Part shown: positions 1 through 64,000 of the stretch, in pieces
How the letters are laid out: each line of letters starts with the position of its first letter
How positions within the stretch are numbered: position 1 is the stretch's first letter
From: Pseudobdellovibrionaceae bacterium
GTDB lineage: Bacteria > Bdellovibrionota > Bdellovibrionia > Bdellovibrionales > Bdellovibrionaceae
Direction: 5' to 3'
Assembly (NCBI GenBank): GCA_043765175.1
Contig: JAYUJM010000096.1
Location: forward strand, 3,900 to 67,899
DNA: 64,000 nucleotides
Translations under genes and position numbers: made by a program
Notes under the pieces: generated by a model
Seen by the model: the letters and a program-made list of their open reading frames with translations, nothing else
Told to the model about the DNA's origin: nothing
The model's database searches: none

Positions 1-942
1 TGTGTATCCAGAAAGAGGACTAACTTGTTTCACTTGTTGATAGACTGTTGAAATAGCCTTCAAATCTTGTGAGTCTTGCTTTGTAAATGGCCACATATGT
101 AAATAATTAATACATAGTAATCCTAAAGCTTCAGTATCATTTTTTTTAGCTTCTACAATTTTTATAAGTAAGCTTTGCGATTGAATCAGATCATCAATGA
201 TACCTTTTTTCAAGTAAGCTAGAACATTTAATTTAATTTCTTTGATATTAAAATCAACAGATTCTTTTTCACTCAACTGAGGCGTGATCAGTTTCCAGCT
301 TTTTTTTTGAACGGGCTCGGTAAAATAATCTTTGCTTAAGTAGATTATAGAGACAATAATTACAGTGCTTAAAGTAAAAAATAACTTTCTTAATATTTTT
401 GATTTTTTTTCTTTTAACTTTTCTTTTTCTATTCTAAAAAGTTCTTTTTGTTTAATTAGAAATTCTTGATCTTCTTTTGCTTGAAGTTTTTTTTGAAAAA
501 GAATTTTGTCTTCTTGATTGTTTGAATTTGGTGTTTGTGAATTGACAATAAGAGCATTTTTTTCTAACTGAGTAAATTCATCATCATTTTCGATCGTTGT
601 GTCTTCATCTGTACTTTTTGTATATTTTGCTATTGGAGATGTTCGCACGACCGTATCGGCTTCCATTTTTTGAGTTTTTTTATCATCTCGTTCAACAGGG
701 TTCTCTAAGGATTCGATCAGGCTTTCATAAAACTCAATTTGCTTAGAAAGCGGTTTCCAATCTCCTTCCGGATAGCTAGCGATTTCCTCTAAGCCAGAAA
801 AAAAGCCTTCAAGAATCATTTTACGTACAACTTCAGTATTATAAGGTCCTTTAATTTCACCTGATTCTAAACGCACCAACCATTTTTCAAGTTGTCCATT
901 ATCAGCAGATTGATCATGAAGTGAGTCAGTTTCAGATGTCAC
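1..942 (-). CDS. GYF_2-like domain / single TM / probable TPR protein, 5' part only (runs off window start; absent from ORF track)
   Basis: Hand translation from GTG at 942 is open to base 1: VTSETDSLHDQSADNGQLEKWLVRLESGEIKGPYNTEVVRKMILEGFFSGLEEIASYPEGDW (WxV..G.I.GPY GYF_2-like motif), acidic/coiled linker, TM LFFTLSTVIIVSIIYL, then helical EALGLLC segment. In-frame stop at 982-984 upstream. Confidence 0.75.
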   Translation of the reverse strand, partial: MTSETDSLHDQSADNGQLEKWLVRLESGEIKGPYNTEVVRKMILEGFFSGLEEIASYPEGDWKPLSKQIEFYESLIESLENPVERDDKKTQKMEADTVVRTSPIAKYTKSTDEDTTIENDDEFTQLEKNALIVNSQTPNSNNQEDKILFQKKLQAKEDQEFLIKQKELFRIEKEKLKEKKSKILRKLFFTLSTVIIVSIIYLSKDYFTEPVQKKSWKLITPQLSEKESVDFNIKEIKLNVLAYLKKGIIDDLIQSQSLLIKIVEAKKNDTEALGLLCINYLHMWPFTKQDSQDLKAISTVYQQVKQVSPLSGYT

Positions 943-1024
943 TTTAACAGTATAAATTACTCTTAAAGGCTGTGAAGTTAATTATGGAAACTTTATTTTG
1001 AATTAGACCAACTCGTGACTTAAG

Positions 1025-1062
1025 TCCAATATTGGAACCATATTTTAGTTCCAATTTGGAAC
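1025..1062. promoter_or_regulatory. Pair of related palindromes, candidate enhancer (UAS) for a sigma54 activator
   Basis: TCCAATATTGGA (1025-1036) and GTTCCAA-T-TTGGAAC (1048-1062); about 95-130 bp upstream of the predicted sigma54 start near 1157. Confidence 0.5.
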
Positions 1063-1130
1063 TTAAATTCGATACATTTCATTTTTTTCAATTTATATGT
1101 ATTATATTAATTTTGGCTCTAAAAAAATTC

Positions 1131-1146
1131 TGGCACATCAGTTGCT
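1131..1146 (+). promoter_or_regulatory. sigma54 (-24/-12) promoter
   Basis: TGGCAC-ATCAG-TTGCT, exact match to TGGCAC-N5-TTGCW, intergenic, pointing at a + strand terminator 230 nt downstream. Confidence 0.75.
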
Positions 1147-1156
1147 TAATAAGTTG

Positions 1157-1397
1157 TATGTTTAGATGGTTAGCAGTAGCTTACATTATCGTAGTTCTAG
1201 TTATTTCAGCTCGAGCAAAAGCGAACGATCTCAGACATTTTGAATTGTTTTTTAATCATCAGGCATTAATTTTAAACTAGGATCCCCTCCAAATGTTTAA
1301 AATCTGCTTGATGAGTAATTTTAAAATTAAAATTTGCTATCAATAGCACGTTTTTTATCAAGCTCAATTGTGGCCCCTCCTCAATTGAGCTTTTTTT
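1157..1397 (+). ncRNA. Candidate sigma54-dependent small RNA with two CCCCUCC-loop hairpins (may also encode a 40-aa peptide, 1158-1280)
   Basis: Promoter at 1131-1146; long hairpin 1252-1318 (TCATCAGGCA/TGCTTGATGA and TTTTAAAC/GTTTAAAA) with CCCCTCC at 1284-1290 in the loop; terminator hairpin with CCCCTCC at 1374-1380 in the loop. Confidence 0.55.
1360..1397 (+). terminator. Intrinsic terminator on + strand
   Basis: AAGCTCAATTG-N11-CAATTGAGCTT with a T-run on + only; the minus strand has no U-tract after the stem. Confidence 0.75.
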
Positions 1398-1416
1398 ATT
1401 TTCTTCGACTCAACTT

Positions 1417-2694
1417 CTAATTAGATCGTTTAATTAAAGCACCTAATTGAGTTAATTTATTTTCAAGTTTTTCGTAACCACGATCTAAATGATAAATTCG
1501 GTTTACTACAGTATCACCTTTTGCAACTAAGCCTGCTAAAACTAACGAAGCTGATGCCCGCAGATCAGTAGCCATAACAGGAGCAGCCGTTAATTGATTC
1601 GCTTTTCCACGCACAACAGCCACTTGAGTTTTTGGCGTTATGTCTGATCCTAAACGCATTAACTCATTCACATGCATAAAACGATTTTCAAAAACATTTT
1701 CTGTAATAACACTTGTTCCTTCTGCAACCGACATTAATGCCATGAACTGCGCTTGAAGATCTGTTGGAAACAATGGATGTGGAGCTGTATTAATGTCTAC
1801 AGCTTTCCATTTTTTTAGTGGATATACTCGCATTGTTGTGTCGGTCGTTTCTATTTTAAAACCAGCTTCTTTCATTTTTAAAATTAAGGCTTCTAAATCT
1901 TGGGGTTGACAATCTGTCACTGTGACATCTCCGCCAGTGATAGCGCCAGCAATCAATAAAGTTCCTGCTTCAATTCTATCAGGCATAATTTTATGTGTTG
2001 ATGGTTTTAAACTAGAAACACCTGTAATTTTAATCACGCTTGTTCCCTGACCTGAAATCTGAGCTCCCATTTTTATAAGATAATTTGCCAAATCGACAAT
2101 TTCAGGTTCTTTAGCTGCATTTTCGATTGTTGTGATTCCTTCAGCAAGAACAGCAGCCATCAATAAATTTTCAGTTCCACCAACAGTTGTTTTTTCAAAT
2201 AAGACAGTTGCACCTTTTAATTTTTTTTGATTTGCACCCACTTTTGCAAAAACATAACCATCACGTAACTCGATTTCTGCACCCAGTGCTTTCATGGCAT
2301 CTAAATGTAAATCGATGGGTCTAGTTCCAATAGCACATCCGCCTGGAAGCGATACTGTGGCTTCGCCATACTTAGCTAACATGGGGCCTAAACACAAAAT
2401 ACTTGCACGCATTTTTCTTACTAAATCATAATGAGCTTCAAATGTTTTTAATTTAGAAACACGAACCGTTAATCTATTTTGATATGGATCAAGCCCACGT
2501 TCGCAATCACAACCTAAACTTTTTAACAAGTCAGCTGTAGAATCAATATCTTTTAGTAACGGCACATTTTCAAATATATGATCGCCTTCTGCCAATAATG
2601 TTGAAAATAAAATAGGTAGTGCTGCGTTTTTTGCGCCACTTGTTGAAACTTTTCCGTTCAAAACTTGTCCACCTGTGACTGTCATTTTATCCAT
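1417..2694 (-). CDS. murA: UDP-N-acetylglucosamine 1-carboxyvinyltransferase
   Basis: GAKNAALP, RKMRAS, LPGGCAIGTRP (catalytic Cys loop), FPTDLQ, ATDLRAS motifs. Confidence 0.98.
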   Translation of the reverse strand: MDKMTVTGGQVLNGKVSTSGAKNAALPILFSTLLAEGDHIFENVPLLKDIDSTADLLKSLGCDCERGLDPYQNRLTVRVSKLKTFEAHYDLVRKMRASILCLGPMLAKYGEATVSLPGGCAIGTRPIDLHLDAMKALGAEIELRDGYVFAKVGANQKKLKGATVLFEKTTVGGTENLLMAAVLAEGITTIENAAKEPEIVDLANYLIKMGAQISGQGTSVIKITGVSSLKPSTHKIMPDRIEAGTLLIAGAITGGDVTVTDCQPQDLEALILKMKEAGFKIETTDTTMRVYPLKKWKAVDINTAPHPLFPTDLQAQFMALMSVAEGTSVITENVFENRFMHVNELMRLGSDITPKTQVAVVRGKANQLTAAPVMATDLRASASLVLAGLVAKGDTVVNRIYHLDRGYEKLENKLTQLGALIKRSN

Positions 2695-3547
2695 GATATA
2701 TTCCTTTTATAAAACGATCTTTTTTTGATAAATCTTGTATGATTTCAATTTCAGAAAAACAATTCAGTGTTTCCAAAAAATTCTTCATAATTATTCCTTG
2801 CTTATATCCCATTTCAAACATCATCAATCCAGATGGGTTCAAATGTTTCGCTGTAATTTTAGACCAGTTTTTTAAAAAAGCTAGTCCATTTTCTTCAGCA
2901 AACAAAGCTTGATGAGGCTCAAAATTTTTCACGTTTTTCTCAACTTCAGTATCATTAATATCTATGTAAGGAGGATTACCGACAATACAATCAAATTTTT
3001 CAAACTGATTCAAATCTGTGTTTTGAAAATCCTCTTGAATAATTTTCATACGATCAGCGACATTTAGTTTTTCAGCATTTCTTAATGTCGTTTGAATAGC
3101 AATATCTGAAATATCAATACTGATTAACTGTGCTTGATTATGAGAAGCTAAAACTGATAATCCAATACAACCTGACCCTGAACCAATATCTAAAATTTTA
3201 GGGTTTTGTATATTATTTTTTTTAATGTAAGCTAATACATATTCAACTAATTCTTCAGTTTCAGGTCTTGGTATCAATACTCCTGGTTGAATAAAAAATT
3301 GATGGCCATAAAATCCTTTTTCTTGAATAATATAAGCCACTGGTTCACCCATCGAACGACGTTTTATGAAGTCGCGACAGACTTGAATTTCAATTTCCGT
3401 AAGTGGTTGGTCATACTTAACATAAAGATCAATTCTTGAAATTTTTAATGCAAATGAAATCAATAATTCAGCATCTAAACGAGCTGATTCTATTTTTTTA
3501 TCTTTAAAAAATTGAATTGATTTAGTAAGAACATCTTTAAGTAACAT
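2687..3547 (-). CDS. prmC: Release factor glutamine methyltransferase HemK/PrmC
   Basis: VLIPRPETE, DIGSGSGCI, NPPY motifs; directly downstream of prfA. Confidence 0.96.
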   Translation of the reverse strand: MLLKDVLTKSIQFFKDKKIESARLDAELLISFALKISRIDLYVKYDQPLTEIEIQVCRDFIKRRSMGEPVAYIIQEKGFYGHQFFIQPGVLIPRPETEELVEYVLAYIKKNNIQNPKILDIGSGSGCIGLSVLASHNQAQLISIDISDIAIQTTLRNAEKLNVADRMKIIQEDFQNTDLNQFEKFDCIVGNPPYIDINDTEVEKNVKNFEPHQALFAEENGLAFLKNWSKITAKHLNPSGLMMFEMGYKQGIIMKNFLETLNCFSEIEIIQDLSKKDRFIKGIYHG

Positions 3548-3552
3548 TTAAA

Positions 3553-4632
3553 TTAATAAGAATTAGAAGCTTGTTTTTTTAAAGCTTCAGCTTGAAAGTG
3601 AGCAATTAATGGATCTATTAAAATTTCAAAAGAACCAGTCATTACAGAATCAAGCTGATGAATTGTTAAACCAATACGATGATCTGTAATTCGAGTCTGA
3701 GGAAAATTATATGTTCGAATTCTTTCAGATCGATCCCCAGTTCCAATTTGATCTAATCGAACATCAGAAGCTTCTTTTAATCGTTTATCATCTTCAATTT
3801 GTTGTAGTTTTGCAGCCAAAATTGAAAACGCACGTTCTTTATTTGATAACTGTGATTTACCCTCCTGGCAATGAACTAACAAACCCGTAGGAATATGATG
3901 AATTCTAACTGCAGATTCGGTTCTATTAACAGACTGACCACCTGCTCCACTGGCGCGCATGACATCAATTTTAATGTCTTTCATATCAATTTTAATATCA
4001 ACAGCTTCAACTTCTGGAATGACTGCTACAGTCACTGTGGATGTATGAACGCGACCAGCACCTTCGGTTTCTGGAACTCGCTGAACACGATGAACTCCAG
4101 ATTCATATTTCAATTTACTAAAAACTGATTCCCCTGAAATAGCCACGATAACTTCTTTTGCTCCACCAACATTGCCTGCAGAAAAAGAAACAAGTTCAGC
4201 TTTCCAGCCATGTTTATTTCCATAATTTACATATCCACGAAATAACTCATCGGCAAATAACGATGCTTCATCGCCACCTGCTCCTGCGCGAATTTCTAAA
4301 AGGACATTCTTGTCATCATTTGGATCTTTAGGAATAAGTGATATTTTTAAATTAGCTTCGATTCCTGGTAGCTCAGCCTCAAGGGATTTAATATCCTCAC
4401 GAATCATCTCCTTCATTTCAGAGTCAGACTCATGTAAAAACATATCTTTATTTTCTTTAAGTGCAGCAGATTTTTTTTTAAAATCACGATATAATAAAAC
4501 AATTTTTTCTAAATCAGAAAGTTCTTTCATTAAAGATCGATACAGTTTTTGGTCTGAGGCAATATCAGGTCTTTGAAGTGACATGTTCACTTCTTCATAA
4601 CGTGATTCGACTTGATTCAGTTTAGAAAACAT
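3553..4632 (-). CDS. prfA: Peptide chain release factor 1
   Basis: GGQ loop (GAGGQSVN), PET anticodon-mimic loop (RVPETE), [11 protein letters not shown]. Confidence 0.97.
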
Positions 4633-4664
4633 AAATTAATCCTTAAAAAGTTCGTTTAGAAAAT

Positions 4665-4692
4665 AAAAAAGCGGCCTTGGTTACGCCGCTTT
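4665..4692 (-). terminator. Intrinsic terminator between rpmE and prfA
   Basis: Minus strand AAAGCGGC-GTAACCAAG-GCCGCTTTTTT. Confidence 0.7.
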
Positions 4693-4748
4693 GAACCCTT
4701 TCCAATTTATAATTTTCAAATTGAAGAAAGGGCAATAATATTTTTAGA

Positions 4749-5003
4749 CTACTTAGTAGCTTTAGTACCGTAACGCTTTTTAAAACGATCAATACGACCC
4801 TCAGTATCCATAATACGTTGTTTTCCAGTATAGAATGGATGAGATGCAGAAGAAATTTCAACTTTGATTAATGGATATTCTTTGCCATCAGTCCAAGTTG
4901 TTTTGTCTTTAGAATCTAAAGTTGTTGTTCCTAAAAATGAAAAGTCACAAGACATATCTTTAAATACGACTGTTTTAACTTTTGGATGTATTCCTTCTTT
5001 CAT
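4749..5003 (-). CDS. rpmE: 50S ribosomal protein L31, type B (zinc-free)
   Basis: [39 protein letters not shown]; no CxxC pairs. Confidence 0.95.
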
Positions 5004-5154
5004 AACCCGTCCTTTATTTAGCTAAGTATGTATATAAATATAAGACTTCTGTAATAACACGGCGTTATAACCAAGCACAACAAGAAACCAGTGTTTTTGT
5101 TTCAAAACTAAACTCTATAAACCGAAAAATGAGCAATAAATAGGCATTGTTGCT

Positions 5155-5181
5155 TTAGCTCGTAGTTATTTTTGCCGATAA
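5155..5181 (+). promoter_or_regulatory. sigma28 (FliA)-type promoter
   Basis: TTAG-N15-GCCGATAA; perfect -10 box 6 nt before the ATG at 5188. Confidence 0.55.
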
Positions 5182-5187
5182 CAAACT

Positions 5188-5415
5188 ATGGAACAAATAT
5201 ACAAATTCAGATTTAGTTCTTGGGAGCACTTTTGTTTACATTTTGATAACTCCTATAAACTGACCGAAATATTTACTTTAGATGAAATTAAAATAAAAAA
5301 CATCGATACAAAAAATATTATTGATTTCGAAATCAAAAAAATAGTTTTGGAAAATAAAAGTTTAGTTCTTGATTGGACGAATACAGGATTTTTGGCACCT
5401 TTTTTTACCATTTAA
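5188..5415 (+). CDS. Hypothetical protein, possibly a truncated remnant
   Basis: 75-aa ORF behind a sigma28-like promoter; no recognisable family; downstream DNA has stop-interrupted hydrophobic frames. Confidence 0.35.
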   Translation: MEQIYKFRFSSWEHFCLHFDNSYKLTEIFTLDEIKIKNIDTKNIIDFEIKKIVLENKSLVLDWTNTGFLAPFFTI

Positions 5416-5634
5416 TTCCGTTTATGATTTGATTTGCTTTACCAGAAATTTTTACATTTTTAATAATTCCAACAAATAATTTTTTAATTTCTCAGAACTG
5501 CGACAAGTTTGCTCTGCAATTGGAATGCAAACTGTTATTCCAATTTTTATTATACCAATTACTTTTTTAAACTTAATTATAAGTTCTTTGCTGATGCAAA
5601 AAATTATAAAATTATAAAATTATCTAAAATTAAT

Positions 5635-6312
5635 GTGCCGATTCTAAAATTAGACAGATCTTTATCATTTATTTTGTTTATTACTTTTTTTGCGACTTCA
5701 AGTTGTACGCACTTGTCACTAAGTGTCTCAAGTGCCGAAGATGAACTTAGATTGAATCAAAATATATCCATTGAAATTGATCGTTATTATAATAAACTTA
5801 TGAAGACATCACCTGATTATTTTGATCTTAATGCTGCAGATAAAAACTATGAAACTATTTTAAAAGATTTATTTGATTTGAAATTATTATTCGTCGATAA
5901 AATGAATGAATTTAATTCGTCTAGCAAAAATTCAAGTCAATGTGTAGACAGCACTCGAAAAGCACTTCGAATTATTCGTTATATCGAAGATTATATTTTG
6001 CTCCAATAGAATGATCCTAAAGTAGGTCGACTTACATTAAGATCTGGTGATGCTTTAATATCTCGAGCTAACTCTTACACGATTGCGGCCATTGCTAGAA
6101 TCGAAAAAAGGGAAACACAGTTTTCTCATATTTCGCAGGTTTATATTGATGCACCCATTAAAACAGAAATAGATATTTAAATTGCTTTGACTGAACCACG
6201 AGTTATAGTTATTGAGGCTCACCCTGAAAGTGAAGTAGTGCCCACAACATTTGGTAAATATTCTTTAAGTGGAAACGCTCGCGTTGTATTATTTCGACCG
6301 CGAAGTGATTGA
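5635..6312 (+). pseudogene. Degraded YiiX/YebB-like permuted papain (NlpC/P60) amidase lipoprotein
   Basis: One frame from GTG 5635 (lipobox-like ATSSC) continues past TAG 6007-6009 and TAA 6178-6180: LRSGDALISRANSYTIAAIARI..QFSHISQVY..VIEAH..GNARVVLFR, ending at TGA 6310-6312 before any C-terminal catalytic Cys segment. Confidence 0.65.
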
Positions 6313-6476
6313 ATGGGCTTCCCTAGGAATTAGAAAAATATAAAGGTAGTATTTAAATTATATTTATTACCAAAAGCGATACTAAAAATTATTTATATCT
6401 ATTTTACTTAAAAGACTCTCTCGTTTAGTTTGATTTTGTAACAACTAATAAATCAAATATAAAACAAGGAGTTTTT

Positions 6477-6848
6477 ATGATTAAATCGAGCTATGTATTA
6501 ATTGCACTTTTATTAACAAGTATGACAACTTATGCAGAGTTAACTAATAATTTAATGCAAAAAAATGTTGTTAAAGTCTGGTCAGAAAAAAACTCAGCTG
6601 ATAACACTGTTTCAATAATGGCACTAGCCCGTTACAGTAACGACTGCTTTGCTCAAGTAGATATTTTTAAACATAGAGAAATTCAAAATTCAGATTTAAA
6701 TTATCGTATTTACTATAAAGAAAATTCAAATAAAATATGCACTAAAATATTTAAACCCGTTGATAAAATTTTTAAGATTGATGAAGTACCTAGTGATAGC
6801 TTTATTAACTTTTCAAAAATTAAAGTTAATGAAGTGGAAATTGAATAG
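6477..6848 (+). CDS. Secreted hypothetical protein
   Basis: AGGAG RBS, signal peptide (..MTTYA), two Cys. Confidence 0.7.
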   Translation: MIKSSYVLIALLLTSMTTYAELTNNLMQKNVVKVWSEKNSADNTVSIMALARYSNDCFAQVDIFKHREIQNSDLNYRIYYKENSNKICTKIFKPVDKIFKIDEVPSDSFINFSKIKVNEVEIE

Positions 6849-6851
6849 TTT

Positions 6852-7706
6852 TTATTTCAAAAATAATTTATTATAAAACTGATTTTTTTTAAAATTCTTT
6901 TTAAAGACAAAATAATATTTAATATAAGCTTGTTTTAAATTACTATCTGCAATTGATTTCACATCAGTTGCAGTTGTAGTTATACTATTAGGAACTACTG
7001 CATAGCCAAGGCCTGCCTCAACCAAGTTTCTAATGATTGTCCAGTCCTCACAAACAAATTTTATTTTTAAATCTTGTTTTTTTACTTCGTAATAATTTAA
7101 ATATAAATTCATATATTCATTCGAATGCGAATAAGCAATGCACGGGGTTTTTTTAAAAAAATCTGATTGACTGTCTGTATATTTATTTTTTAATAAATAC
7201 TTTTGATGAACAAGAATATGACTTGAATTTTCTAAAAATTCTTTTGCAACATATTCAATTGAATCTGGTTTTTCACGGAGCAACGCTATATCTATTTTTT
7301 GTTGATTAAGGGCTTCTAAGGCTTGATTTGAACTCATCGAAAGCAATTCAATGCAACCTGGAAAGCTTAAACAGTTACTCGCAAAATCTAAAAGCTCTTT
7401 TCTTCCACCAATTTTCAGTAGCTGATGGCTGCTATCGGAATAAGTTTTATGTATTTCTTTGAACGTTTCTTGATACTTTTGTAATAAATTCATTGATTCT
7501 TGATAAATTAACCGACCAAATGCAGTTGGTATTTTTCGTTTTCCTCGTAATTCTAAAAGTGGCAATTCAAAATAATTTTGTAAATTTTTTAGCTGCATCG
7601 TTAGAGCAGATTGAGTTAAGTTAAGTTGTTCTGAAGCTTTAGCAAAGCTAGCTGAATCAACGATAAGAGTAAACATTTGCAGCAAATGGACTGGAGGTAG
7701 ATTCAT
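6852..7706 (-). CDS. LysR family transcriptional regulator
   Basis: N-terminal HTH SFAKASEQLNLTQSALTMQLKNLQ..LLELRGKRK.PTAFG; 284 aa. Confidence 0.92.
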   Translation of the reverse strand: MNLPPVHLLQMFTLIVDSASFAKASEQLNLTQSALTMQLKNLQNYFELPLLELRGKRKIPTAFGRLIYQESMNLLQKYQETFKEIHKTYSDSSHQLLKIGGRKELLDFASNCLSFPGCIELLSMSSNQALEALNQQKIDIALLREKPDSIEYVAKEFLENSSHILVHQKYLLKNKYTDSQSDFFKKTPCIAYSHSNEYMNLYLNYYEVKKQDLKIKFVCEDWTIIRNLVEAGLGYAVVPNSITTTATDVKSIADSNLKQAYIKYYFVFKKNFKKNQFYNKLFLK

Positions 7707-7717
7707 TTTATCCTTAG

Positions 7718-7732
7718 TTCAAAATAATTGAA
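7718..7732. promoter_or_regulatory. LysR recognition site (T-N11-A palindrome)
   Basis: TTCA-N7-TGAA just upstream of the LysR start, in the divergent intergenic region. Confidence 0.5.
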
Positions 7733-7824
7733 GTATATAGTTAATTATATCTAATATTAAAAGTTTAAAATCTCAACTACATTTGCCAAAAATCAATAAC
7801 GATTTTTAACAAAAGGACAGAAAT

Positions 7825-8199
7825 ATGAAAAATTTAGTCATCATCAGTTTTTTAAGTTTAACAGCTGCTGTTAATGTGTATGCAGATTTCGGAAGTTACT
7901 CTTGTAAGGAAATTAAAAGTAACAAAACAGCTTATTTAAGCTTTGTAATGGAAAACAATGTTAAACGTATCACTTGGATGCCAAGCAAAGGTTTAAAAAC
8001 AACAAAAGCTAATTCCAGCAATTCAAGTTTGACATTAACTAAAGATTTAGAATTCGTATTATTTGGATTTCAAGATCAAGCAGATATTTTAGTTGTTCCA
8101 CTAAATACTGGAACAACATCTAAAATTGTAGTTAAAACTTATTTAGATAATGATGATGTATCTGAGAATGAACAATCTTTTAATTGTGTAGCTTTTTAA
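7825..8199 (+). CDS. Secreted hypothetical protein, divergent from LysR
   Basis: AAGGA RBS, signal peptide (..VNVYA), Cys near each end (possible single disulfide). Confidence 0.7.
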   Translation: MKNLVIISFLSLTAAVNVYADFGSYSCKEIKSNKTAYLSFVMENNVKRITWMPSKGLKTTKANSSNSSLTLTKDLEFVLFGFQDQADILVVPLNTGTTSKIVVKTYLDNDDVSENEQSFNCVAF

Positions 8200-8226
8200 A
8201 GTGAAGTGATTTTTATTATTTTTAAT

Positions 8227-8262
8227 AGAAGATATTAAATAATGATAAATTTAATATCTTCT
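8227..8262. terminator. AT-rich 14-bp hairpin between convergent genes
   Basis: AGAAGATATTAAAT-N8-ATTTAATATCTTCT between the stop at 8199 and the rho stop at 8269. Confidence 0.5.
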
Positions 8263-8268
8263 TCTATG

Positions 8269-10065
8269 TTAACCATTCATACTTTTAATAAATTCAGAAT
8301 TAGTTTTAGAGCGCTCGATTTTATCCATTAAAAATTCAAGCGCATCCGTAACACTCATTGGCGCAAGAACTTTTCTTAAAATCCAAAGGCGATTTAAATC
8401 TGCTTTATCAATCAATAAATCCTCTTTACGAGTTCCAGATTTGTTAATATCCATACAAGGAAAAGTTCTTTTTTCCATTAATTTACGATCTAGTTGAATT
8501 TCAGAATTTCCAGTTCCTTTAAATTCTTCAAAAATGACTTCATCCATTCGTGATCCAGTATCAATAAGTGCTGTTGCTATAATTGTTAATGAACCGCCTT
8601 CTTCGATATTTCGAGCAGCTCCGAAGAATCTTTTTGGTTTATGAAGGGCATTTGAATCCACACCACCAGATAAAATTTTTCCAGATGGAGGAACCACAGT
8701 ATTATAAGCTCGAGCTAAGCGTGTAATTGAATCTAATAAGATAACTACATCATGTTTATGTTCAACTAAACGTTTAGCTTTTTCTAAAACCATTTCAGCA
8801 ATTTGTACGTGGCGTGTTGGTGGCTCATCAAAAGTAGAACTAACCACTTCACCCTTTACTGTACGCTGCATATCAGTGACTTCTTCAGGACGTTCATCTA
8901 TTAGTAAAACAATAAGTTTTACATCAGGATGATTTGTGGAAATTGCATTTGCAATATTTTGTAATAAAACTGTTTTACCCGTTTTAGGTGGCGCTACGAT
9001 AAGGCCACGTTGACCTTTTCCAAGAGGTGACATTAAATCAATTATTCGAGTCGTCATTTCGCTTGGATTGTGCTCTAACTTAAGAACTTTATTTGGATAA
9101 AGCGGAGTTAAGTTATCAAAAAGTATTTTATCTTTACTGGCTTCTGGTAGCTCATAATTAAGAGTATCCACTTTAATTAAAGCAAAATATCTTTCGCCTT
9201 CTTTGGGCGGACGAACTGTTCCTGTAACGCTATCACCAGTTCTTAAACCGAATTTTCTCATTTGAGAAGGGGAAACATAAATATCATCAGGACCTGGTAA
9301 ATAATTGTAATCTGGTGAACGTAAAAATCCATATCCATCTGGAAGTATTTCTAATACTCCGGAACCAAAAATATCACCTAATTTAGCAGCTCGTTTTAAA
9401 ATTTCGAAAACCATATCTTGTCTTCGCATGCCCGCTGCATTTTCAATTTTAAGTTTTGTCGCCAAATCAGTTAATACTTGAATATTTTTTGATTTTAAAT
9501 CCTTTGAATTTAACCAACTTTTTTCTTCTTCAGTTAAATTAATATCTACTAAATCAATTTCAACAGTTTCAGCCTGCTGAGGAGGCGGCGCCATCTGTTG
9601 TTCATTATCATCTCGATTTCGGTCGCGAAAATCTTGTCTTTGGTTATTATTGTATCGATTTTGATTATTGCTGTTATTTTGATGACGATGACGATTTTGA
9701 TTATTGTTGTTATTTTGATGAGAGTGTCCAACACCACCACTGTTATTGTTGCTACTAAATTTACGATATTCTTTTCGTGGCTGTTGATTTAATGGCGCAT
9801 TGTTTTGTTGTGGCGCTTGAGTTGGTGTTGAGACAGTCGCAACTGAATCAGTGGCTGCGAATACAGGCGCAACAAGGCTTGGTTCTACTTTAGGTGCACT
9901 GACTTCTGAATGAGAGGGCTTAGATTCAGTCACTGAAGGCTGGGCAATGACTTCTACACGAGCTTCCTTTAGTTCTTCTTGAACAGGATTCTTTTTTGGT
10001 GTTCTTTTTTTTGTTGGTTCGATGATAACTTCTTTTTTTGCCAAGTGGGGCTCCCTGTAGATCAT
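8269..10065 (-). CDS. rho: Transcription termination factor Rho with long disordered N-terminal extension
   Basis: [30 protein letters not shown] Walker [20 protein letters not shown]. Likely start is TTG at 10044 behind AGGGAG. Confidence 0.98.
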
Positions 10066-10271
10066 TTATCGTGTAAATTAAGATTGGTTATTAAGTTGAA
10101 TATTGAAATATAACTATTTTGTGTAGATATTTTAGAACATTTGTCAGAAATCAAATTAATAATATCGTTATTTATTGTCAATAAATAACATGAAATTGTC
10201 TTATTTTAAGACGATTTTTGCTAGATCATTGTATAAATTTGCAGAATTTATTTTTTTTTTGAAAAAATTGC

Positions 10272-10298
10272 TAAGTTTTTCAACGCTATTGCCGAAAA
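10272..10298 (+). promoter_or_regulatory. sigma28 (FliA)-type promoter of PilZ gene
   Basis: TAAG-N15-GCCGAAAA, about 30 nt upstream of the GTG at 10329. Confidence 0.5.
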
Positions 10299-10328
10299 TA
10301 AGATTGAGCCGCAAAAAGGAGAAATTTT

Positions 10329-10694
10329 GTGAATACAAGTCTGACACCTCTTCCACGCACGCCACTTCATTTAGATGTTTCTTTCAAACGTAATTATGCA
10401 CGTCATGAAAATACCGGAACATTGACTAATATTAGCCTGAGTGGAGCTTTTTTAGAAGTTGCACAAAACGATTTACGCAAAAACGAAAAAATTAATCTTG
10501 TTTTTGTAGTTGGAGATCGTGAAAGAAAAATTAGCGCTGAAGTCATTTGGGTCAATTCTTCAGGAGCAGGAATAAAATTTTCTCCACAAAACAACAGAGA
10601 TGTTCAAATTGTTGATGACCTTATATATTATGTCGAAGAAAAACGACTTGGATATCGCGGAATATTTGATGGTTTTACAAGAAAAGTTGGATAA
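10329..10694 (+). CDS. Stand-alone PilZ domain protein
   Basis: PRTP (RxxxR-like, degenerate) and LTNISLSGAFL (D/NxSxxG) motifs; AEVIWVN, GAGIKF. Confidence 0.85.
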   Translation: MNTSLTPLPRTPLHLDVSFKRNYARHENTGTLTNISLSGAFLEVAQNDLRKNEKINLVFVVGDRERKISAEVIWVNSSGAGIKFSPQNNRDVQIVDDLIYYVEEKRLGYRGIFDGFTRKVG

Positions 10695-10711
10695 TTTAAT
10701 ATTTTATAAAT

Positions 10712-10736
10712 AAAAAGGGCTCTCTGAGCCCTTTTT
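10712..10736. terminator. Bidirectional intrinsic terminator
   Basis: AAAAAGGGCTC-TCT-GAGCCCTTTTT between convergent genes. Confidence 0.9.
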
Positions 10737-10759
10737 ATTTTGTAATTAACTGTTTGTAA

Positions 10760-12379
10760 CTATGTGCCTACGTGAGTTTGTTCTACAGAAGCCAATTCAG
10801 CTTCTTTTTTCTTTTTATTTTTACGAATGAGAACAAATCCCAACAAAGCAACTAATATGGCTACTCCACCTAACTGCATTGTTAAATCTGAACTTAAGCC
10901 TCCTTCAGGTGCCGCTTCTTCTTCCATTGTAGGAGCTTGCTGAGCAGCAGGTGCCGCTGCAATTTCTTGAGGTGGCGGTGGTGGCGGTGGTAATTCCTGT
11001 GGTGGAGCTTGCTCTAGAGGGGGAGCAGCTTGTTGCATAGGTTGCTCAATTTGCTCAGGCATAGGAGGTGGTGGCGGCAATTCTTGTGCAGGCGGTGGAG
11101 TATTTTGAGCTAGTTCCTTTGGCGGAGCTTGCTCTGGCATTTGTTGAGCTGAATCAACTAATTTTGACTGTCCATCCAAGTTAGCCAATGTCGTTGGTAC
11201 AGTAATTTGTTCTACAGGCTTCCAATATTGAATGGAGTCACCTTTTGCGAGTTTTGTTTTTGAGGAAATTGAGTTTGTCGTCCAAATCTCTTTCCATCCA
11301 TCGTTATACCCGATTAATTTTTTAGAAAGCTTAGATAAATTTTCATTTTTAGTTGCTGTGTAAGTCGATGCTATCATTCCAGTATCTTCATAAAATGAAA
11401 TCGTTTTAGCAGAGTCTGTTGGACGATTTGGAGAAACGTAGAAAACCTTGTCACCAGCTTTGACTGACTTATTTCTTAAAAAAGAATTAATCTCTTTAAG
11501 TTCAGCTGATTTATCAGAACCAAAAATAGACAAACTAATTTGACTCAAATCCTCTTTTGGACGAGCTATGTAAACAGTATTTACAAAACCGTTTCCGAAA
11601 GCATAGGGCTCAGCTTCAGCTAATTTTCTTAGCCCGGTCTTAGGTCCGACTTGAGATACAGCTGCTAAAGAAGATAGTGAAGTTTCAGATTTTGTCGATT
11701 TTTTTACTTTTGGCCGAGGAGCTGGTTTTTCCACAGGTGTTTCAACTATAGATTCTGATTCGTTAGAAGCTATCACTGGAGACTCAGTAATAGGAGATTC
11801 TGTAATTGGAGCATCTAGCAAATTTGTTTGTGCATTATTTTCTGTTTGAGCAATTTGAGTTTCAGAGGCCATCGGCGTTTCAATAACAGAATTTGTTCCT
11901 TCTGTGAGCGTCAAATCTGGACTTAGATTAGTATCTATTTGTGCAATTTCTGTAGAAGGAGTTGATTCAACAGTGGGTGTCTCAGTAATTTCCGTATTGA
12001 CTTGATTGCTAGCCTCAAGAGATGAATCAACTGGAGCAATTGATGCGTTTACATTATTTTCATCTACAACTGGTGCCGCTGCAAATTCATCAACTGGTGC
12101 CGCTAGTCCTGATTCATCTATTGGAGTCTGAACAACTTCTGTAGAGACATCTTGACCCTCTGTAGGTGGTGTTTCACCTAAAGCTGCTTGTAAAGATTCA
12201 TCAACAGGACCAGAAGCTATTGATTGATCACCAGAAAAAGTGGCGTCTTCGGCTTCTATTTTTTCGACATCTGCATTTTCAACAATTTCTGTTTCTTCTT
12301 GTTGTGCTTTTTTAGCTTTGCAGCCAATCACATTAAACATTAAACCAAACATCGCTAACACAATAACTAGTTTTTTCAT
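10760..12379 (-). CDS. Lipoprotein with acidic disordered region, two LysM-like segments, Pro-rich linker and C-terminal TM
   Basis: MKKLVIVLAMFGLMFNVIGC lipobox; YIARPKEDLSQIS and YTATKNENLSKLSKKLIG..WKEIWTTN; QELPPPPP twice; TM LGGVAILVALLGFVLI followed by RKNKKKK. Confidence 0.75.
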   Translation of the reverse strand: MKKLVIVLAMFGLMFNVIGCKAKKAQQEETEIVENADVEKIEAEDATFSGDQSIASGPVDESLQAALGETPPTEGQDVSTEVVQTPIDESGLAAPVDEFAAAPVVDENNVNASIAPVDSSLEASNQVNTEITETPTVESTPSTEIAQIDTNLSPDLTLTEGTNSVIETPMASETQIAQTENNAQTNLLDAPITESPITESPVIASNESESIVETPVEKPAPRPKVKKSTKSETSLSSLAAVSQVGPKTGLRKLAEAEPYAFGNGFVNTVYIARPKEDLSQISLSIFGSDKSAELKEINSFLRNKSVKAGDKVFYVSPNRPTDSAKTISFYEDTGMIASTYTATKNENLSKLSKKLIGYNDGWKEIWTTNSISSKTKLAKGDSIQYWKPVEQITVPTTLANLDGQSKLVDSAQQMPEQAPPKELAQNTPPPAQELPPPPPMPEQIEQPMQQAAPPLEQAPPQELPPPPPPPQEIAAAPAAQQAPTMEEEAAPEGGLSSDLTMQLGGVAILVALLGFVLIRKNKKKKEAELASVEQTHVGT

Positions 12380-12494
12380 TTTATCCTCGTCCTTGAAAAT
12401 TAATAAAAACCATACACCTTATCATTTAATCACATTGCTGCAATTCAGAAAAGCAGCATGTGCATTTCTAGACTAGACTTAAGATTAAATTAAT

Positions 12495-12977
12495 TCATTT
12501 TTTTTCAAATTTGATCTTATTTCCGACCTTGATCTTGTTTTTTTTAAACCACCCTTTAGGCATTTCTAAAGCATAAAGTGCTGGTTTTTTACTGGGATAC
12601 GAAATCGGATTCGTAGTAGCTAATAAACTAGTAGCTTTCATTTCTTGAATATCAATAATTTTTTTGTTTTTATCGATATAAGCAATTGATAAATCAACTA
12701 ATGTATTTTTCATCCAAAAGCTTAAGACTTGTTCAGTTTCGAATATAAAAAGCATTCCTTCATTAGAATCAAGTTTTTCTCGGTACATCATTCCTTTTTG
12801 GTGTTGTTCCGAAGTTGATGCTAAATCGACTTCAATTTTTGTATTACTAATTTCAACTGATATTTTTTCAAACTTAACTTCGGGTTGAAGATCTTTTGCC
12901 AAAAGATAACTATTAATGAACAGTATAAATACAAATAATATTTTAACTGTTTTTTTCCAACTGCAGTGCGATACCAT
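12495..12977 (-). CDS. DUF192 family protein
   Basis: KGMMYRE, GMLFIF, SFWMKNT, LSIAYID, ALEMPKGWF. Confidence 0.9.
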   Translation of the reverse strand: MVSHCSWKKTVKILFVFILFINSYLLAKDLQPEVKFEKISVEISNTKIEVDLASTSEQHQKGMMYREKLDSNEGMLFIFETEQVLSFWMKNTLVDLSIAYIDKNKKIIDIQEMKATSLLATTNPISYPSKKPALYALEMPKGWFKKNKIKVGNKIKFEKK

Positions 12978-13851
12978 ATCTTACTCCTCGTGTTGAGACT
13001 ATCATTTGTTTGAGCTCAAAAAAATGCAATGTTTCTATTAAAATAATAATACCTACAAGTATAACATCTGCTCGACCTGCTGGAATCCCAGACGCAATTT
13101 TTTCTTCAAGAGTTGCATATTTTAAACGATCGAACCATTGTTCAAGTTTTTCACTTGTAAAAATAAAGCCGTCAATTTTTTTTGAGTCGAATCCATTAAG
13201 CTCTGCTGCAACCAGTGCCGTTGGAGTCCCTGCAACGGCTATAATTTCATCTATAGAATCAGCTAGTACTTTTCTGGTCTCGAACAAAATCTGACGTATT
13301 TCATCTCGACAAGCCGAAATTTCTTCATTTGTGTGTATTGATTCTTTAAAATATTTTTCTGTCAATCGTACACAACCAATATTTTGACTTAAACCATTAA
13401 CAACAGTTTGACCATACCCTGCAATAAATTCTGTTGATCCACCACCGATATCTACAACTAATCGTTTTACAGAATTAAGTGGCAAACCACTAACTGATCC
13501 AATATAGGTAACGTGAGCTTCTTGATTTCCTGAAATAATTTCAAGTGGTATATCTAAATCATTGCAGATATTAAATAATTCGTTTCCATTTTTTGCATCT
13601 CTTGCCGCAGAAGTGGCCATAGCTAATATTTTTTCTGGCTTAAAAAATTCTATAGTTTTTTTAAATCTTTCTAGTGCTACTTTCGCGCGCACTAGGGCAT
13701 CCGGATGAAACACTTTTGAGTGATTCAAGCCTTGTCCTAATCGAACTATTTCTGTTTCATCTGAAATAATTTTTATGATTTGATGATCTTTTACTTCACA
13801 TATGAGGCATAAAAAAGTATTCGATCCTAAATCTAGCGCTGCTACTTTCAT
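12943..13851 (-). CDS. ppx: Ppx/GppA family exopolyphosphatase
   Basis: AALDLGSNT, ATSAARDAKN, ISGNQEA, VDIGGGSTE, GVRYG. Confidence 0.92.
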   Translation of the reverse strand: MKVAALDLGSNTFLCLICEVKDHQIIKIISDETEIVRLGQGLNHSKVFHPDALVRAKVALERFKKTIEFFKPEKILAMATSAARDAKNGNELFNICNDLDIPLEIISGNQEAHVTYIGSVSGLPLNSVKRLVVDIGGGSTEFIAGYGQTVVNGLSQNIGCVRLTEKYFKESIHTNEEISACRDEIRQILFETRKVLADSIDEIIAVAGTPTALVAAELNGFDSKKIDGFIFTSEKLEQWFDRLKYATLEEKIASGIPAGRADVILVGIIILIETLHFFELKQMIVSTRGVRYGIALQLEKNS

Positions 13852-15326
13852 GTTTTTTCTTCTGCTAATGCTTTTTTAAGCAAACTATTTACCAAATCAG
13901 TATCCGCTTGTCCTTTAGTTTCTTTCATAATAGCGCCAACGAAAAAACCAAACACTTTAACTTTTCCATTTTTATATTCTAAAACTTGCTGGGGATTGTC
14001 TTTTAAAACTTGTAAAATAATATTTTTAATAACGTTATCATCAGAAATTTTTACATAACCTTTTAAATTAATAATTTCTTCAATAGATAAATCTGTATCT
14101 AACATTTCTAAAAAAATAAGTTTTGCTATTTTTAAATTAACAGTTTTATTTTCAACTATAACGATCAAATGGCTTAATTTTTCAGGAGTCAGACGACTGT
14201 TTTCTAATTTTAAATTTGTTAAATTTAAATACCTTAACAGCTCTCCTAGAATCCAATGCGCCGACGCTTTAGGAAACTGAGAAAGTTTCGCTGTAGCTTC
14301 AAAAAACAAAGCAAGCTTAATATCAGCCACTAGAACTTGAGCCTCATTTTCTAATAAACTAAATTCTGAAATATATCGACGTATTTTTTCTAAAGGCAAT
14401 TCAGGAAGATGTTGTTTTTGATTTTCTATTTCTTCGTTTGAAATTATAATCGGCAACAAATCAGGATCTACAAAATATCGATAGTCATGAGCTTCTTCTT
14501 TAGTTCGCATAACAAAAGTACGATTTTTATCAGAATCATAAAGACGAGTTTCTTGTTGTACTTGTTGCCCAGATAAATTTTGATCAATTTGTCTTTCGAT
14601 TTCAAAATTAATTGCTTTTTCAATAAATCGAAAAGAGTTTAAATTTTTTATTTCGACTCGTGTTCCAAGTTTTTGGTCCCCTTTGCGACGAACAGAAACA
14701 TTACAATCACATCGAAACGAACCCTCTTCAAGATTGCCGTCACAAACGCCAACATACTGTACTACCGCTCGAATCATTCTACAATATTCTGCGGCTTCTT
14801 CAGCAGATTGCATATCAGGTCCACTTACAATTTCAAGCAAAGGAATTCCAGCACGATTATAATTAAGCAAAGAATAAGTTGGAAAATGAATTGATTTTCC
14901 GGCATCTTCTTCCAAATGCGCTCTTGTGATAGATATGCGTCTCAGATTTCCATTGACACTAATTTCTAAAAATCCATTTTCGCATATTGGTTTTTCAAAT
15001 TGAGAAATTTGATACCCTTTTGGCAGATCTGGATAAAAATAATTTTTGCGTGCGAAATAAGATGGACTTCGAATGCTACAGTTGAGCGCTAATCCAGTTC
15101 GCACTGCTTTATTAATAACCGCTTTATTTAACAAGGGTAATGTTCCAGGCATTCCCAAACTAATAGCAGAAATATTTTCATTATCAGAGGCTGAAAAATT
15201 TGTTGAATCGCTACAAAATATTTTTGTTTCTGTATTCAATTGTACATGCACTTCAATACCTATAATGGCTTCAAATTCTGGATGAATTGAGGCCGATGTA
15301 TTTAAAATTTTCTCATTAGTAAACAT
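13848..15326 (-). CDS. gatB: Asp/Glu-tRNA amidotransferase subunit B
   Basis: IGIEVHVQL, RKNYFYPDLPKGYQISQ, HLEEDAGKS, RCDCNVS, RTKEEAHDYRYF. Confidence 0.97.
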   Translation of the reverse strand: MFTNEKILNTSASIHPEFEAIIGIEVHVQLNTETKIFCSDSTNFSASDNENISAISLGMPGTLPLLNKAVINKAVRTGLALNCSIRSPSYFARKNYFYPDLPKGYQISQFEKPICENGFLEISVNGNLRRISITRAHLEEDAGKSIHFPTYSLLNYNRAGIPLLEIVSGPDMQSAEEAAEYCRMIRAVVQYVGVCDGNLEEGSFRCDCNVSVRRKGDQKLGTRVEIKNLNSFRFIEKAINFEIERQIDQNLSGQQVQQETRLYDSDKNRTFVMRTKEEAHDYRYFVDPDLLPIIISNEEIENQKQHLPELPLEKIRRYISEFSLLENEAQVLVADIKLALFFEATAKLSQFPKASAHWILGELLRYLNLTNLKLENSRLTPEKLSHLIVIVENKTVNLKIAKLIFLEMLDTDLSIEEIINLKGYVKISDDNVIKNIILQVLKDNPQQVLEYKNGKVKVFGFFVGAIMKETKGQADTDLVNSLLKKALAEEKT

Positions 15327-16821
15327 TTGGTCTCAACTTTCTGAATTCTAAAGCTGCTGAAGACTGTTCTAGTGCATGGCCAAAATTAAGAAGCGTTTGT
15401 TCACAAAAATGATTAGCAGTGAGTTGTATTCCGATAGGAAGCACAGACTCGGTATGGTCTGAATTAATATTTTTAGTGAATGTATAAGGGACACTCATTC
15501 CAGGAAGACCGCATAAATTTGTAGATGTTGTATAAATATCATTTAAATAAGAACTTAACGGATCTTGTGTTTTTTCTGCAATTTTAAATGCAACTCCTGT
15601 AGTTACAGGTCCAACTAAAATATCACATTTTTGAAATGCAGCTAAAAATTGATCTCTTAATAGTCGTCTGACTTTGCCCGCTTTTAAGTAATAGGCATCA
15701 AAATATCCTGAAGACAGACAATAAGTCCCAAGCATAATTCGACGCTTAACTTCGTCACCAAAACCTTCACTACGATTCAAAGTATAAAATTCTTCAAGAG
15801 ATAATTGCTCGTTTTTTGTTTTTTCTGAACGATAACCATATTTAATGCCATCATATCTAGCTAAATTCGACGAAGCTTCACTTGCCGATATAATGTAATA
15901 CATAGGAACAGCATACTCAGTTAGTGGTATAGAAATTTCAACAACTTCAGCACCATTCATTTTAAAAAAATCTAAAGCTTCTAATGTTGCTTTTAAAATG
16001 TCTTTATTTTTTAAACCCTGAAGATGTTCTTTGATGTAGCCAACTTTTTTGCCTTTAATATCTGAATTTAATTTTTGATGAAAATTTTCAACTTCAATTT
16101 GTGCTGTCGTTGAATCATTTTTATCATAACCACAAATAACTTCTAAAGTTAAAGCTGCATCTTTCACCGAAGAAACAATGGGTCCTGCTTGATCTAATGA
16201 CGAAGCATAGGCTACTAAACCAAAACGACTGATTCTGCCATAAGTAGGCTTTATTCCAACAACTCCACAAAAACTAGCTGGCTGTCGAATAGAGCCGCCC
16301 GTATCTGTTCCTAAAGTACCCATAGATAATCGTGCAGCTTGAGCCGCTGCGGAACCGCCACTTGATCCACCAGGCACTCGTGTTGTATCCCAAGGATTAA
16401 AGCAAGGTCCATAAAAAGAAGTCTCTGACGTTGAACCCATGGCAAACTCATCTTGATTGAGTTTTCCACTAATCATTGCTCCTGCATTAATTAGTTTTTG
16501 TGTGACCGTCGCATTATAAGGTGGAATAAAATTTTGAAGCATTTTAGAGCCTGATGTCGTGGGCATATCTTTAGTGCAAATCAAATCTTTTATACCAAAA
16601 ACTGCACCACACAATTTAGGCAACTCCTCATTTTTAAAAATCTTCTGATCTATTTTTTGTGCTTCATCTAATAGTTGATCGTTAACGTATGTAAAAGCAT
16701 TGAGCTGAGGATTTAATTTTTCTATGCGTTTTAAAAAAAACTGAGCAATTTCTAGAGCAGATATTTTTTTTTCTTTTAAAGATTTTGTAACAGTGGAAAA
16801 ATCAGTACTTAATAAATCCAT
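15316..16821 (-). CDS. gatA: Asp/Glu-tRNA amidotransferase subunit A
   Basis: Amidase signature PGGSSGGSAAA, GTDTGGSIRQPA, EVKRRIMLGTY. Confidence 0.97.
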   Translation of the reverse strand: MDLLSTDFSTVTKSLKEKKISALEIAQFFLKRIEKLNPQLNAFTYVNDQLLDEAQKIDQKIFKNEELPKLCGAVFGIKDLICTKDMPTTSGSKMLQNFIPPYNATVTQKLINAGAMISGKLNQDEFAMGSTSETSFYGPCFNPWDTTRVPGGSSGGSAAAQAARLSMGTLGTDTGGSIRQPASFCGVVGIKPTYGRISRFGLVAYASSLDQAGPIVSSVKDAALTLEVICGYDKNDSTTAQIEVENFHQKLNSDIKGKKVGYIKEHLQGLKNKDILKATLEALDFFKMNGAEVVEISIPLTEYAVPMYYIISASEASSNLARYDGIKYGYRSEKTKNEQLSLEEFYTLNRSEGFGDEVKRRIMLGTYCLSSGYFDAYYLKAGKVRRLLRDQFLAAFQKCDILVGPVTTGVAFKIAEKTQDPLSSYLNDIYTTSTNLCGLPGMSVPYTFTKNINSDHTESVLPIGIQLTANHFCEQTLLNFGHALEQSSAALEFRKLRPNVY

Positions 16822-17118
16822 TTAACCACCTACCATCAGTGGCACTTTATAAAGTTTTCCTATTTTTTCTGGTGCTAACTTGATTAAATCTTCAGAACTA
16901 TTCTGCTGTTCAGCAATATCTTCTCTGAGTTGAATATGAATATCTACTGGAGTTACCAAGGGCTCAACAGCGTCTGTATTCAGTTTTTCTAACTCTGCAA
17001 AATGAGTCAATACTTTTTCTATATGTGGAATGTATTGTTCAATTTCAGTTGGTGAAAGTTTTAATTTTGCTAAACGAGTTAGCTGTGTAATTATTTTTTC
17101 GTTTATTTCGTGACTCAC
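16822..17118 (-). CDS. gatC: Asp/Glu-tRNA amidotransferase subunit C
   Basis: LTRLAKL, LNTDAVEP, LREDI, APEK..LYKVP; first gene of gatCAB. Confidence 0.92.
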   Translation of the reverse strand: MSHEINEKIITQLTRLAKLKLSPTEIEQYIPHIEKVLTHFAELEKLNTDAVEPLVTPVDIHIQLREDIAEQQNSSEDLIKLAPEKIGKLYKVPLMVGG

Positions 17119-17185
17119 TTTAACTCCAGACTATAAACTGCTGCTATACGAGATATAATATATAGCTTAAAAAAATGAAAGCCGC

Positions 17186-19192
17186 ATGAAAAAAAAGTTA
17201 ATTCCTGAAGAAATATTAATAGAACATCATCGACTTATGTCAGATGTTAATTTTCATAACGAGCAGTATCATAAACTTGATAAACCTTTCATTTCTGATT
17301 ATGAATATGACCAATTATTTTTAAAACTCTTAAATTTAGAGGCTCGTTACCCAGAAATTGATACGATTCAATCACCAACTTCAAAAGCAGGCTACACGGT
17401 TTTAAACAATTTTACTAAAGTAGCTCATCGTAAACCAATGCTTTCGCTTGCAAATTCTTATGATGAAAATGATCTGATTGAATTTAATAAAAAAATTAAA
17501 AAATATTTACTTCAAGAAAATGAAATCAATTACTTTGCCGAAGTTAAATTAGATGGTTTATCCATCGAATTAATCTATGAAAAGGGTCGTCTTATTCGCG
17601 CATTGACTCGTGGAGATGGAGCAATCGGAGAAGATGTAACTCATAACATATTAACCATAAAATCAATACCACAAAAAATATCACACTTTGATTTATTAGA
17701 AGTTCGTGGTGAAATTCTAATTTATAAAAATGATTTTTTAAAGCTTAACCAACAACAAGTTGAAAAAGGGCAGACCCCTTTTGCTAATCCGCGAAATGCG
17801 GCCGCTGGAGCTGTTAGACAACTTGATTCAAAAATAGCTGCAGCCCGACCTTTGCAGTTTATCGCCTACGCACTTGGTGAGACTCAAAATATATCTTTTG
17901 AAACTCAAGCTGATATAGAAACTCAATTAAAAAATTTAGGGTTTCCAGTCATACCTTCAGATATTAAACTAGAAAATGCTGCGATTTTAGATGTTATAGA
18001 TTACTATCATAAAATTGAAAAAATACGTGGCCAGTTAGACTTTGATATAGATGGCATTGTTGTTAAAGTAAATTCATTAGATCTTCAAAATGAACTAGGA
18101 ATGATTGCACGCAGTCCTCGCTGGGCAACAGCTGCTAAGTTTAAACCAGAACGAGCAGAAACTATTATTGAAAATATTATTATTCAAGTTGGCCGAACAG
18201 GAGCATTAACTCCTGTTGCTATAATGAAACCAGTTAAAGTGGGTGGAGTCAAAATTACAAATGCGACCCTTCATAATCAAGATGAAATTAATCGAAAAGA
18301 TATTCGTATTGGCGACAGTATCTTTATTCAACGTGCTGGCGATGTCATTCCTGAAATCACAGATGTGATTTTTGAAAAGCGTAAAAGCACAAGTGTTCCT
18401 TTTCTTATTCCAAAAAATTGCCCAGTTTGTCAATCTGAAACCGTTAAAGAAGAAGATGAAGTCATCAGTCGTTGTGTTTCAATAACTTGTCCTGCAATTA
18501 TTTCTGAATCTATTAAGCATTTTGTTTCTCGAAAAGCGATGAATATGGAAAAAATAGGGGATAAACTCATTGATGCTTTAGTTGAAAAAAAAATAATTTC
18601 AAATTTTTCTGATCTCTATAAATTAAATTTTGAAATGCTGACTCAATTAGATAGGCAAGGTGAAAAGTCGATACAAAATATTCTTGATAGTGTTGAAAAA
18701 TCAAAAAAGACGACTTTAGCAAAATTTATTTATTCGTTAGGAATACGCTTTGTAGGAGAACAGACTGCGAAACTATTAGCCGATCATTACTTAACCATTG
18801 ATCGATTTTTAAATAGTCAACTCATGGACTTAGAAACGATTCCCGAAATAGGACCGAAAGTTTCAACCTCAATAATGAAAATGATTTCAAAGGATGAGTT
18901 CACTAAAGAAGTTAAAGAACTTCAAAAATATCTTCAAGTCACAGAAACATTTAGAACAAATGATGGAGTGTTAAGTAATCTCAGTTTTTTAATCACAGGC
19001 ACTCTACCAGTTGGTCGAGATGAAGCTCAGCAAGTAATTGAAGCTCATAGTGGTAAAATTCTTTCTTCAGTTTCTAAGAAATTATCCTATTTAGTCGTTG
19101 GAGAAAGTCCTGGTTCAAAAATAGAAAAAGCTCAATCCCTAAATGTTAAAATAATAACGTGGGATGAGCTTCTTCAAAAAATTAAAAAATAA
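17186..19192 (+). CDS. ligA: NAD-dependent DNA ligase
   Basis: MLSLAN, KLDG, TRGDG, EVRGE, NPRNAAAG, Zn-finger Cys, C-terminal BRCT; no intein. Confidence 0.98.
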   Translation: MKKKLIPEEILIEHHRLMSDVNFHNEQYHKLDKPFISDYEYDQLFLKLLNLEARYPEIDTIQSPTSKAGYTVLNNFTKVAHRKPMLSLANSYDENDLIEFNKKIKKYLLQENEINYFAEVKLDGLSIELIYEKGRLIRALTRGDGAIGEDVTHNILTIKSIPQKISHFDLLEVRGEILIYKNDFLKLNQQQVEKGQTPFANPRNAAAGAVRQLDSKIAAARPLQFIAYALGETQNISFETQADIETQLKNLGFPVIPSDIKLENAAILDVIDYYHKIEKIRGQLDFDIDGIVVKVNSLDLQNELGMIARSPRWATAAKFKPERAETIIENIIIQVGRTGALTPVAIMKPVKVGGVKITNATLHNQDEINRKDIRIGDSIFIQRAGDVIPEITDVIFEKRKSTSVPFLIPKNCPVCQSETVKEEDEVISRCVSITCPAIISESIKHFVSRKAMNMEKIGDKLIDALVEKKIISNFSDLYKLNFEMLTQLDRQGEKSIQNILDSVEKSKKTTLAKFIYSLGIRFVGEQTAKLLADHYLTIDRFLNSQLMDLETIPEIGPKVSTSIMKMISKDEFTKEVKELQKYLQVTETFRTNDGVLSNLSFLITGTLPVGRDEAQQVIEAHSGKILSSVSKKLSYLVVGESPGSKIEKAQSLNVKIITWDELLQKIKK

Positions 19193-19197
19193 TTATA

Positions 19198-19392
19198 TTA
19201 AATATGGTCAATAATAATATCACGAGCCATAACAGTTTTACGACCATCAGCTTTAGCTGATTCAATTCCTTTTAAACACAATTGTTCAACAGCTTTGGTC
19301 AATAAATCAATTGTTTCAGCTGAAGTATTCATTTCACTTTTTTCTTTAATAAATTTTTTCACTTTACTAGTTACAACTAAAATGTCTGCCAT
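19198..19392 (-). CDS. Bacterial histone-fold protein, Bd0055/HBb-like
   Basis: LVVTSKVKKFIKEK..MNTSAETID.L.KAVEQLCLKGIESAKADGRKTVMARD with the histone RKTV..RD motif; closely resembles B. bacteriovorus Bd0055 as recalled; GGAGGA RBS. Confidence 0.92.
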   Translation of the reverse strand: MADILVVTSKVKKFIKEKSEMNTSAETIDLLTKAVEQLCLKGIESAKADGRKTVMARDIIIDHI

Positions 19393-19490
19393 AAATCCTC
19401 CAGATTTAACGTTTATATAAAAATGCTTACATAGGGTTCAAATATTGACAAACATATTTGCTTTAAATAAATCTGTTATGATGCGATTAG

Positions 19491-20897
19491 CTATTTTTTG
19501 AATGTACATAACTGGGCTTTTCTCGGCTTACTTGTCTCTTGAGGGTAAATCCAAACATAATTATTTCTTGTCACTGATTTAGTACATTCAACATTAGTAA
19601 ACCCAGGAGACCAAGAGCCCGAATTTAAATGCTCCACTGATCCATAGAACTCATGTCGCGGAATGTGAGTATGTCCATAAACAATTCTTTTTACTCCAGT
19701 AATTGCAGCTTGCTGACTTAATAAGTGTTCATCAGGTTCTTTATAAACAGAGACTAAAGATGTTACAGATCTAGCATAAAATAAAAAAAATGGAGCACAA
19801 AGCAACAAAGGCACAAAAATCCAATAAAGTGAAATTCCTAACAAGTGTTTCATCTGATAAGTAAATAAAAAAACGACTATGAGTATTCCAAGTAATAAAA
19901 AGGCTCGATCCAGCCATAATTCTTTAGCAATAAGTAATGGGCTGTTGTTTGCGGGCGTCGCAAACAATTCTTGCAAGCGTCGCACAACAGAAGAATTTGT
20001 TTTTGAATCAATGGCACACTTCTCGACAAGAACTTCAATATCTTCCTCAGGTTTGTAAATCTCTGCAAATCGATCTATTGTTACATGAAGTAAAGTGGCT
20101 ACAGAACCCCAAAACCAAGTCCAAACAATCAATGGCTGAGTTTTTAAGAGATACTTAAAAAAGAAAGTAAAATATTCTGGTAATGACATTATATAATTTT
20201 TTTCGACGTGGGGATTAAACAATCCCAAGCCATTCATAATATAACGACAAGCTACATTTCCAAATGGCAAACGCACAGAAATTTCATTATAATCTACTAA
20301 AAAAGGATTTATAGGGTTTTCACAAAGACAATAAGGATCTTGCTGATGACCATGTTCAATAAGAGTATCATTTTCACTAATATAAAACCACTTTACAAAA
20401 CGAACTCTTTTTTGATCAATTGAATTTAATTTCAAGGATTCTAAAAATAGCGACTGAACTTTTAAAAATGCGACTTCAACATCATGATTGCCAGGAATTA
20501 TAACTAGCGAATGGCCCATTTTAATAAACTGAGACAATGCACTTATAAACAACTGATGTTCTTCTAAAATAATCGACATTTTATAAACTGATTTATCCTC
20601 TTTAGGAAACAAACCTCGTCGTGTTTCTATCCAATTCATGCTAAAGATTTCATTTTCTGGATAGGCCATAACACTATCAAAATCAAAGATATCGCCATTT
20701 AAAACTAATTCAATGGATTGTCCATTCGATTTAAGCTGAATTTCAGCTAAAAATGCTATTAAATCATTATCAATAAAAAATGGTTTCGTTTTAAATTTTT
20801 TCCACAGTTTGCCGCGAGACTTTTTTCTTGGTCGAGATGGCTCTGCATCAGTTAAATGAAGATCACTAATTATTGCCGTGTATAACATAAATGACAT
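19491..20897 (-). CDS. Calcineurin-like metallophosphoesterase with membrane-spanning insert
   Basis: SDLH, NGDIFD, GNHD, EHGH, GHTH motifs; two hydrophobic helices before the last motif. Confidence 0.85.
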   Translation of the reverse strand: MSFMLYTAIISDLHLTDAEPSRPRKKSRGKLWKKFKTKPFFIDNDLIAFLAEIQLKSNGQSIELVLNGDIFDFDSVMAYPENEIFSMNWIETRRGLFPKEDKSVYKMSIILEEHQLFISALSQFIKMGHSLVIIPGNHDVEVAFLKVQSLFLESLKLNSIDQKRVRFVKWFYISENDTLIEHGHQQDPYCLCENPINPFLVDYNEISVRLPFGNVACRYIMNGLGLFNPHVEKNYIMSLPEYFTFFFKYLLKTQPLIVWTWFWGSVATLLHVTIDRFAEIYKPEEDIEVLVEKCAIDSKTNSSVVRRLQELFATPANNSPLLIAKELWLDRAFLLLGILIVVFLFTYQMKHLLGISLYWIFVPLLLCAPFFLFYARSVTSLVSVYKEPDEHLLSQQAAITGVKRIVYGHTHIPRHEFYGSVEHLNSGSWSPGFTNVECTKSVTRNNYVWIYPQETSKPRKAQLCTFKK

Positions 20898-20941
20898 TTC
20901 ATCATGACTTTGATTTAATGTAAAGGTAAGGACTTCTTATA

Positions 20942-22201
20942 ATGAAAAAACCGCACGTCATTCTTGGAATTGGAAAAAGTGGTCTTTCAGCAATGAATCT
21001 ACTTTTACTAAAAGGTATATCTGCATCAGATATTTTTACATTTGATGAAAAAAACGAAACTGCTCAGTATAATAATTGGGATCAATTGTACCAGCTGCCA
21101 ACTGGCTATTTCATTCTTTCACCAGGCATTCCTTTGGCCAATAAACATTTACAAAAATTAATTTCTAATGGATGGCAATTGACTTCAGAAATTAACTTAG
21201 CAACAGAATATTTAACTGATGAAATTCTAATAGGAATTACTGGCTCAGTCGGAAAAAGCACTGTGACTACTTTAATTGGCAGAGCTGTTCTTACTGTCGA
21301 TCAATATGCATTTATTGGAGGAAACTTAGGAATTCCTTTCTGTGATTATGCTCTTCGTCTTTTAGAAAATCCTGAAAAAAAAGCCAAGTATATTATTTTA
21401 GAACTCTCCAGCTATCAATTAGAAAATTGTCAAAATTTAAAGTTAGATTATTCTATAATTACTTATCTTTCAGCCAATCATCTTGAGCGCTATCCTACAA
21501 TTGAGGATTATTATAAAACTAAATGTTCGATAGGCTTAATGACAAAAAATATTTGTCTAATCAATTCAACTTCCCCAGATTTAATGAAAAATCGGGAACT
21601 CATTGCTTGTAAAACAATACCCACTAATCGATATTCTATGGATCAAAATAATCTTAATAAAATTAATCTTATTGGTGAACACAACTATGACAACGTCAGC
21701 TTAGCAGTAAAACTTTGTCAACTATTGCTCATCACCGAAGATGAGATTTCGTCAGTGTATAAATACAAAGGGTTACCTCACCGATTAGAAACTGTTACCG
21801 TTTTAAATAATGTACTTTATGTTAACGATAGCAAAGCTACGGCTATGGATTCAGTCCTTGTCGCCACTTCTGCTTGTTTAACTAAAGTTCCTTCAAATAG
21901 TTTTCTTTATTTACTTTTAGGCGGAAAAGATAAAAATTTGCCATGGGAGCAATTAAATATTTTAAAAAATAAAAATATTAAATTTGTTTTTTTTGGAAAC
22001 TGTGGGGAGTTGGCTCAAAAAAAAGCACAACTTCAAGGACAGTGTTTTAACAAACTTCAGCTGGCCGTTGAATTTGTTAAAAAAGAAGTTCACAGCGGAG
22101 ATGTTGTTTTGCTGAGCCCTGGAGGAACAAGTTTAGATGAATTTAATAATTTTGAAGAACGAGGATTATTTTTTAAAAATCTTATTAAAGAAATAAATTA
22201 G
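20942..22201 (+). CDS. murD: UDP-N-acetylmuramoyl-L-alanine:D-glutamate ligase
   Basis: LGIGKSG, SPGIP, ITGSVGKST, ELSSYQLE, GLPHRLE, NDSKAT, LLSPGGTS.DEF.NFEERG. Confidence 0.93.
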   Translation: MKKPHVILGIGKSGLSAMNLLLLKGISASDIFTFDEKNETAQYNNWDQLYQLPTGYFILSPGIPLANKHLQKLISNGWQLTSEINLATEYLTDEILIGITGSVGKSTVTTLIGRAVLTVDQYAFIGGNLGIPFCDYALRLLENPEKKAKYIILELSSYQLENCQNLKLDYSIITYLSANHLERYPTIEDYYKTKCSIGLMTKNICLINSTSPDLMKNRELIACKTIPTNRYSMDQNNLNKINLIGEHNYDNVSLAVKLCQLLLITEDEISSVYKYKGLPHRLETVTVLNNVLYVNDSKATAMDSVLVATSACLTKVPSNSFLYLLLGGKDKNLPWEQLNILKNKNIKFVFFGNCGELAQKKAQLQGQCFNKLQLAVEFVKKEVHSGDVVLLSPGGTSLDEFNNFEERGLFFKNLIKEIN

Positions 22202-24060
22202 TCTACAAAATGACTTAAATAAATTTGTGAGTCTAAAGAAAAGAACACTTGACTGTTTGTTCGATCATTTTCTTTATTGTGAACAATAATTTCTTGTGAA
22301 CCTGTTGGAACATTCATCATCAAAAATCCACCGTTAGTGATCGGCACTTTTGAAATGTGTCCCATAGAATCAAAATAAATAATTTGATTTTTATCGTAAG
22401 TTTCATCTGCTAAATCAACTTCATATTTATTCATCTGAACAAACCCGAAATAAAGGCTTGTGTTGGCAATCACTGAAATGCTGTAATTTTTTTGAATCTG
22501 ATTTTTAAGATGATCTAAAAACAATTCACTCAATTGTGGAAAATGAACAAAATCTTTTTTTGAATTTTGCATATATCTATAAGGCAAGTATCCTTGTAAA
22601 ACCGGTCTATTTAAAATCTCAGTTATACCAGTTAAGCTAGGATCATTGTAAAGAGAACCTGTTTCAATAATTTTAACAATGTCTTCAAGTCCTGGAACTT
22701 GAATTTCAGTTTCTACAAAGGCCCCAGAGAAAACATCAAAACTTCTGGCCCAGTGCGCTTTAGTTGCAAATGAGCCCCTTATTTCTTGATAAGAAAGAAT
22801 TGAACTTTCTACAAAATAAGTTTGAGAACCGATATGGCGATTATTTAAAAAAGCGGAAATTTGATAAGATCCATTTTGTAATCCTGGTATTATAAAAAAA
22901 CCATTTTGTGAAGTTGATGTTTGATCTGTTTTTGGAATTAAAAACTGATCTAAGTAGTACGGTTCAGTTCCAGGCTGATTTTCAATAACAACTTGTGCAC
23001 CAAACACAGGTTTACCATCTGCTACAACTCGGCCAACAATGACTCCGGTGTCTTCCATATATTGTATTTGTATTTTATCAGAAATATACTCAGTAGCACC
23101 AAGAATCCATTTTTTACTAAACAACAAAATATCAGACTGATCATCAGCCATTCTTACTGATAAGGTTCTAGCAATTTTGTCATCTTTATCATTAATTAAA
23201 GCGACGGTAGACGAATGGCTTACGACATTAGGATAGTTGTCAGTTGTTTTTTTTAGAAGATAATGACCAGAAAAAATACTGCTTTCTAAATTGTTTGGAA
23301 TTTTTGAATCATCAACCATTTTTAAATTTAAAGCGAAGCCATTTGGTTTTCCCAACTTAAGTTCAGGTCCAAGAAAAAAATGATTTTTCCTGACTAGACC
23401 AATGAGCTTTTTTCTGTCTTCACCAATGATAATTCCATTTTGGTCTTTGATCTCTGCAACCAAATCACCCTCAATGGAATTGACATAAATTTGATACATT
23501 CCAGCTTTCAAATCAATCTGACCAACTTCTAAGGTTTGCCCCTCTTTAACTCTGCGTAATGTGACTGTTTGATCAATAAGTCCTACACCTTCAATAAGCT
23601 CAAAATATCCTTGAACTGAAACTGAATTTTTATCAGATTTTTGATTTTGTAAAAATGGACTCACAAATTGATTGGCACTGACTTTATTTAATAAAGTAGA
23701 ATCTCGATTTGTGTAAGCCATATTGACTAGTTCTTTATTTGTGCTTTCGTTCAATTCAGAGCGATTCAACTTCATTTCGCTGATCACTGTTGCTTTTGGA
23801 AAATCAATTTTATACTGATCAACAGACTGAATAGTTAATACTTCAAAATGTTTTATTGGTGTTTTTAAATGAGTTATTTGATTTTTTTTATACGTATTTT
23901 TTTCTTGAATTATTTTTGACTTAGAAAATAAAATATATGCAGGCGTTTTTCTTTCAATTGAAATCTTAACAGGCTGTACAAAAAATACAGCGCCTTTCTT
24001 CTCTGTTTTCGGAGAATATAAAAAACCTAATGATAACAGTAACGATAAAATATAGATCAC
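22198..24060 (-). CDS. Exported protein with carboxypeptidase-regulatory-like beta-sandwich domain(s)
   Basis: N-terminal hydrophobic anchor; IVGRVVADGKPVFGAQV..TSQNGFFIIPGLQNGSYQI pattern. Confidence 0.6.
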   Translation of the reverse strand: MIYILSLLLSLGFLYSPKTEKKGAVFFVQPVKISIERKTPAYILFSKSKIIQEKNTYKKNQITHLKTPIKHFEVLTIQSVDQYKIDFPKATVISEMKLNRSELNESTNKELVNMAYTNRDSTLLNKVSANQFVSPFLQNQKSDKNSVSVQGYFELIEGVGLIDQTVTLRRVKEGQTLEVGQIDLKAGMYQIYVNSIEGDLVAEIKDQNGIIIGEDRKKLIGLVRKNHFFLGPELKLGKPNGFALNLKMVDDSKIPNNLESSIFSGHYLLKKTTDNYPNVVSHSSTVALINDKDDKIARTLSVRMADDQSDILLFSKKWILGATEYISDKIQIQYMEDTGVIVGRVVADGKPVFGAQVVIENQPGTEPYYLDQFLIPKTDQTSTSQNGFFIIPGLQNGSYQISAFLNNRHIGSQTYFVESSILSYQEIRGSFATKAHWARSFDVFSGAFVETEIQVPGLEDIVKIIETGSLYNDPSLTGITEILNRPVLQGYLPYRYMQNSKKDFVHFPQLSELFLDHLKNQIQKNYSISVIANTSLYFGFVQMNKYEVDLADETYDKNQIIYFDSMGHISKVPITNGGFLMMNVPTGSQEIIVHNKENDRTNSQVFFSLDSQIYLSHFVD

Positions 24061-24073
24061 TCTTTAATTGTAG

Positions 24074-24544
24074 TTAAAAAGGAGCCTCTTGGTCAAATCG
24101 AGAGTTTGTAGCGGGACTTAAGTTAAGCGTTTTTTTTAGAAAAATAGCCCTTTGTCGACTTAGACCATCTTCTACACCAACTGGTAAAAATTTTTTAGTT
24201 TCATTTTCATATTGCTCGACTATAACTTGAACATTTATTTCATAGGGTCGTCTGGGGCCAAGTATAGTGACCTTGGTCTGGTAACGATAATAAGGATCAT
24301 CTAGGATGACTAGATCATCTTGAATAGGTTCAAATTTATCATCGTGATAATGAGAAAAGATTTCACGACCGTTCATGCTGACTTTTTTTGTTTTACCAAC
24401 GACAACATTAATGGCTTTTCTTATATCTGCTATTTGTTGCGGTTGTTCTATTAAATAATAGCCGGGAGTTTGACAACTGGATATTACAAAAAATAAGTAC
24501 AAAATAAATAATGTTTTATTTTTTAACTGCATTATTCCAATCAC
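24074..24544 (-). CDS. Hypothetical lipoprotein
   Basis: Lipobox FFVISSC. Confidence 0.7.
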
Positions 24545-25163
24545 TTAAAAATGAATTGATTCCGTTTGTCGTTAAAGGATGTCCTGTCATTTGCTGCATC
24601 ACTTTATATGGAATTGTCGCAATATCTGCACCTAACATTGCGGCTTGTTGAATATGCATAGGACTTCTAACTGAAGCTACTAAAACCTCAGATTTAAAAT
24701 CATAGTTTTGATACATTTGAACAATATCAGCTATCAATTGCATACCATCTGATCCAATATCATCAAGTCGACCAACAAAAGGCGACACCATTGTTGCTCC
24801 GGCTTTAGCTGCTAATAATGCTTGAACAGCTGAAAAAACAAGAGTCACATTAGTTTTTATACCCATTTCAGTGAATTTTTTAACTGCAATCATTCCCTCT
24901 TCACACATAGGGACTTTTATAACTACGTTTTTGGCTATTTTTGAAAGCTCAAGACCTTCATTAATCATTTCCTCTGATTTTAAAGAAATAACTTCAGCAG
25001 ACACAGGTCCTGTTGTTAATGAGCAAATTTCTTTAATAGTTTCAATAAAAGGGCGACCTGACTTTGCAATTAATGTTGGATTCGTTGTCACGCCATCAAC
25101 CCAACCACGCTGAATTGCTAATTTAATTTCACTAATATCTGCTGTGTCTATAAAAAATTTCAT
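24516..25163 (-). CDS. tal: Fructose-6-phosphate aldolase / transaldolase (FSA/TalC type)
   Basis: [45 protein letters not shown]. Confidence 0.93.
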
Positions 25164-25165
25164 AT

Positions 25166-25879
25166 TTACCTACTTTTTGATTGCATCATATCATTCATCG
25201 AATAAAAACCATTTTTCTTTTTCATCAACCATAATGCCGCGCTTAATGCTCCTTCAGCAAATACTTCCCGATTTAATGCTGTGTGTTCGACTTTTATCAT
25301 CTCATTTTGGCCAACAGCTAAGACCTCGTGAATTCCAAAAGCCCCGCCTAAGCGTTGACCTTTAGGTTTAGCAATTTTTTTTCCTAATACTTTTTCTAAA
25401 TCTGAGTGCAGCACTAAAGCTGTTCCACTTGGATTATCTTTTTTTTGATTGTGGTGAATATCTGTCAGTGCATAATCATAATCTGGAATATTAGTAAAGG
25501 CTTTAAGCATTTGCCTAACTGCCCACAATCCAAAACTAAAGTTTGCTGCCCAGAATATGGATTGTTTAATACTCGATTTTTTTAAAATTTGAAATTCTTT
25601 TTGAGTGAAGCCTGTGACTCCGTTAACAATTGGTTTATTCTTTAAAAGAGAATAGTGATTCAAACTCGCTGGATTTGAAAAATCAATCCAGACATCAACT
25701 TGATCAAGAACTTCTACTTCAACTCCAGACAAATTTTCAACACTGAATGAAAATTCAGAGCAAAACTTTGAACTCACAGCAATAAATGGAACAAAAATAT
25801 TCTGTTTTTTTAAACACTCCCGAACAACGAGCCCCATTTTTCCCGATGCACCGATGAGACCCACTTGAATTGATTTCAT
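25166..25879 (-). CDS. dapB: 4-hydroxy-tetrahydrodipicolinate reductase
   Basis: [40 protein letters not shown]. Confidence 0.9.
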
Positions 25880-26760
25880 ATTATTTTAATTTCCCGCATT
25901 GTTTTTTCGACGTCTTCAATAAATTTGGTATCTAACGCTGTTAGGGGTAATCTTAGCTCTGGAGAACTTATAATTCCCTTTTTAAATAACATCCACTTAA
26001 CGGGTATAGGGTTAGCTTCAATATAAATACTATCAATAAATTTTTTATATATTCTAAAGTTATTTTCAGCTTCTTCTAGGATTCCTGATTGGACTTGTTT
26101 GGTCCACCGTTGAGTTTCAAAAGGAATGATATTAGACATGACGGAAATAATACCATGACCGCCTAATTTTAAAAAATCGACATATGTTCCATCATCTCCA
26201 GAAAGCAGTCTGAAATTGCTATTGACTAGATTTTTCAATTTTAAATCAAAACTTATATCACCACTGGCTTCCTTAATACCAACAATATTTTTCACTTTTG
26301 ATAATTCTATAACTGATTCAAGCGAAAGATTTGTTATTGTTCGCCCCGGAACATTATAAAGCAAAATGGGAGTTTTCGATTTTTCTGCGACAATCTTAAA
26401 ATGCTCTACTAAACCTCGTTGTGGAGGTTTGTTATAATAAGGAACCACAACTAATGCTGCATCTGCCTGGCATTCAGCAGCCAATTCATTATTTTTGATG
26501 GTTGTTATTGTTGAATTAGAACCAGTTCCTAAAATAAGTGTTTTACTTTGACCTACTATCTTTCGAATAAATATAAAAATTTCTTTAACTTCACTTGCTG
26601 TCAAAGTTGGACTTTCACCAGTGGTTCCATTAATAACAAAACCATCAACTTCGCCTTGAATTTGATACTCAATCAGTTTTTGTAATGATAGAAAATCTAC
26701 TTCACCATTTTTAAATGGCGTTATTAACGCTGTAATTACACCTTTGAATTCATTTTTCAC
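25876..26760 (-). CDS. dapA: 4-hydroxy-tetrahydrodipicolinate synthase
   Basis: TALITPF, GTTGESPTL, PYYNKP, YNVPGRT, GIKEASG, SGDD, NPIPVK. Confidence 0.96.
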   Translation of the reverse strand: MKNEFKGVITALITPFKNGEVDFLSLQKLIEYQIQGEVDGFVINGTTGESPTLTASEVKEIFIFIRKIVGQSKTLILGTGSNSTITTIKNNELAAECQADAALVVVPYYNKPPQRGLVEHFKIVAEKSKTPILLYNVPGRTITNLSLESVIELSKVKNIVGIKEASGDISFDLKLKNLVNSNFRLLSGDDGTYVDFLKLGGHGIISVMSNIIPFETQRWTKQVQSGILEEAENNFRIYKKFIDSIYIEANPIPVKWMLFKKGIISSPELRLPLTALDTKFIEDVEKTMREIKII

Positions 26761-27524
26761 AGTAAAGCCTCGCTTTCACAATAATTAACTAAAACAGCTG
26801 ATCCTGTCATCAATGGAGTTTGAGTTTCACTCATATCGATAGATATAATTCCACCGGGCATTTCAATTTTTGCTTGATTTATATTTTGAGTACATTTTAA
26901 GTAAAAACCGATAGCTAGTGCTCCGGTGCCACAAGCTGCCGTGAAATCTTCCACACCCCGCTCGAAAGTAACACCTTGAATACGCTGACCTATTTGTTTA
27001 AATAAAGTGACATTCGTTCCTTGAGTTAAAAATTCTTTTGAATTTCTAATTAGTTCACAGTCTGTTTTCTTTGTAGAAAAATCTGCTCCATTTAAAACAG
27101 GAATAACTACATGAGGAACTCCCGTATCACAAAAAAAATAATTTTCATTATTTAACTGAAAAACAGCTGTCGTTTGAACACGAAACTCAGATTGTGCTAT
27201 TTTGGCTATATTTAATAGTCCTGCGGTTGTTTGCAATTGAATATACAAATTTTTATTTTTTTGAATCTCTGTTACAAAATATCCTACGCATCGAGCTGCA
27301 TTTCCACACATAGCTGCATCAGAGCCATCTTTATTGTAGAACTCCCACTCATACTTTGTATCATCAATCATTGTTATAAAAACAAATCCGTCTGCAGGGT
27401 GTTGCTGACAAGTATTTTTAACAAAATCTTTCTTATTTAAAAAATTCAAATTTAAATAATCTTTCATATCAATAAAATGAAAAGTATTGCCTGCTCCTGA
27501 TAAAAGGACTGTTTGATATTTCAT
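26757..27524 (-). CDS. dapF: Diaminopimelate epimerase
   Basis: GAGNTF, NKDGS.AAMCGNAARC, DTGVPHVV, TFERGVE.FT.ACGTGA. Confidence 0.93.
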   Translation of the reverse strand: MKYQTVLLSGAGNTFHFIDMKDYLNLNFLNKKDFVKNTCQQHPADGFVFITMIDDTKYEWEFYNKDGSDAAMCGNAARCVGYFVTEIQKNKNLYIQLQTTAGLLNIAKIAQSEFRVQTTAVFQLNNENYFFCDTGVPHVVIPVLNGADFSTKKTDCELIRNSKEFLTQGTNVTLFKQIGQRIQGVTFERGVEDFTAACGTGALAIGFYLKCTQNINQAKIEMPGGIISIDMSETQTPLMTGSAVLVNYCESEALL

Positions 27525-27727
27525 TTAATTTGTTTTTTTATTTTCTTAATAGGTTTTTTTTGTTCTAAAGGAATAGGTTCTTCTTTTTTTAGATTCTGCA
27601 CCGGCCCTGAAGCAGGTTTTGCTGTTTCATTTATTTCTGGCAGCGGAGGGCCTTTAATTCCACATGAAACTAAAAAAACGCAACTTATTAAGAAATAAAA
27701 CATTTTCATGAAAACCCTCTGCTGCAA
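27521..27727 (-). CDS. lptM: LptM/YifL-like small lipoprotein
   Basis: Lipobox LVSC followed by CGIKGPPLP (CGxKGPL..P motif); upstream of dapF as in other proteobacteria. Confidence 0.7.
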   Translation of the reverse strand: MQQRVFMKMFYFLISCVFLVSCGIKGPPLPEINETAKPASGPVQNLKKEEPIPLEQKKPIKKIKKQIK

Positions 27728-28491
27728 AAAAATAAGTCATAGTTATATTTGCGAAAAACTTCACTGTTCAAATCTCGACAGCGCTTTAAATAAGTACTCT
27801 GCTGGCTATTTTCTTTTTCACCATTTTTAAGTTTTTCTAATAAAGACGCAAAATAAATTAAATCAGGCGAATCTTGCATGGTGCCGACCAAATCTATATA
27901 AAATTTTTGGGCTACTTCTAAGTTTTTTTCTAAATACGCAAGTTCAAATTGCTGAATTCTATTTAAATTATTTTCTAGTGGGTTACTTTTTCTTTGGGGA
28001 CTATTTTCAGTATAGCGTAGTAAGTTTTTTAAAGATTTTATTTCTAATTGAAAATTGGGGATATTCTCAATTTGTTTTAATAACTGCAATCCATAATCTT
28101 TTGTTTCGCTTGATTTATAACGAATCGTATATTTTAAATAAAGCCACTGACATTGAAAATTTTCTTTCTCAATTTCTAAACATTCTTGAATAAATTGATT
28201 TGCTTTTTTACGATCCTTTAGAAAATAAAATAATGCGGATTCATACTTTTCGACTGTTTTTGAATCAATAAATTGATTGAGTAGGTTATATTTTATTTTT
28301 AGCAATTCTTGTTTTTCAGATCCACTTTTTGTTTTATTATAGTTTTCATCAATATAAACGATTGCTAATGCTCTTTGATCTGCTAGCATAAAGCTTAATA
28401 CTTTTTCTTCTATGGCAGAAAAATTTTGGCTTTTTTTAATTCCGCAAAAACTTTGAATTGAAAAAAATAGAATGAAAATCCAAATAGGCAT
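27706..28491 (-). CDS. Exported helical (TPR-like) hypothetical protein
   Basis: Signal peptide; helical repeat character; two Cys pairs. Confidence 0.55.
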   Translation of the reverse strand: MPIWIFILFFSIQSFCGIKKSQNFSAIEEKVLSFMLADQRALAIVYIDENYNKTKSGSEKQELLKIKYNLLNQFIDSKTVEKYESALFYFLKDRKKANQFIQECLEIEKENFQCQWLYLKYTIRYKSSETKDYGLQLLKQIENIPNFQLEIKSLKNLLRYTENSPQRKSNPLENNLNRIQQFELAYLEKNLEVAQKFYIDLVGTMQDSPDLIYFASLLEKLKNGEKENSQQSTYLKRCRDLNSEVFRKYNYDLFFCSRGFS

Positions 28492-28528
28492 TTAGTATTT
28501 ATAAACTCTTTATTTTATAAAGTAAATA

Positions 28529-30928
28529 TTAGCTTGCGTGATTAGCCACTAATACTGCGCGTGGTTTACTGCCATTGGCAGGACCGACAACCCCTTCTTT
28601 TTCAAAAACTTCTATCAACCGCGCAGCTCGAGGATATCCTAATTTAAATCGCCTTTGTATTAATGAAGCTGAAATGGCTTTTTGTGTTCCAGCCCAGGAT
28701 AATATTTCATCATATTTTTCATCGTATTCTTCATCTGCACCGAATTCATCACCTACTTCTCCATTAGAACTTGTTGCTCCAAATGAGCTTTGATTAGGCC
28801 CACCTTCAAGTGCTCTCATTGCAAGTGGGTCATATTCAGGTTCTCCCTGATCTGACCAAAATTTTGCAATTCCATTGATTTCAGTTTCTTTTAAATAAGG
28901 CCCATGGTGACGAACTGATTTACCAGATCCACCAGCTACAAACAGCATATCACCTTGCGCCAATAGCCTCTCTGCTCCTTGTTCATCTAAAATAATTCGA
29001 GAGTCCATTTTAGAAGCCACTTTAAAACTTATGCGCCCAGGAATATTAGTCTTAATAAGTCCAGTTACAACTTCTTTACGTGGCGATTGCATAGCTAGCA
29101 TCAAATGCATTCCACAAGCACGAGCCATCTGCGCCAATCGAACAATATTTTGTTCGACATTTATTTTATCTACAGCCATCAAGTCACCAAATTCTTCAAC
29201 TGCAATGACTATATACGGTTGTGATGTATAATAATATTGTTCTAATTTTAATATTCCTTGATTTTCATATTCGGCATTAATTTTTTCATGTTCTGAAATT
29301 TTTTCGGCTGATAGTTTTTCAACAGCTTCATTAAACTGCTCTATATTACGGGCTCCAAATTTTGACATTGATTTATAGCGTTTTTCCATTTCTTTAACAG
29401 CCCAACGTAATGCAAACACCGCTTTTTTTGGATCTCTTATTGGTGGCATTATCAGATGTGGAATGTCAGCAAATGCAGCCAAATCAACTTGCTTTGGATC
29501 AACTAAAATCATCCGTAATGTTTTAGGTGAATGCTTAAATAAAAATCCTGTAATCGTTGAAACTGTAAAAACAGATTTTCCAGAACCTGTAGTACCGGCA
29601 ATAAGTAAGTGTGGCATTTTTCTTAGATCTACAATTTTTGGATCTCCATTTGTTTGTTTTCCTAAAGCAATAGGCAATTTAAATTCATCGGACCAAAAAT
29701 GCTCATCAGCCAATAGATCTTTTAAATAAACCGTTTCACGTTGTGTATTTGAAGTTTCAATTCCAATGACATCTCGTCCTGGAATTGGTGCAATAATTCG
29801 AAGGGATTCTGCAGACAACGCAAGCGATAGGTCATCCGCCAGTTCAGTCACTTTGTTGACTCTGACATCTGCATTAGGTTTAAATTCAAACATTGTTACC
29901 ACAGGACCGGGCTTTGCAGCTGTAATTTGCCCATTAACGCCAAACTGTTTTAATTTATCTAACGTAATATCTGCTTTACGACGTATTTCTTTTTCTTCAA
30001 TACGAATACGCATTTGTGGAGGATCATCCAATAAAGATAATTTTGGCATAGTCCAATTTTCAACTCTGCGTGGTGTTTTAACATTCATAATCACTTTACG
30101 ACGAGCCGGAGGCTCATATACAGAGACTGCCACCTCAGAGTCAATCTGACTGACCTCAGAAGGAAGGCTGACTGATTCATCGTCTTTTAAAAAATCCTCG
30201 TTGACCGAATCTTTAACCTCAATATTTTGAGAACTTGAATCTTGAATCAAAGACTTTGGCTTTGAAACTTCATTTTTATTTATTAGAAAATTGTCGGTTT
30301 TTTTTATTGAAGTCACATTTTGCTTTAGTGTTTTAAACGACCATGTCCAACCTGATATTAATCCTTGAAAACTGGTCTTAGATTTATCTTGAATAACATC
30401 AAATATTTGATGAGCAAACTTTTGCAAAGAAAACTCAAAGCAAAATACAAACAAAACTAAAGACAATGTCCATAGTAAAATTTGAGCTCCTATTGAATTA
30501 AAAATTTTCATTAGTCCGAACGAAACACCAAGTCCTAAAAAACCACCTGGATAAATTTGATTTTGAAAAAATTTCACTTCAGGCCAATAAATTGAAACTA
30601 ATGCTGCAATAAATAATATAAGTATAATTCCAAGCAAGTGCCTGATATCTTTCATTTCACTTTTTTTGTACCTATAACTGTTATAGGCCATTAAAAAAAT
30701 AAATGCGATGGCAATCCATGCCGTTAATCCAAAAAGACGATACACTATGTCGGCTAAAAAGCTTCCTGCTAGTCCACAGTAATTTAAGGTTAACAATCCC
30801 TGCCCAGCTGAATTAAATGAAGGATCTTGAGGGTTATAACCTGCAAGAGATAAACTTAAAAAAAGACCTAAACCAAATAAACTAATCGCTTGCACATCAT
30901 ATTGAAATTTTTTAAAAAATGCATTCAT
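28529..30928 (-). CDS. ftsK: DNA translocase FtsK
   Basis: N-terminal TM domain, GPVVTMFE, RIIAPIPG, MPHLLIAGTTGSGKS, GAERLLAQGDML, gamma domain SASLIQRRFKLGYPRAARLIE. Confidence 0.97.
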   Translation of the reverse strand: MNAFFKKFQYDVQAISLFGLGLFLSLSLAGYNPQDPSFNSAGQGLLTLNYCGLAGSFLADIVYRLFGLTAWIAIAFIFLMAYNSYRYKKSEMKDIRHLLGIILILFIAALVSIYWPEVKFFQNQIYPGGFLGLGVSFGLMKIFNSIGAQILLWTLSLVLFVFCFEFSLQKFAHQIFDVIQDKSKTSFQGLISGWTWSFKTLKQNVTSIKKTDNFLINKNEVSKPKSLIQDSSSQNIEVKDSVNEDFLKDDESVSLPSEVSQIDSEVAVSVYEPPARRKVIMNVKTPRRVENWTMPKLSLLDDPPQMRIRIEEKEIRRKADITLDKLKQFGVNGQITAAKPGPVVTMFEFKPNADVRVNKVTELADDLSLALSAESLRIIAPIPGRDVIGIETSNTQRETVYLKDLLADEHFWSDEFKLPIALGKQTNGDPKIVDLRKMPHLLIAGTTGSGKSVFTVSTITGFLFKHSPKTLRMILVDPKQVDLAAFADIPHLIMPPIRDPKKAVFALRWAVKEMEKRYKSMSKFGARNIEQFNEAVEKLSAEKISEHEKINAEYENQGILKLEQYYYTSQPYIVIAVEEFGDLMAVDKINVEQNIVRLAQMARACGMHLMLAMQSPRKEVVTGLIKTNIPGRISFKVASKMDSRIILDEQGAERLLAQGDMLFVAGGSGKSVRHHGPYLKETEINGIAKFWSDQGEPEYDPLAMRALEGGPNQSSFGATSSNGEVGDEFGADEEYDEKYDEILSWAGTQKAISASLIQRRFKLGYPRAARLIEVFEKEGVVGPANGSKPRAVLVANHAS

Positions 30929-31030
30929 TCGCTTAGTTTAACTCAATTTAAATTGATCTAGCAAAACTCTGAAGGTCTGGTCTAGACATAATTTGCATCC
31001 TAGACCATGATCTGTTAAACAAACTACCTC

Positions 31031-31714
31031 ATGACATTACAAACACTTGATTCTTTACAAAGCTCTCTTCAACTCGAACTCAAAATCAATGAAATTTTTT
31101 ACTCTATTCAAGGGGAAAGTTCATATGCAGGGGAAAGAACTGTTTTCATAAGAACAACAGGGTGCAATCTAAGATGCACTTATTGCGATACAAAATATTC
31201 CTACTATGAAGGCCAGATGATGAGTCTTGAAAAAATTATACAGTCAATTGATTCTTATGAAGCTGAATACGTTTGTATTACAGGCGGTGAACCATTGCTT
31301 CAAAAGAATATCCACAGTTTAATCCACATTTTATGTAATAAAAATTACAAAGTATCCATAGAAACCAGTGGAGCTAAGCCAATTTATGATATTGACCCCC
31401 GCGCAAAAATTATTTTAGACGTAAAAACACCAGATAGCGGGGCGGCTCATTCATTCTTCATTGAAAATCTACAACACTGTACTGATTCTACCGAGTTTAA
31501 GTTTGTTATTTGTAGCGAAACAGATCTTGAATTTTCAGAAAATTTTTGCCGTCAACATGATTTATTAAAAAAATTTACAATTTTATACAGCCCATCACAC
31601 GGACAAGTAGCTGAATCTTGGTTAGCAGAAAGAATTTTATACAAAAAGCTAAAAGTTAGGTTGCAATTGCAACAACATAAGTATATTTGGTTACCCACAA
31701 CTCGCGGTGTTTAA
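31031..31714 (+). CDS. queE: 7-carboxy-7-deazaguanine synthase (radical SAM)
   Basis: EIFYSIQGE, GCNLRCTYCDT, ITGGEPLLQ, IETSG, DVKTP.SG, LQLQQHK.IW. Confidence 0.9.
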   Translation: MTLQTLDSLQSSLQLELKINEIFYSIQGESSYAGERTVFIRTTGCNLRCTYCDTKYSYYEGQMMSLEKIIQSIDSYEAEYVCITGGEPLLQKNIHSLIHILCNKNYKVSIETSGAKPIYDIDPRAKIILDVKTPDSGAAHSFFIENLQHCTDSTEFKFVICSETDLEFSENFCRQHDLLKKFTILYSPSHGQVAESWLAERILYKKLKVRLQLQQHKYIWLPTTRGV

Positions 31715-31786
31715 AAAAACACCTCAAATTAAAAAACAATAAACAACGTTTAAAAAACGTTACTATACAATGAAAGAGGGAGTTCC

Positions 31787-32158
31787 ATGACGCCAAACCT
31801 GAACAGCTCAGAAAATCTTTTTGTCGCTAACTTGCAACAAGTCAGCTTGGAAAAATTAGTAAAAAGCAAACTAGAAGTTTTATTTCAACAACAAAAAGAA
31901 GCTCAAGTTGAATTGAGCGGTTTATACAATATTGTTTTAGAACAAGTAGAAAAACCACTTATTGAGTTATCACTTAAAGCATTTAACGGAAACCAAGTTA
32001 AAACAGCTATCATGTTAGGTATTAACAGAAACACTCTTAAAAAGAAAATTGACAACTATAAATTAAAACCTAAAAAAGGAGCTCAGGCTCAAGTTGTAGC
32101 GGCAATGCCAACTCACACAACGACAACATTAGAAGCTTCTACTGTTTTAGCACAGTAA
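31787..32158 (+). CDS. Fis-like HTH DNA-binding protein
   Basis: [41 protein letters not shown] (Fis/HTH_8); extra C-terminal tail. Confidence 0.88.
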
Positions 32159-32181
32159 TTTTTTAATTTTTTTCATTTAAA

Positions 32182-32210
32182 AAGCCATCTGAGAAGATGG
32201 CTTTTTTTTT
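32182..32210 (+). terminator. Intrinsic terminator after fis-like gene
   Basis: AAGCCATCT-GAGA-AGATGGCTT followed by a T-run. Confidence 0.88.
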
Positions 32211-32292
32211 CACTAAACATTGAGTTAAATCATTAAATCAATCGTATTATTTCATCTTTTTTGATAGATTAGTTTCTATTGTAGGGGACTAG

Positions 32293-33699
32293 ATGAGCCA
32301 AAAAATACCACCACAAAGTTTAGAAGCTGAGTTTTCTGTTTTAGGTGGACTCATGCTCGAGCGAGAAGCTTTTGATCAAGTTGCAGATCTTCTTGATATG
32401 CAAGATTTTTATAAACCTGCTCACCAAATTATTTATAAAACTATTTTAGAACTTCACCAAAAATCACAACCTATTGACTTAGTTACTGTTATGAATTTGC
32501 TTCAGTCTAAAAATGAGCTGGATCAAGTCGGAGGAGCAGAATATCTGTTAACACTTTTAGAAAAAGTAGTGTCTGCAGCAAATATTGATTCGCATGCTAA
32601 AATTATTCGAGATAAATCTCTTCTTCGAAGACTTATTCACACTTCATCAAACCTCATTGAAAAAGCTTTTGGCTCTGATTTTAATGATGTTGAAACACTT
32701 ATTGATTTAGCAGAAAGTGAAATACTTAAAGTCGGCGAAAATAAAATGTCTTCGGGTCTTATCGGGACAATGGACATTGTTAAATCTTCGATTGAAAAAA
32801 TTGAAGATCTTTATAAAAGAAAGGCTGATGTCACAGGTGTTCCTACAGGATTTACAGAATTAGATAAAATGACATCTGGACTTCATGGAGGCGAATTAAT
32901 TATTGTTGCCGCTCGTCCTTCGATGGGAAAAACAGCTTTCAGTCTAAACTTAGCCACTCATATGGCTCTTAAAGCAAAAAAAACTGTAGCTTATTTTTCT
33001 GTCGAGATGTCAAAAGAATCAGTCATGATGCGTCTTCTTTCTGGTGAATCAAAAATCAGTATGGGTGAAATTCGTACGGGTCGCATTCAAGATGCTTCAT
33101 GGCCTAAGCTTATTCAAGCTGCAGGAGCTATTAGTGAAGCGCCATTATTTATTGATGATACGGCTGGAATTTCTCCATTTGAAATTCGAGCGCGATGTCG
33201 CAGACTAAAAGCAACTCATGGTTTAGATTGTATTATGATTGATTACCTTCAAATGATGGATCTTAAACAAAAAGTAGAAAGCCGAGAGCGAGCTGTTTCT
33301 GAAATCTCAAAAGGTTTAAAAAGCATAGCTAAAGAATTAAAGGTTCCTATAATAGCCCTTGCGCAGCTTAATCGGGGTGTTGAAGGCCGTTCTGATCGAC
33401 GTCCTATGCTGTCTGACCTTCGCGAGTCAGGTTCAATTGAACAAGATGCTGATGTGATTATGATGTTATACCGTGATGATTACTACGATAAAGAAGATCA
33501 AGATAAAGCAGGACACGCTGAAGTCATTATTGGAAAACAAAGAAATGGTCCTACTGGAACAGTTAAACTAAAATTTGATGCGAAAATTAATAAATTTCGT
33601 GATGCAGATCCTGATTCAATATCACCATTACCGCCACCACAGGCTCCTCCACAACAGTATGGAAAGCCTCGTAATTTTGCCCCTGGAGCTCAGGGGTAA
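32293..33699 (+). CDS. dnaB: Replicative DNA helicase
   Basis: PPQSLEAE, AARPSMGKT, FSVEM, IDYLQMM, LAQLNR.VE.R.DRRPMLSDLRESGSIEQDAD, KQRNGPTG; no intein. Confidence 0.98.
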   Translation: MSQKIPPQSLEAEFSVLGGLMLEREAFDQVADLLDMQDFYKPAHQIIYKTILELHQKSQPIDLVTVMNLLQSKNELDQVGGAEYLLTLLEKVVSAANIDSHAKIIRDKSLLRRLIHTSSNLIEKAFGSDFNDVETLIDLAESEILKVGENKMSSGLIGTMDIVKSSIEKIEDLYKRKADVTGVPTGFTELDKMTSGLHGGELIIVAARPSMGKTAFSLNLATHMALKAKKTVAYFSVEMSKESVMMRLLSGESKISMGEIRTGRIQDASWPKLIQAAGAISEAPLFIDDTAGISPFEIRARCRRLKATHGLDCIMIDYLQMMDLKQKVESRERAVSEISKGLKSIAKELKVPIIALAQLNRGVEGRSDRRPMLSDLRESGSIEQDADVIMMLYRDDYYDKEDQDKAGHAEVIIGKQRNGPTGTVKLKFDAKINKFRDADPDSISPLPPPQAPPQQYGKPRNFAPGAQG

Positions 33700-33709
33700 T
33701 ATTAAAAAA

Positions 33710-34135
33710 TTATTTTAAGTTAATTTGTAAAACGTAATCTGCAGTCAATTTAAAAGCTGCCTTTTGAAATGAAGGCGGTCCAAATGGTTCAGAAGCATTA
33801 TTAGAAAAACCATATTTTTCCTGAGGAATTCCAAACATTCCAGTATTTAATTTTTCATCACTATTTTTATCATGAAATGTACTTACGGCATAAGTGCCTG
33901 CTGGAACACCTGGAAAAATACAACTTCCAGTATTGCCTGCGACTGTGCCAGTCACACTTTTATAAGCCTTTGCTGGTTCTTTTGGAAAACCGACAGCGCT
34001 ATTAAATAATAAACATAAATATTTACCATTAGCTGAAGAAGTTCCAAGTCCTTTAACCGTTAAAGTTAAAGCGTGTGCACTTATTTGTGTTAAAAGTATC
34101 GTTGCTACGGCTGCCGCTAATATTGTTTTTTTCAT
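33710..34135 (-). CDS. DUF2141 family secreted protein
   Basis: Signal peptide; GTYAVSTFHDKNSD.KLNT..FGIPQE.YGFSNN..FGPPSF.KA.F. Confidence 0.9.
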   Translation of the reverse strand: MKKTILAAAVATILLTQISAHALTLTVKGLGTSSANGKYLCLLFNSAVGFPKEPAKAYKSVTGTVAGNTGSCIFPGVPAGTYAVSTFHDKNSDEKLNTGMFGIPQEKYGFSNNASEPFGPPSFQKAAFKLTADYVLQINLK

Positions 34136-34164
34136 TTTTTCCCCGCTTTGTTATTAATTTAATT

Positions 34165-35106
34165 TTAATATCCTACTTGAATGTTGAATTGTGGTCTCCA
34201 TTTATTCTTGTTTTTATCTTTTTCTTTAAGCTCATTTAATTTTAAAGTGTAAGGATCGCTCGAAATAACTTTGTTTTGTGTTCTAAATCCATTATTAACT
34301 ACATAGGCAGGATTTAAAACAATAACTGCTACTTTTTCTAAAAAATTAAACCCATTGTGATGCATGCTGATTGTCATACGGTTAGTAGCTTCGCCCAGCA
34401 AAGCTCCTAAAACTGGAGTTGCGATAAGATCATTAATACTTGGTCGCTCAAATGGAGCTTCTACTACATATTCCCATAAAGTTGATTGAGCTACTGCAAA
34501 TAAAAAACTTTCCCAAGGAGTTGCGTTTTGGCTTCGCATAAAATTATAGTAAATCGAACCTGAATGTGGATGAGATATATAATTAATAAAAAAACTGTCC
34601 TTATCCCAAACCGGCGGCTGAGTCCAAGCTCGTTTTAAATTTTGCCCTGCTATTTGCAGATTTACTTTTCCCCAGTTAGTAATATCTTTAGGCAAAGCTG
34701 ACAAAACTCCTAATGATGCCAATTGCATTCCTTGAATATATTTTGAAGAGTGAACAATTTTTTTAAGTAAATTTTGATCGTAATTTTTAAGTAAAAATTG
34801 AGTCTGTTCTGAAGGTTTTTCAATAAATTTTAGTTCACAATTATTAAGATCAAGTTTTAAATCAGCTGATGCTTTACTGCAAACTAAAAGCGGCTTAACA
34901 TCAGAATTATTATTTTTTTCTAATTCTGCAGAAAACTTCTCAAGATTACTTCGAATCTGCCATGGCAGTGTTAAATTGACTTGTTCTAATTCTATTTTTT
35001 CTCGTAAAATAGATTTTTCAGAATTTTCATTCAATAAATTTACTTGAGCTTGAGCAATTGAAATATGAAATCCTAATACAAAAAGGCTTATTTTTTTTAA
35101 ATTCAT
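34165..35106 (-). CDS. DUF3943 family exported/membrane protein
   Basis: NYISHPHSGSIYY, STLWEY.VEA.FERPSINDLIATPVLG.LLGE; signal peptide; GTAGGAG RBS. Confidence 0.85.
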   Translation of the reverse strand: MNLKKISLFVLGFHISIAQAQVNLLNENSEKSILREKIELEQVNLTLPWQIRSNLEKFSAELEKNNNSDVKPLLVCSKASADLKLDLNNCELKFIEKPSEQTQFLLKNYDQNLLKKIVHSSKYIQGMQLASLGVLSALPKDITNWGKVNLQIAGQNLKRAWTQPPVWDKDSFFINYISHPHSGSIYYNFMRSQNATPWESFLFAVAQSTLWEYVVEAPFERPSINDLIATPVLGALLGEATNRMTISMHHNGFNFLEKVAVIVLNPAYVVNNGFRTQNKVISSDPYTLKLNELKEKDKNKNKWRPQFNIQVGY

Positions 35107-35127
35107 AAAATCTCCTACAAAAAAATT

Positions 35128-35143
35128 TGCAAGACTACGGCCA
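35128..35143 (-). promoter_or_regulatory. sigma54 (-24/-12) promoter of DUF3943-DUF2141
   Basis: Minus strand TGGCCG-TAGTC-TTGCA, GG-N10-GC spacing, 22 nt upstream of ATG. Confidence 0.65.
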
Positions 35144-35221
35144 TCTTAAAATGAATATAATTTATCTCACAATTTGTAACTGGATAAAGATGAATTGGGT
35201 GGAGCTTTTTTTGTTAGCGAT

Positions 35222-35234
35222 TCTCAAAATGAGA
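35222..35234. repeat. Palindrome TCTCA-AAA-TGAGA, copy 1
   Basis: Identical 13-mer also at 49466-49478; about 80-90 bp upstream of the sigma54 site at 35128-35143. Confidence 0.55.
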
Positions 35235-35272
35235 CGAATTTTTTTATTTTAGATTTATTATATTATTATTTT

Positions 35273-36289
35273 TTAACTTAAATAAGTTTGAGCCATTTTC
35301 CAGTAAATTGGCATTCCTACTAAAATATTAAATGGAAATGTAATACCCAACGACATCGTTAAATAAATACTTGAGCTGGCCTCTGGTAAGCTTGTTTTTA
35401 ATGCGGCAGGAACAGCAATATAAGAAGCACTCGCTGTAATAATCATAAACATAAATCCGTCGGTGGGCGACATTCCAATGAGCTGAGCAATCAGCAAAGC
35501 AATGCTTGCATTCACAACCGGAGCTAAAATCGCAACTGCAGACAAAAATAAAGCACTATTTTTTAGTTCTTTAACTTGTCGAGCTGCAACCATTCCTAAA
35601 TCAAACAAAAAGAAACAAAGAAACCCTTTAAAAATATCATAAACAAAAACCTGATAGTCATTAGCTAGTTTAGGATTCATAATGTAACCAATGATCATAC
35701 TTCCAACTAAAATAAAAACAGATCCATTAAAAAAAGCATCATGTAAAATTTCTTTTAAATTAAATTGTGACAGGCTTTGATCTGACTCAGATACTTTTAA
35801 TTTTTTCCGATTCATTATTTTTGGCAAAGCCAAGCCCATCATAATTGCAGGCGCTTCTACCAAAGCCATCATGGCTACCATGTGACCGCCAACACGAACA
35901 CCTTGATTTTCAAGCCAAGAATTTGCAGTCAAAAATGTAACTGCACTGACTGAACCGTAACAAGCTGCCGCTGCAGCTGCATTTTCTACGGAAATTTTTA
36001 GCCTTAAAACGAAAAATATCCAAAATGGTATAAGACTTGCGAAAAAAACTCCGGCAACAAGTGTTTCTATAATTTCTAAATTTAATGTCGTTTTTGCGAG
36101 TGAAATTCCGCCCTTAAATCCAATCGACATAAGTAAATAATAGGATAGAAATTTTATCGTTTGAGGGGGAATTTCAATATTAGATCTGACCCAGACAGCT
36201 AGCACGCCTAAACAAAAAAACATTATTGTTGGATCTAAAATCATTTCCATATAGTTTATATATATGATTTTATATAACAAACCAAGCAC
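35273..36289 (-). CDS. Sodium-dependent bicarbonate transporter family permease (SbtA-like)
   Basis: YLLMSIGFKGG, YGSVSAVTF, LVEAPAI, ASASYIAVPAA, SLGITFPFNI. Real start probably Met14 or Met16. Confidence 0.88.
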   Translation of the reverse strand: MLGLLYKIIYINYMEMILDPTIMFFCLGVLAVWVRSNIEIPPQTIKFLSYYLLMSIGFKGGISLAKTTLNLEIIETLVAGVFFASLIPFWIFFVLRLKISVENAAAAAACYGSVSAVTFLTANSWLENQGVRVGGHMVAMMALVEAPAIMMGLALPKIMNRKKLKVSESDQSLSQFNLKEILHDAFFNGSVFILVGSMIIGYIMNPKLANDYQVFVYDIFKGFLCFFLFDLGMVAARQVKELKNSALFLSAVAILAPVVNASIALLIAQLIGMSPTDGFMFMIITASASYIAVPAALKTSLPEASSSIYLTMSLGITFPFNILVGMPIYWKMAQTYLS

Positions 36290-36322
36290 TCAGTATTAGA
36301 TTCTTGATTCTTTGAGGAAAAT

Positions 36323-37285
36323 ATGAAAAAAAATTATCCATTATCTGAACATTATGACGGAAAAAAATTTTCTTATCCGGGACTTGATATGGATAAATCA
36401 TTTTTAGATTTATTAAAGTGGCAAATTGCAGCAACTAAAGCAAAGTGGCCTCAACAAGTCATCAACACTCATGAGTCTAATTTATCGAGCTCTTTGAATA
36501 AAACTGATATTCAAATTACTTATATTAATCACTCAACTTTTCTAATACAAACAGATGTCATTAATATTTTAACAGACCCAGTGTGGTCAGAACGGGTAAG
36601 CCCTTTTAAATTTGTAGGTCCAAAAAGAGTTCGAAAGCCTGGATTAGAATTTAAAAAACTACCAAATATAGATTTGGTTTTAGTTTCTCACAATCACTAT
36701 GATCATATGGATATTGAAACATTGAAAAATATTTACAAAAATAACTTAGATGCTGTTTTTATTGTACCACTTAAAAATTCACAGTATTTAAATTTTGTAA
36801 ACCCTAGTCAGATTATTGAACTAGATTGGTGGCAATCAGTAAACATTAAACAACAAAACATTACTCTTACTCCAGCTCAACATTGGTCAGCTCGAGGACT
36901 GTTTGATAAACGAAATGCTCTGTGGGGTAGCTTTGTTGTTCAGCTTAATAATCAACGAAAATTATTTTTTACTGGTGATTCTGGATATGATCAGAATTTA
37001 TTTTCAACAATAGGTTCAAAATTTAGCCCCATTGATTTAGCACTTATTCCAATTGGTGCCTATGAGCCTCGTTGGTTTATGAAAAAAGCTCATATGAATC
37101 CTGAAGAAGCTGTATTGACTCATTGTGATTTAAACTCAAAACAATCCGTAGCTATGCATTTCGGAACTTTTCAGCTGACTGATGAAGATTTAAATCAACC
37201 TGTCGTTGATTTAAATAGCGCTTTGAACAAATACAATGTTAAAAAATTTGATATTCTAAATGTAGGTGAAACTAAAATTTACTGA
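36323..37285 (+). CDS. MBL-fold metallo-hydrolase (NAPE-PLD/RomA-like)
   Basis: SEHYDGKKF, NHSTFL, LTDPVWS, SHNHYDHMD, PAQHWSAR, FTGDSG, PIGAYEPRWFM..HMNPEEA, MHFGTF. Confidence 0.9.
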   Translation: MKKNYPLSEHYDGKKFSYPGLDMDKSFLDLLKWQIAATKAKWPQQVINTHESNLSSSLNKTDIQITYINHSTFLIQTDVINILTDPVWSERVSPFKFVGPKRVRKPGLEFKKLPNIDLVLVSHNHYDHMDIETLKNIYKNNLDAVFIVPLKNSQYLNFVNPSQIIELDWWQSVNIKQQNITLTPAQHWSARGLFDKRNALWGSFVVQLNNQRKLFFTGDSGYDQNLFSTIGSKFSPIDLALIPIGAYEPRWFMKKAHMNPEEAVLTHCDLNSKQSVAMHFGTFQLTDEDLNQPVVDLNSALNKYNVKKFDILNVGETKIY

Positions 37286-37554
37286 TCTTTTTTTAAAATA
37301 ATATGATACCCATGTTTTGTCCGAACAGGCTTTGAAATTTCATTCATTTTCAGAATTTTTACTACTTCAGAAAATTCTTCTAAAAATTTTGCATATTTAT
37401 ATTCACCTAAATAGCCGCCTTGTTTTGCAGAAGAACAATGAGAATATTTCTTTGCATAATCAGTAAATCGAGATTTTAAATCATTTTTTGAAATAAGATC
37501 ATCCGCTTCGTATTTATATGTTAATAAAATATGATAAATAATTGTCATATTCAA
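37279..37554 (-). CDS. ppiC: Parvulin-type peptidyl-prolyl isomerase
   Basis: HILL, F.DYAKKYS.CSSAKQGG.LG, SKPVRTKHGYHII. Confidence 0.88.
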   Translation of the reverse strand: MNMTIIYHILLTYKYEADDLISKNDLKSRFTDYAKKYSHCSSAKQGGYLGEYKYAKFLEEFSEVVKILKMNEISKPVRTKHGYHIILKKDQ

Positions 37555-37555
37555 T

Positions 37556-39136
37556 TTAAAATAAATATTCTAAAGCTAAAGAATAAGATACATTTTTTTG
37601 TTCTAATGAACGAAGTAAATTAGAACTATTTCCATTTCCATCAAAATTTGTATTAATCACTTGATAATTTAACTCTGGTTTCAATTGAAGATTAGAATCC
37701 ATTGCATATATAAAAAACAAATCCATTTTATTTAATTTTGAATCGCCTTTGCCAGAATGAACAGGCTTCTCATTTAAACTTTCAAAAAGTGCCAAATGAA
37801 ATTTTCCACCGATCAGGAATTTATTATCTTCAGTTAATGGAAATTGACCCCCGATATGTATTTTATAGGCGCTTAAAGATGTTGATGTAAACACAGTTGG
37901 ATTAGAATCAGTTAATTGTGTGTTATCACCTAAAATACCTGCGGCAATTTCTAACTGTGGTCCCCAAAAATGACCATTGATTAAATATTTATATCCACCA
38001 ACAAAATCATATTGTGAATTAACAATTGAAATCTTTTCAGGACTTGAACCAGATAAATCATTTCTGACCGATGAATATGTTTGATGAAATAGAACACTTG
38101 CAAACCATTCACTTGTAATCCAAAGCTCTGCACCAAGTTTAATATTAATAGACGTGTTTTTTGATCCCTGATACGCCTTTAATCCACTTTGATTAACTGC
38201 TGCAAGACTAAAATCAGAAATACCGATAGCGGCGCTCATTTTACCATACTGCGGAGCTACTGCAGGAACCCATTCTTGAGCCTCTTTTTCATATTCTAAG
38301 ACTGGCTTTTGACCAACAGCACTCGATTGTTCGTAATCGACATAATTGAGTGGTAATAATTTACTATTTTTCTGAACAACACCAGATTCTTTTTCAAAAG
38401 TAATTTTTCCGAAACTTAAATCACTATCGACTTGAGTAATTAGAATTTGACCTATCACTTCTTTTTCTACACCAATCATAAATTTAGATTTAGGATGACG
38501 TTTTATTGCAAGTATTTGTGCAACTGTTAATCGATCATTTTTTTTTAATCCACTTTTAATACCTAAATTAATTGTTACATTTTGCCCCGTTCGACTGGCA
38601 ATAGTTCCACTATAAGGTAATTTTTGTTTAATATTTAAATAAAGTTTTTCTAAAATTTCATTGTATTTATTTATTTCAAATGTTTTTTCGTCTTGATAAA
38701 AAGATGATAAAAAAAGTTGACCATCTTTAATATACAAATTCATCGTCACATTTAATCCTGATGAACTTTTTGTAGTAATCACAGAAAACAAAGCGTCTGC
38801 ATTCGAACTTTTAAGTATATTTTTAGTGTACTCAGGCTTATCTTCTAGTAAATCAACTTGAAATTTTGAATCACCTAATGGTAATTTAAAATCGATTATT
38901 GACCAAAAATAATCCTGTGAGATGAGATCATTTAGTTTTATTTCAGCTGCTTTTTTATATATACCACCCACATTGTCATAAGCTGGCGCAATTGTTACAG
39001 CTTTCAAACTTAAAAACTGATCAATTTCACTTGTAAAAGTGCTTGGATAAGGATTTTTGTTTTTAAGTGTCTGTGCAGACAATTTAAAACCAATAGAAAA
39101 TAGAATTAAAAGAACAATCAAGATGTTGGTTTTCAT
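37556..39136 (-). CDS. Exported protein with probable C-terminal outer-membrane beta-barrel
   Basis: Signal peptide, FlgT-like middle (VTINLG..GLKKND.L), alternating beta-strands, terminal YSLALEYLF. Confidence 0.55.
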   Translation of the reverse strand: MKTNILIVLLILFSIGFKLSAQTLKNKNPYPSTFTSEIDQFLSLKAVTIAPAYDNVGGIYKKAAEIKLNDLISQDYFWSIIDFKLPLGDSKFQVDLLEDKPEYTKNILKSSNADALFSVITTKSSSGLNVTMNLYIKDGQLFLSSFYQDEKTFEINKYNEILEKLYLNIKQKLPYSGTIASRTGQNVTINLGIKSGLKKNDRLTVAQILAIKRHPKSKFMIGVEKEVIGQILITQVDSDLSFGKITFEKESGVVQKNSKLLPLNYVDYEQSSAVGQKPVLEYEKEAQEWVPAVAPQYGKMSAAIGISDFSLAAVNQSGLKAYQGSKNTSINIKLGAELWITSEWFASVLFHQTYSSVRNDLSGSSPEKISIVNSQYDFVGGYKYLINGHFWGPQLEIAAGILGDNTQLTDSNPTVFTSTSLSAYKIHIGGQFPLTEDNKFLIGGKFHLALFESLNEKPVHSGKGDSKLNKMDLFFIYAMDSNLQLKPELNYQVINTNFDGNGNSSNLLRSLEQKNVSYSLALEYLF

Positions 39137-39253
39137 TCTTTTATTCTGACGTTATTCACAAAAACAATCAACTAGTCCGGCCTTAAGACAAGCTCAACAA
39201 GATACTATTTTGATAACTGCTTTTTAAGTATTAAACTGAGTAAGCAAATAAGT

Positions 39254-39583
39254 TTGAAATATAAAAAGGATTTTATGGAAGAATTTAAATTTGTTATCAG
39301 AAGTTTAGTATTAGCTAGCCTTATTATAATAGTTTCACAATATCAATGGAACAACGAAACATTAGAATCAAAAGCCCAAACTTTTTTTGTAGAATCAAGT
39401 ACAGCTGAATATTTGCGTGAAGCCGCCGCCGGAGGAGTTAAATTCATTAAAGAATCTGGCCAGAAAAGTTATGCCTATATAAACCATAAGTTTTTTAGTA
39501 AAGACAAAGCTAACAGAAATCCTTCGTTAAATAAAAATGCAGAGCCTGAATTATATCCAGACTCTGTTATTGAAGAATATTAG
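39254..39583 (+). CDS. Small membrane-anchored hypothetical protein
   Basis: N-terminal TM FVIRSLVLASLIIIVSQY; start probably ATG near 39275. Confidence 0.6.
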   Translation: MKYKKDFMEEFKFVIRSLVLASLIIIVSQYQWNNETLESKAQTFFVESSTAEYLREAAAGGVKFIKESGQKSYAYINHKFFSKDKANRNPSLNKNAEPELYPDSVIEEY

Positions 39584-39584
39584 A

Positions 39585-39761
39585 TTATTTCTTACCAGCA
39601 ACAGGAGCTGTTGATGATGAAGATTGAGTGTTTACTTTTCCAGGAACAAAAGCTGTCTTATCGCTACGTAAACCATTGTTTGAAAAATTTCTCATGCACT
39701 GAGCTTGTGAAACTGAAGCAGCTGCTAATACTAGTAACAAAGACCCGATAAATGATTTCAT
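39585..39761 (-). CDS. Unannotated 58-aa secreted peptide related to the Hit/Bd0108-like protein
   Basis: Hand translation MKSFIGSLLLVLAAASVSQAQCMRNFSNNGLRSDKTAFVPGKVNTQSSSSTAPVAGKK; AAGGAG RBS; signal peptide ending SQA. Confidence 0.85.
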   Translation of the reverse strand: MKSFIGSLLLVLAAASVSQAQCMRNFSNNGLRSDKTAFVPGKVNTQSSSSTAPVAGKK

Positions 39762-39803
39762 ATAAACTCCTTCGTTTAATTAGTTATTCGTTAAAATAAG
39801 TAA

Positions 39804-39819
39804 TGCTAAAGAAGTGCCA
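39804..39819 (-). promoter_or_regulatory. sigma54-type promoter of the 58-aa peptide gene
   Basis: Minus strand TGGCAC-TTCTT-TAGCA (GG-N10-GC; one mismatch), 43 nt upstream of ATG. Confidence 0.55.
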
Positions 39820-39872
39820 AGGCTATTTGAGTGTGCTGTTTGTTTATATGAGTATTATTAATAAGTTATAAT

Positions 39873-39895
39873 GTCGTTTCATCCTGAGAAACGAC
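39873..39895. promoter_or_regulatory. Inverted repeat (terminator or operator) between hit-like gene and peptide gene
   Basis: GTCGTTTC-N7-GAAACGAC, T-run on the + side only. Confidence 0.45.
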
Positions 39896-39964
39896 TAATT
39901 TTTTTACATATTTTGTTTTGAATTAGACAGATGTATCTAAATGAAACGCTTATTATAAACCTGT

Positions 39965-40237
39965 TTATCGCGTGCCTTTGGCATTCGTTGACGAACCGTT
40001 AGGATCTGTTTTGCTTTTACCAGGCTGAGCTATATTTTTGCCATCAGTTAAACGACGATTTGAATTTTGGCATGTTACACAGGCGCCATGATTTACTCCT
40101 GGAACTAATGCGTTTGCCTCAGATTCACTACTGCCTTTATTCATTGCTAAATTAGGATCCTCTCCAGATCCTGCAAAAACCAAATTAGATACAAAAAATA
40201 ATAATAAAAACAAAAATTTCATAAAATGCCTTTCCAT
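39965..40237 (-). CDS. Hit-locus small secreted disordered protein, Bd0108-like
   Basis: Signal peptide, GEDPN motif, CVTC (CxxC), G/S/T/K-rich tail; immediately downstream of the YD-repeat gene as in the B. bacteriovorus hit locus. Likely start ATG 40222. Confidence 0.8.
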   Translation of the reverse strand: MERHFMKFLFLLLFFVSNLVFAGSGEDPNLAMNKGSSESEANALVPGVNHGACVTCQNSNRRLTDGKNIAQPGKSKTDPNGSSTNAKGTR

Positions 40238-41916
40238 TATAAATATAACTCTTGAGTCGCAGGAGCAATCACATCAAGCAAATTATTAAATGCACTGGCC
40301 ACTTGAGAAGCCACAGTAGGTCCATCTGGGCTATCTACTTTTTGAATTTCTCCAGTAGGCTTATAAATAACTTTTATAGTACCTAAACCCGGGCGAGTGA
40401 CTATCGACGGTTTTCCATAGCGCTCTTCGTAATCGATTTTTACAACTTTTTTAGCTTGATCAGTAATTGTTTGAATGCGTCCTTTTAAATCGTAGGTCAT
40501 TACTATTTTTTGACCTTCAGTGTTTTCGGCGTTGACCAAATTACCCTTAGCATCATATTTAAATTGTGTTGTTTTTGATGAGATCTGTTTATTTTTATCA
40601 TTCATTAAAATTGATTTCACAGAAGACACTTTTTTATTAGTATCGTCATATGAATATTCAATTTTTGTTAAACCTGCTGTTTTTGCTTTAACTAAACCGT
40701 CAGCAAAATACTCAAAATCAACGCGATCTGCATTGTTTTTTATAGTAATTGGTTTGCCAAGTGTTTCGTGATAAGTAATATCACGAGTATTTCCGTTTGT
40801 AACAGTTTGCACACGTGATAAAATCACTTCACCAGTAGCTAATTGTTTGTGCCAAAATTCATACCTATTATTTGCTACTGTTTCTTTTCCACAAACTTTT
40901 TTTGCTGTTGACCAGTAGTTGTATTTTGGATTTGTAGTTGAAACTTCATATTTATAGCTTTCTACACATTTTTCACGATCTGTAAAACTTGTTACCCAAT
41001 CTTTTACATTGTCATATTTAATCGCCACAAAAGTTTTATCTGGCCAGCTGGCCTTAGTCATATTGTGGAATTCATTATATTCAAAGTTATAAACATCAGT
41101 GTCTTTTTTAGCCCAAGCATTTTTATTCCAAATAAGATCATCCTGTTGATTATATTTATATTCAGAAACTAAACTGTTAGGTCCTGTAATTTTTTGAACT
41201 TTTTTATTTGGAAAATATTTAAAATTTATTTTTCTAGAATTATTATCTTCAATTTGTGTTAACAAATTGTTTAGATATTCAAATTTTAAAAAATTGCCAT
41301 TTTTATCATACATATGAGTCAGTTTGCCATCAGTCGAAAAGCGCTGATAGCTTCCATCAACAAGGGTTCTGGTATAAACACCTTTTGATAAAACAACATT
41401 TTCGACTTCTTTACCATTTGCTGATAATTTTTGTCCTTCTTTAATTGTAACGCCCAAACCATATTGATTTGCATAGTTAGATCTAATTTCTTGATCATCA
41501 AATAATTGCGTTTTTAAATTAGTCCAATATTCAGCACTACTGGAAGAAAATTTTTTATCAGCTTTCATTTTAGCTATAATAGAAGTTATTGTTTTATCGA
41601 CTTCTGCTTTGGTTAGTTCTTTTGCAGAAAATATAATTTCCTGACCATCGCCACATTCAGAAATTTTAACTGATCCCTCTGCCGTCAATTGAAGTTTAGT
41701 TTCATATTCTGAACACCATCCAAAACCAAACATGCCATTATAAATTGTCCGACTTTTATACGCACGCAAAATTCGCATATCATAACCATTACCTGGTATT
41801 TCCATATCAACCCATGAATTTGTATAACCTGCGTTGTTCATATCAACTAAGCCATAAGCTTTCATCGACAATAAACCTAAACATATAACCATCAATTTTT
41901 TAAAGTTCATATCCAT
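40237..41916 (-). CDS. YD/RHS-repeat exported protein, Bd0109-like (DUF6531-type N-terminus)
   Basis: Signal peptide; RAYKSR..YNGMFGFGWCS.YET; YDKNGN, YNQQDDL, YDAKGNL, YDLKGRI repeats; no PxxxxDPxG cleavage motif or toxin tip. Confidence 0.85.
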   Translation of the reverse strand: MDMNFKKLMVICLGLLSMKAYGLVDMNNAGYTNSWVDMEIPGNGYDMRILRAYKSRTIYNGMFGFGWCSEYETKLQLTAEGSVKISECGDGQEIIFSAKELTKAEVDKTITSIIAKMKADKKFSSSSAEYWTNLKTQLFDDQEIRSNYANQYGLGVTIKEGQKLSANGKEVENVVLSKGVYTRTLVDGSYQRFSTDGKLTHMYDKNGNFLKFEYLNNLLTQIEDNNSRKINFKYFPNKKVQKITGPNSLVSEYKYNQQDDLIWNKNAWAKKDTDVYNFEYNEFHNMTKASWPDKTFVAIKYDNVKDWVTSFTDREKCVESYKYEVSTTNPKYNYWSTAKKVCGKETVANNRYEFWHKQLATGEVILSRVQTVTNGNTRDITYHETLGKPITIKNNADRVDFEYFADGLVKAKTAGLTKIEYSYDDTNKKVSSVKSILMNDKNKQISSKTTQFKYDAKGNLVNAENTEGQKIVMTYDLKGRIQTITDQAKKVVKIDYEERYGKPSIVTRPGLGTIKVIYKPTGEIQKVDSPDGPTVASQVASAFNNLLDVIAPATQELYL

Positions 41917-41938
41917 ATATCCTTTTTAAAACTTTATA

Positions 41939-42817
41939 TCAGACTTTAATTGTAACAATTTTTTTAATCATGACTCCACCTAAAATTTGTAATCCTAGCA
42001 TTCCGGCTAGTATCACTAGACCTAAGGTTGTATTAAACATAGGTTTCATATAGGCAGGATCTACTGCAAAGAAAACAGCACCTAAAATAAAAGGAATTGA
42101 AGTGACTATTATTCCTTGCATGACTCCTTGAGCTGTCATTGCGGAGATTTTTTTTTCAAGCTTTTGTCGTTCTCGAATTGTGCTCACAATAGTTGTGAAT
42201 GTTTCAGATAAATTTCCACCAGTTTCTTTTAAGATATTGATGGCCGTTACAAACATTTGAACATCTGGGCGAGGAATTCTTTCGCCTAAGTCAGTTAAAG
42301 CTTCTTCAAAACTTTGACCGAATTGCGTTTGTGTAATGACTTGTGCAAACTCCGATTTAATTGGGTTTGCCATGATGTCGACAACTCTTTGCATTGATTG
42401 TTGCGGATTAGATCCAGACTTAATTCCATTTCCCATAATTGTTAAAGCATCTACCATTTGATCAACAAATTGGGTGCACTTTTTTTCGTATAAATGTTTA
42501 TAAATCATCGGTACTACTTGAAAACCTGCTATTCCCATAGATAAACCAAAAAATGAAGCCATTGCAATATTTGGCAAGCATAAAATAAAAAATAAAAACC
42601 CTAAACCAAAAGTTGTAATCAATAACAATCGAGTTACTTTTTTTTCGTCAACTTCCATTCCAAGTAATTTCATGTGTAAAATAATTTGTGATTTTCTACT
42701 AATACTTTTTGCATAGACTTTGGTAAAAATTTTATCGGCCCAAATATAAATAGCCGCAAAAACAGATAAACCAAATAATGGCAGCATTATCCATTCATTT
42801 GCAAGAAGCTGATGCAT
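41939..42817 (-). CDS. tadB: Tad inner-membrane platform protein TadB (T2SS F family)
   Basis: FVDQMVDAL.IMGNGIKSG, ETGGNLSETF..I..TIRERQKLEKKI.AMTAQG; TM helices. Confidence 0.92.
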   Translation of the reverse strand: MHQLLANEWIMLPLFGLSVFAAIYIWADKIFTKVYAKSISRKSQIILHMKLLGMEVDEKKVTRLLLITTFGLGFLFFILCLPNIAMASFFGLSMGIAGFQVVPMIYKHLYEKKCTQFVDQMVDALTIMGNGIKSGSNPQQSMQRVVDIMANPIKSEFAQVITQTQFGQSFEEALTDLGERIPRPDVQMFVTAINILKETGGNLSETFTTIVSTIRERQKLEKKISAMTAQGVMQGIIVTSIPFILGAVFFAVDPAYMKPMFNTTLGLVILAGMLGLQILGGVMIKKIVTIKV

Positions 42818-42819
42818 GC

Positions 42820-45003
42820 TTAGCTCACTTTCTTTGTGGCTGTTATATTATTTGAAGGAACTGATGTAACAACTGGTTTAGGTACTTCATTGGAAAATAT
42901 TTCCATTGGAATATGTCCGCCTTTATCTTTTATTTCTTGAACAAAAGAAGGTACTGTTCCTGTCGCTTGAAATTGTCCTAATATTTTTCTATTTTTATCA
43001 TATCCAGTTTCTTTAAATCTAAATATTTCACCTAAACTAATTATATCACCCTGCATACCAAGAACTTCAGTAATGCTTATTATTTTTCGACTTCCATCAG
43101 ATAAACGAACGATTTGCACTATCAAATCCACAGCACCGGCGATTTGTTCACGAATAGCTCGAAGTGGCAAATCAAGTCCTGACATCATTACTAAAGTTTC
43201 TAAACGCGCTACACATTCTCGGGGTGAATTCGCGTGAGTTGTTGTCATTGAACCGTCATGGCCTGTATTCATCGCTTGGAGCATATCTAAAGCTGCTCCA
43301 TCACGTGTTTCTCCGACAACAATTCGATCAGGTCGCATTCGTAAAGCATTTTTAATTAAATCTCGAATTGTGACTGCATTTGTACCTTCCATCGAGGGTG
43401 GTCGTGTTTCAAGTCTGACAACATGTTCTTGCATCATTTGTAATTCAGCAGCATCTTCGACTGTTATGATTCTTTCATGTGATGGAATAAATTGTGATAT
43501 CATATTTAGCAATGAAGTTTTTCCTGAGCCTGTACCACCGCTAATAACAACGTTATATCCATATTCAACTGAAATTTTTAAAAACTCTAACATATTTAAG
43601 GTTGCACTACCGTAGTCGGCATACTTTTGTGGTGAAATTCCACCTTTTTTAAATTTTCGAATAGTTAATGCAGGTCCATCTAAGGCTAATGGTTCAATAA
43701 CAGCATTCACACGACTTCCATCTTTCAAGCGGGCATCAACGTAAGGTGATGCACTATTAATTTGTCGACCAAGTGGCGTTACAATGCGTTCAATAATTCT
43801 TCTTAAATGATCGTTTGATGTAAACTTAATTCCGCTGAGTTGGACTTTACCACTTTTTTCAACAAAAATCTTCGAGGCTCCGTTAACCATAATTTCTGAA
43901 ATGCTTGGATCTGCCAACATATCTTCTAGTGGACCTAAACCAAGTGCTTCTTCTAAAACTTCTTTCACCATTTTTTGTCGATCTTCTCGGGCCAAATCAG
44001 GTGCTTCTTTATCAACTATTTGTCCGATATCTCGTTGAGTTTTAGCACGAACTTCTTTTTCTTTTCCTTCGCTATCACCAGCTTCAGCAAGAATCTTTTT
44101 CAAATCCACAGTGCGAATAAGTTCTGAATGAACTCTTAATTTTAATAAAGTTCTAGCATCATAACCATTCGGGTTATTTGAACTATTCACTGCTTCTGCG
44201 TTACTAGCTGCTACTGGATTAGTCGCTTTAGGTTTTTGCAAAGTTTTTAATTTTTGCAAAGTACCGCTACTCAGCTTGCGTATAAAATCAAAATAAGCAT
44301 TTGAAATAGGACTTTTAGGATTTGTAACAACAAAGGGTTTCGACTGAACAAGGGATGCCATAGTTGTATTTTCATCTGATGGTATCATTCCCATTGGCAC
44401 TAATCCCAAATGTTGAGAAATCAACTGTGGTTGTAAACCATTAGATCCAAATTTATTAATAACCAGCTGAAACATTTCTTTTGGATAAGTATTCGTCAAT
44501 AATTCATTTATTAATCTTTGAGTTTGTTGAACAACTAATATTTCTGGAGTAGTCACAATTGTAATGGCTGTGGCATCTTGTAGAATTGCATTTTGCATTG
44601 GACCAATATCATTTCCACAATCAACAACAATAAACTTAAAACTTCTTGAAAAAAATTCAATCAGCTTTGATAAATTTTCAGGACTTACGCTAAGTATTTC
44701 ATCTGGTCCGCGCACAGCGCCTAAAAAAGAAAAACCTGCTGGATGTTGTGCTACAATTTGTTGTATTGGTGTTGCATTTAAAGATTGTGTAGAATTAGCT
44801 AGCTCACGCAATGTTTTAACTGGTTTTAGTCCAGTAATAATATTTTGATCACCTGCGCTTTTGCTATCACAATCAATAAGTAAAACAGGAGTACGTAATT
44901 CTTGAGTCATTGCCGCAGTCAAGTTTGCAGCAAAAATTGATTTACCAACTCCGCCTTTACCGCCGACTATTGCAATTAAACTACAATTTGGATTCAATGC
45001 CAT
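42820..45003 (-). CDS. tadA: TadZ/CpaE (MinD/ParA-like)-TadA/CpaF ATPase fusion
   Basis: N-terminal GGKGGVGKS deviant Walker A; C-terminal LGLGPLE..L.DP.ISEIMVNG, SGGTGSGKT, LRMRPDRIVVGE, AMNTGHDGS. Confidence 0.93.
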   Translation of the reverse strand: MALNPNCSLIAIVGGKGGVGKSIFAANLTAAMTQELRTPVLLIDCDSKSAGDQNIITGLKPVKTLRELANSTQSLNATPIQQIVAQHPAGFSFLGAVRGPDEILSVSPENLSKLIEFFSRSFKFIVVDCGNDIGPMQNAILQDATAITIVTTPEILVVQQTQRLINELLTNTYPKEMFQLVINKFGSNGLQPQLISQHLGLVPMGMIPSDENTTMASLVQSKPFVVTNPKSPISNAYFDFIRKLSSGTLQKLKTLQKPKATNPVAASNAEAVNSSNNPNGYDARTLLKLRVHSELIRTVDLKKILAEAGDSEGKEKEVRAKTQRDIGQIVDKEAPDLAREDRQKMVKEVLEEALGLGPLEDMLADPSISEIMVNGASKIFVEKSGKVQLSGIKFTSNDHLRRIIERIVTPLGRQINSASPYVDARLKDGSRVNAVIEPLALDGPALTIRKFKKGGISPQKYADYGSATLNMLEFLKISVEYGYNVVISGGTGSGKTSLLNMISQFIPSHERIITVEDAAELQMMQEHVVRLETRPPSMEGTNAVTIRDLIKNALRMRPDRIVVGETRDGAALDMLQAMNTGHDGSMTTTHANSPRECVARLETLVMMSGLDLPLRAIREQIAGAVDLIVQIVRLSDGSRKIISITEVLGMQGDIISLGEIFRFKETGYDKNRKILGQFQATGTVPSFVQEIKDKGGHIPMEIFSNEVPKPVVTSVPSNNITATKKVS

Positions 45004-45022
45004 AATTTTTTATCCTCAGATT

Positions 45023-46729
45023 TTATTCTTTTAATCTAAATTTTTTCTTAACTTGTTCAACGCCAGCACTTGCAGAGGATTTAATAATTGGTGTCACAAA
45101 GACAACGAAATTTCCACCATCTTTACGATACCCTTTGCCAGCAGATAAAGTGAGTAATGCTTTCGGATCAGTTGGTATTCCGTAATCATTTGAACTTGAT
45201 TTGCTAATCACACCACCAAATGCAGCACTTTGACGATCACGTACAGTAATTGTTGTTGAAATATTAGTGGTCGGAGTAAGTGTGTCACCAGTTGTTGTAG
45301 ATGAAACGACTAGGCCACCTAATTTAACTAGTCCAGCTCGAGGCTGCGTGATTTCCGGTTTAACAGAAACGCTAACAGAACTAACAGCACCATTTTGACT
45401 ATTTTTAGAACTTAAAGTTCTTGCAATAGTCGCCTGTCCTTTATTTTCTGTTAATACAGAAGCCGTGTCTAAGACTTTTAAAAATCCGTGGGTTTTTCCC
45501 CATTGAATTTTAGGAAAAATATTTTGGACAAGGGCCGCTAATGAATCAATACTGTTTTGTGATTGCTGAGCTGTATTCAATTGTAAGGCACTAGTCGTTG
45601 AAATAATGGGTTGAAAATCAAATTTAAAATTTTTCGCATATCTTTCACTAAATTCAACAAAGTGGACTACTATTTGAATCATCTTTTCAGGTGGTTCTTC
45701 CTTGTCTTCAGCTTTTCGAACATTGATTAAATTTAATATGTAATCTCCAGCTCCGCCGGTGATACTTCGATCTTTAATTAATAAATTTGGAACGCCACCC
45801 ATATTTGTATTTGTCACTGAAGCGGGTAGGTAAATAGCCACCAAATCTTGAACTCGAGTTTTTTCTTCTTGGCTATTTACAGTGCCTTCAAGCTTAATGT
45901 AATCGCCCACAACAGTGATAGTGACTTCGGGATTATTAATTTCACGCGCGATGTAATCCACAATTCTTTTTCTGGCGACAGGACTTAGTGTCACTAAACT
46001 TTTCACTGCGATAGGAGCAGTTCCTGCAGCAGCCCCTCCTGCTGTTCCAGGAGTTTGTCCATATGTTGTAATTACACTTCCTAATCGATTTAAATCTTGG
46101 GGTAACATGACGTAGCCATCGATGACAACGCCACCATTCACCGCTTTAAATTCCAGGCCTTCGATGTCAATTAATAGCGCTTTTAAATCACGTATGGCTT
46201 TATCAACTGCAGAGTCCCGAATATCTAAATGGAGTTCTGCATATATTTGACCTGTTTTTTTATTGTGTAATGTCACTATTCCGCTGGCAGCAGCTAGGGG
46301 CTCAATTCGAAAAATATCTGAATTTTTAATTCGCGCAATACTAATCATTGTTTGACCCACAGGAAGTATTTTCAAAGGCTGACTTGGTATTAATATTTCT
46401 TCATCTATTTTAACACCTTTTATCAATGATAAATGACGGCGAATTCTTCTTTTATTTGGTAAGGCTTCTGCTAAAATTTTAACGGGTTCTTTTGAATCTT
46501 CTAAATATTCATCTTCAACAGCTGATTGAACAAGTGTTGATTCAACTGGTGGCTTCGGTTCTACAGGATTATCTATCCCGTTTTGAGCCCACAAATTTTG
46601 AAATAAAAAAATAAATAAAAAATAAATTTTTAACTTATTGAACTTGAATAAATAACTATTTTCCTGGTTTAATTTGTCCACCATTATAGTTTGGCTGAAT
46701 TTGCGTTGGAAATCCACTGGACTGGCCAA
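45023..46729 (-). CDS. rcpA: Tad secretin RcpA/CpaC with BON-like domains
   Basis: N-terminal Ig-like segment, IKLEGTVNSQEEK BON pattern, MIQIVVHFVE..AAFGGVI..FVVFVTP secretin core. True start probably near 46687, not 46729. Confidence 0.8.
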   Translation of the reverse strand: MASPVDFQRKFSQTIMVDKLNQENSYLFKFNKLKIYFLFIFLFQNLWAQNGIDNPVEPKPPVESTLVQSAVEDEYLEDSKEPVKILAEALPNKRRIRRHLSLIKGVKIDEEILIPSQPLKILPVGQTMISIARIKNSDIFRIEPLAAASGIVTLHNKKTGQIYAELHLDIRDSAVDKAIRDLKALLIDIEGLEFKAVNGGVVIDGYVMLPQDLNRLGSVITTYGQTPGTAGGAAAGTAPIAVKSLVTLSPVARKRIVDYIAREINNPEVTITVVGDYIKLEGTVNSQEEKTRVQDLVAIYLPASVTNTNMGGVPNLLIKDRSITGGAGDYILNLINVRKAEDKEEPPEKMIQIVVHFVEFSERYAKNFKFDFQPIISTTSALQLNTAQQSQNSIDSLAALVQNIFPKIQWGKTHGFLKVLDTASVLTENKGQATIARTLSSKNSQNGAVSSVSVSVKPEITQPRAGLVKLGGLVVSSTTTGDTLTPTTNISTTITVRDRQSAAFGGVISKSSSNDYGIPTDPKALLTLSAGKGYRKDGGNFVVFVTPIIKSSASAGVEQVKKKFRLKE

Positions 46730-47516
46730 AGGAATTGGTTACCTTATTTAAAACTGTTTCTGATGTTGAGGCGGGCAAACGCCGACCCACACTTTTGTCA
46801 TTTGGATTACGCAGCAAAAAGTACAGACTGCCTGGACTTGTGGCTATAAGTGCCAATAAATCTTGGGCTTCTGAAGGATTTACTTCAATTGTTAGTGAAC
46901 TGTATTTTGTGTCGCCCGTTAATGTATTTAAAACTAAATTTTTTCCAGAAGCATCACGCTCAATAGTTCGTGGCAAATTATTATTAATATTCACACCTGT
47001 TGCTAATATAATTACATTTTCTTTGTAAAGCACAGTGCTTTTTGTTTGATTCACACCTTTACCTGATTCAACGATTGCAAATATGTCAACACGATCCCCA
47101 GGTCGTATTAATTTTGCATTAGCACGTGCCTCATCAACAGGAATTGTTACTGCTCGCATATTTAATGAAACTTGTGGAGCCATTCCAGTTTCGGGTCCTG
47201 GTTCTAACATTTTATTTTTTGTAAATGTTTGCCCTTTTTTGATTGGAATAGCCGCAACTTTACCGATGATATCACCAATATCTTTGTAGGCTTCAGGTTC
47301 AACTTCATCTTTTAGTTTTTCCTTAACTTCAAGTTTATCATCAAAAACAGTATCCATACTGCCAATGTCTTCTTTGGCGACAACAACACGAACTTTAGAA
47401 CCCATTTTTTTATCCATCTCAGCTTTTTTTTCTTGAGTGTATGAATACAACATAAAGGTCGCAAAAATTCCTGCTCCTAAAGAGATCCATAAATTTCTTG
47501 ATTCATTTGGTCCCAT
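46656..47516 (-). CDS. cpaB: Flp pilus assembly protein CpaB/RcpC
   Basis: TM, SAF domain VVVAKEDI..IGKVAAIPIKKGQ, MRAVTIPVD, IRPGDRVDI. Confidence 0.92.
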   Translation of the reverse strand: MGPNESRNLWISLGAGIFATFMLYSYTQEKKAEMDKKMGSKVRVVVAKEDIGSMDTVFDDKLEVKEKLKDEVEPEAYKDIGDIIGKVAAIPIKKGQTFTKNKMLEPGPETGMAPQVSLNMRAVTIPVDEARANAKLIRPGDRVDIFAIVESGKGVNQTKSTVLYKENVIILATGVNINNNLPRTIERDASGKNLVLNTLTGDTKYSSLTIEVNPSEAQDLLALIATSPGSLYFLLRNPNDKSVGRRLPASTSETVLNKVTNSFGQSSGFPTQIQPNYNGGQIKPGK

Positions 47517-47553
47517 AAAAAACCTCGATTAAAATATATTCAATACCAATTTA

Positions 47554-48090
47554 CTACTGACTCGGTTCACAATCGGCATTTAAACAGATTCCATAAACGG
47601 TCTTAACCCATATTTCTGGAGTTTGTGGCAATTCCTCTTCAGATTTAGCCGGAAGTCTAGATACTGCAGACCAGACCGAAGACTTGTTTGCAAAACTATG
47701 ATTACTGAATTCAGTTCCTTGACCGTTTCCAGTTTGGCTAAACATCGAAATACTTCGAACTGTTACAGGCCATTTACCTTTATTAAAATCTTTTTTCTGA
47801 TACCCATCACCAATGACACCGTGAACACGATTCATTGATTTCGCATAATTTGAAGTTCCCGCTCCAGGACGAAAATAAATGAGATTAGCACGAAATCGAA
47901 AAGTTTCTAATGTGTAATTATAAGATCCAATCGAGTTTAATATTCCTGAATGAACTGCGCCGAAAAAACCTAAAGAAAAATTAAAAACAATAACAACCAT
48001 AAATAACACTGGCAAAGCTTCTATCAAAGCCATTCCTTGATTATTCATTTTTTTCTTTTTTCTAAACTGAATTAAATTTATTTTTAACAT
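47554..48090 (-). CDS. TadE/TadF-like minor pilin
   Basis: NNQG/MALIEALPVLF class III processing site with E+5 and hydrophobic helix. Confidence 0.8.
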   Translation of the reverse strand: MLKINLIQFRKKKKMNNQGMALIEALPVLFMVVIVFNFSLGFFGAVHSGILNSIGSYNYTLETFRFRANLIYFRPGAGTSNYAKSMNRVHGVIGDGYQKKDFNKGKWPVTVRSISMFSQTGNGQGTEFSNHSFANKSSVWSAVSRLPAKSEEELPQTPEIWVKTVYGICLNADCEPSQ

Positions 48091-48674
48091 CCGTTATCCT
48101 CATGAGGAAAATAACGAGATTGATCATCCGTAAATCCAGAAAATTCTGTACGTATGACTTTATATTTTTCAGCTTGAAATTTTAAACATTCATCAACTGA
48201 TGGATTTCGTAGTAAAAAGGCATTCAAATTCATTTTGAATGAATCTTCATTGATGGCTATTTTTCCTAAAAATGGAATTTTTAACCCCTTAAATAATTTT
48301 AACTCTAGTGTGCTGCTAGATCCCGCCCAGGGGTGACGGGATTCATCACCTAGTGCATTAACTGCGTCTGCAGTAAAAGTTTTGGCATCTAAATCACCCA
48401 ATTTGTATTTTTTTAATTCAAACCAATTTGAACTTCCTTGAGTCAGCAGCGGAAAATATTTAGATAAATTTTCAAACTTTTTTACAGCAGCAGCCTCACT
48501 GGCTTCTTTGCTTGAATTACCAGAAGAGTACGCCCGTGCCGATGACCAAGTAATATATTGCGCTACTTCGATCGTCATTAATGAAAAAGTTAATGCAAAC
48601 ACAATAATGCCGCAGCAAATAACTAAAACAAATGAAAATAAAAATTCTGCAGCCACAAAACCTTGTTGATTCAT
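48084..48674 (-). CDS. TadE-like minor pilin
   Basis: NQQG/FVAAEFLFSF, E+5; AQYITWSSARAY. Confidence 0.82.
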   Translation of the reverse strand: MNQQGFVAAEFLFSFVLVICCGIIVFALTFSLMTIEVAQYITWSSARAYSSGNSSKEASEAAAVKKFENLSKYFPLLTQGSSNWFELKKYKLGDLDAKTFTADAVNALGDESRHPWAGSSSTLELKLFKGLKIPFLGKIAINEDSFKMNLNAFLLRNPSVDECLKFQAEKYKVIRTEFSGFTDDQSRYFPHEDNGC

Positions 48675-48683
48675 AGAATTATT

Positions 48684-48983
48684 TTACAACGGATCAGAAC
48701 TTAATGCTCGATTTATTGAATTAGGATGGCAATTTGCAGCCCTTTGACTGGGACCGCCTTTGATCGAGCTGCAGGGATTTTTCCAAGCACCGAACTCGCT
48801 CATGTTACGAACTTTACTAATTGATACATCTGCAAAGTTTTGCATTGTTTGTTTTTCACGAAGTTGTTTTGTGAAAAATAAAAATGTACCAATGAAAATA
48901 GTCATTAATAAAACTGCCTCGATTGCCAACTGACCATTTTCATTTTTAAGAATTTTTTTGGTTAATCGTCGGTTCTGTTCCAT
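48684..48983 (-). CDS. Flp/TadE-like minor pilin
   Basis: KNENG/QLAIEAVLLM, E+5; C-terminal Cys pair. Confidence 0.8.
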   Translation of the reverse strand: MEQNRRLTKKILKNENGQLAIEAVLLMTIFIGTFLFFTKQLREKQTMQNFADVSISKVRNMSEFGAWKNPCSSIKGGPSQRAANCHPNSINRALSSDPL

Positions 48984-49168
48984 GGAACTTTATCCTCGTC
49001 CCCACCACCAGGGTAGGGTTTAAATCCAGATCCAGTTGCCAGTTGAGTTTCGACCCGTGCAGCCAAACGCACTCCGCCCTTTTCAAAGGCCGTCTTCGGT
49101 GCTTTCATTAAGGTCGACATAAAGACGACCCCGCCCATCAACAAAAGGAGTACGTATTCTATTGTCAT
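48962..49168 (-). CDS. Flp-like pilin lacking a leader peptide (flp2-like)
   Basis: MTIEYVLLLLMGGVVF has the Flp EY motif but starts at the +2 position of a mature pilin; 102/207 G+C by hand count. Confidence 0.65.
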   Translation of the reverse strand: MTIEYVLLLLMGGVVFMSTLMKAPKTAFEKGGVRLAARVETQLATGSGFKPYPGGGDEDKVPWNRTDD

Positions 49169-49171
49169 GGG

Positions 49172-49375
49172 TTACTGATCAGAGGTAGCAGTACCCATAT
49201 CAGTACCTAACTTATCGGTTGCTTCATTAAATTTTCCAACGATTTTTCCTTTAAAAGCTAAGACTAATCCAACTACCACTACCAACAACAAAATATACTC
49301 TGTTGCGCCTTGGCCTTTTTCATTATTAGCTAAATTTTTTCGTAGACGATTTCTTAGATTTGAAAATAGTTTCAT
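49172..49375 (-). CDS. flp: Major Flp (type IVc/Tad) pilin
   Basis: NEKG/QGATEYILLLVVVVGLV; AAGGGAG RBS. Confidence 0.93.
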   Translation of the reverse strand: MKLFSNLRNRLRKNLANNEKGQGATEYILLLVVVVGLVLAFKGKIVGKFNEATDKLGTDMGTATSDQ

Positions 49376-49399
49376 ATGATTTTCTCCCTTATATTTTCT

Positions 49400-49427
49400 G
49401 TATCGTCCTTTGGTCTGTGAAACTTTA
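49400..49427 (-). promoter_or_regulatory. sigma28-like promoter of flp/Tad operon
   Basis: TAAAGTTT-N12-GACGATAC (consensus TAAAGTTT-N11-GCCGATAA; spacer one base long). Confidence 0.45.
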
Positions 49428-49465
49428 AAGTTTTTTTTGAGTTTTATATAAAATTTTTAGGTTTT

Positions 49466-49478
49466 TCTCAAAATGAGA
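49466..49478. repeat. Palindrome TCTCA-AAA-TGAGA, copy 2
   Basis: Identical to 35222-35234; in the divergent flp / AAA+ intergenic region. Confidence 0.55.
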
Positions 49479-49488
49479 TAAATTGCTC

Positions 49489-49533
49489 TGACTTTTTCGG
49501 AGTGTTTTCCGAAAAAGTCTTGACTTTTTCGGA
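49489..49533. repeat. Three copies of GACTTTTTCGGA (direct, inverted, direct): operator-like array
   Basis: TGACTTTTTCGGA 49489-49501, TCCGAAAAAGTCT 49508-49520, TGACTTTTTCGGA 49521-49533; partial TCCGAAA at 49540-49546. Confidence 0.75.
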
Positions 49534-49536
49534 TTT

Positions 49537-50694
49537 GTGTCCGAAATTGTCACAATGAAAGAACGTTACATTTCAAAGTATTTATTAAAATATGCCGATC
49601 GAAAAATAATTTTACTTTCTGGACCAAGACAAGTAGGAAAAACAACATTAGCTAAAAGTCTTATTAAAGACTACTCCTATTATAACTACGATTCTCCTAA
49701 GGATTTTAGTATTTTTTTAAATAATAATTGGAACTTGGAATCTGAGTTAGTTATTTTTGACGAACTTCACAAAATGAATAAATGGAAACTCTGGCTGAAA
49801 GGTCATTTTGATGATGACTTATTAAAAAAGCAGAAAGTGTTAGTCACTGGAAGCGCACAACTTGATTTAGCAAAAAAAGTTGGAGACTCACTAGCTGGGC
49901 GTTATTTTTCATATCGACTAAACCCTTTAGATCTTAAAGAACTTAAAGGTTATGATAAAGTAGAAAATAATTATCAAAATTTGATTTCATACAGTGGTTT
50001 TCCTGAGCCTTTTTTTGAAAAAGATGCTTATTTTTATGATAAATGGAGGCGAACACACGCCGATATAATTTTACGACAAGATTTGATGTCTGTTGAAAAT
50101 ATTAAAGATATACAAAGCATTGAAATACTAATCGAACTTTTATCTGAACGAATAGGTTCGACTATATCAGTTAACTCGTTAGCTGAAGACTTAAGTAAAG
50201 ATGAAAAAACAATAAAAAAATGGATTCAATCTCTTGAAAATTTATATATAATTTTTAAAGTTAGTCCTTACTCAAAAAATATTTCTCGTTCAATTAAAAA
50301 AGCGAGTAAGTATTATTTTTATGATTCAGCCAGAGTCAGTGGTGATGAGTCACAGAAATTAGAAAATCTAGTTGCGCTTTCATTAAAAAAAGAAATTGAA
50401 TATCAGACTGATTTTTTCGGAAAAAATCACAGACTCTATTTTGCTAAACTAAAAGATCAAAAAGAAATAGATTTTTTAATTACAAATGATAAAAAAGTGA
50501 CGAGTCTTATTGAAGTAAAATTAAGCAATGTTTCAGTATCAGAAAATTTTAAACATTTTGATAAATTTTTTAAAGACGTTAATAAAATTCAACTTGTCAA
50601 AAATATGAGCCGATCATTTTCTAATAAAGAGTCGGTTCTTGTTACGCCAGCACTTGATTATTTAGAAAACTTAAACTTAGATGAATCAAACTAG
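49537..50694 (+). CDS. AAA+ ATPase (AAA_14) with DUF4143 C-terminus
   Basis: SGPRQVGKTT, IFDELHK, VTGSA, LAGR, YSGFPEP, wHTH middle, K.YFYD, ENLVA, KEIDF. Start possibly ATG 49555. Confidence 0.9.
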   Translation: MSEIVTMKERYISKYLLKYADRKIILLSGPRQVGKTTLAKSLIKDYSYYNYDSPKDFSIFLNNNWNLESELVIFDELHKMNKWKLWLKGHFDDDLLKKQKVLVTGSAQLDLAKKVGDSLAGRYFSYRLNPLDLKELKGYDKVENNYQNLISYSGFPEPFFEKDAYFYDKWRRTHADIILRQDLMSVENIKDIQSIEILIELLSERIGSTISVNSLAEDLSKDEKTIKKWIQSLENLYIIFKVSPYSKNISRSIKKASKYYFYDSARVSGDESQKLENLVALSLKKEIEYQTDFFGKNHRLYFAKLKDQKEIDFLITNDKKVTSLIEVKLSNVSVSENFKHFDKFFKDVNKIQLVKNMSRSFSNKESVLVTPALDYLENLNLDESN

Positions 50695-50708
50695 AAAGGC
50701 CCTCGCAT

Positions 50709-52481
50709 ATGAAAAAAATAATCCTATTACTTATTTTACCCCTTATCAGTTTTGCTGAAACAAAACTGACTCCAATCAGAAAATTAACTGATCAAACGAC
50801 TGAAGATCTGCAAAAAATTGATCCTTTTTATGATTACATGAACGTGACTAAACGGCCTGGTAAAGAATTTGGTAATGAGTTTTTACCAAACCAAAATGAA
50901 GTTTATAAAAAAATAATCTTGAAAGCTGAAAAAGAATTTAATAAAATTAAAAATACAGCGGTTGATTCCATTGAAAAAGATACAGTTTATCTGTTTGAAG
51001 AATTTATAGCTTCTAGTAAAAAATATTTTAACAAACCTGAATATGAACAAGTTTCTAGATTACTTTCAGTTTCACATTTATGGAATCGTGCCAAAGCGTA
51101 TTCCGATATGGGTGCTGGCGTAGCCTCTTTTCCTTTTGAAATATATGCAGATTTTGAAAACTATATTGACCGTTCTAATGGAATACCTTTATGGGTTGAT
51201 AGCTACATCAGTGAAACTAAGTTAATAAATAAAAAAGGTTATTTGTTAAGTCAGCAAAACATGCAACATTTACTTGAAAATTTTGAATCTTTAATAACTG
51301 AAGATTTAAAAAAATCAAAATTCTATAATCCGATATTAATGGCAGAAAAAACTTTAAAAAAAGAGGATATAGAAAAGCTAGAAAAAAAGTATGCCTTAGC
51401 TATTGAAAAAACAATTTTTCCAAGTATAAAAAAAATGACTGCTTTTTTGAAAACAAATATGAAAAACACCAAGCCTGAATTTGGGTTATTTGGACTTAAA
51501 AATGGAAAAAAGTTTTACAATGACAGATTAGAAGATTCAACAGATCAAATTGGCTTAAACGCAGAAGATCTTCATAGTTTAGGTCTTTCTGAAGTCGAAA
51601 AAAATAAACTATTAATAACAGATGTAAAAAATAAAATGGGTTATTCCAAAAAAACATTTGCTGAGTTTATTAAATTTAAAAGTGAAGATAGTAACTCTTA
51701 TTTTACAAATAAAACAGATTTAGAAAAAAGTTTTCGAGATGCTGAAAAACTTGTAGACTCTAAGGTCAGAAATTATTTTTCAACTATTCCCAAAACACCA
51801 CTTGAATTAAGACCAATTGATCATCTTAAAAGTCCTGCTGGATCATACAGTGGACTTACTGATACAATTGATAAAGCCTATTTTAATTATAACAGTGCAG
51901 ATTTAAAGGCTACTTCAAAAGCTGAAACACACACATTGTACGTGCATGAAGGCGTACCTGGGCATCATTTCCAATTATCAATTAATCACGATTTAAAAAA
52001 TCAATTTGGAAAATTCCGCGGTGAAATGTATGGATCGACTGCCTTTGTCGAGGGTTGGGCTCTTTATGCAGAATACCTAGGGCGTGAAATGGGAGTCTAT
52101 GAAACGAATGAACACAAGCTTGGAAATTATTCAGATGATATGCTTCGCGCTGTAAGACTTGTTGTAGATACTGGAATTCATTCAATGGGCTGGAGCCGTG
52201 AAAAAGCGATCCAATTTATGACTGATAATATTCCAGAAAATCGAGAAGGAATGGTCACTGAAATCGATCGTTATGCAGTTTGGCCTGGACAAGCCTTAGG
52301 CTACAAAGTGGGACAACTTGAAATTATTAAACTACGAACTCAGGCAGAAAAAGAATTAGGTTCAAAATTTGATATTAAAGAATTTCATAAAACAGTTTTA
52401 GAGTCCGGAAGTATTAATTTAAAATTACTTCGAATTAAAGTAGCCGATTGGATTAAAAGTACTCAATCAAAATTAAAATAA
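50709..52481 (+). CDS. DUF885 family exported protein
   Basis: Signal peptide; LHSLGL.EV, HEGVPGHHFQ, AFVEGWALYAE, RAVRLVVDTGIH..GWSRE.AI, EIDRY..WPGQALGYKVG. Confidence 0.93.
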   Translation: MKKIILLLILPLISFAETKLTPIRKLTDQTTEDLQKIDPFYDYMNVTKRPGKEFGNEFLPNQNEVYKKIILKAEKEFNKIKNTAVDSIEKDTVYLFEEFIASSKKYFNKPEYEQVSRLLSVSHLWNRAKAYSDMGAGVASFPFEIYADFENYIDRSNGIPLWVDSYISETKLINKKGYLLSQQNMQHLLENFESLITEDLKKSKFYNPILMAEKTLKKEDIEKLEKKYALAIEKTIFPSIKKMTAFLKTNMKNTKPEFGLFGLKNGKKFYNDRLEDSTDQIGLNAEDLHSLGLSEVEKNKLLITDVKNKMGYSKKTFAEFIKFKSEDSNSYFTNKTDLEKSFRDAEKLVDSKVRNYFSTIPKTPLELRPIDHLKSPAGSYSGLTDTIDKAYFNYNSADLKATSKAETHTLYVHEGVPGHHFQLSINHDLKNQFGKFRGEMYGSTAFVEGWALYAEYLGREMGVYETNEHKLGNYSDDMLRAVRLVVDTGIHSMGWSREKAIQFMTDNIPENREGMVTEIDRYAVWPGQALGYKVGQLEIIKLRTQAEKELGSKFDIKEFHKTVLESGSINLKLLRIKVADWIKSTQSKLK

Positions 52482-52552
52482 ACTATAAAAAAAGTGAAGT
52501 CTGAAAACAGCTTCCCTTTTTTATTTGTATTTTAACCTTACTTAAAAAATAA

Positions 52553-52903
52553 CTACGCAGCTTTTGGCGGTTCAGTTTTTTTAAATTTATTAGCCTGCTT
52601 TACTACTAAAAATAATACAAACGCGATCGCTAAAAAGTCGATCGTTGATTGTAAAAAATTTCCATATGATAAAACAGCTACGCCTGCGGCTTTTGCAGCA
52701 TCAAGATTTGGATAAGAATTTCCATCTAACGCGAAAAATTGCTGTGCTACATTTAATCCTTTTAGTAATAATCCAATTAAAGGCATAATAATATCAGCAA
52801 CTAATGAATTAACGATCTTTCCGAAAGCTCCACCGATAATAACACCTACAGCTAAATCTAAAACATTTCCTTGAGCTATAAACTTCTTAAATTCGTCTAA
52901 CAT
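52553..52903 (-). CDS. mscL: Large-conductance mechanosensitive channel
   Basis: EFKKFI.QGNVLDLAVGVIIGGAFGKIVNSLV.DIIMP, YGNFL. Confidence 0.96.
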   Translation of the reverse strand: MLDEFKKFIAQGNVLDLAVGVIIGGAFGKIVNSLVADIIMPLIGLLLKGLNVAQQFFALDGNSYPNLDAAKAAGVAVLSYGNFLQSTIDFLAIAFVLFLVVKQANKFKKTEPPKAA

Positions 52904-52934
52904 AAATTCTCCTTTTTTTGTTTAGTTATATAAA

Positions 52935-53684
52935 TTAGTAATTAGCAACAATGGCAGTTGTAAAAGTTGATTTATCAGCCTTTAAAGGTGATACAACATC
53001 ATCAGTATGGTTGATTAAATACGCTGTTTTTAAAGATAACATTTCTGTCATTGAAACTGACAAAGATGCTTCTGCATTCCAACGATTTGGATTTTTCTTT
53101 GTATCAAAACTTGATAAATATTCAGCCCACAACTTACCAAAAACTGATGCATTCATTTTATAACCTGCTTCAGTGTAAACACGGGCAAAATCACCCTTTA
53201 CTACAGCTGTATCAATGATTGCATAAGTTGAAGTGTATCTGTAACCAAGCTCAGCAAACCAAGTTAAATTATCATTTTTAATAATTGTATATTTAGCGCC
53301 TAAATCTGTAGAATCTCTTTGAATAAAAACTCCATTAAAAGGATCAGCTTCTGATTGATGCTGAACAAACCCTGTTAATTCATCTTTAAAAAAAACTCGA
53401 TCGTATCGAATTCCCGCAGTCCAAGATTTTCCAGTTTGTTCAAAGTCTTTATTAGGACTTGTTTGATTCGTCGCTTTTGTATCTGTGTATGAACCAAAAA
53501 TTGTAACAAGATCAAGGTCAGTTAAAGTTAAAACATTTTTTGATTTTGCACTTATAGTTTGAGATTTTGAGTTTCCATCAACTAATACGATAGAAGCCTC
53601 TGATTCACCTTTGAACATTTTATCTTCTGCTTGAGCAGATAAAGTGCTTATAATTAACGCCATAGCAAATACGCATTTAAACAT
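52935..53684 (-). CDS. DUF481 (YdiY-like) outer-membrane beta-barrel
   Basis: Signal peptide, GNSKSQT, WFAELGYRY, LSLKTAY, C-terminal Tyr. Confidence 0.8.
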   Translation of the reverse strand: MFKCVFAMALIISTLSAQAEDKMFKGESEASIVLVDGNSKSQTISAKSKNVLTLTDLDLVTIFGSYTDTKATNQTSPNKDFEQTGKSWTAGIRYDRVFFKDELTGFVQHQSEADPFNGVFIQRDSTDLGAKYTIIKNDNLTWFAELGYRYTSTYAIIDTAVVKGDFARVYTEAGYKMNASVFGKLWAEYLSSFDTKKNPNRWNAEASLSVSMTEMLSLKTAYLINHTDDVVSPLKADKSTFTTAIVANY

Positions 53685-53738
53685 AATATTTTCCTTTGTT
53701 TAGTTTTGTTTAAACTAAATACTTAGACATTCGTCTAG

Positions 53739-54035
53739 ATGAGTCAACTACTAATATATAATGCAAATATCTGCTATAGTTACATTATGCAATCTGTTCC
53801 TGGAGAAAATTCTGATATTTTAATTGCCGGTGTCAAACTACATGTTCAAACGGAGGACTGGTCTGATTATCGTCAAAGCGTTGTTAGTAGAGTGTATAAA
53901 AATGGTTCTGTAGTTAAAACATTTAAATTATCGTATCAAAAAATTACTGCAGTTGAAATGTCTGAGAACAGAAAAAATGCAGTTCTTAGACTGCATCAAT
54001 ATGCTATTGAAAGTTTAATTAAAAACAATTCGTAA
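53739..54035 (+). CDS. Conserved small hypothetical protein
   Basis: LHVQTEDW..VVSRVYKNGSVVKT pattern; real start probably Met17 (MQSVPG). Confidence 0.6.
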   Translation: MSQLLIYNANICYSYIMQSVPGENSDILIAGVKLHVQTEDWSDYRQSVVSRVYKNGSVVKTFKLSYQKITAVEMSENRKNAVLRLHQYAIESLIKNNS

Positions 54036-54080
54036 ACTAGCCTACTCATATTAAAAAAAATATCTCAAAATAAAGAAAGA

Positions 54081-54764
54081 ATGATCTCATTTAGTCATGT
54101 TTATAAAACCTATGATGAAAACCGCCACGCCCTAAGAGATTTAAATTTAACAATAAATCCGCAGGATTTTATTTTTTTAACTGGTGAAAGTGGAGCAGGA
54201 AAAACGACGCTTTTTAGACTTCTTATTCATCAAGAAAGAATCACCACAGGAAAATTAATTTATAATAATAATGACATGACGCAATTTAAAGCCAAGCAAA
54301 TTGCTGACTATCGAAAAAAAATTGGAATTGTTTTTCAAGATTTTAAACTGGTCAAAGAACTTTCGATATTTGAAAATGTAGCTTTGCCATTAAGAATACA
54401 AAAAATAAAAGAAATCGAAATAAAAAAACGCGTGCTTGAAATACTTATATCACTAGAAATTAATGAACTTTCTAGTCAGTTTCCTGATTTTGTATCGGGC
54501 GGCGAAAAACAACGCATTGCAATCGCTAGAGCCATGGTTACAAATCCCGACATTGTTTTAGCTGACGAACCTACAGGAAATTTAGATAAAAAGAATAGCG
54601 ACTTAGTGATTAATCTTTTTGAAAAGCTGAGTGATCAGGGAAAAACTGTGATCATTGTTACTCACGACGAAAATCTTGTTCGTCGAAATGAACAAAGAAA
54701 TAATTTTCGACATGTCATCCTTGAAAAAGGTGAAATTAAAAATCAAAGAAAAATGATTTTATGA
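54081..54764 (+). CDS. ftsE: Cell division ABC ATPase FtsE
   Basis: GESGAGKTT, IGIVFQDFKL, SGGEKQRIAIARA, LADEPTGNLD; precedes ftsX. Confidence 0.9.
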   Translation: MISFSHVYKTYDENRHALRDLNLTINPQDFIFLTGESGAGKTTLFRLLIHQERITTGKLIYNNNDMTQFKAKQIADYRKKIGIVFQDFKLVKELSIFENVALPLRIQKIKEIEIKKRVLEILISLEINELSSQFPDFVSGGEKQRIAIARAMVTNPDIVLADEPTGNLDKKNSDLVINLFEKLSDQGKTVIIVTHDENLVRRNEQRNNFRHVILEKGEIKNQRKMIL

Positions 54765-55618
54765 AGCTAGCTATTTCATTATTTATTACATTATGCAGTT
54801 TAATTCTTGTCAGCTTAATGACAATCAAAAATAATTTCAATTCAGTTGTTGGTAAACAAAACGAAACTATTGATCTTAATTTGACCTTACAGTCTGAACT
54901 TGTTAATATTGAAATCGATTTACTTATAGATAAAATTGAAACAACATTTCGCGAAAAAAATATTTTTTTAAAAAAAATTACACCAATCAAAGCCAATGAG
55001 CAATTTAACGAAATAACAAAATACTATCCAAATATCAATAATGGCTTGTTTGACGAAAATGAATTATCACAAATTCTTCAAACTGTCCTAGTAGTACAAC
55101 TTAAAAATATCAGCGAAGTCGAAAAAGTTAAAATCTTACTTGGTGATTTTAAAGAAATTATTGAAATTAATTCTACAGTTTCTTGGTTTGAAAAAATACA
55201 AAACTTTCTGGATATTCTAAATATTATTTTTTCTTCTTTAATTTTTGTATTTTTTTCAACTCTCGTTTTTTTGCAAATTATCTTTACCAAAAATCATTTT
55301 GCAGAAAATAAAGATTCTCTGTTACTCAAATCATTACTAGGCGCCAGTCCCTTTCAGGCTATAAAAAACATTTTGATTCATTTTTCTATTTTGACTTTAA
55401 TTTCTTATATCATTGGATCGATTTTATCAGTAGTTATTTTATATTCAATTTCTAACAAATTAAATAATTTGCCAGACTTTATGCAGATACATAATCAGAT
55501 TAAATATTTTCATGTGAGCACTGCTTTGCAAATGACTGCTTGTTTTGTTTTAACTACACTTATTTCGGGATTTATAACGTACCAAAATGTAAAAAATAAA
55601 TTTTATGAAAATAACTAA
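54761..55618 (+). CDS. ftsX: Cell division permease FtsX (divergent)
   Basis: TM1 + periplasmic domain + three TMs, SLLGASP motif; between ftsE and envC. Confidence 0.75.
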   Translation: MKLAISLFITLCSLILVSLMTIKNNFNSVVGKQNETIDLNLTLQSELVNIEIDLLIDKIETTFREKNIFLKKITPIKANEQFNEITKYYPNINNGLFDENELSQILQTVLVVQLKNISEVEKVKILLGDFKEIIEINSTVSWFEKIQNFLDILNIIFSSLIFVFFSTLVFLQIIFTKNHFAENKDSLLLKSLLGASPFQAIKNILIHFSILTLISYIIGSILSVVILYSISNKLNNLPDFMQIHNQIKYFHVSTALQMTACFVLTTLISGFITYQNVKNKFYENN

Positions 55619-56561
55619 TTTTAATTACGATACTGTACTTATTTTAATCTTGGCTATTTTATTTAGCACACTGCCCCTTCACGCAAATTCAGACTTACAA
55701 AACTTAAAAAATTTAGAACAAGAACGATATGCTTTAGAAATAAAAAATACCCAATTAGCTAATCAAATTTCTGATTTAGAAATAAAAATGCTTGCTTTAA
55801 AAAATGGTTTGTCTGAAAAAAAACTTAAGTTATCGAATCGAATACAATCGATACATCAACTTTCAAGTAAACGTTGGAATTTATTATCAGGGCTAACGAG
55901 CCCAAGCGAGCTTCAGCGAGTGCTTTCAGTTTTACAAAAACTTAATATCAAAGATGTAGAGCACATTAAAGAACAAATTTACAAAACAGAGGAACTCAAA
56001 AAAACAAAAAGCTCGTTAATTAGTTCTTATCAAATTTACAAAAGCACAGCTGCTAAGATATCTCAAAAAATGAATGAAAATAATTTGGTCGAACAAACTT
56101 ATATTAATAAACTTAAAACCACTCAAACGCCCTCACTTTTGTTATTCAAAGGACAATTAAATAAACCTATTAATGCAAAAATAATCACCCCCTATGGTTC
56201 TGAAAAAAATAAAAGCTTTTACCAGAAAACCGCCTCTAGCAAAATAACAGAACAATATAATTTTTTTCATTCTGGCGTAACGTTTGCTACTGAAAATATG
56301 GCAAAATCTGTTCAGGCTATCAGTCTAGGTGAAGTCATTTTTAGTGACGTTTTAGCTTACTGGGGTGAATCTATAATAATCCAGCATGACGACGAATATT
56401 ATTCAGTTTATACAAATGTAAAAAATATCCAAGTTAGTGTAGGACAAAAAGTATTTGCTAACGAACAGTTAGCTGAAACAAACGGAAGAAACTTTTATTT
56501 TGAATTAAGACATGCAACAACACCTCTTAACCCTTCACTATGGATCAAGGATTTTAAATGA
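55605..56561 (+). CDS. envC: EnvC-like coiled-coil + degenerate M23/LytM protein
   Basis: Coiled coil; FKGQLNKPINAKI..PYG; Zn ligands degenerate (HSGVTF, YTNV, FYFELR). Confidence 0.75.
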   Translation: MKITNFNYDTVLILILAILFSTLPLHANSDLQNLKNLEQERYALEIKNTQLANQISDLEIKMLALKNGLSEKKLKLSNRIQSIHQLSSKRWNLLSGLTSPSELQRVLSVLQKLNIKDVEHIKEQIYKTEELKKTKSSLISSYQIYKSTAAKISQKMNENNLVEQTYINKLKTTQTPSLLLFKGQLNKPINAKIITPYGSEKNKSFYQKTASSKITEQYNFFHSGVTFATENMAKSVQAISLGEVIFSDVLAYWGESIIIQHDDEYYSVYTNVKNIQVSVGQKVFANEQLAETNGRNFYFELRHATTPLNPSLWIKDFK

Positions 56562-57901
56562 AAAAAAAATTATTATTTAGCACGACTGTCTTTTTATTTC
56601 TTGTGTTTATTTTTTTAAAGCCTCTTCAAACTTGGGCTGAAGATCGTTATGCTGATTTGCAAATATTCTCTAAAATCTTAAATCTTGTTCAAACTTACTA
56701 TGTAGATCCAGTGGATACAAAAAAACTTATTTCTGGCGCCGTGAAAGGTATGCTCAAAGAATTAGATCCACACACTAATTTTATGCCTCAAGAAATTTTT
56801 AAAGATTTTGAATCTGAAACTGCAGGAGAATTTGGTGGTATAGGTATAGAAATTTCAGTTCAAAATGGAATTTTAACAATTATTTCACCTATAGAAGACA
56901 CTCCTGCTTGGAAAGCAGGAATTAAACCTGGCGACAAAATTGTAGCTATTGATGGACAAAGCACAAAAGGATTTACACTTGTTGAAGCTTCCGCATTGCT
57001 TAAAGGTAATAATGGACAAGCTATAACACTTTCTGTAGCTCGTGATGACAATGACAAACCTTTGGATATCAAAATCGTTCGCGGTCAAGTTAAGTTAAAA
57101 TCAGTAAAATCAGTCTCACTAGAAAACGGATATCTGTATGTTCGTATAACCAGTTTTATTGAAACTACTTCTCAAGAGCTTGAAAAAATTATGACTTCTG
57201 AATCAAAAAATAAAAAGATAGAAGGTTTACTATTAGATCTTAGAAAAAATCCAGGTGGTCTTTTAGATCAAGCCTTTAAAGTCAGTGATTTTTTTATAAA
57301 AGATGGAATTATTGTTAGCACTATCGGACGTGATCCAAAATCAAAAGAAGTCATGCGGGCCACCCAAAAGGCGCCGTATCCAAATCTTCCTATAGTCGTT
57401 TTAATTAATGAATTCTCTGCTAGCGCCAGCGAGATTGTTTCAGGAGCCTTACAAGACAATAAACGAGCCGTTATTGTTGGTGAACGTAGTTTTGGTAAGG
57501 GTTCTGTTCAATCCGTTATTAAACTTGGGGATGGCAGTGGTTTAAAGCTCACTGTCGCGCGCTATTATACACCTAGCGGAGCTTCAATTCAGTCAGAGGG
57601 AATTAAACCAGATATTGAAATCGAAGAAGTTGATGCTACATTATTTGCAAAAGCCATTACAGATAAAAAAGCCTACCGTGAACAAAACATCGCAGGCCAT
57701 TTAAAAAGTGAAAAAGAAAAAAAGAAAACCGATAAAGAGGGTATCAAACAAGACAAAACAACAATGGCTTGGTGGAAAGATCTAGCTTCAAAAAAAGAGG
57801 CTGACTTAAGTGAAACTGAAAAATTATTTAAAACTGATTATCAAGCTTTCCAAGCTTTTTCATATCTAAAAGCTTGGAAAACATTGAAAAAATTTAATTA
57901 G
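56558..57901 (+). CDS. ctpA: Carboxyl-terminal processing protease (S41A)
   Basis: LDPHT, GEFGGIGIEI PDZ, DLRKNPGGLL, SASASEIV.GALQD, SFGKGSVQ. Confidence 0.95.
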   Translation: MKKKLLFSTTVFLFLVFIFLKPLQTWAEDRYADLQIFSKILNLVQTYYVDPVDTKKLISGAVKGMLKELDPHTNFMPQEIFKDFESETAGEFGGIGIEISVQNGILTIISPIEDTPAWKAGIKPGDKIVAIDGQSTKGFTLVEASALLKGNNGQAITLSVARDDNDKPLDIKIVRGQVKLKSVKSVSLENGYLYVRITSFIETTSQELEKIMTSESKNKKIEGLLLDLRKNPGGLLDQAFKVSDFFIKDGIIVSTIGRDPKSKEVMRATQKAPYPNLPIVVLINEFSASASEIVSGALQDNKRAVIVGERSFGKGSVQSVIKLGDGSGLKLTVARYYTPSGASIQSEGIKPDIEIEEVDATLFAKAITDKKAYREQNIAGHLKSEKEKKKTDKEGIKQDKTTMAWWKDLASKKEADLSETEKLFKTDYQAFQAFSYLKAWKTLKKFN

Positions 57902-57926
57902 TAGGACTTTTTAATTAATTATAAAA

Positions 57927-59240
57927 CTAATTTTGTTCATCTTTTAATAACTTAGCATCAACTTCTTTAACTTTACATTTATCAGTAATCATTTTGATCA
58001 CTTTTTCCTCGGTCACCATATAAGTTAAGCGACTGCGTTTTTCTTCAGTATCGTACCACTCGCGTACGCGTGCCTCTTCAAGTCCAGTTTGCTCAGCATA
58101 TTCTTTAAATTTTTGATTCAAATCTGCATCAGTGCAAATTAATTTATGATCCACGGCTAATTTATCAATTAAAAAACTTGATTGAATCATTTCAGCAGCT
58201 GTTTTTCCAAAATCTGCATCCCATTTTTTAACGTAATCATTAAAAGATGATTCATCCATTCCTTGATCTTTCATGCGTTTTTTAAAATCTTCAATTAATG
58301 TCGTTTTTTGTTCTTTTAATAAACTGCTTGGCACTTGAACTGGATTTTCTAAAACTAGTTTTTTAATTAAACGATTTTTAAAAGCTTCATCGATTCTTTT
58401 TTTCTCGTTATTTTCAATATCTTTTTTAACTGAAGCTTTAAATTCTTCAACATTTTGTTTTGTTCCAATTTTTGCCATTAAATCATCATTTAACTCAGGC
58501 AAATCTTTTTTCTTTAACCCTTTAAGAGTCACTTTAAAATCAACAGGTTTACCTTCAAGTTCTGCAGCATGATATGGAGTAGGAAATTTCAAACTAATTG
58601 TTTTTTGGCCGTCAATTGCCATTCCAACAACACCTTCTTCAAAGCCTTCAATAAATTGTTTAGCTCCAAGATCTAATTGATGTCCAGTGCCTGTTCCATT
58701 TTCTAAGGGTTTTCCATCAACAAAGCCTTCAAAGTCAATAATAGCGATATCTCCCATAATAGCAGGTCTATTTTCCAAAACATCGATAACTTGAGCTTTA
58801 GATTCACGAATATTTTTTATTGATTGTTCGTACTGAGTTTCGCTAAAAATAAATTTTTCTTTATCTACTTCTAGTCCTTCCCATTTTTTTATTTGAATTT
58901 CAGGACGTATGTCAAAAACAGCAGAAAATTTAAAATCTTGATTTTCCTTTGGATCTTCAAATTCAAATTCTGGATAACTGATCGGCTCAACTTTTTGCTC
59001 TTTAAGAGCTACTGGGTAGTGAGCTTGTATTAAATCTTGTGCGACATCACCCACAACGCGATCTTTATACATAGATTTAATCGTTGTTATCGGAGCTTTA
59101 CCTTTACGAAACCCTTTAATTTCAACTTGACGCTGAATAGTTGAATATACTTTTGAAAAAGCATTCTGAACATCGACGTGTGATATTTCAATATTAATTT
59201 TTCTTTGTAGACCTTCTGTAGTTTGAATCTGAGCTTTCAC
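57927..59240 (-). CDS. tig: Trigger factor
   Basis: GFRKGKAP ribosome loop; FKBP domain IDFEG..FIEGFEEGVVGM, FPTPYHA.ELEGK. Confidence 0.97.
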   Translation of the reverse strand: MKAQIQTTEGLQRKINIEISHVDVQNAFSKVYSTIQRQVEIKGFRKGKAPITTIKSMYKDRVVGDVAQDLIQAHYPVALKEQKVEPISYPEFEFEDPKENQDFKFSAVFDIRPEIQIKKWEGLEVDKEKFIFSETQYEQSIKNIRESKAQVIDVLENRPAIMGDIAIIDFEGFVDGKPLENGTGTGHQLDLGAKQFIEGFEEGVVGMAIDGQKTISLKFPTPYHAAELEGKPVDFKVTLKGLKKKDLPELNDDLMAKIGTKQNVEEFKASVKKDIENNEKKRIDEAFKNRLIKKLVLENPVQVPSSLLKEQKTTLIEDFKKRMKDQGMDESSFNDYVKKWDADFGKTAAEMIQSSFLIDKLAVDHKLICTDADLNQKFKEYAEQTGLEEARVREWYDTEEKRSRLTYMVTEEKVIKMITDKCKVKEVDAKLLKDEQN

Positions 59241-59303
59241 AGATACTCCTTTGTATTTTTATAAAATTAGAATAGAATGGCAAAATAGGGCAATTTATAG
59301 GCA

Positions 59304-60149
59304 ATGGCAACTCGAAAAATACATTTTTTTACAGGCAAAGGAGGAGTTGGTAAATCGACTCTGGCGGCCGCATTTGCTTTGAAAAAAGCTCATCAATTAA
59401 AGAACAAACAACCACAAGAAAAAATTCTGCTAACAGAAGCAACAAATCAACCTTGCCTGCAAAATATTATTCAACATAAATACGATAATCTTGAAGTAGA
59501 AAACTGGACAGCAAAAGACTGTCTCAGTGATTATGCTTCACATTTGATTAAATCTAAATTTTTAACTCAGTTATTCTTAAATAATAATCTTTCTCAGTCA
59601 TTAATTCAAATAGCACCAGGACTCAATGAATTAGCCTTGCTTGGTAAAGCAACTGCTGGCCCCAGAAATCACGGGCCTCAATTAAATTTTAGTGAAATTT
59701 TTATGGACTCTTACTCTACAGGTCATTTTTTACAGTTGATGCGAGCTCCAGAAGTCTTTTCTGAAATTTTTAATATTGGCCCTATGGCCACACAAAGCAA
59801 ATCAATAGATAACTGTTTAAAAAACACTGATCTTTGTCAGATATTTATTGTTTTAACTTCTGATTCACTCGTGTTATCAGAAAGTCTTGAGCTTTTTGAA
59901 ACGCTTAAATCATTCAAATTTAAACCTGTTTTTTTGCTTAATAAATTTTTGGATTTTGAAAGCCTTAGCTACAATAAATATCCTGAAAAAACAAAACAGT
60001 ATTTTAAACATCTTCATCAATTACAAATCGAAGCTACTCAGCAATTAGAAAAAAAATCAAATTTTTTATTTAAAGTTCCGTTTTGTTTTGAAATGCGACC
60101 TTTAAATATTGTTAATCAGCTGATAGAAAAAAGTGATTTTATTTTATGA
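59304..60149 (+). CDS. ArsA/Get3-like ATPase, subunit 1 (degenerate switches)
   Basis: FFTGKGGVGKST; APGLNELALLGK; DSYSTGH in place of DxPxTGH; no Asp in switch I (LTEATNQ). Confidence 0.8.
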   Translation: MATRKIHFFTGKGGVGKSTLAAAFALKKAHQLKNKQPQEKILLTEATNQPCLQNIIQHKYDNLEVENWTAKDCLSDYASHLIKSKFLTQLFLNNNLSQSLIQIAPGLNELALLGKATAGPRNHGPQLNFSEIFMDSYSTGHFLQLMRAPEVFSEIFNIGPMATQSKSIDNCLKNTDLCQIFIVLTSDSLVLSESLELFETLKSFKFKPVFLLNKFLDFESLSYNKYPEKTKQYFKHLHQLQIEATQQLEKKSNFLFKVPFCFEMRPLNIVNQLIEKSDFIL

Positions 60150-61192
60150 TAGCTATTAAAAAATCGACGCAAACATTAGTAGTCATTGGGCCTGGTGGAG
60201 TAGGAAAAACAACTCTTTCCGCATCAATAGCCATAGGTAAAAGTTACGAGGGTCTTAAGGTATTAGTTTTAACGATTGATCCTTCTTTGCGTTTAACACA
60301 AACTCTAGGGTTTAAGCCCGATGGTCAAATTCAGAAAATAAAGCTGAAATCATGCAAAGGTGAACTGTACGCATCTACTTTAAATCATGAAGAAATTTTT
60401 AATCAATTTTTGTCTGTTTTCAATGGAACAAAAAATAAAAATAGTAAAAAAAATGAGTTTAAAAAAAACAAACTTTTTGACAAATTAACTAAAGAATTGT
60501 CATCTTCACAAGATTTTACGACGCTTTATGCTTTGCTAGAACAATCAGAAAAAAATACATACGACTTAATTATTGTAGACACTCCACCAGCACAACATAC
60601 TTGGGCATTTTTAAAATCACCTGAAAAATTATCGCAACTTTTTACAGAAAATCATATTTCAATATTTAGTTTGTTTAACACTGAAAGCAACTCAATAACT
60701 AATCGTTTTTTTCAATCTGGCACTCAACAAGTTCTAGGAGTTCTTGAAAAATTAACTGGTTCAGATTTTATTTCTGAATTAAAAGATTTTTTTAGTTTGA
60801 TTAAAAACTGGCAAAAACCAATAAATCGAATTGTTATAGATTGTCAAAAACTTCTTGTCTCACAAAAAACAGAATTTATCATGGTTACTGACTTTGATAT
60901 TAACCGTGTTTCTTCAGCTGCTGAAATTAGTCAAAAAATTTATAATGAAGGTTACAATCTTGGTCATTTGATACTTAATCGTGTTCCCAGCTGGCTTGAA
61001 GAAACAAGTCCTTATAAAAATAAACAAATTGAACTTTTTAGAAAATTAAATTTAAGTACTTTAAATAACTTTACGGCTAAGGTCGATCAAATTCATTTTA
61101 ATCTAAACATATACAAAAGTTACAATATCAGCCATAATGTAGATTATGAAAACCTCTATAAAATTTATACTGATCTTATTCAAATTAAATAG
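60146..61192 (+). CDS. ArsA/Get3-like ATPase, subunit 2
   Basis: GPGGVGKTT, LTIDPS.RL, YDLIIVDTPPAQH. Confidence 0.85.
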   Translation: MIAIKKSTQTLVVIGPGGVGKTTLSASIAIGKSYEGLKVLVLTIDPSLRLTQTLGFKPDGQIQKIKLKSCKGELYASTLNHEEIFNQFLSVFNGTKNKNSKKNEFKKNKLFDKLTKELSSSQDFTTLYALLEQSEKNTYDLIIVDTPPAQHTWAFLKSPEKLSQLFTENHISIFSLFNTESNSITNRFFQSGTQQVLGVLEKLTGSDFISELKDFFSLIKNWQKPINRIVIDCQKLLVSQKTEFIMVTDFDINRVSSAAEISQKIYNEGYNLGHLILNRVPSWLEETSPYKNKQIELFRKLNLSTLNNFTAKVDQIHFNLNIYKSYNISHNVDYENLYKIYTDLIQIK

Positions 61193-61934
61193 TTTATTCT
61201 TTTTATACTCTTGCGCAGCTACATCTGAAAAAAATGGCAACTCTGCTTTTAATGATTCTTATTTTTTGAAAGGGCAGGCCCTAGTTATTTCTAAAAACTA
61301 TCAACAGTCGATTCCTTTTTTAAAAAAATCCTTGGAGATTAATGATAAAAATTATCCAATGACTTTAGTTTTATTGGCACGAGCTTATGATCAACTTGAA
61401 GAACCTGAACAGGCCATTTTGACTTTAACCGAATATTTAGATAAACAAGCTCTTTTTGAAACTAATTTAGAACATGAAATTATAGTTCGATCATTGCTCT
61501 TCAAAAATCAAACAAGAATAAATATTAATTCTAATGAAAATAAACAAAAGCAGGCCTTAGAAAAATTAATTTTATATTCTGGACTCAATAGCAATCTATT
61601 GTTGAGTAGTCTTAATTGGGGATCCGATTTTAATTGTGTTAAATACTGTACTGAAGAAATTATTTTTTTAAAAAACTATCAACTTTACTATCTTTATTTA
61701 ATAGATAAAGTAGAAGATATTGGTTTGTATAATATATATATCGGCCTTAAAGAAAAAATCTTAGAGTCCTCTCAGTATAAAAAAATTCAATTCCAGACCC
61801 TTTATGATAGCTTACAAACATTACATAGCTTTAAACTATCTGGACAAATTCAAAAAAGAACAGATAGTTACAATAAGCTTTTAAAAAGTTTAGAGCCCTT
61901 AGAAAATCAACTTAGTCAATGGAGTATAAAATGA
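61146..61934 (+). CDS. TPR-containing lipoprotein
   Basis: Lipobox FLYSC; GQALVISKNYQQSIPFLKKSL, LARAYDQLEEPEQA. Confidence 0.6.
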   Translation: MKTSIKFILILFKLNSLFFLYSCAATSEKNGNSAFNDSYFLKGQALVISKNYQQSIPFLKKSLEINDKNYPMTLVLLARAYDQLEEPEQAILTLTEYLDKQALFETNLEHEIIVRSLLFKNQTRININSNENKQKQALEKLILYSGLNSNLLLSSLNWGSDFNCVKYCTEEIIFLKNYQLYYLYLIDKVEDIGLYNIYIGLKEKILESSQYKKIQFQTLYDSLQTLHSFKLSGQIQKRTDSYNKLLKSLEPLENQLSQWSIK

Positions 61935-63190
61935 TTTTGATACGTAATAACATACATGATTCAGTGTGTGCTCAACATGATCAAATTATTTCTTGGTTTC
62001 AACAGCAAACTAAGAAATTAGCCTATCCCATTTATTCAAGTTATGACATTCGAGATGCTGGTTATAAAATATCAAATGTTGATGCTAATATTTATCCTGC
62101 TGGATTTAATAATATTTGCCCTGTTGATAAAGAATCTGCGACTGAGCTTTTTAAAAAATATATTACTGTTCACTACGGAAATGAAATTAAAAAAATACTT
62201 TTAATAACGGAAGAACATACTAATAATCCATATTATCTTGAAAATGTTTCTACAATTCAAAATTTACTGTCAGAAGCAGGATATTCAGTAGAAGTTTCAT
62301 TTCCTAAAGCTCTAGAGACCGAATTAAATTTATTAACTGCAAGTGGTAAAAATATTACGATTCATAGCGGTTTTGAAAATAGCGATTTTTTAAAACAATT
62401 TAATCCAGACTTAATAATTAGCAATAATGATTTTTCACTAGCTCTTAACGAATGGTCAGACCAAAATACTAAACCTACTAATCCACCTCGTGAATTAGGC
62501 TGGTATCAGCGAAAGAAATCAAATTATTTTAAACATTATAACTTATTAGTAGATCAATTTTCCGAAATAGCTAAAATTGATCCCTTTTTACTTCGTGTTG
62601 AAACTGAAGAATTTCCCCATTTTGATATTAATAATGATGAAAGTCGTAAAGAATTAGCTGCTTCTGTTAAATTATTTTTAGAAAACTTGCAGCTATCTTA
62701 CACAAAAAGGGGTATTGAACAAAAACCCTTTTGTTTTGTAAAAAATAATGCCGGTACTTATGGGCTTGGCGTTATCAAAGTTTCTTCTGCTGAAGAAATT
62801 GAAACTTGGACTTATAAAGCCAGAAAAAAAATGAAAGCAGCCAAAGGCGGAAGGGATATCGAATCTGTAATTATTCAAGAGGGCATTCCATCAATAGTCA
62901 CCTCTGATTCAGCTTCAGCAGAACCTGTTATTTATATGATTGGGTGCGAACTTGCCGGTGGATTTCTAAGAACTCACAGCGAAAAATCAGCTACTGAAAG
63001 TTTAAATTCTCCCGGGGCAGTCTATAAAAAACTTTGTGTAACTGATTTGGCTGATGATCGAATCAATTGTCCTGAAGAAAATGTTTATGGTTGGACTGCA
63101 AAGCTTGGGCTTCTTGCTATTGGTTTAGAAGCCCAGGAAATGAATGTTACATATAAAGACTACGTCAATGCAACTTGTGGAAGTATTTAA
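61919..63190 (+). CDS. gshA: Glutamate-cysteine ligase (GshA-like ATP-grasp family)
   Basis: PIYSSYDIRDAGYKI..VDANIYPAGFNN, FVKNNAGTYGLGV, IIQEGI, AEPVIYMIG..GGFLR.H..ESLNSPG. Confidence 0.85.
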   Translation: MEYKMILIRNNIHDSVCAQHDQIISWFQQQTKKLAYPIYSSYDIRDAGYKISNVDANIYPAGFNNICPVDKESATELFKKYITVHYGNEIKKILLITEEHTNNPYYLENVSTIQNLLSEAGYSVEVSFPKALETELNLLTASGKNITIHSGFENSDFLKQFNPDLIISNNDFSLALNEWSDQNTKPTNPPRELGWYQRKKSNYFKHYNLLVDQFSEIAKIDPFLLRVETEEFPHFDINNDESRKELAASVKLFLENLQLSYTKRGIEQKPFCFVKNNAGTYGLGVIKVSSAEEIETWTYKARKKMKAAKGGRDIESVIIQEGIPSIVTSDSASAEPVIYMIGCELAGGFLRTHSEKSATESLNSPGAVYKKLCVTDLADDRINCPEENVYGWTAKLGLLAIGLEAQEMNVTYKDYVNATCGSI

Positions 63191-64000
63191 AAAGCTGTTG
63201 GTGTCACAACATTTTTATTTGGCACAATGACAAAACCTTTATTTAAAATGTTTTGGTAAATAGTAGCCCTGTCGTTTTGACCGCACAACAATTTAGCATC
63301 GTCTTCTTCTTCTTTTGTTTGAATTTTTTTCCAATATACTGAGAAAGCTATTTCGGATGCTAACGATTGAAAATATTTAACCCTTATTGGTTTAGGTGTT
63401 TCATTAATATCTACTAAACTAGAACAACCAACCTTAACTGACTGTGTTTTTCCATTGCCTAAGATCATACTGTAATTGTAGTTTTTTGGATTCTTATCAA
63501 CTTGAAAAATATCATTGAGTCCCATTTCAATCGTTGTACCATCATCAGAAGCTGTTAATAACATATACTTTCCGTTTTCAGCAGAACTTGAAGATTTAAT
63601 TCCAGCAAATAAGTCTAAACCAAAATATTCAATTAAAGTTTCACCTTGAGCATTTTTAAGTGGCTCAACTCCATTACCCGAAAATCCCTCAGTAAAATTT
63701 CTGTTTGGCACATTAATCGTACTCAAATTAATAAGAGACGCTGCTTTTGTGCCATTCACAATAAAGTAATTCGGGTTTAACTGATTCCAGATAAAATCTT
63801 GAGTAAAAGCTTCATAATTTGTTTTATTTATATAATAAATATTTCCAATAAATCCGTATTCGCAAGCTTTCCCTAATTGATCATGACCCTTAAGTGGGTC
63901 GCAAATGACTTTCTGACAACGTCCACCCATCCAAACCTCATCGATTGTACAGTTTGGTTTAATCAAATACGACACTGTATTTGAAACACCTACTTGTCCA
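63187..64000 (-). CDS. PA14-like domain protein, 3' part (gene starts beyond window end)
   Basis: Frame open from 64000 through the track start at 63975; Cys-rich segment then YMLLTASDDGT and PIRVKYFQ PA14-like motifs. Confidence 0.65.
   Translation of the reverse strand, partial: GQVGVSNTVSYLIKPNCTIDEVWMGGRCQKVICDPLKGHDQLGKACEYGFIGNIYYINKTNYEAFTQDFIWNQLNPNYFIVNGTKAASLINLSTINVPNRNFTEGFSGNGVEPLKNAQGETLIEYFGLDLFAGIKSSSSAENGKYMLLTASDDGTTIEMGLNDIFQVDKNPKNYNYSMILGNGKTQSVKVGCSSLVDINETPKPIRVKYFQSLASEIAFSVYWKKIQTKEEEDDAKLLCGQNDRATIYQNILNKGFVIVPNKNVVTPTAF

Follow-up and report, generated by a model that had tools for sequence, protein, structure and literature searches.

We wanted to determine what is encoded in a gap of 474 nt (positions 943-1416) that separates two genes of the - strand in a bacterium of the Pseudobdellovibrionaceae. 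The window, by which we mean the whole stretch of DNA that was analysed, is 64,000 nt long and comes from a 2.79-Mb metagenome-assembled genome with 33% G+C. A sequence-only reading had proposed that the gap holds a small regulatory RNA driven by sigma-54, carrying two CCCCUCC hairpin loops. All the sequence features listed by this reading were recovered in our analysis. It had overlooked a conserved small ORF (1158-1280) and an enhancer-like repeat upstream of the promoter. The best explanation of positions 1008-1397 is a single transcription unit on the + strand, which is a reduced ortholog of Bd0074 of B. bacteriovorus. The claim of a regulatory RNA therefore held in part. What stood is a discrete + strand unit, with a sigma-54 promoter at its start and an intrinsic terminator at its end; what did not stand is that this RNA would be simply non-coding, as it carries a small ORF under purifying selection and descends from the gene of a 132-aa protein. 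The coordinates of the features are collected in Table 1.

Table 1. Features of the gap and its flanks, in positions of the window.
Feature	Position	Strand	Basis or detail
N-terminus of ~1000-aa GYF/TPR protein	1-942, extends upstream beyond the window	-	one flank of the gap
Enhancer-like upstream activating sequence	1008-1062	+	conserved block and repeats
Conserved block CCAACTCGTGACTTAAGTCCA	1008-1028	+	part of the enhancer-like sequence
Half-sites TTGGAAC, GTTCCAA and third TTGGAAC	1032-1038, 1048-1054 and 1056-1062	+	9 nt between the first two
Sigma-54 (-24/-12) promoter TGGCAC-N5-TTGCT, TGGCACATCAGTTGCT	1131-1146	+	exact match
Small ORF, 40 aa, MFRWLAVAYIIVVLVISARAKANDLRHFELFFNHQALILN	1158-1280, stop TAG 1278-1280	+	codon-level conservation
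Hairpin 1, long imperfect stem	1256-1314	+	minimum-free-energy fold; apical loop AGGAUCCCCUCC, motif 1284-1290
Arms of hairpin 1	outer 1256-1265 / 1305-1314; inner TTTTAAAC/GTTTAAAA	+	
CCCCTCC motifs	1284-1290 and 1374-1380	+	exact occurrence
Small hairpin UGCUA-UCAA-UAGCA	1335-1348	+	compensatory changes
Intrinsic terminator hairpin and U-run	1361-1397	+	invariant loop GGCCCCUCC, motif 1374-1380
murA	1417-2694	-	other flank of the gap

The protein encoded at the left flank has a GYF-like domain followed by TPR repeats. By synteny it is orthologous to HD100 Bd0075, a protein reported to be essential for predation and to interact with Bd0474 (PMC12034629). A sigma-70-like promoter (TTCACA-16-TATACT, 976 to 949, - strand) lies ahead of this gene. 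At the other flank, no separate terminator follows murA (stop at 1417). Read on the - strand, the hairpin at 1361-1391 is followed by UUGAUAAAAAA and has no U-run; therefore murA transcripts may run antisense through the element toward the GYF/TPR gene.

The perfect sigma-54 box proposed earlier was found as an exact match on the + strand. Boxes with at most one mismatch occurred twice in the window against 1.8 expected, which is not significant alone. The box carries weight because it is conserved in every orthologous locus: TGGCAY-N5-TTGCT was invariant in all inspected orthologous loci that reach far enough upstream. A second sigma-54-like box in the window, TGGCACTTCTTTAGCA (39804-39819, - strand), has one mismatch to TGGCAC-N5-TTGCW. 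Genome-wide, we counted 7 boxes of the form TGGCAY-N5-TTGCW, and the one in the gap was the sole TGGCAC box. The other six were all TGGCAT-N5-TTGCW (genome G000, contigs C43, C53, C57, C79, C97 and C31), and several of these precede an apparent Shine-Dalgarno (SD) sequence and start codon. The same genome encodes RpoN (a 494-aa ORF with the RpoN box ARRTVAKYR) and four ORFs with GAFTGA, that is, enhancer-binding proteins. So few boxes together with four enhancer-binding proteins point to a very small sigma-54 regulon.

Further, the enhancer-like block is located ~95-150 bp 5' of the predicted transcription start, and its distance to the box is the same in almost every locus of the genus. Its consensus in the genus reads CCAACTyATGACCAAAGTCCA, then TTGGAACC, 6-9 nt, GGTTCCAA and a third TGGAAC; GGTTCCA/TGGAAC variants of the repeat were seen in Bdellovibrio and in family f12. 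The inverted repeat TTGGAAC-N9-GTTCCAA with its third half-site would fit an upstream-activator site, for which a distance of ~80-150 bp from the promoter is expected, and the succession of repeat and box (1008-1146) was unique in the genome. From this anatomy we infer that transcription depends on sigma-54 and that the promoter is enhancer-dependent, with a dedicated activator.

The ATG of the small ORF lies 11 nt past TTGCT, and this spacer measured 11-13 nt in 32 of the 38 distinct loci of the genus. With such spacing, the ATG coincides with or adjoins the position where sigma-54 transcription usually starts, and the mRNA is thus predicted to be leaderless. Across the elements of the genus the ORF was 38-75 codons long. 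Over the 21 N-terminal codons of 33 distinct sequences, column entropy was 0.70, 0.38 and 1.38 bits at codon positions 1, 2 and 3, respectively, and 48% of codon differences were synonymous in the ORF frame vs 12% and 4% in the other frames. This codon periodicity and the excess of synonymous differences indicate that the ORF is translated and that purifying selection acts on it. The conserved peptide, M-x-[RK]-W-L-A-V-A-Y-I-V-V-V-L-V-I-S-A-K-A-[KR]-A, ends in an AxA-type signal-peptidase-like site. Its n-, h- and c-regions were recognised by inspection, and residues 1-22 resemble either a signal peptide or one transmembrane helix. Proteins of the Bd0074 family have a homologous N-terminus. 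Searches of Pfam and NCBIfam with the peptide and with its long orthologs gave no family at threshold. The ORF in the window ends with TAG in frame with GAT CCC CTC, and relatives have at this place the CAG of QDPLP. In this species the ORF therefore seems to have been truncated by a single CAG-to-TAG change.

Both copies of CCCCTCC proposed earlier were confirmed, one in a hairpin loop and the other in the loop of a terminator. In the minimum-free-energy fold the first copy sits at the apex of the long hairpin, whose 5' arm includes the stop codon of the ORF. The terminator was likewise found as proposed, with a 10-bp stem (1361-1370 with 1382-1391), the loop UGGCCCCUCCU and a T-run (T7) at 1391-1397. 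A simple terminator pattern scan did not flag it, and the probable cause is its loop of 11 nt vs the 8-nt limit of the tool. CCCCTCC or GGAGGGG was present at 29 sites of the genome, both strands together, while in the gap two copies lie within 90 nt on one strand, which bears out the earlier view that two loop heptamers here are unlikely by chance. The third CCCCTCC of the window (46033-46039, + strand) falls within apparent coding sequence, GGAGGGGCTGCTGCAGG on the - strand.

The hairpins appear to be maintained as RNA structures. For the stem of hairpin 1, none of 500 shuffles attained the observed covariation score. In the alignment of the 3' domain, compensatory changes were seen in 13 of the 19 predicted pairs, and the loop GGCCCCUCC was invariant in 14/14 sequences. 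Compensatory changes in the small hairpin included GCUA/UAGC to GUUA/UAAC and CACUG/CGGUG, and most relatives have a GNAA-type tetraloop at its position. With invariant loops on covarying stems, the two CCCCUCC loops were the most conserved features of the RNA. In 53 distinct elements of several genera, CCCCUCC was always at the apex of a hairpin in the minimum-free-energy fold. Pairing between the flanking GG and CC leaves only a CCCCU pentaloop exposed in some hairpins. The first motif was downstream of the stop codon in 29 of the 33 elements of the genus and inside the ORF in only 4, and its reading frame varied (18, 8 and 7 elements over the three frames). Since this motif lies mostly past the stop and in any frame, the constraint is on the RNA.

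The covariance analysis of the gap downstream of murA, which had been suggested as a check, was favourable to the element: loops and box were conserved to a degree well above chance, and syntenic elements were present beyond the genus, in further genera and in other families of the order. BLASTN homology in relatives began at the sigma-54 box and ended at the terminator. In each of the first 14 loci fetched, the box was followed on its own strand by CCCYTCC motifs. With a covariance model built on the 3' domain, 49/52 genomes of the genus gave a match (30/31 of the high-quality ones), nearly always as one strong copy. In genome G003 of the genus the element is located near 85.6-86.0 kb. In genera g16, g17, g18 and g20 and in family f12 the element lies between convergent murA and the divergent GYF/TPR gene, and outside the window's genus the syntenic elements carry 2-3 CCCCUCC hairpins. 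The ORFs of family f12 were 31 to ~90 aa long, some of them stopping right after the hydrophobic segment, and were followed by 2-3 such hairpins. Hairpin 1 was absent from a subgroup of 4/38 distinct elements of the genus, in which the start of the ORF and the loop of the terminator remain. In these loci (L016 and L020 of genomes G019 and G006, and the similar L150 and L155) the ORF continues through the small hairpin and the terminator loop, and GGCCCCTCC is read as A-P-P or G-P-S. A phylum-wide scan with the genus-level model added one element of the genus type in another family, plus false positives. The added locus (L284, G410:C20), on a short contig, has the box, a mini-ORF started with GTG and two CCCCTCC hairpins; it reflects either a binning artefact or a wider distribution.

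In Bdellovibrio proper (genus g17) the locus holds a single-copy ORF of 131-133 aa in 44/44 genomes. The ortholog in HD100 has the coordinates 67,752-68,150 on the - strand, which are exactly those of Bd0074. Orthology is based on synteny (murA ... Bd0074, Bd0075-serS), the sigma-54 box, the N-terminal peptide and the CCCCUCC hairpins. The unit in this genus comprises the sigma-54 box, a leader of ~30 nt with the SD GGGGAG and a GTG start. The protein has a signal peptide, a beta-rich mature domain and a C-terminal segment VDPLP...VVFFVFGISEV. Its 3'UTR contains two terminator-like hairpins, each with a CCCCUCC loop and a U-run, and a third CCCCUCC is in a hairpin of the coding region, where it encodes DPLP of VDPLP. 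The AlphaFold model of the Bd0074 family (mean pLDDT 68) consists of an N-terminal helix and a small beta-barrel, with the VDPLP segment, whose sequence is fixed by the RNA hairpin, in a low-confidence loop. The beta-barrel gave weak OB-fold matches (SSB, potempin) with E of about 0.01-0.06 (L283 = HD100 67,450-68,450, alignment A4), which weakly suggest that the modelled mature domain is OB-fold-like. Among the papers searched, we found no discussion of Bd0074, and its single mention in a text is a slip for Bd0075. The 3'UTR hairpins and the VDPLP coding hairpin were likewise unreported in the literature that we found on Bd0074 or on the CCCCUCC motif.

Bd0074 and the window's version differ in several respects. 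Bd0074 has a 5'UTR with an SD, a GTG start, 132 aa and VDPLP encoded by the first hairpin, while the window's mRNA is predicted to be leaderless and to encode 40 aa. The motif is coding in Bd0074 (VDPLP), whereas the window's version has a stop codon before it. Judging from these sequences, in the window's genus the coding part is decayed and the mature protein lost, while the hairpins are retained. The first motif as a mere relic of VDPLP codons was considered and rejected: it was found after the stop in three frames, and the other motifs were never coding. Published RPKM values for Bd0074 were 7.6 in attack phase vs 2365 in growth phase, and the gene was listed as 233-fold growth-phase induced (PMC3627812 Table S1). 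The sequence-only reading had suggested a possible link to the predatory cycle, and the ~230-fold induction of the HD100 ortholog supports it indirectly.

We then compared the element with known RNAs. An Rfam search had been proposed earlier, and cmscan of positions 900-1500 with E up to 10 gave only chance-level matches of 14-20 bits, far below gathering scores; none of these was to a cuckoo-type family. RNAIII of S. aureus is a dual-function RNA which encodes a small peptide and whose C-rich loops, including the terminator loop, pair with ribosome-binding sites. It differs in having 514 nt, 14 hairpins, the agr P3 promoter, a UCCC motif and a host among the Firmicutes, and it has neither sequence nor covariance-model similarity to the element. 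RsaE/RoxS of Bacillales has several CCCC motifs, in loops or unpaired, which target G-rich ribosome-binding sites. It is non-coding, however, with ~100 nt and other promoter control, and its covariance model did not match here. Qrr, GlmY and Pxr share with the element a sigma-54 promoter with an upstream enhancer and a short structured RNA with a terminator; they differ in being non-coding and in having seeds which are not C-rich loops, while the window's transcript would open with a translated ORF. A precedent for the layout is cuckoo/CcsR1-4 of Alphaproteobacteria (ccaF1-CcsR, Rhodobacter sphaeroides), RNAs that are derived from a small-ORF mRNA with anti-SD hairpin loops in its 3'UTR (PMC8034643). 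There, too, an alternative sigma factor drives a small-ORF mRNA with several 3'UTR hairpins, each with a C/U-rich loop resembling an anti-SD, and the locus is conserved together with the ORF (PMC8034643). In cuckoo/CcsR, however, the motif is CCUCCUCCC, with two hairpins per RNA, while the loops in the window are CCCCUCC and CCUCCUCCC is absent. Its promoter is served by RpoHI/HII and not by sigma-54 with an enhancer. Its ORF is DUF1127 (CIN1 context), while the ORF in the window encodes a signal-peptide-like product, its orthologs are predicted to be secreted and OB-fold-like, and the host belongs to Bdellovibrionota. Membership in the cuckoo, RNAIII or RsaE families was rejected on the grounds of another motif, the lack of a covariance-model match and another ORF. 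The element may at most work like these RNAs.

By analogy with CcsR/cuckoo, RNAIII or RsaE, the reading that we prefer is a dual-function mRNA and riboregulator, to which we give somewhat less than an even chance. Briefly, an enhancer-binding protein on the TTGGAAC/GTTCCAA repeats would activate RpoN-RNA polymerase at the box. Transcription would start at the ATG (1158) or 1-2 nt away from it and end near 1397, yielding an RNA of ~240 nt. Leaderless translation would give the 40-aa peptide, which amounts to little more than a signal peptide or one transmembrane helix. The apical CCCCUCC loops would serve as C-rich seeds, pairing with G-rich, SD-like sequences of other RNAs, and either the whole transcript or a shorter piece from its 3' end might be the active form. 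In this history a 132-aa secreted OB-fold-like protein, as in Bdellovibrio, would have lost its mature part in the window's genus, which kept the RNA modules. The loops are invariant on changing stems, occur in 2-3 copies and are kept despite the decay of the protein, which argues that they are a functional RNA element; base-pairing of these loops in trans is what we infer from the analogy.

We hold the riboregulator reading only tentatively because the usual SD of the genome is AAGGA(G), G-rich ribosome-binding sites are few and no conserved target emerged. The preference for AAGGA(G), not GGAGG, comes from motif counts at ribosome-binding sites of crude gene calls. Approximately 8 candidate ribosome-binding sites contained GGAGGG or GGGAGG, among them those of flgB, a phaR-like gene, an ECF sigma factor and ssb. 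None of the 29 GGAGGGG/CCCCTCC sites of the genome, all of which were inspected, was at a clear conserved ribosome-binding site. The site of flgB, the sole candidate compared in relatives, was G-rich across 28 genomes of the genus and not consistently complementary. Repression of mRNAs with a GGAGG ribosome-binding site, as the sequence-only reading had it, is therefore not favoured by the data. Pairing in cis of the loops with the SD of their own mRNA was rejected, as there is no leader in the window's genus and only 4-5 nt could pair in Bdellovibrio (GGGGAG vs CCCCUCC). A bolder proposal would make the element an order-wide riboregulator under sigma-54 and an enhancer-binding protein, whose loops, often GGAyCCCCUCC and similar to the anti-SD tail of 16S rRNA, silence or titrate in growth phase RNAs with a G-rich SD, e.g. 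those of attack phase, and would place the mRNA of the epibiotic genus midway between protein gene (Bd0074) and sRNA, with a leaderless mini-ORF for a signal peptide as all that is left of the coding part; we consider this rather unlikely.

A different explanation, which we regard as unlikely, is that the locus is a degenerating protein-coding gene whose hairpins are tandem terminators or 3' stabilisers shielding the convergent murA operon. The loop would then be kept in cis, for terminator efficiency or RNase resistance, and would have no role in trans. In agreement with this, both 3'UTR hairpins in Bdellovibrio are followed by U-runs, the gene has high expression and a convergent orientation to the murA operon, and the target searches gave none. 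Termination, however, constrains stem and U-run, yet here the stems turn over and the 7-nt loop stays unchanged from family to family. The motif is also present in hairpin 1, which is not a terminator, and within the coding region of Bdellovibrio, and the hairpins stayed in the window's genus while the protein shrank.

The CCCCUCC loops could also be sites for an RNA-binding protein, governing stability, localisation or translation of the mRNA or titrating the protein, which seems to us quite unlikely. Candidate binders would be a KH-type or S1-type protein, or a factor which recognises the 3' tail of 16S rRNA, a tail that we take to be GGAUCACCUCC. Two or three identical short motifs on hairpin apices are typical of protein-titrating RNAs, expression of the ortholog is very high, and many loops read GGAyCCCCUCC, several of them resembling the presumed tail as GGAUCCCCUCC. 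Against it, two or three sites are few for a sponge, a bacterial protein binding C-rich loops was not identified here, and the resemblance to the presumed 16S tail was limited to a subset of loops. In a combination of both views, the hairpins with U-runs may be plain tandem terminators with protein-binding loops.

A locus similar to type I toxin-antitoxin systems, with a hydrophobic membrane toxin and a structured mRNA restraining its translation, is highly improbable. The 40-aa hydrophobic peptide and the highly structured mRNA would suit it, but the gene belongs to the syntenic core, nearly always occurs in one copy and is orthologous to that of a 132-aa secreted protein. Moreover, the conserved segment closes with the AxA-type site, no minus-strand promoter or terminator was seen within the element, and the mRNA has no SD to sequester. 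Least credible of all is an RNA of the - strand whose GGAGGGG loops act as a CsrA sponge, an alternative left standing by the sequence-only reading and rejected here: the genome encodes CsrA and the - strand loops contain GGA, but promoter, enhancer, codon-periodic ORF and U-run are all on the + strand, the - strand folds less well (z = -2.6 vs -5.7 for the + strand, relative to shuffles), and two loops are too few for a sponge of the CsrB/RsmZ type.

In summary, the reading of the locus as a dual-function mRNA touches on a subject, post-transcriptional control in Bdellovibrio-like predators, which is almost unexplored; the sRNAs reported from Bdellovibrio are only attack-phase sRNAs and merRNA (PMC3627812). 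The locus offers an RNA module that has clear limits, strong conservation and an obvious seed, and a dedicated sigma-54 enhancer with apparently a single target. The series from 132 aa to ~40 aa would be a natural example of RNA hairpins that outlast the decay of their protein gene. With an ortholog that is induced more than 200-fold in growth phase, the element may provide a testable entry into growth-phase regulation of these predators, and it bears on the origin of 3'UTR-derived or dual-function sRNAs.

Follow-up and report, generated by a model that had tools for sequence, protein, structure and literature searches.

Since 1992, the hit (host-interaction) locus has stood as the central and puzzling switch by which Bdellovibrio changes between predation and growth independent of prey. 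Its product Bd0108 (Hit) was described as a disordered protein in which C56 and C59 form a disulfide, and NMR and ITC showed that Bd0109 is contacted by the N-terminal part of Bd0108, residues 24-66 (Prehna et al., 2014, PMC4267844). The hit gene is co-transcribed with bd0109. The classic host-independence mutation, a common in-frame 42-bp deletion (Delta42), sits in the tail of Bd0108, where it removes residues 73-86 and leads to host independence together with over-long pili, and point mutants with host independence are altered at residues 70 and 72.

Regarding the DNA next to bd0108, a 261-bp sRNA of strain HD100 was reported between bd0103 and bd0108 (bases 96455-96716), which was detected by RNA-seq and RT-PCR, called non-coding, had no obvious targets and showed higher levels in every bd0108 mutant (Capeness et al., 2013, PMC3818213). 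The transcript was still cited as a small RNA in the later structural study (Prehna et al., 2014, PMC4267844). In Halobacteriovorax (Bacteriovorax) marinus SJ, BMS0183 and BMS0184 were described as a tandem hit duplication (Crossman et al., 2012, PMC3526173), and a homology of these proteins to Bd0108 was disputed with the remark that the two small neighbours have "no significant homology" (Prehna et al., 2014, PMC4267844). In B. exovorus JSS, the same authors described A11Q_2208, a Hit-like protein beside the second, distal RHS paralogue A11Q_2207.

The window, that is the whole stretch of 64,000 nucleotides analysed here, comes from a Pseudobdellovibrionaceae bacterium with a genome of 2.79 Mb and a GC content of 33%, and its genus is probably also that of B. 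exovorus. The locus under study is arranged as follows:

39254-39583, plus strand: Bd0103 homologue, convergent, closing the locus (BLASTP against the HD100 protein, E=1e-11)
39585-39761, minus strand: the gene here called S, encoding a 58-aa pre-peptide, MKSFIGSLLLVLAAASVSQAQCMRNFSNNGLRSDKTAFVPGKVNTQSSSSTAPVAGKK (from the open reading frame and positional orthologues)
39965-40222, minus strand: the Hit/Bd0108-like gene here called H, 85 aa from MKFLF or 90 aa from an upstream ATG at 40237
40237-41916, minus strand: toxin-less RHS/YD protein, homologue of Bd0109 (Pfam RHS_repeat and DUF6531)
41939-49375, minus strand: Tad/Flp pilus genes, upstream and in the same direction (Pfam and the Flp G/ATEY motif), with TadE/F-like ORFs among them
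41939-42817, minus strand: tadB (Pfam)
42820-45003, minus strand: tadZ-tadA fusion (Pfam)
45023-46729, minus strand: secretin gene cpaC (Pfam)
46656-47516, minus strand: cpaB (Pfam)
48962-49168 and 49172-49375, minus strand: Flp-type pilins (Flp G/ATEY motif)

The H protein has a signal peptide followed by GEDPN, CVTC and a tail, and matches Bd0108 by BLASTP with E=0.004 over the stretch from GEDPN to CxxC; this match and the convergent Bd0103 homologue identify the setting as the hit locus. Counted from the RHS gene, S comes second; it closes the Tad-pilus/RHS operon and is separated by 204 nt from H upstream of it. Its position, between the homologues of hit and bd0103, is the same in the window and in HD100. 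In the Tad ATPase of this locus (42820-45003, minus strand; 727 aa), a ParA/MinD-type (TadZ/CpaE-like) domain is fused to a T2SSE ATPase domain.

A preliminary description of this DNA, made from its letters and open reading frames, had proposed that S is a hidden gene with a ribosome-binding site and a signal peptide, lacking the GEDPN segment and keeping one Cys of the CxxC. Re-reading of the gene bore out these structural points:

39699-39761, minus strand: signal peptide of S, residues 1-21, with n/h/c shape and the end SQA/QC (read from the sequence)
39585-39761, minus strand, after the signal peptide: mature S, about 37 aa, with the single Cys22 and a basic tail predicted to be disordered (from the open reading frame and alignment)
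39767-39772, minus strand: Shine-Dalgarno sequence AAGGAG, 5 nt ahead of the S ATG

The word "hidden" holds only in part: the exact 58-aa protein is already present, without a name, in the public gene-call collections of NCBI, ENA and Logan. Searches against Pfam gave nothing meaningful for either S or H. The signal peptide is supported by its n/h/c regions and by a helix predicted by AlphaFold2 at residues 5-16, the only structure in a prediction made from 33 sequences; the mature part has a pLDDT of 55-60 and the model a pTM of 0.20, values that fit disorder and are no proof of it. S is a genuine gene for a single-Cys peptide of the Sec-exported type that is predicted to be intrinsically disordered.

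To determine the distribution of S, three sets were searched with the RHS protein, namely 41 relatives of the window genome, 46 genomes around B. bacteriovorus and named public genomes, and the DNA downstream of each match was read. The RHS/YD protein is present in all 41 relatives (41/41), and the named relatives matched are Pseudobdellovibrio sp., 'Bdellovibrio sp. qaytius' and Pseudobdellovibrionaceae MAGs, which puts the window in the exovorus-like genus of low GC. The preliminary description had asked for a search of relatives' hit loci, HD100 included, and S lies in the same place in nearly all of the approximately 90 related loci with enough downstream DNA, among them HD100, covering both Bdellovibrio and the genus of the window organism as well as other families of the order. 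The Hit-like genes of these loci encode 74-132 aa; the S genes encode 52-79 aa, begin 140-370 nt past the Hit-like gene and have a strong ribosome site (of the AAAGGAG type ahead of nearly every S gene in the loci read), a signal peptide and a Cys. A third paralogue, here called T (58-64 aa, e.g. ..ACGSRAGGSLFKNTAATTSN..), occurs in about ten species of Bdellovibrio, approximately 250 nt downstream of S (loci L046, L047, L049-L052 and L054-L056).

Across 79 distinct S and T peptides, 77 have exactly one mature Cys and 67 have R, K, N or Q as their last residue, and in the alignment of 33 S sequences no residue other than Met1 and Cys22 is invariant. A GEDPN-type region (G-[ED]-DPN) is absent from window S and from nearly all other S proteins, the exception being L025, and a single Cys stands in place of CxxC. 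Two classes of known protein were considered for S and set aside. A lipoprotein would carry the lipobox [LVI][ASTVI][GAS]C, where the window sequence reads A-Q-C, with Gln at -1, and a lipobox-like context was found in only 4 of the 79 peptides. A Flp/type IVb pilin would have a class III leader with G/XXXXEY and a hydrophobic helix; S has neither this motif nor such a helix, and the true Flp genes of this locus are those at 48962-49375.

The substitutions between close relatives have a coding signature. Differences at codon positions 1, 2 and 3 number 0/0/14 between L035 and L037, 1/0/12 between L054 and L056 and 2/1/15 between HD100 and the closely related L034, and dN/dS lies at 0.00-0.25 between close species, a range shared by hit itself; these values argue that S is translated, protein-coding and under purifying selection. 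They bear directly on the published HD100 transcript. One genome of the panel is matched by the published forward primer at C1:96555-96574 and therefore carries the HD100 coordinates, and in this genome the next ORF after Bd0108, at 96483-96683, encodes the 66-aa orthologue of S, MKKIVQATIAMSLIASVAMANTGVSCKNNSGSGRHSSTAFKQEFKAKVAKDTSTKTAKEKTSKGWN, with AAAGGAGAG ahead of its ATG and a terminator past its stop. This ORF falls inside 96455-96716, and both published RT-PCR primers lie within it. The published sRNA and S thus share position and orientation, and the transcript inferred for the window has about the same length; the difference is that the former was reported as non-coding, whereas comparative evidence makes S protein-coding.

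The transcript could still be a non-coding regulatory sRNA in which the reading frame is incidental, or at most an RNA of dual function. This interpretation has in its favour the published detection by RNA-seq and RT-PCR under a non-coding label (Capeness et al., 2013, PMC3818213) and the conserved hairpins of the region, which could be RNA elements. The third-position substitutions and the low dN/dS speak against an incidental frame, as do the ATG, Shine-Dalgarno sequence, signal-peptide shape and single Cys, all kept across two genera and several families despite DNA divergence; moreover, the HD100 locus has no family match in Rfam and the ORF already appears in NCBI pipelines as a hypothetical protein. 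We regard this interpretation as highly improbable, although a peptide-coding S transcript could also act as an RNA.

The original HD100 annotation is blank between Bd0103 and Bd0108, the supplements of Karunker et al. (2013) have no entry in this interval, later NCBI pipelines list the ORF as 'hypothetical protein' and UniRef labels the copy in B. bacteriovorus Tiberius 'Lipoprotein'. A full-text literature search found no paper that rereads the HD100 sRNA as an mRNA. The main text of a 2025 HD100 proteome paper mentions neither Bd0108 nor Bd0109, and by its own account small proteins were under-sampled. The preliminary description was right that novelty needed checking against HD100, but what had been described there is a transcript published as a non-coding sRNA and not a small gene. 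As one element of our overall explanation, we consider it probable that HD100 S is the coding identity of the published 261-nt 'sRNA', which would turn a puzzling RNA into a defined peptide that is open to synthesis and testing.

Regarding the relationship between S and Hit, an ungapped match to the C-terminal half of the 39965-40237 protein had been proposed, and re-reading gives the same 8 identities in 19 residues. Counted from 'SN' to the C-terminus, each tail has exactly 32 residues, of which 10 are identical, and the two proteins end in ..AGKK and ..KGTR. BLASTP of full-length window S against full-length H returned no alignment; local alignment of the mature tails gave z=3.75 and p=0.004 against 500 composition-preserving shuffles. 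Full-length profile comparison matched only the signal peptides and was uninformative, hence the mature parts were compared by hhalign, S from its Cys onward and Hit tails from CxxC onward. For all sequences this gave P=1.8e-3 over 40 columns, a score reached by 2 of 300 column shuffles; for the genus of the window, P=1.3e-3 (0 of 150 shuffles); and for Bdellovibrio, P=3.6e-6 with a probability of 87.5% (0 of 150 shuffles). In each of the three comparisons the alignment places the Cys of S opposite the second Cys of CxxC and extends to the C-terminus. The joint alignment has a common plan, in which the Cys is followed by a spacer of 8-18 residues, a core [LMF]-x-[DKN]-[KND]-T-[NA], a stretch rich in Ser, Thr, Gly and Lys, and a G-x-[RKNQ] end. 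The second gene of locus L025, which still has a DDPN motif, represents an intermediate form, and the tandem arrangement of the S and hit genes fits duplication.

These results have to be weighed against the possibility that S is a real secreted peptide without homology to Hit, the likeness arising from composition (both are disordered and rich in S, T, N, K and G) and from both having been cut at the Cys. Several comparisons are compatible with this. Besides the missing BLASTP match, the mature-only hhalign comparison for a mixed multi-family MAG set had no signal (P=0.35), and hmmsearch between the two families in both directions, among 34,418 genome decoy ORFs, gave weak E-values from 0.007 to >1, although members of the S family were strongly enriched among the top matches. 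Same-genome Hit-S pairs reached p<0.05 against composition-preserving shuffles in only 35% of cases, and no significant homology was seen for the two small B. marinus SJ neighbours (Prehna et al., 2014, PMC4267844). Against a compositional origin, two independent genus-level profiles align end to end with scores that no shuffle reaches in either genus, the 35% of pairs compares with 5% expected (mean z 1.29), the specific core and the G-x-[RKNQ] ends are shared, a DDPN intermediate exists and the genes are in tandem. The case for homology is thus built on alignments at the level of the genus, between sequences that evolve fast and are of low complexity; on their strength mature S is probably homologous to the Hit tail, in agreement with the earlier proposal of a secreted, N-terminally truncated paralogue, and a resemblance of composition is an unlikely explanation. 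One additional weak match of the S profile, at about 24074-24544 of the window, belongs to an unrelated 156-aa protein.

In Bdellovibrio, Hit and S of the same genome are closer to each other than in cross-genome pairs (p=0.0007), a tendency that is not significant in the genus of the window (p=0.155). Such co-variation in Bdellovibrio hints at gene conversion or co-evolution of the two sequences. Individual motifs were also seen to recur across the paralogues: NYQPGM occurs in the Hit tail of one species (L062) and in S of another (L063), NTNPVR in both Hit and S of L045, and DKTA in both Hit and S of L054 and likewise of L056. These motif swaps suggest either exchange between the paralogues or convergence.

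The alignment also indicates which part of Bd0108 is shared. At the genus level HD100 S 'GS-GRHSSTAFKQE' is paired with 'KGSRRHDDTVSREI' of Bd0108, residues 70-83, and the segment removed by Delta42 (residues 73-86) overlaps this aligned S-Hit core (Bd0108 ~70-83). We infer that the 19-residue motif of the window is the equivalent of the Bd0108 ~70-83 stretch. S would then be a free copy of the Hit switch segment without the Bd0109 anchor, an assignment that forms part of the explanation judged probable as a whole. The preliminary description had further suggested a two-peptide switch acting on the YD-repeat protein, and this suggestion found no support: nearly all of Bd0108 24-66, the region mapped as binding Bd0109, is missing from S, which corresponds to Hit from the second Cys on and so shares its tail.

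Compared with Bd0108, S is likewise small, of the Sec-exported type and disordered by prediction, and lies in the same locus, adjacent in tandem on the same strand, and both proteins continue after a Cys into a tail that contains the core of Bd0108 ~70-83 and has a G-x-[RKNQ]-type C-terminus. In contrast to Bd0108, S lacks the Bd0109-binding N-terminal GEDPN region (Bd0108 residues 24-55), has one Cys where Bd0108 has a disulfide-forming CxxC, is about 37 aa long in its mature form compared with about 78 aa, and has a sigma-54 promoter of its own where hit is co-transcribed with bd0109. The BMS0183/BMS0184 pair of B. marinus SJ resembles hit and S in consisting of two small signal-peptide proteins adjoining a Bd0109 homologue, but differs in belonging to another taxonomic order and in having two copies of about 67 aa, in addition to the disputed homology, and the work on this pair made no link to a second Bdellovibrio gene or to sigma-54. 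A11Q_2208 resembles S in having a Cys motif and a tail without the N-terminal Bd0109-binding region; unlike S, it has a full CxxC and lies beside the distal RHS paralogue, outside the Tad locus.

Two complete genomes depart from the usual arrangement of Hit itself. In L048, a Bdellovibrio genome of approximately 3.0 Mb, hit is shortened after GEDPNEA to 65 aa, without CxxC or tail, and is followed downstream by a whole S gene of 68 aa. The shortened hit agrees with the published remark that Bd0108 of strain W is without its C-terminal region, and in genomes of this kind S would be the sole carrier of the tail. In L021, a genome of 2,657,893 bp in the genus of the window organism that is probably B. 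exovorus JSS, the Tad locus has a Hit-like protein with GEDPN and without CxxC, followed by S; Prehna et al. (2014) left a Tad-locus pair of this type uncounted as a hit equivalent and chose the distal A11Q_2207/2208 pair.

Regarding the expression of S, three features flank the gene:

39804-39819, minus strand: sigma-54-type promoter TGGCAC-TTCTT-TAGCA, with the -24 GG at 39818-39817 and the -12 GC at 39806-39805
39873-39895: palindrome, with the core 39877-39889 reading TCTCAGGATGAAA on the coding strand (from a hairpin scan and recurrence)
39530-39566, minus strand: intrinsic terminator closing the S transcript, with a stem of 12 pairs and then a T-run

The promoter agrees with the consensus (TGGCAC-N5-TTGCW) at 10 of 11 positions, has the exact GG/GC spacing and lies 42 nt before the ATG, placing the inferred transcription start at about 39793; with the terminator it bounds a unit of approximately 260 nt. 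Sites scoring at least 10/11 number only 12 in the whole 2.79-Mb genome, and sites of at least 8/11 at 24-65 nt before the ATG are present in 45 of 46 S loci and in 9 of 9 T loci. The genome has one rpoN gene (Sigma54_DBD) and approximately 11 strong Sigma54_activat genes. Upstream of the promoter, a TCTCA-N3-TGAGA match of at least 9/10 was found in 54 of 76 promoter regions compared with 0.3% of shuffles, at an offset from the -24 element of 9 nt in Bdellovibrio, 57-60 nt in the genus of the window and 110-117 nt in others. A simple scan had marked the 39873-39895 hairpin as terminator-like, and a role as the hit terminator was set aside because the palindrome recurs at fixed promoter offsets, which led to the hairpin being reread as a conserved operator; it is probably a binding site for a regulator or an enhancer-binding protein. 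Two further candidate elements were noted in this region, a conserved box CTGTCTAA or TGTCAAA between the hit stop and the palindrome (39923-39930 in the window and at equivalent places elsewhere) and IHF-like sites YAA-N4-TTGATW close to the sigma-54 promoter.

With its own sigma-54-type promoter and the conserved palindrome, S would constitute a transcription unit of its own, another element of the explanation favoured here, and the separate regulation envisaged in the preliminary description gains support. The same features bear on the idea that S has a structural and not a regulatory role, as a lipoprotein or minor pilin of the Tad pilus machinery. Its place at the end of the Tad operon, the Cys just past the signal peptide and the UniRef label of the Tiberius copy could be read in this way, but a separate sigma-54 promoter and the induction in bd0108 mutants fit regulation better, and the mature part is predicted by AlphaFold2 to be unstructured. 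A structural role thus has very little probability.

Taken as a whole, the explanation that we consider probable is that S is an exported, tail-only paralogue of Hit, driven by sigma-54 and orthologous to the published sRNA. It adds a component that is missing from current models of the hit locus, for S carries just that tail of Bd0108 in which the classic host-independence deletion sits, under separate control, with sigma-54 and a specific operator indicated as the regulatory input. The presence of S from endobiotic Bdellovibrio to the relatives of epibiotic B. exovorus and in other families speaks for a core role of the peptide in the machinery of predation that is linked to the pilus.

With respect to mechanism, S in the periplasm or outside the cell would display the Hit 'output' segment without the Bd0109 anchor. 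Lacking an RHS anchor, it could mimic the Hit tail or compete with it for the tail's putative partner. The invariant single Cys of S would make disulfide pairing with Hit possible, and a mixed disulfide might be formed either with Hit or with the putative partner of the tail. The level of S would be set by a sigma-54 activator that reports the status of the pilus or of Hit, and S could in this manner be the feedback arm of the decision between predatory and axenic growth; the induction of the sRNA in bd0108 mutants suggests such a sigma-54-controlled arm.

A more far-reaching version of this model can be put forward tentatively, and in its entirety we think it rather unlikely to be correct. 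S would be a sigma-54-gated signalling peptide bearing the free Hit switch segment (Bd0108 ~70-86) and would provide the feedback arm in the choice between predation and host independence. An enhancer-binding protein at TCTCA-N3-TGAGA would induce S when signalling through Hit or the pilus fails, and S would then occupy a receptor of the Hit tail or pair with Hit by a disulfide. Gene conversion or co-evolution would keep Hit and S matched in each lineage, and, given the third copy in some species, the hit 'switch' would amount to a peptide family.

The T copies point to an enlargement of the peptide family in the species that have them, and each T has its own sigma-54 promoter with two copies of a TCTCA-N3-TGAGA-like palindrome. 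Locus L093 contains two identical S copies approximately 700 nt apart (+527 and +1229 nt past the RHS gene), which stem either from a recent duplication in tandem or from an artefact of assembly. Finally, L094 (CALQIT020000003.1), titled 'MAG: Streptomyces griseus', has a typical Bdellovibrionales hit locus with RHS gene, Hit-like gene and S with a sigma-54 promoter, and the bin looks mislabelled or contaminated.

Follow-up and report, generated by a model that had tools for sequence, protein, structure and literature searches.

A leaderless Flp-like gene behind the major pilin gene of a Bdellovibrionales tad locus is an orthologue of Bdellovibrio Flp2 (Bd0118)

Canonical Flp prepilins of the Tad pilus (PF04964 Flp_Fap, PF16982 Flp1_like) combine a basic leader with the cleavage motif G/XXXXEY, carry a glutamate at +5 and continue into a helix of the type E-Y-(I/V)-L-L-L. 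The TadE, TadF and TadG pseudopilins, encoded in the same operon, are larger, low-abundance proteins which have a G/xxxxE site, are cut by the prepilin peptidase and are thought to prime or cap the fibre. A further class of minor subunit is described for the Kil predation pilus of Myxococcus xanthus (Nat Commun 2025, PMC12075869), where KilK and KilO are small, all-helical Flp minor pilins with a leader and a G/XXXXE motif. They are weakly transcribed, prime the pilus and seat its tips, and are jointly required for pilus priming and predation; their genes adjoin those of the tip minor pilins and, in cluster II, also a prepilin peptidase gene.

The closest described system is the tad/hit locus of Bdellovibrio bacteriovorus HD100, in which Avidan et al. 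(2017, Sci Rep 7:1013, PMC5430801) named Flp2 (Bd0118) a 'trimmed Flp'. The same study reports the gene order of the HD100 locus, excludes an upstream extension of Flp2 and demonstrates experimentally that FliA controls flp1-flp2 in B. bacteriovorus and B. exovorus. In HD100, flp2 is expressed in attack phase and is not deletable in the wild type, while its deletion in a host-independent strain gives a non-predatory, complementable phenotype; flp1 and flp2 are not interchangeable, and mass spectrometry found Flp1 and did not find Flp2 (PMC5430801). Flp2 is a protein essential for prey invasion by Bdellovibrio, though it is without the leader and the cleavage that define type IV pilins.

We analysed a stretch of 64,000 nucleotides from the genome of a Pseudobdellovibrionaceae bacterium (the window), in which an initial annotation had pointed out a leaderless, GC-rich second Flp-like frame behind a pilin gene. 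This frame is an orthologue of Flp2. The sighting was correct, and the gene had already been described in 2017 as Flp2/Bd0118; the window adds no new kind of gene, and it is the comparison across relatives that sharpens the question of how such a protein works without leader and cleavage. Three points go beyond Avidan et al. 2017: the family spans the GTDB order as a whole, other families of the order have it together with tadV, and its C-terminal segment holds a conserved motif.

The window gene, its neighbours and the flp1-flp2 junction

The flp2 gene of the window (48962..49168, minus strand) encodes a leaderless Flp-like protein of 68 aa, MTIEYVLLLLMGGVVFMSTLMKAPKTAFEKGGVRLAARVETQLATGSGFKPYPGGGDEDKVPWNRTDD, which begins MTIEYVLLLL and has its hydrophobic helix at residues 5-21. 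Its assignment rests on family alignments and on BLASTP against HD100 Bd0118, whose ORF was placed through the published primer pPROBE-NT-bd0118-F, the 3' part of which matches it exactly. The two proteins are 45% identical over their full length (E 2e-18), and the family profile matches HD100 Bd0118 at E 9.5e-21. The order of the locus is also that of HD100: flp1, flp2, pseudopilins, rcpC, a 568-aa ORF, tadZA, tadB, an RHS protein and a 90-aa ORF.

Flp2 of HD100, of B. exovorus JSS and of other strains is encoded at the same place, directly after flp1 in the tad/hit locus. Like the window protein, these start with M-x-x-E-(Y) followed by a hydrophobic helix and lack a leader and Gly(-1), and a motif of the FliA promoter type stands 5' of flp1 in the window, as a candidate, and in the Bdellovibrio loci. 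The flp1-flp2 gap measures about 50 nt and contains an SD (AAGGGGGA) in HD100, whereas it is 3 nt without an SD in the window; HD100 flp2 has a GC3 of 0.55 in a locus of GC 0.50, whereas the window lineage uses strikingly rare G/C-ending codons. Between HD100 Flp2 and window Flp2 there is no categorical difference. The protein matches 0 Pfam families at E <= 1, while that of its neighbour flp1 matches Flp1_like; searches of NCBIfam, of PDB sequences and, by Foldseek, of PDB structures gave no match, and the source names of the family members are all 'hypothetical protein'.

The upstream neighbour flp1 (49172..49375, minus) encodes a canonical Flp prepilin of 67 aa with a basic leader, a G21/Q22 junction and E at +5 (alignment; Pfam Flp1_like, E 5e-8). 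It is preceded by an SD region (49381..49390, minus; AAGGGAGAAA) and by a sigma-28 (FliA)-like promoter candidate (49401..49427, minus; TAAAGTTT-N12-GACGATA), which is a pattern match only and recurs in most relatives of the genus. On the other side of flp2, and also on the minus strand, lie a 99-aa pilin-like ORF (48684..48983; NG/QLAIEA), whose ATG sits within the Pro62-Trp63 codons of flp2 with an overlap of 22 nt, and two pseudopilin-like ORFs of 196 aa (48084..48674; QG/FVAAEF) and 178 aa (47554..48090; QG/MALIEA), both assigned by motif only and without a Pfam match. Together with flp1 (KG/QGATEY), these are the four neighbours for which G/xxxxE sites had been claimed, and all four sites are there. 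The three downstream ORFs fit the TadE/TadF/TadG type; Flp2, despite its likeness to such operon-borne minor subunits, does not. Further along the minus strand follow RcpC/CpaB (46656..47516; Pfam RcpC, E 6e-18), a TadZ-TadA fusion ATPase (42820..45003; Pfam ParA/MinD-like and T2SSE domains) and a TadB/TadC-type platform protein (41939..42817; T2SSF). A TadZ-TadA fusion is likewise described for B. bacteriovorus (bioRxiv 10.64898/2026.07.08.737194).

At the junction (49169..49174, minus), flp1 ends GAT CAG TAA, with the stop at 49174-49172, and is followed by CCC (49171-49169) and by flp2, which opens ATG ACA ATA GAA TAC with its start at 49168-49166. Reading of the minus strand bears out that flp2 follows flp1 in frame at a 3-nt gap. 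The reported lack of a leader and of Gly(-1) also stands: the in-frame stop two codons upstream leaves no room for a leader, and the other frames contain no Flp leader. The same applies to the ribosome-binding site, since the 20 nt upstream of the start (ctacctctgatcagtaaccc) hold no SD-like sequence, in contrast to flp1 with its AAGGGAG.

From the window alone, the missing leader could be taken for an artefact, be it of assembly, of a wrongly chosen start codon or of read-through that fuses the protein to Flp1: one TAA and one codon are all that separates the in-frame ORFs, and the stop is placed exactly at the expected Gly(-1) codon. The orthologous loci make this possibility practically negligible. 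The identical start is kept in dozens of independent assemblies, complete genomes included, which rules out an assembly error, and stop codons stand immediately 5' of the flp2 start in all lineages compared. Lineages with long gaps have their own SD before the same flp2 ATG. The gap itself ranges from -1 to 93 nt across orthologous loci, and flp1 and flp2 share a frame in roughly half of them while the rest differ. A read-through fusion was rejected on this ground, the shared frame not being conserved, and the shared frame in the window is a coincidence.

The presence of an SD before flp2 varies with the length of the gap (Fisher P = 0.002). Where the gap is 12 nt or shorter, an SD-like motif is found in 0/14 loci; where it exceeds 12 nt, a strict rule finds an SD in 8/14 loci, and a G-run is present in another 4. 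A terminator scan found no terminator between flp1 and flp2. With its 3-nt gap and no SD, the junction in the window is likely to be a site of termination-reinitiation coupling.

Distribution and conservation of the Flp2 family

Leaderless flp2 is present and syntenic in all of the 31 good-quality relatives first screened (31/31), in every genus sampled. A profile search returned one strong match each in 43 genomes of the order Bdellovibrionales and only weak Flp-like matches elsewhere in the phylum. In all loci examined the gene lies directly behind flp1, the major pilin gene, and flp2 is a fixed, single-copy tad/hit component of Bdellovibrionales. The family comprises 165 clusters in a set of 1.84 billion representative proteins, and nearly all of these clusters align from residue 1-2. 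Across the order the lack of a leader is universal, and it is ancient. Of the family members only P0267 has a conventional N-terminal signal anchor; it comes from a 616-nt contig at 1.1x coverage and was not relied on.

Family members start with M-(T/S)-x-E, and Glu4 is found in 252/271 of them. With few exceptions the second residue is Thr, Ser, Ala or Val, which makes it probable that the initiator Met is removed. Profile comparison of Flp2 with Flp1 by hhalign gives a probability of 75% (E 2.5e-5, 36 columns) and aligns Flp2 E4 with Flp1 E(+5), while the AlphaFold2 model shows one helix that takes in residues 2-45 (pLDDT 74). Flp2 and the canonical Flp prepilins are alike in their size of about 65 aa, in their predicted all-helical fold and in the register of the hydrophobic helix. 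They differ in that the family lacks both the basic leader and the cleavage motif, and the glutamate is at position 4 (3 after Met removal) instead of +5. Flp2 derives from a Flp (Tad-pilus) pilin, and its frame begins at +2 of the mature form, so that leader and prepilin-peptidase site are always missing.

In the alignment across the order, M1, T2, E4, L8, P24, L35, R38, E40, G46, F49 and W63 are invariant, and window Flp2 also has the conserved F28 and T45. Conservation centres on the C-terminal segment, P..F..GG.RLAARVE..L.TG.GF...W, and not only on the pilin helix. Flp1 has no such motif and is variable in this region.

We considered whether the leader was lost as compensation for the loss of tadV, the A24 peptidase gene. 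The window genome has a single PilD-like A24 peptidase gene, located elsewhere. In other families of the order tadV directly follows flp2, so the missing leader does not compensate for a lost peptidase and this candidate was rejected. Many families have leaderless Flp2 alongside a dedicated TadV peptidase, so the leaderless state is a design feature and not a repair. One database protein (P0161) is a Flp2-TadV fusion. The initial annotation had listed a peptidase-independent, pre-cleaved pilin among its options; this is the standing published interpretation (PMC5430801) and is compatible with all observations, but it is not proven.

Base composition and codon use of flp2

The contrast in GC first noted between the two genes, 49% against 33%, is reproduced (0.49-0.50 for flp2, 0.33 for flp1), and the GC step coincides with the flp2 borders. 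Checking GC3 against the genome background, as had been proposed, gives 0.50 for flp2 and a genome mean of 0.228 +/- 0.034 (z about +4.8). The maximum among 1705 long ORFs of the genome is 0.45, a GC3 of at least 0.50 occurs in 4/9099 windows of 68 codons, and 23/9099 such windows have codons as rare as those of flp2. Given the flp2 amino acids and the codon usage of the genome, the expected GC3 is 0.268 +/- 0.048, and 0/5000 simulations reach 0.50, which puts the excess well outside chance. From amino-acid composition alone a GC of 0.42 is expected where 0.50 is observed, which covers only about half of the excess. Translational selection for 'optimal' codons was rejected, as the codons of flp2 are even less favoured in the set of DnaK, GroEL, EF-G, AtpD and RpoC genes, whose GC3 lies at 0.18-0.26.

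The two closest relatives, L101 and L098, have the same excess of GC3 in flp2 (z about +3) between flanks that are AT-rich, and this excess is kept although the synonymous sites are scrambled. As a family-wide property the GC3 excess was rejected, since other families do not show it (mean difference -0.04) and neither do most members of the genus. The rare-codon excess, being confined to some lineages, is therefore not an essential part of the mechanism.

One reading offered for this composition was that flp2 is a pilin allele recently imported from a higher-GC relative, its leader lost at the recombination junction. The GC step at the gene borders would agree with this, and the few other stretches and genes of the genome with GC3 above 0.4 look mobile or foreign, for example an integrase-like gene. 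The regression of flp2 GC3 on host GC3 has a slope of 0.61 (61 loci), which occasional exchange between lineages could yield. On the other hand, the leaderless form occurs in synteny throughout the order, and the flanking pseudopilin genes have the same nearest relatives as flp2 (L101, L098, L002 and L003). Third-position identity to these four is 0.34-0.57, no higher than in the flanking genes, so no recent donor is visible; and L101 and L098 share the GC3 excess. Close orthologues that combine the same GC with a normal leader had been named as what would speak against the earlier proposal, and those found have similar GC and no leader. Recent import with loss of the leader is thus rejected, and we regard it as highly improbable.

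A second reading took the GC-rich segment to be mainly a structured RNA, an attenuator or stabiliser lowering downstream expression, with the ORF incidental. Local stems do occur in the minimum-free-energy fold, and the stem GTCGTCTT/AAGACGGC mentioned in the initial annotation exists, but the region as a whole folds no better than dinucleotide shuffles (z = -0.34). RNAalifold on 12 orthologues gives -0.96 kcal/mol with 11 scattered pairs. The high GC3 kept in the closest relatives despite synonymous turnover could follow from non-specific selection for a stable RNA, but the excess is absent in most other lineages, and the protein is strongly conserved (11 invariant residues) and genetically required in HD100. 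The terminator scan found no terminator-like site on the coding strand, and Rfam gave no match within flp2, with sub-threshold matches only outside the gene. With its weak consensus fold and unconserved synonymous sites, an RNA that steps down expression is not supported, and we consider it extremely improbable.

Possible role of Flp2

The best explanation for identity and mechanism together is a Bd0118 orthologue acting as a born-mature adapter or priming pilin, to which we assign a probability of about 60%. For the mechanism on its own, a peptidase-independent minor adapter or priming pilin with translation coupled to flp1, we put the odds slightly below even. The gene would be co-transcribed with flp1 from the FliA-type promoter and, in the window lineage, translated by termination-reinitiation coupling to flp1, as suggested by the 3-nt gap and the lack of an SD, with rare codons keeping Flp2 output below that of Flp1. 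The protein, its initiator Met probably removed, would enter the inner membrane as a 'born-mature' subunit with no need of the peptidase and serve as a low-copy minor pilin in an adapter or priming role. The N-terminal helix may pack into the Flp1 filament, and its conserved C-terminal segment may dock the tip complex formed from the three downstream pseudopilin genes.

We infer that such an adapter role would be analogous to that of KilK and KilO in the Kil/Tad pilus of Myxococcus. Like Flp2, these proteins are small, alpha-helical and not the major pilin, and their weak expression and their requirement for priming and predation parallel the need for Flp2 in predation and its proposed low-copy priming role. 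The position of their genes beside tip genes resembles that of flp2 beside three G/xxxxE ORFs. The leader and the G/XXXXE motif of KilK and KilO have no counterpart in Flp2, which has neither.

The distribution of charge argues against the N-in/C-out topology of a pilin. Among 251 members, the flank in front of the Flp2 helix has one Glu and neither Lys nor Arg, and the 15 residues behind the helix carry 2.6 Lys+Arg on average, so that N-out/C-in is favoured by the positive-inside rule. N-out YidC substrates such as the Pf3 coat protein show a charge pattern of this type. Flp2 could thus be a small N-out/C-in inner-membrane protein that has its conserved basic C-terminal helix on the cytoplasmic side, or a 'product mimic' staying in the membrane; either would license assembly via TadB/C, TadZA or the prepilin peptidase. 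Conservation peaks behind the helix, which is unusual for an exposed pilin surface and is not seen in Flp1; flp2 adjoins tadV in many families; and the published mass spectrometry, with Flp1 detected and Flp2 not (PMC5430801), fits the same picture. The fusion of Flp2 to TadV in P0161 also points this way, although it could be an assembly or gene-calling artefact. However, the same basic stretch also follows the helix of mature Flp1, which is nevertheless periplasmic, and the N-terminal 20 residues of Flp2 keep the pilin register including the subunit-packing Glu, for which a mere anchor would have little reason. A role outside the filament seems rather unlikely to us. The charges nevertheless cast a testable doubt on how Flp2 is oriented in the membrane.

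A more far-reaching reading, in one of two forms, is quite unlikely in our estimate. Flp2 would then be a 'born-mature' filament subunit that is the only known pilin-class protein to bypass the prepilin peptidase by design, with its dose set in the mRNA by SD-less reinitiation 3 nt past the flp1 stop and by rare codons kept despite complete synonymous turnover; or else it would be an N-out, membrane-resident product mimic gating the Tad machine of predatory bacteria. The rare-codon use kept in those lineages that are the most AT-rich is a small oddity, and could report on the control of minor-subunit dosage.

The leaderless pilin gene of the window is flp2

Re-reading of the sequence confirmed the initial annotation's description of the junction between the major pilin gene flp1 and flp2, including the leaderless start, the absent ribosome binding site and the G/xxxxE sites of the neighbours. 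The flp1 gene (49172–49375, minus strand; 67 aa) ends GAT CAG TAA and is followed, after CCC, by the 68 codons of flp2 (48962–49168, minus strand), which opens ATG ACA ATA GAA TAC and encodes the N-terminus MTIEYVLLLL. Flp1 is a textbook Flp prepilin with a basic leader, a G21/Q22 cleavage site, Glu at +5 and a match to Pfam Flp1_like (E 5e-8); its gene has AAGGGAG as Shine-Dalgarno (SD) motif and a conserved motif, TAAAGTTT-N12-GACGATA, on its 5' side. An in-frame stop two codons 5' of the flp2 ATG leaves no room for a leader, no SD motif is present in the 20 nt 5' of this ATG, and Flp2 has no match in Pfam or NCBIfam. G/xxxxE sites are found in flp1 and in all three ORFs 3' of flp2 (99, 196 and 178 aa).

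In the reference strain Bdellovibrio bacteriovorus HD100, bd0118 (flp2) adjoins bd0119 (flp1) and encodes a 'trimmed' Flp that starts MXXEY and is devoid of the Gly and of the residue after it (Avidan et al. 2017, PMC5430801). Previous work has also demonstrated that the tad loci of Bdellovibrio strains, B. exovorus JSS among them, contain flp2 whereas Bacteriovorax lacks it, that a FliA promoter drives its attack-phase expression, and that predation needs flp2, with no substitution by other flp genes (PMC5430801). We located Bd0118 through the 3' part of the primer pPROBE-NT-bd0118-F, which exactly matches the start of a profile-matched ORF in a single-contig genome of 3,782,950 bp. The protein located in this way, MTVEYVLLLF...GWDGETR (64 aa), is 45% identical to the window protein (E 2e-18), and the window and HD100 loci further share RcpC, a 568-aa ORF, a TadZ-TadA fusion, TadB, an RHS-repeat protein and a 90-aa ORF. 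The window ORF is Flp2: an uncultured relative of B. exovorus here contributes a further member to a family that was published in 2017.

A six-frame search that included 40 relatives found the flp2 ORF in 36 of 41 genomes, including all 31 of at least 90% completeness; each of the 15 genera is represented. Every extracted copy begins M-(T/S)-x-E immediately 3' of a stop codon, with a canonical flp1 directly 5'. The open frames of the relatives are only 62–97 codons long and thus have no space for a leader, so that the orthologues with a normal leader envisaged by the initial annotation did not appear. A profile search of 5.8 billion proteins returned 365 members of 58–77 aa. Each of these bears the name 'hypothetical protein', and the source is nearly always a Bdellovibrio, Pseudobdellovibrio or Bdellovibrionales bin. 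Exhaustive scanning of 1.84 billion cluster representatives with an HMM gave 165 clusters, nearly all aligned from residue 1 or 2. Among 200 sampled genomes of the phylum, 43 members of the order carry one strong match apiece, and the other orders show weak, ordinary Flp-like matches only.

Start codon, codon usage and origin of flp2

The distribution of SD motifs by gap size indicates that translation of flp2 truly starts at the annotated ATG. An SD-like motif occurs in 0/14 loci (window included) with at most 12 nt between the flp1 stop and the flp2 ATG, compared to 8/14 loci with a larger gap under a strict rule (Fisher P = 0.002), and 4 more of the latter carry a G-run such as AAGGGGGA of HD100. 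This pattern points to termination-reinitiation coupling of flp2 to flp1 in the window's lineage. On the 3' side, flp2 overlaps the 99-aa pseudopilin gene by 22 nt (48962–48983), the ATG of the latter falling within the invariant flp2 codons for Pro62-Trp63 (CCATGG). The closest relatives retain the same CCATGGAACAGA, so translation may be chained from flp1 through flp2 to the gene that follows. A read-through product of flp1 is excluded, because the frame shared by the two genes is not conserved among loci.

Thr occupies position 2 of Flp2 in 219 of 271 members, and most of the others have Val, Ser or Ala there. These four residues allow removal of the initiator Met, suggesting that the mature window protein probably begins T-I-E-Y. 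The corresponding database protein (P0119) has 58 aa and runs from Met11 (MGGVVFMS...), where the source annotation appears to begin. This gene call is almost certainly too short, and probably missed the true start, which lacks an SD and which all relatives retain.

The GC anomaly reported for flp2 is real: GC at third codon positions (GC3) is 0.50, as opposed to 0.228 ± 0.034 in 1705 long ORFs of the genome (maximum 0.45), and its amino acids and the genome codon usage predict GC 0.42 and GC3 0.27 ± 0.05 (z ~ +4.8). GC3 reaches at least 0.50 in 4 of 9099 windows of 68 codons and in none of 715 windows of similarly high GC1+2. Codons as rare as those of flp2 (GTC, GGG, CTC, CTG, CGG, ACC, CCC, TCG) are found in 23/9099 windows, and they are not preferred in the genes for DnaK, GroEL, EF-G, AtpD and RpoC (GC3 0.18–0.26). 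The two closest relatives, both found in metagenomes, have a flp2 GC3 of 0.44–0.45 against a background of 0.25–0.27 (z ~ +3), with 34–54% of synonymous third positions agreeing with the window gene. A second clade (genomes G024, G018 and G016) shows the excess (z 2.1–3.4), which is absent in the other genus members and other families. Across 61 loci (the window and L033–L101), flp2 GC3 rises with that of the host at a slope of only 0.61 ± 0.08, exceeding the host value in AT-rich genomes (+0.09, P = 0.006) and falling short of it in GC-rich genomes (-0.05, P = 0.001); flp2 codon usage is thus less biased than that of its own genome in both directions. Kept in the closest relatives despite synonymous turnover, the excess is thus maintained in the most AT-rich lineages and is not the relic of one event. 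A throttle on the output or the elongation rate of Flp2 could maintain it, as could exchange between lineages from time to time.

Of the three explanations initially offered, that of a peptidase-independent pilin still holds and agrees with the published interpretation. A recently imported allele that had lost its leader is rejected: the gene is universal and syntenic, its closest relatives (loci L101, L098, L002 and L003) are also the closest for the flanking pseudopilin genes, and third-position identity to relatives at identical residues is 0.34–0.57, with neighbouring genes no lower. A structured RNA stepping expression down is not supported, as the flp2 fold has no extra stability over shuffles (z = -0.34), 12 orthologues share no structure (-0.96 kcal/mol), the coding strand holds no terminator-like site and an Rfam scan gave no match inside flp2. 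A sub-threshold match to the 23S-methyl motif at 48842–48949 (plus strand), antisense to the 99-aa pseudopilin gene, is probably due to chance (33.6 bits, gathering score 50, E 0.0055).

Prepilin peptidase and predicted role of Flp2

The sole A24 peptidase of the window's genome is PilD-like, has about 280 codons and lies on another contig (C24), in agreement with the reported absence of TadV from Bdellovibrio (PMC5430801) and processing of Flp1 by PilD (bioRxiv 10.64898/2026.07.08.737194). In the window's genus the 99-aa pseudopilin gene, not tadV, follows flp2. Elsewhere in the order, on the other hand, an A24 peptidase of 154–182 aa lies directly 3' of flp2 in eight or more other families or genera (L017, L019–L022, L024, L030 and L031; Pfam E 3e-12 to 8e-11 for the three checked), with the tadV-like motifs DDLxxRKxxN and GAGDxKL. 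This flp1-flp2-tadV order qualifies the published statement on TadV absence. Leaderless Flp2 and a dedicated TadV therefore co-exist, ruling out leader loss as compensation for a lost peptidase. One metagenomic protein (P0161, 174 aa) joins the N-terminal half of Flp2 to the C-terminal half of a TadV-like peptidase. This may reflect a deletion or a calling artefact, or the fusion may be genuine.

Profile-profile comparison relates the Flp2 and Flp1 families (probability 75%, E 2.5e-5, 36 columns) and aligns Flp2 Glu4 to the Flp1 Glu at +5, which places M1 at mature position +2, as initially proposed. AlphaFold2 predicts a single helix at residues 2–45 with a disordered tail (pLDDT 74), and the PDB holds neither a sequence nor a fold match. 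The family alignment shows M1, T2, E4, L8, P24, L35, R38, E40, G46, F49 and W63 as invariant. After the helix comes a conserved block, P..F..GG.RLAARVE..L.TG.GF...W, that is missing from Flp1, whose sequence varies at that place; this C-terminal segment could serve as a docking surface.

We infer that Flp2 is a filament-associated subunit, and tentatively (probability about 45%) that it acts as an adapter or priming minor pilin between the Flp1 filament and the tip complex. The closest functional model is KilK/KilO of the Myxococcus Kil pilus, small, all-helical and weakly transcribed Flp minor pilins, encoded beside tip minor-pilin genes and required for priming polymerisation and seating the tip complex (PMC12075869). 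The flp2 gene has the major pilin gene on one side and three pseudopilin genes on the other, and HD100 genetics show Flp2 to be essential and not interchangeable with Flp1 (PMC5430801). The main alternative, which we consider less likely, is a membrane-resident regulator or product mimic inserted N-out/C-in, opposite to a pilin. The charge pattern speaks for it: Lys and Arg are absent before the helix and average 2.6 in the 15 residues after it (251 members), so that the positive-inside rule predicts this orientation.

Other features of the tad locus

The TadZ-TadA fusion (42820–45003, minus strand; 727 aa) combines a ParA/MinD-like domain with a T2SSE ATPase, a hybrid recently described for B. 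bacteriovorus (bioRxiv 10.64898/2026.07.08.737194). The 568-aa ORF (45023–46729, minus strand) occupies the RcpA secretin position and may be a divergent secretin, with no Pfam match at E <= 1e-4. An RHS-repeat/DUF6531 protein (559 aa) and the 90-aa ORF (39965–41916, minus strand) lie at the position of the HD100 hit (host-interaction) genes Bd0109/Bd0108.

Between the putative flp1 promoter and a divergent AAA_14/DUF4143 ATPase gene, two palindromes that are perfect or nearly so overlap each other, GACTTTTTCGGA-N-TCCGAAAAAGTC (49490–49533, plus strand); flagged as terminator-like by the scan, they may act as an operator or as a terminator in both directions. The ATPase gene (49537–50694, plus strand) separates flp1 from a DUF885 gene (50709–52481), which in the closest relative (L101) immediately adjoins flp1. 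From this gene order, the ATPase gene looks like an insertion in the window's lineage.
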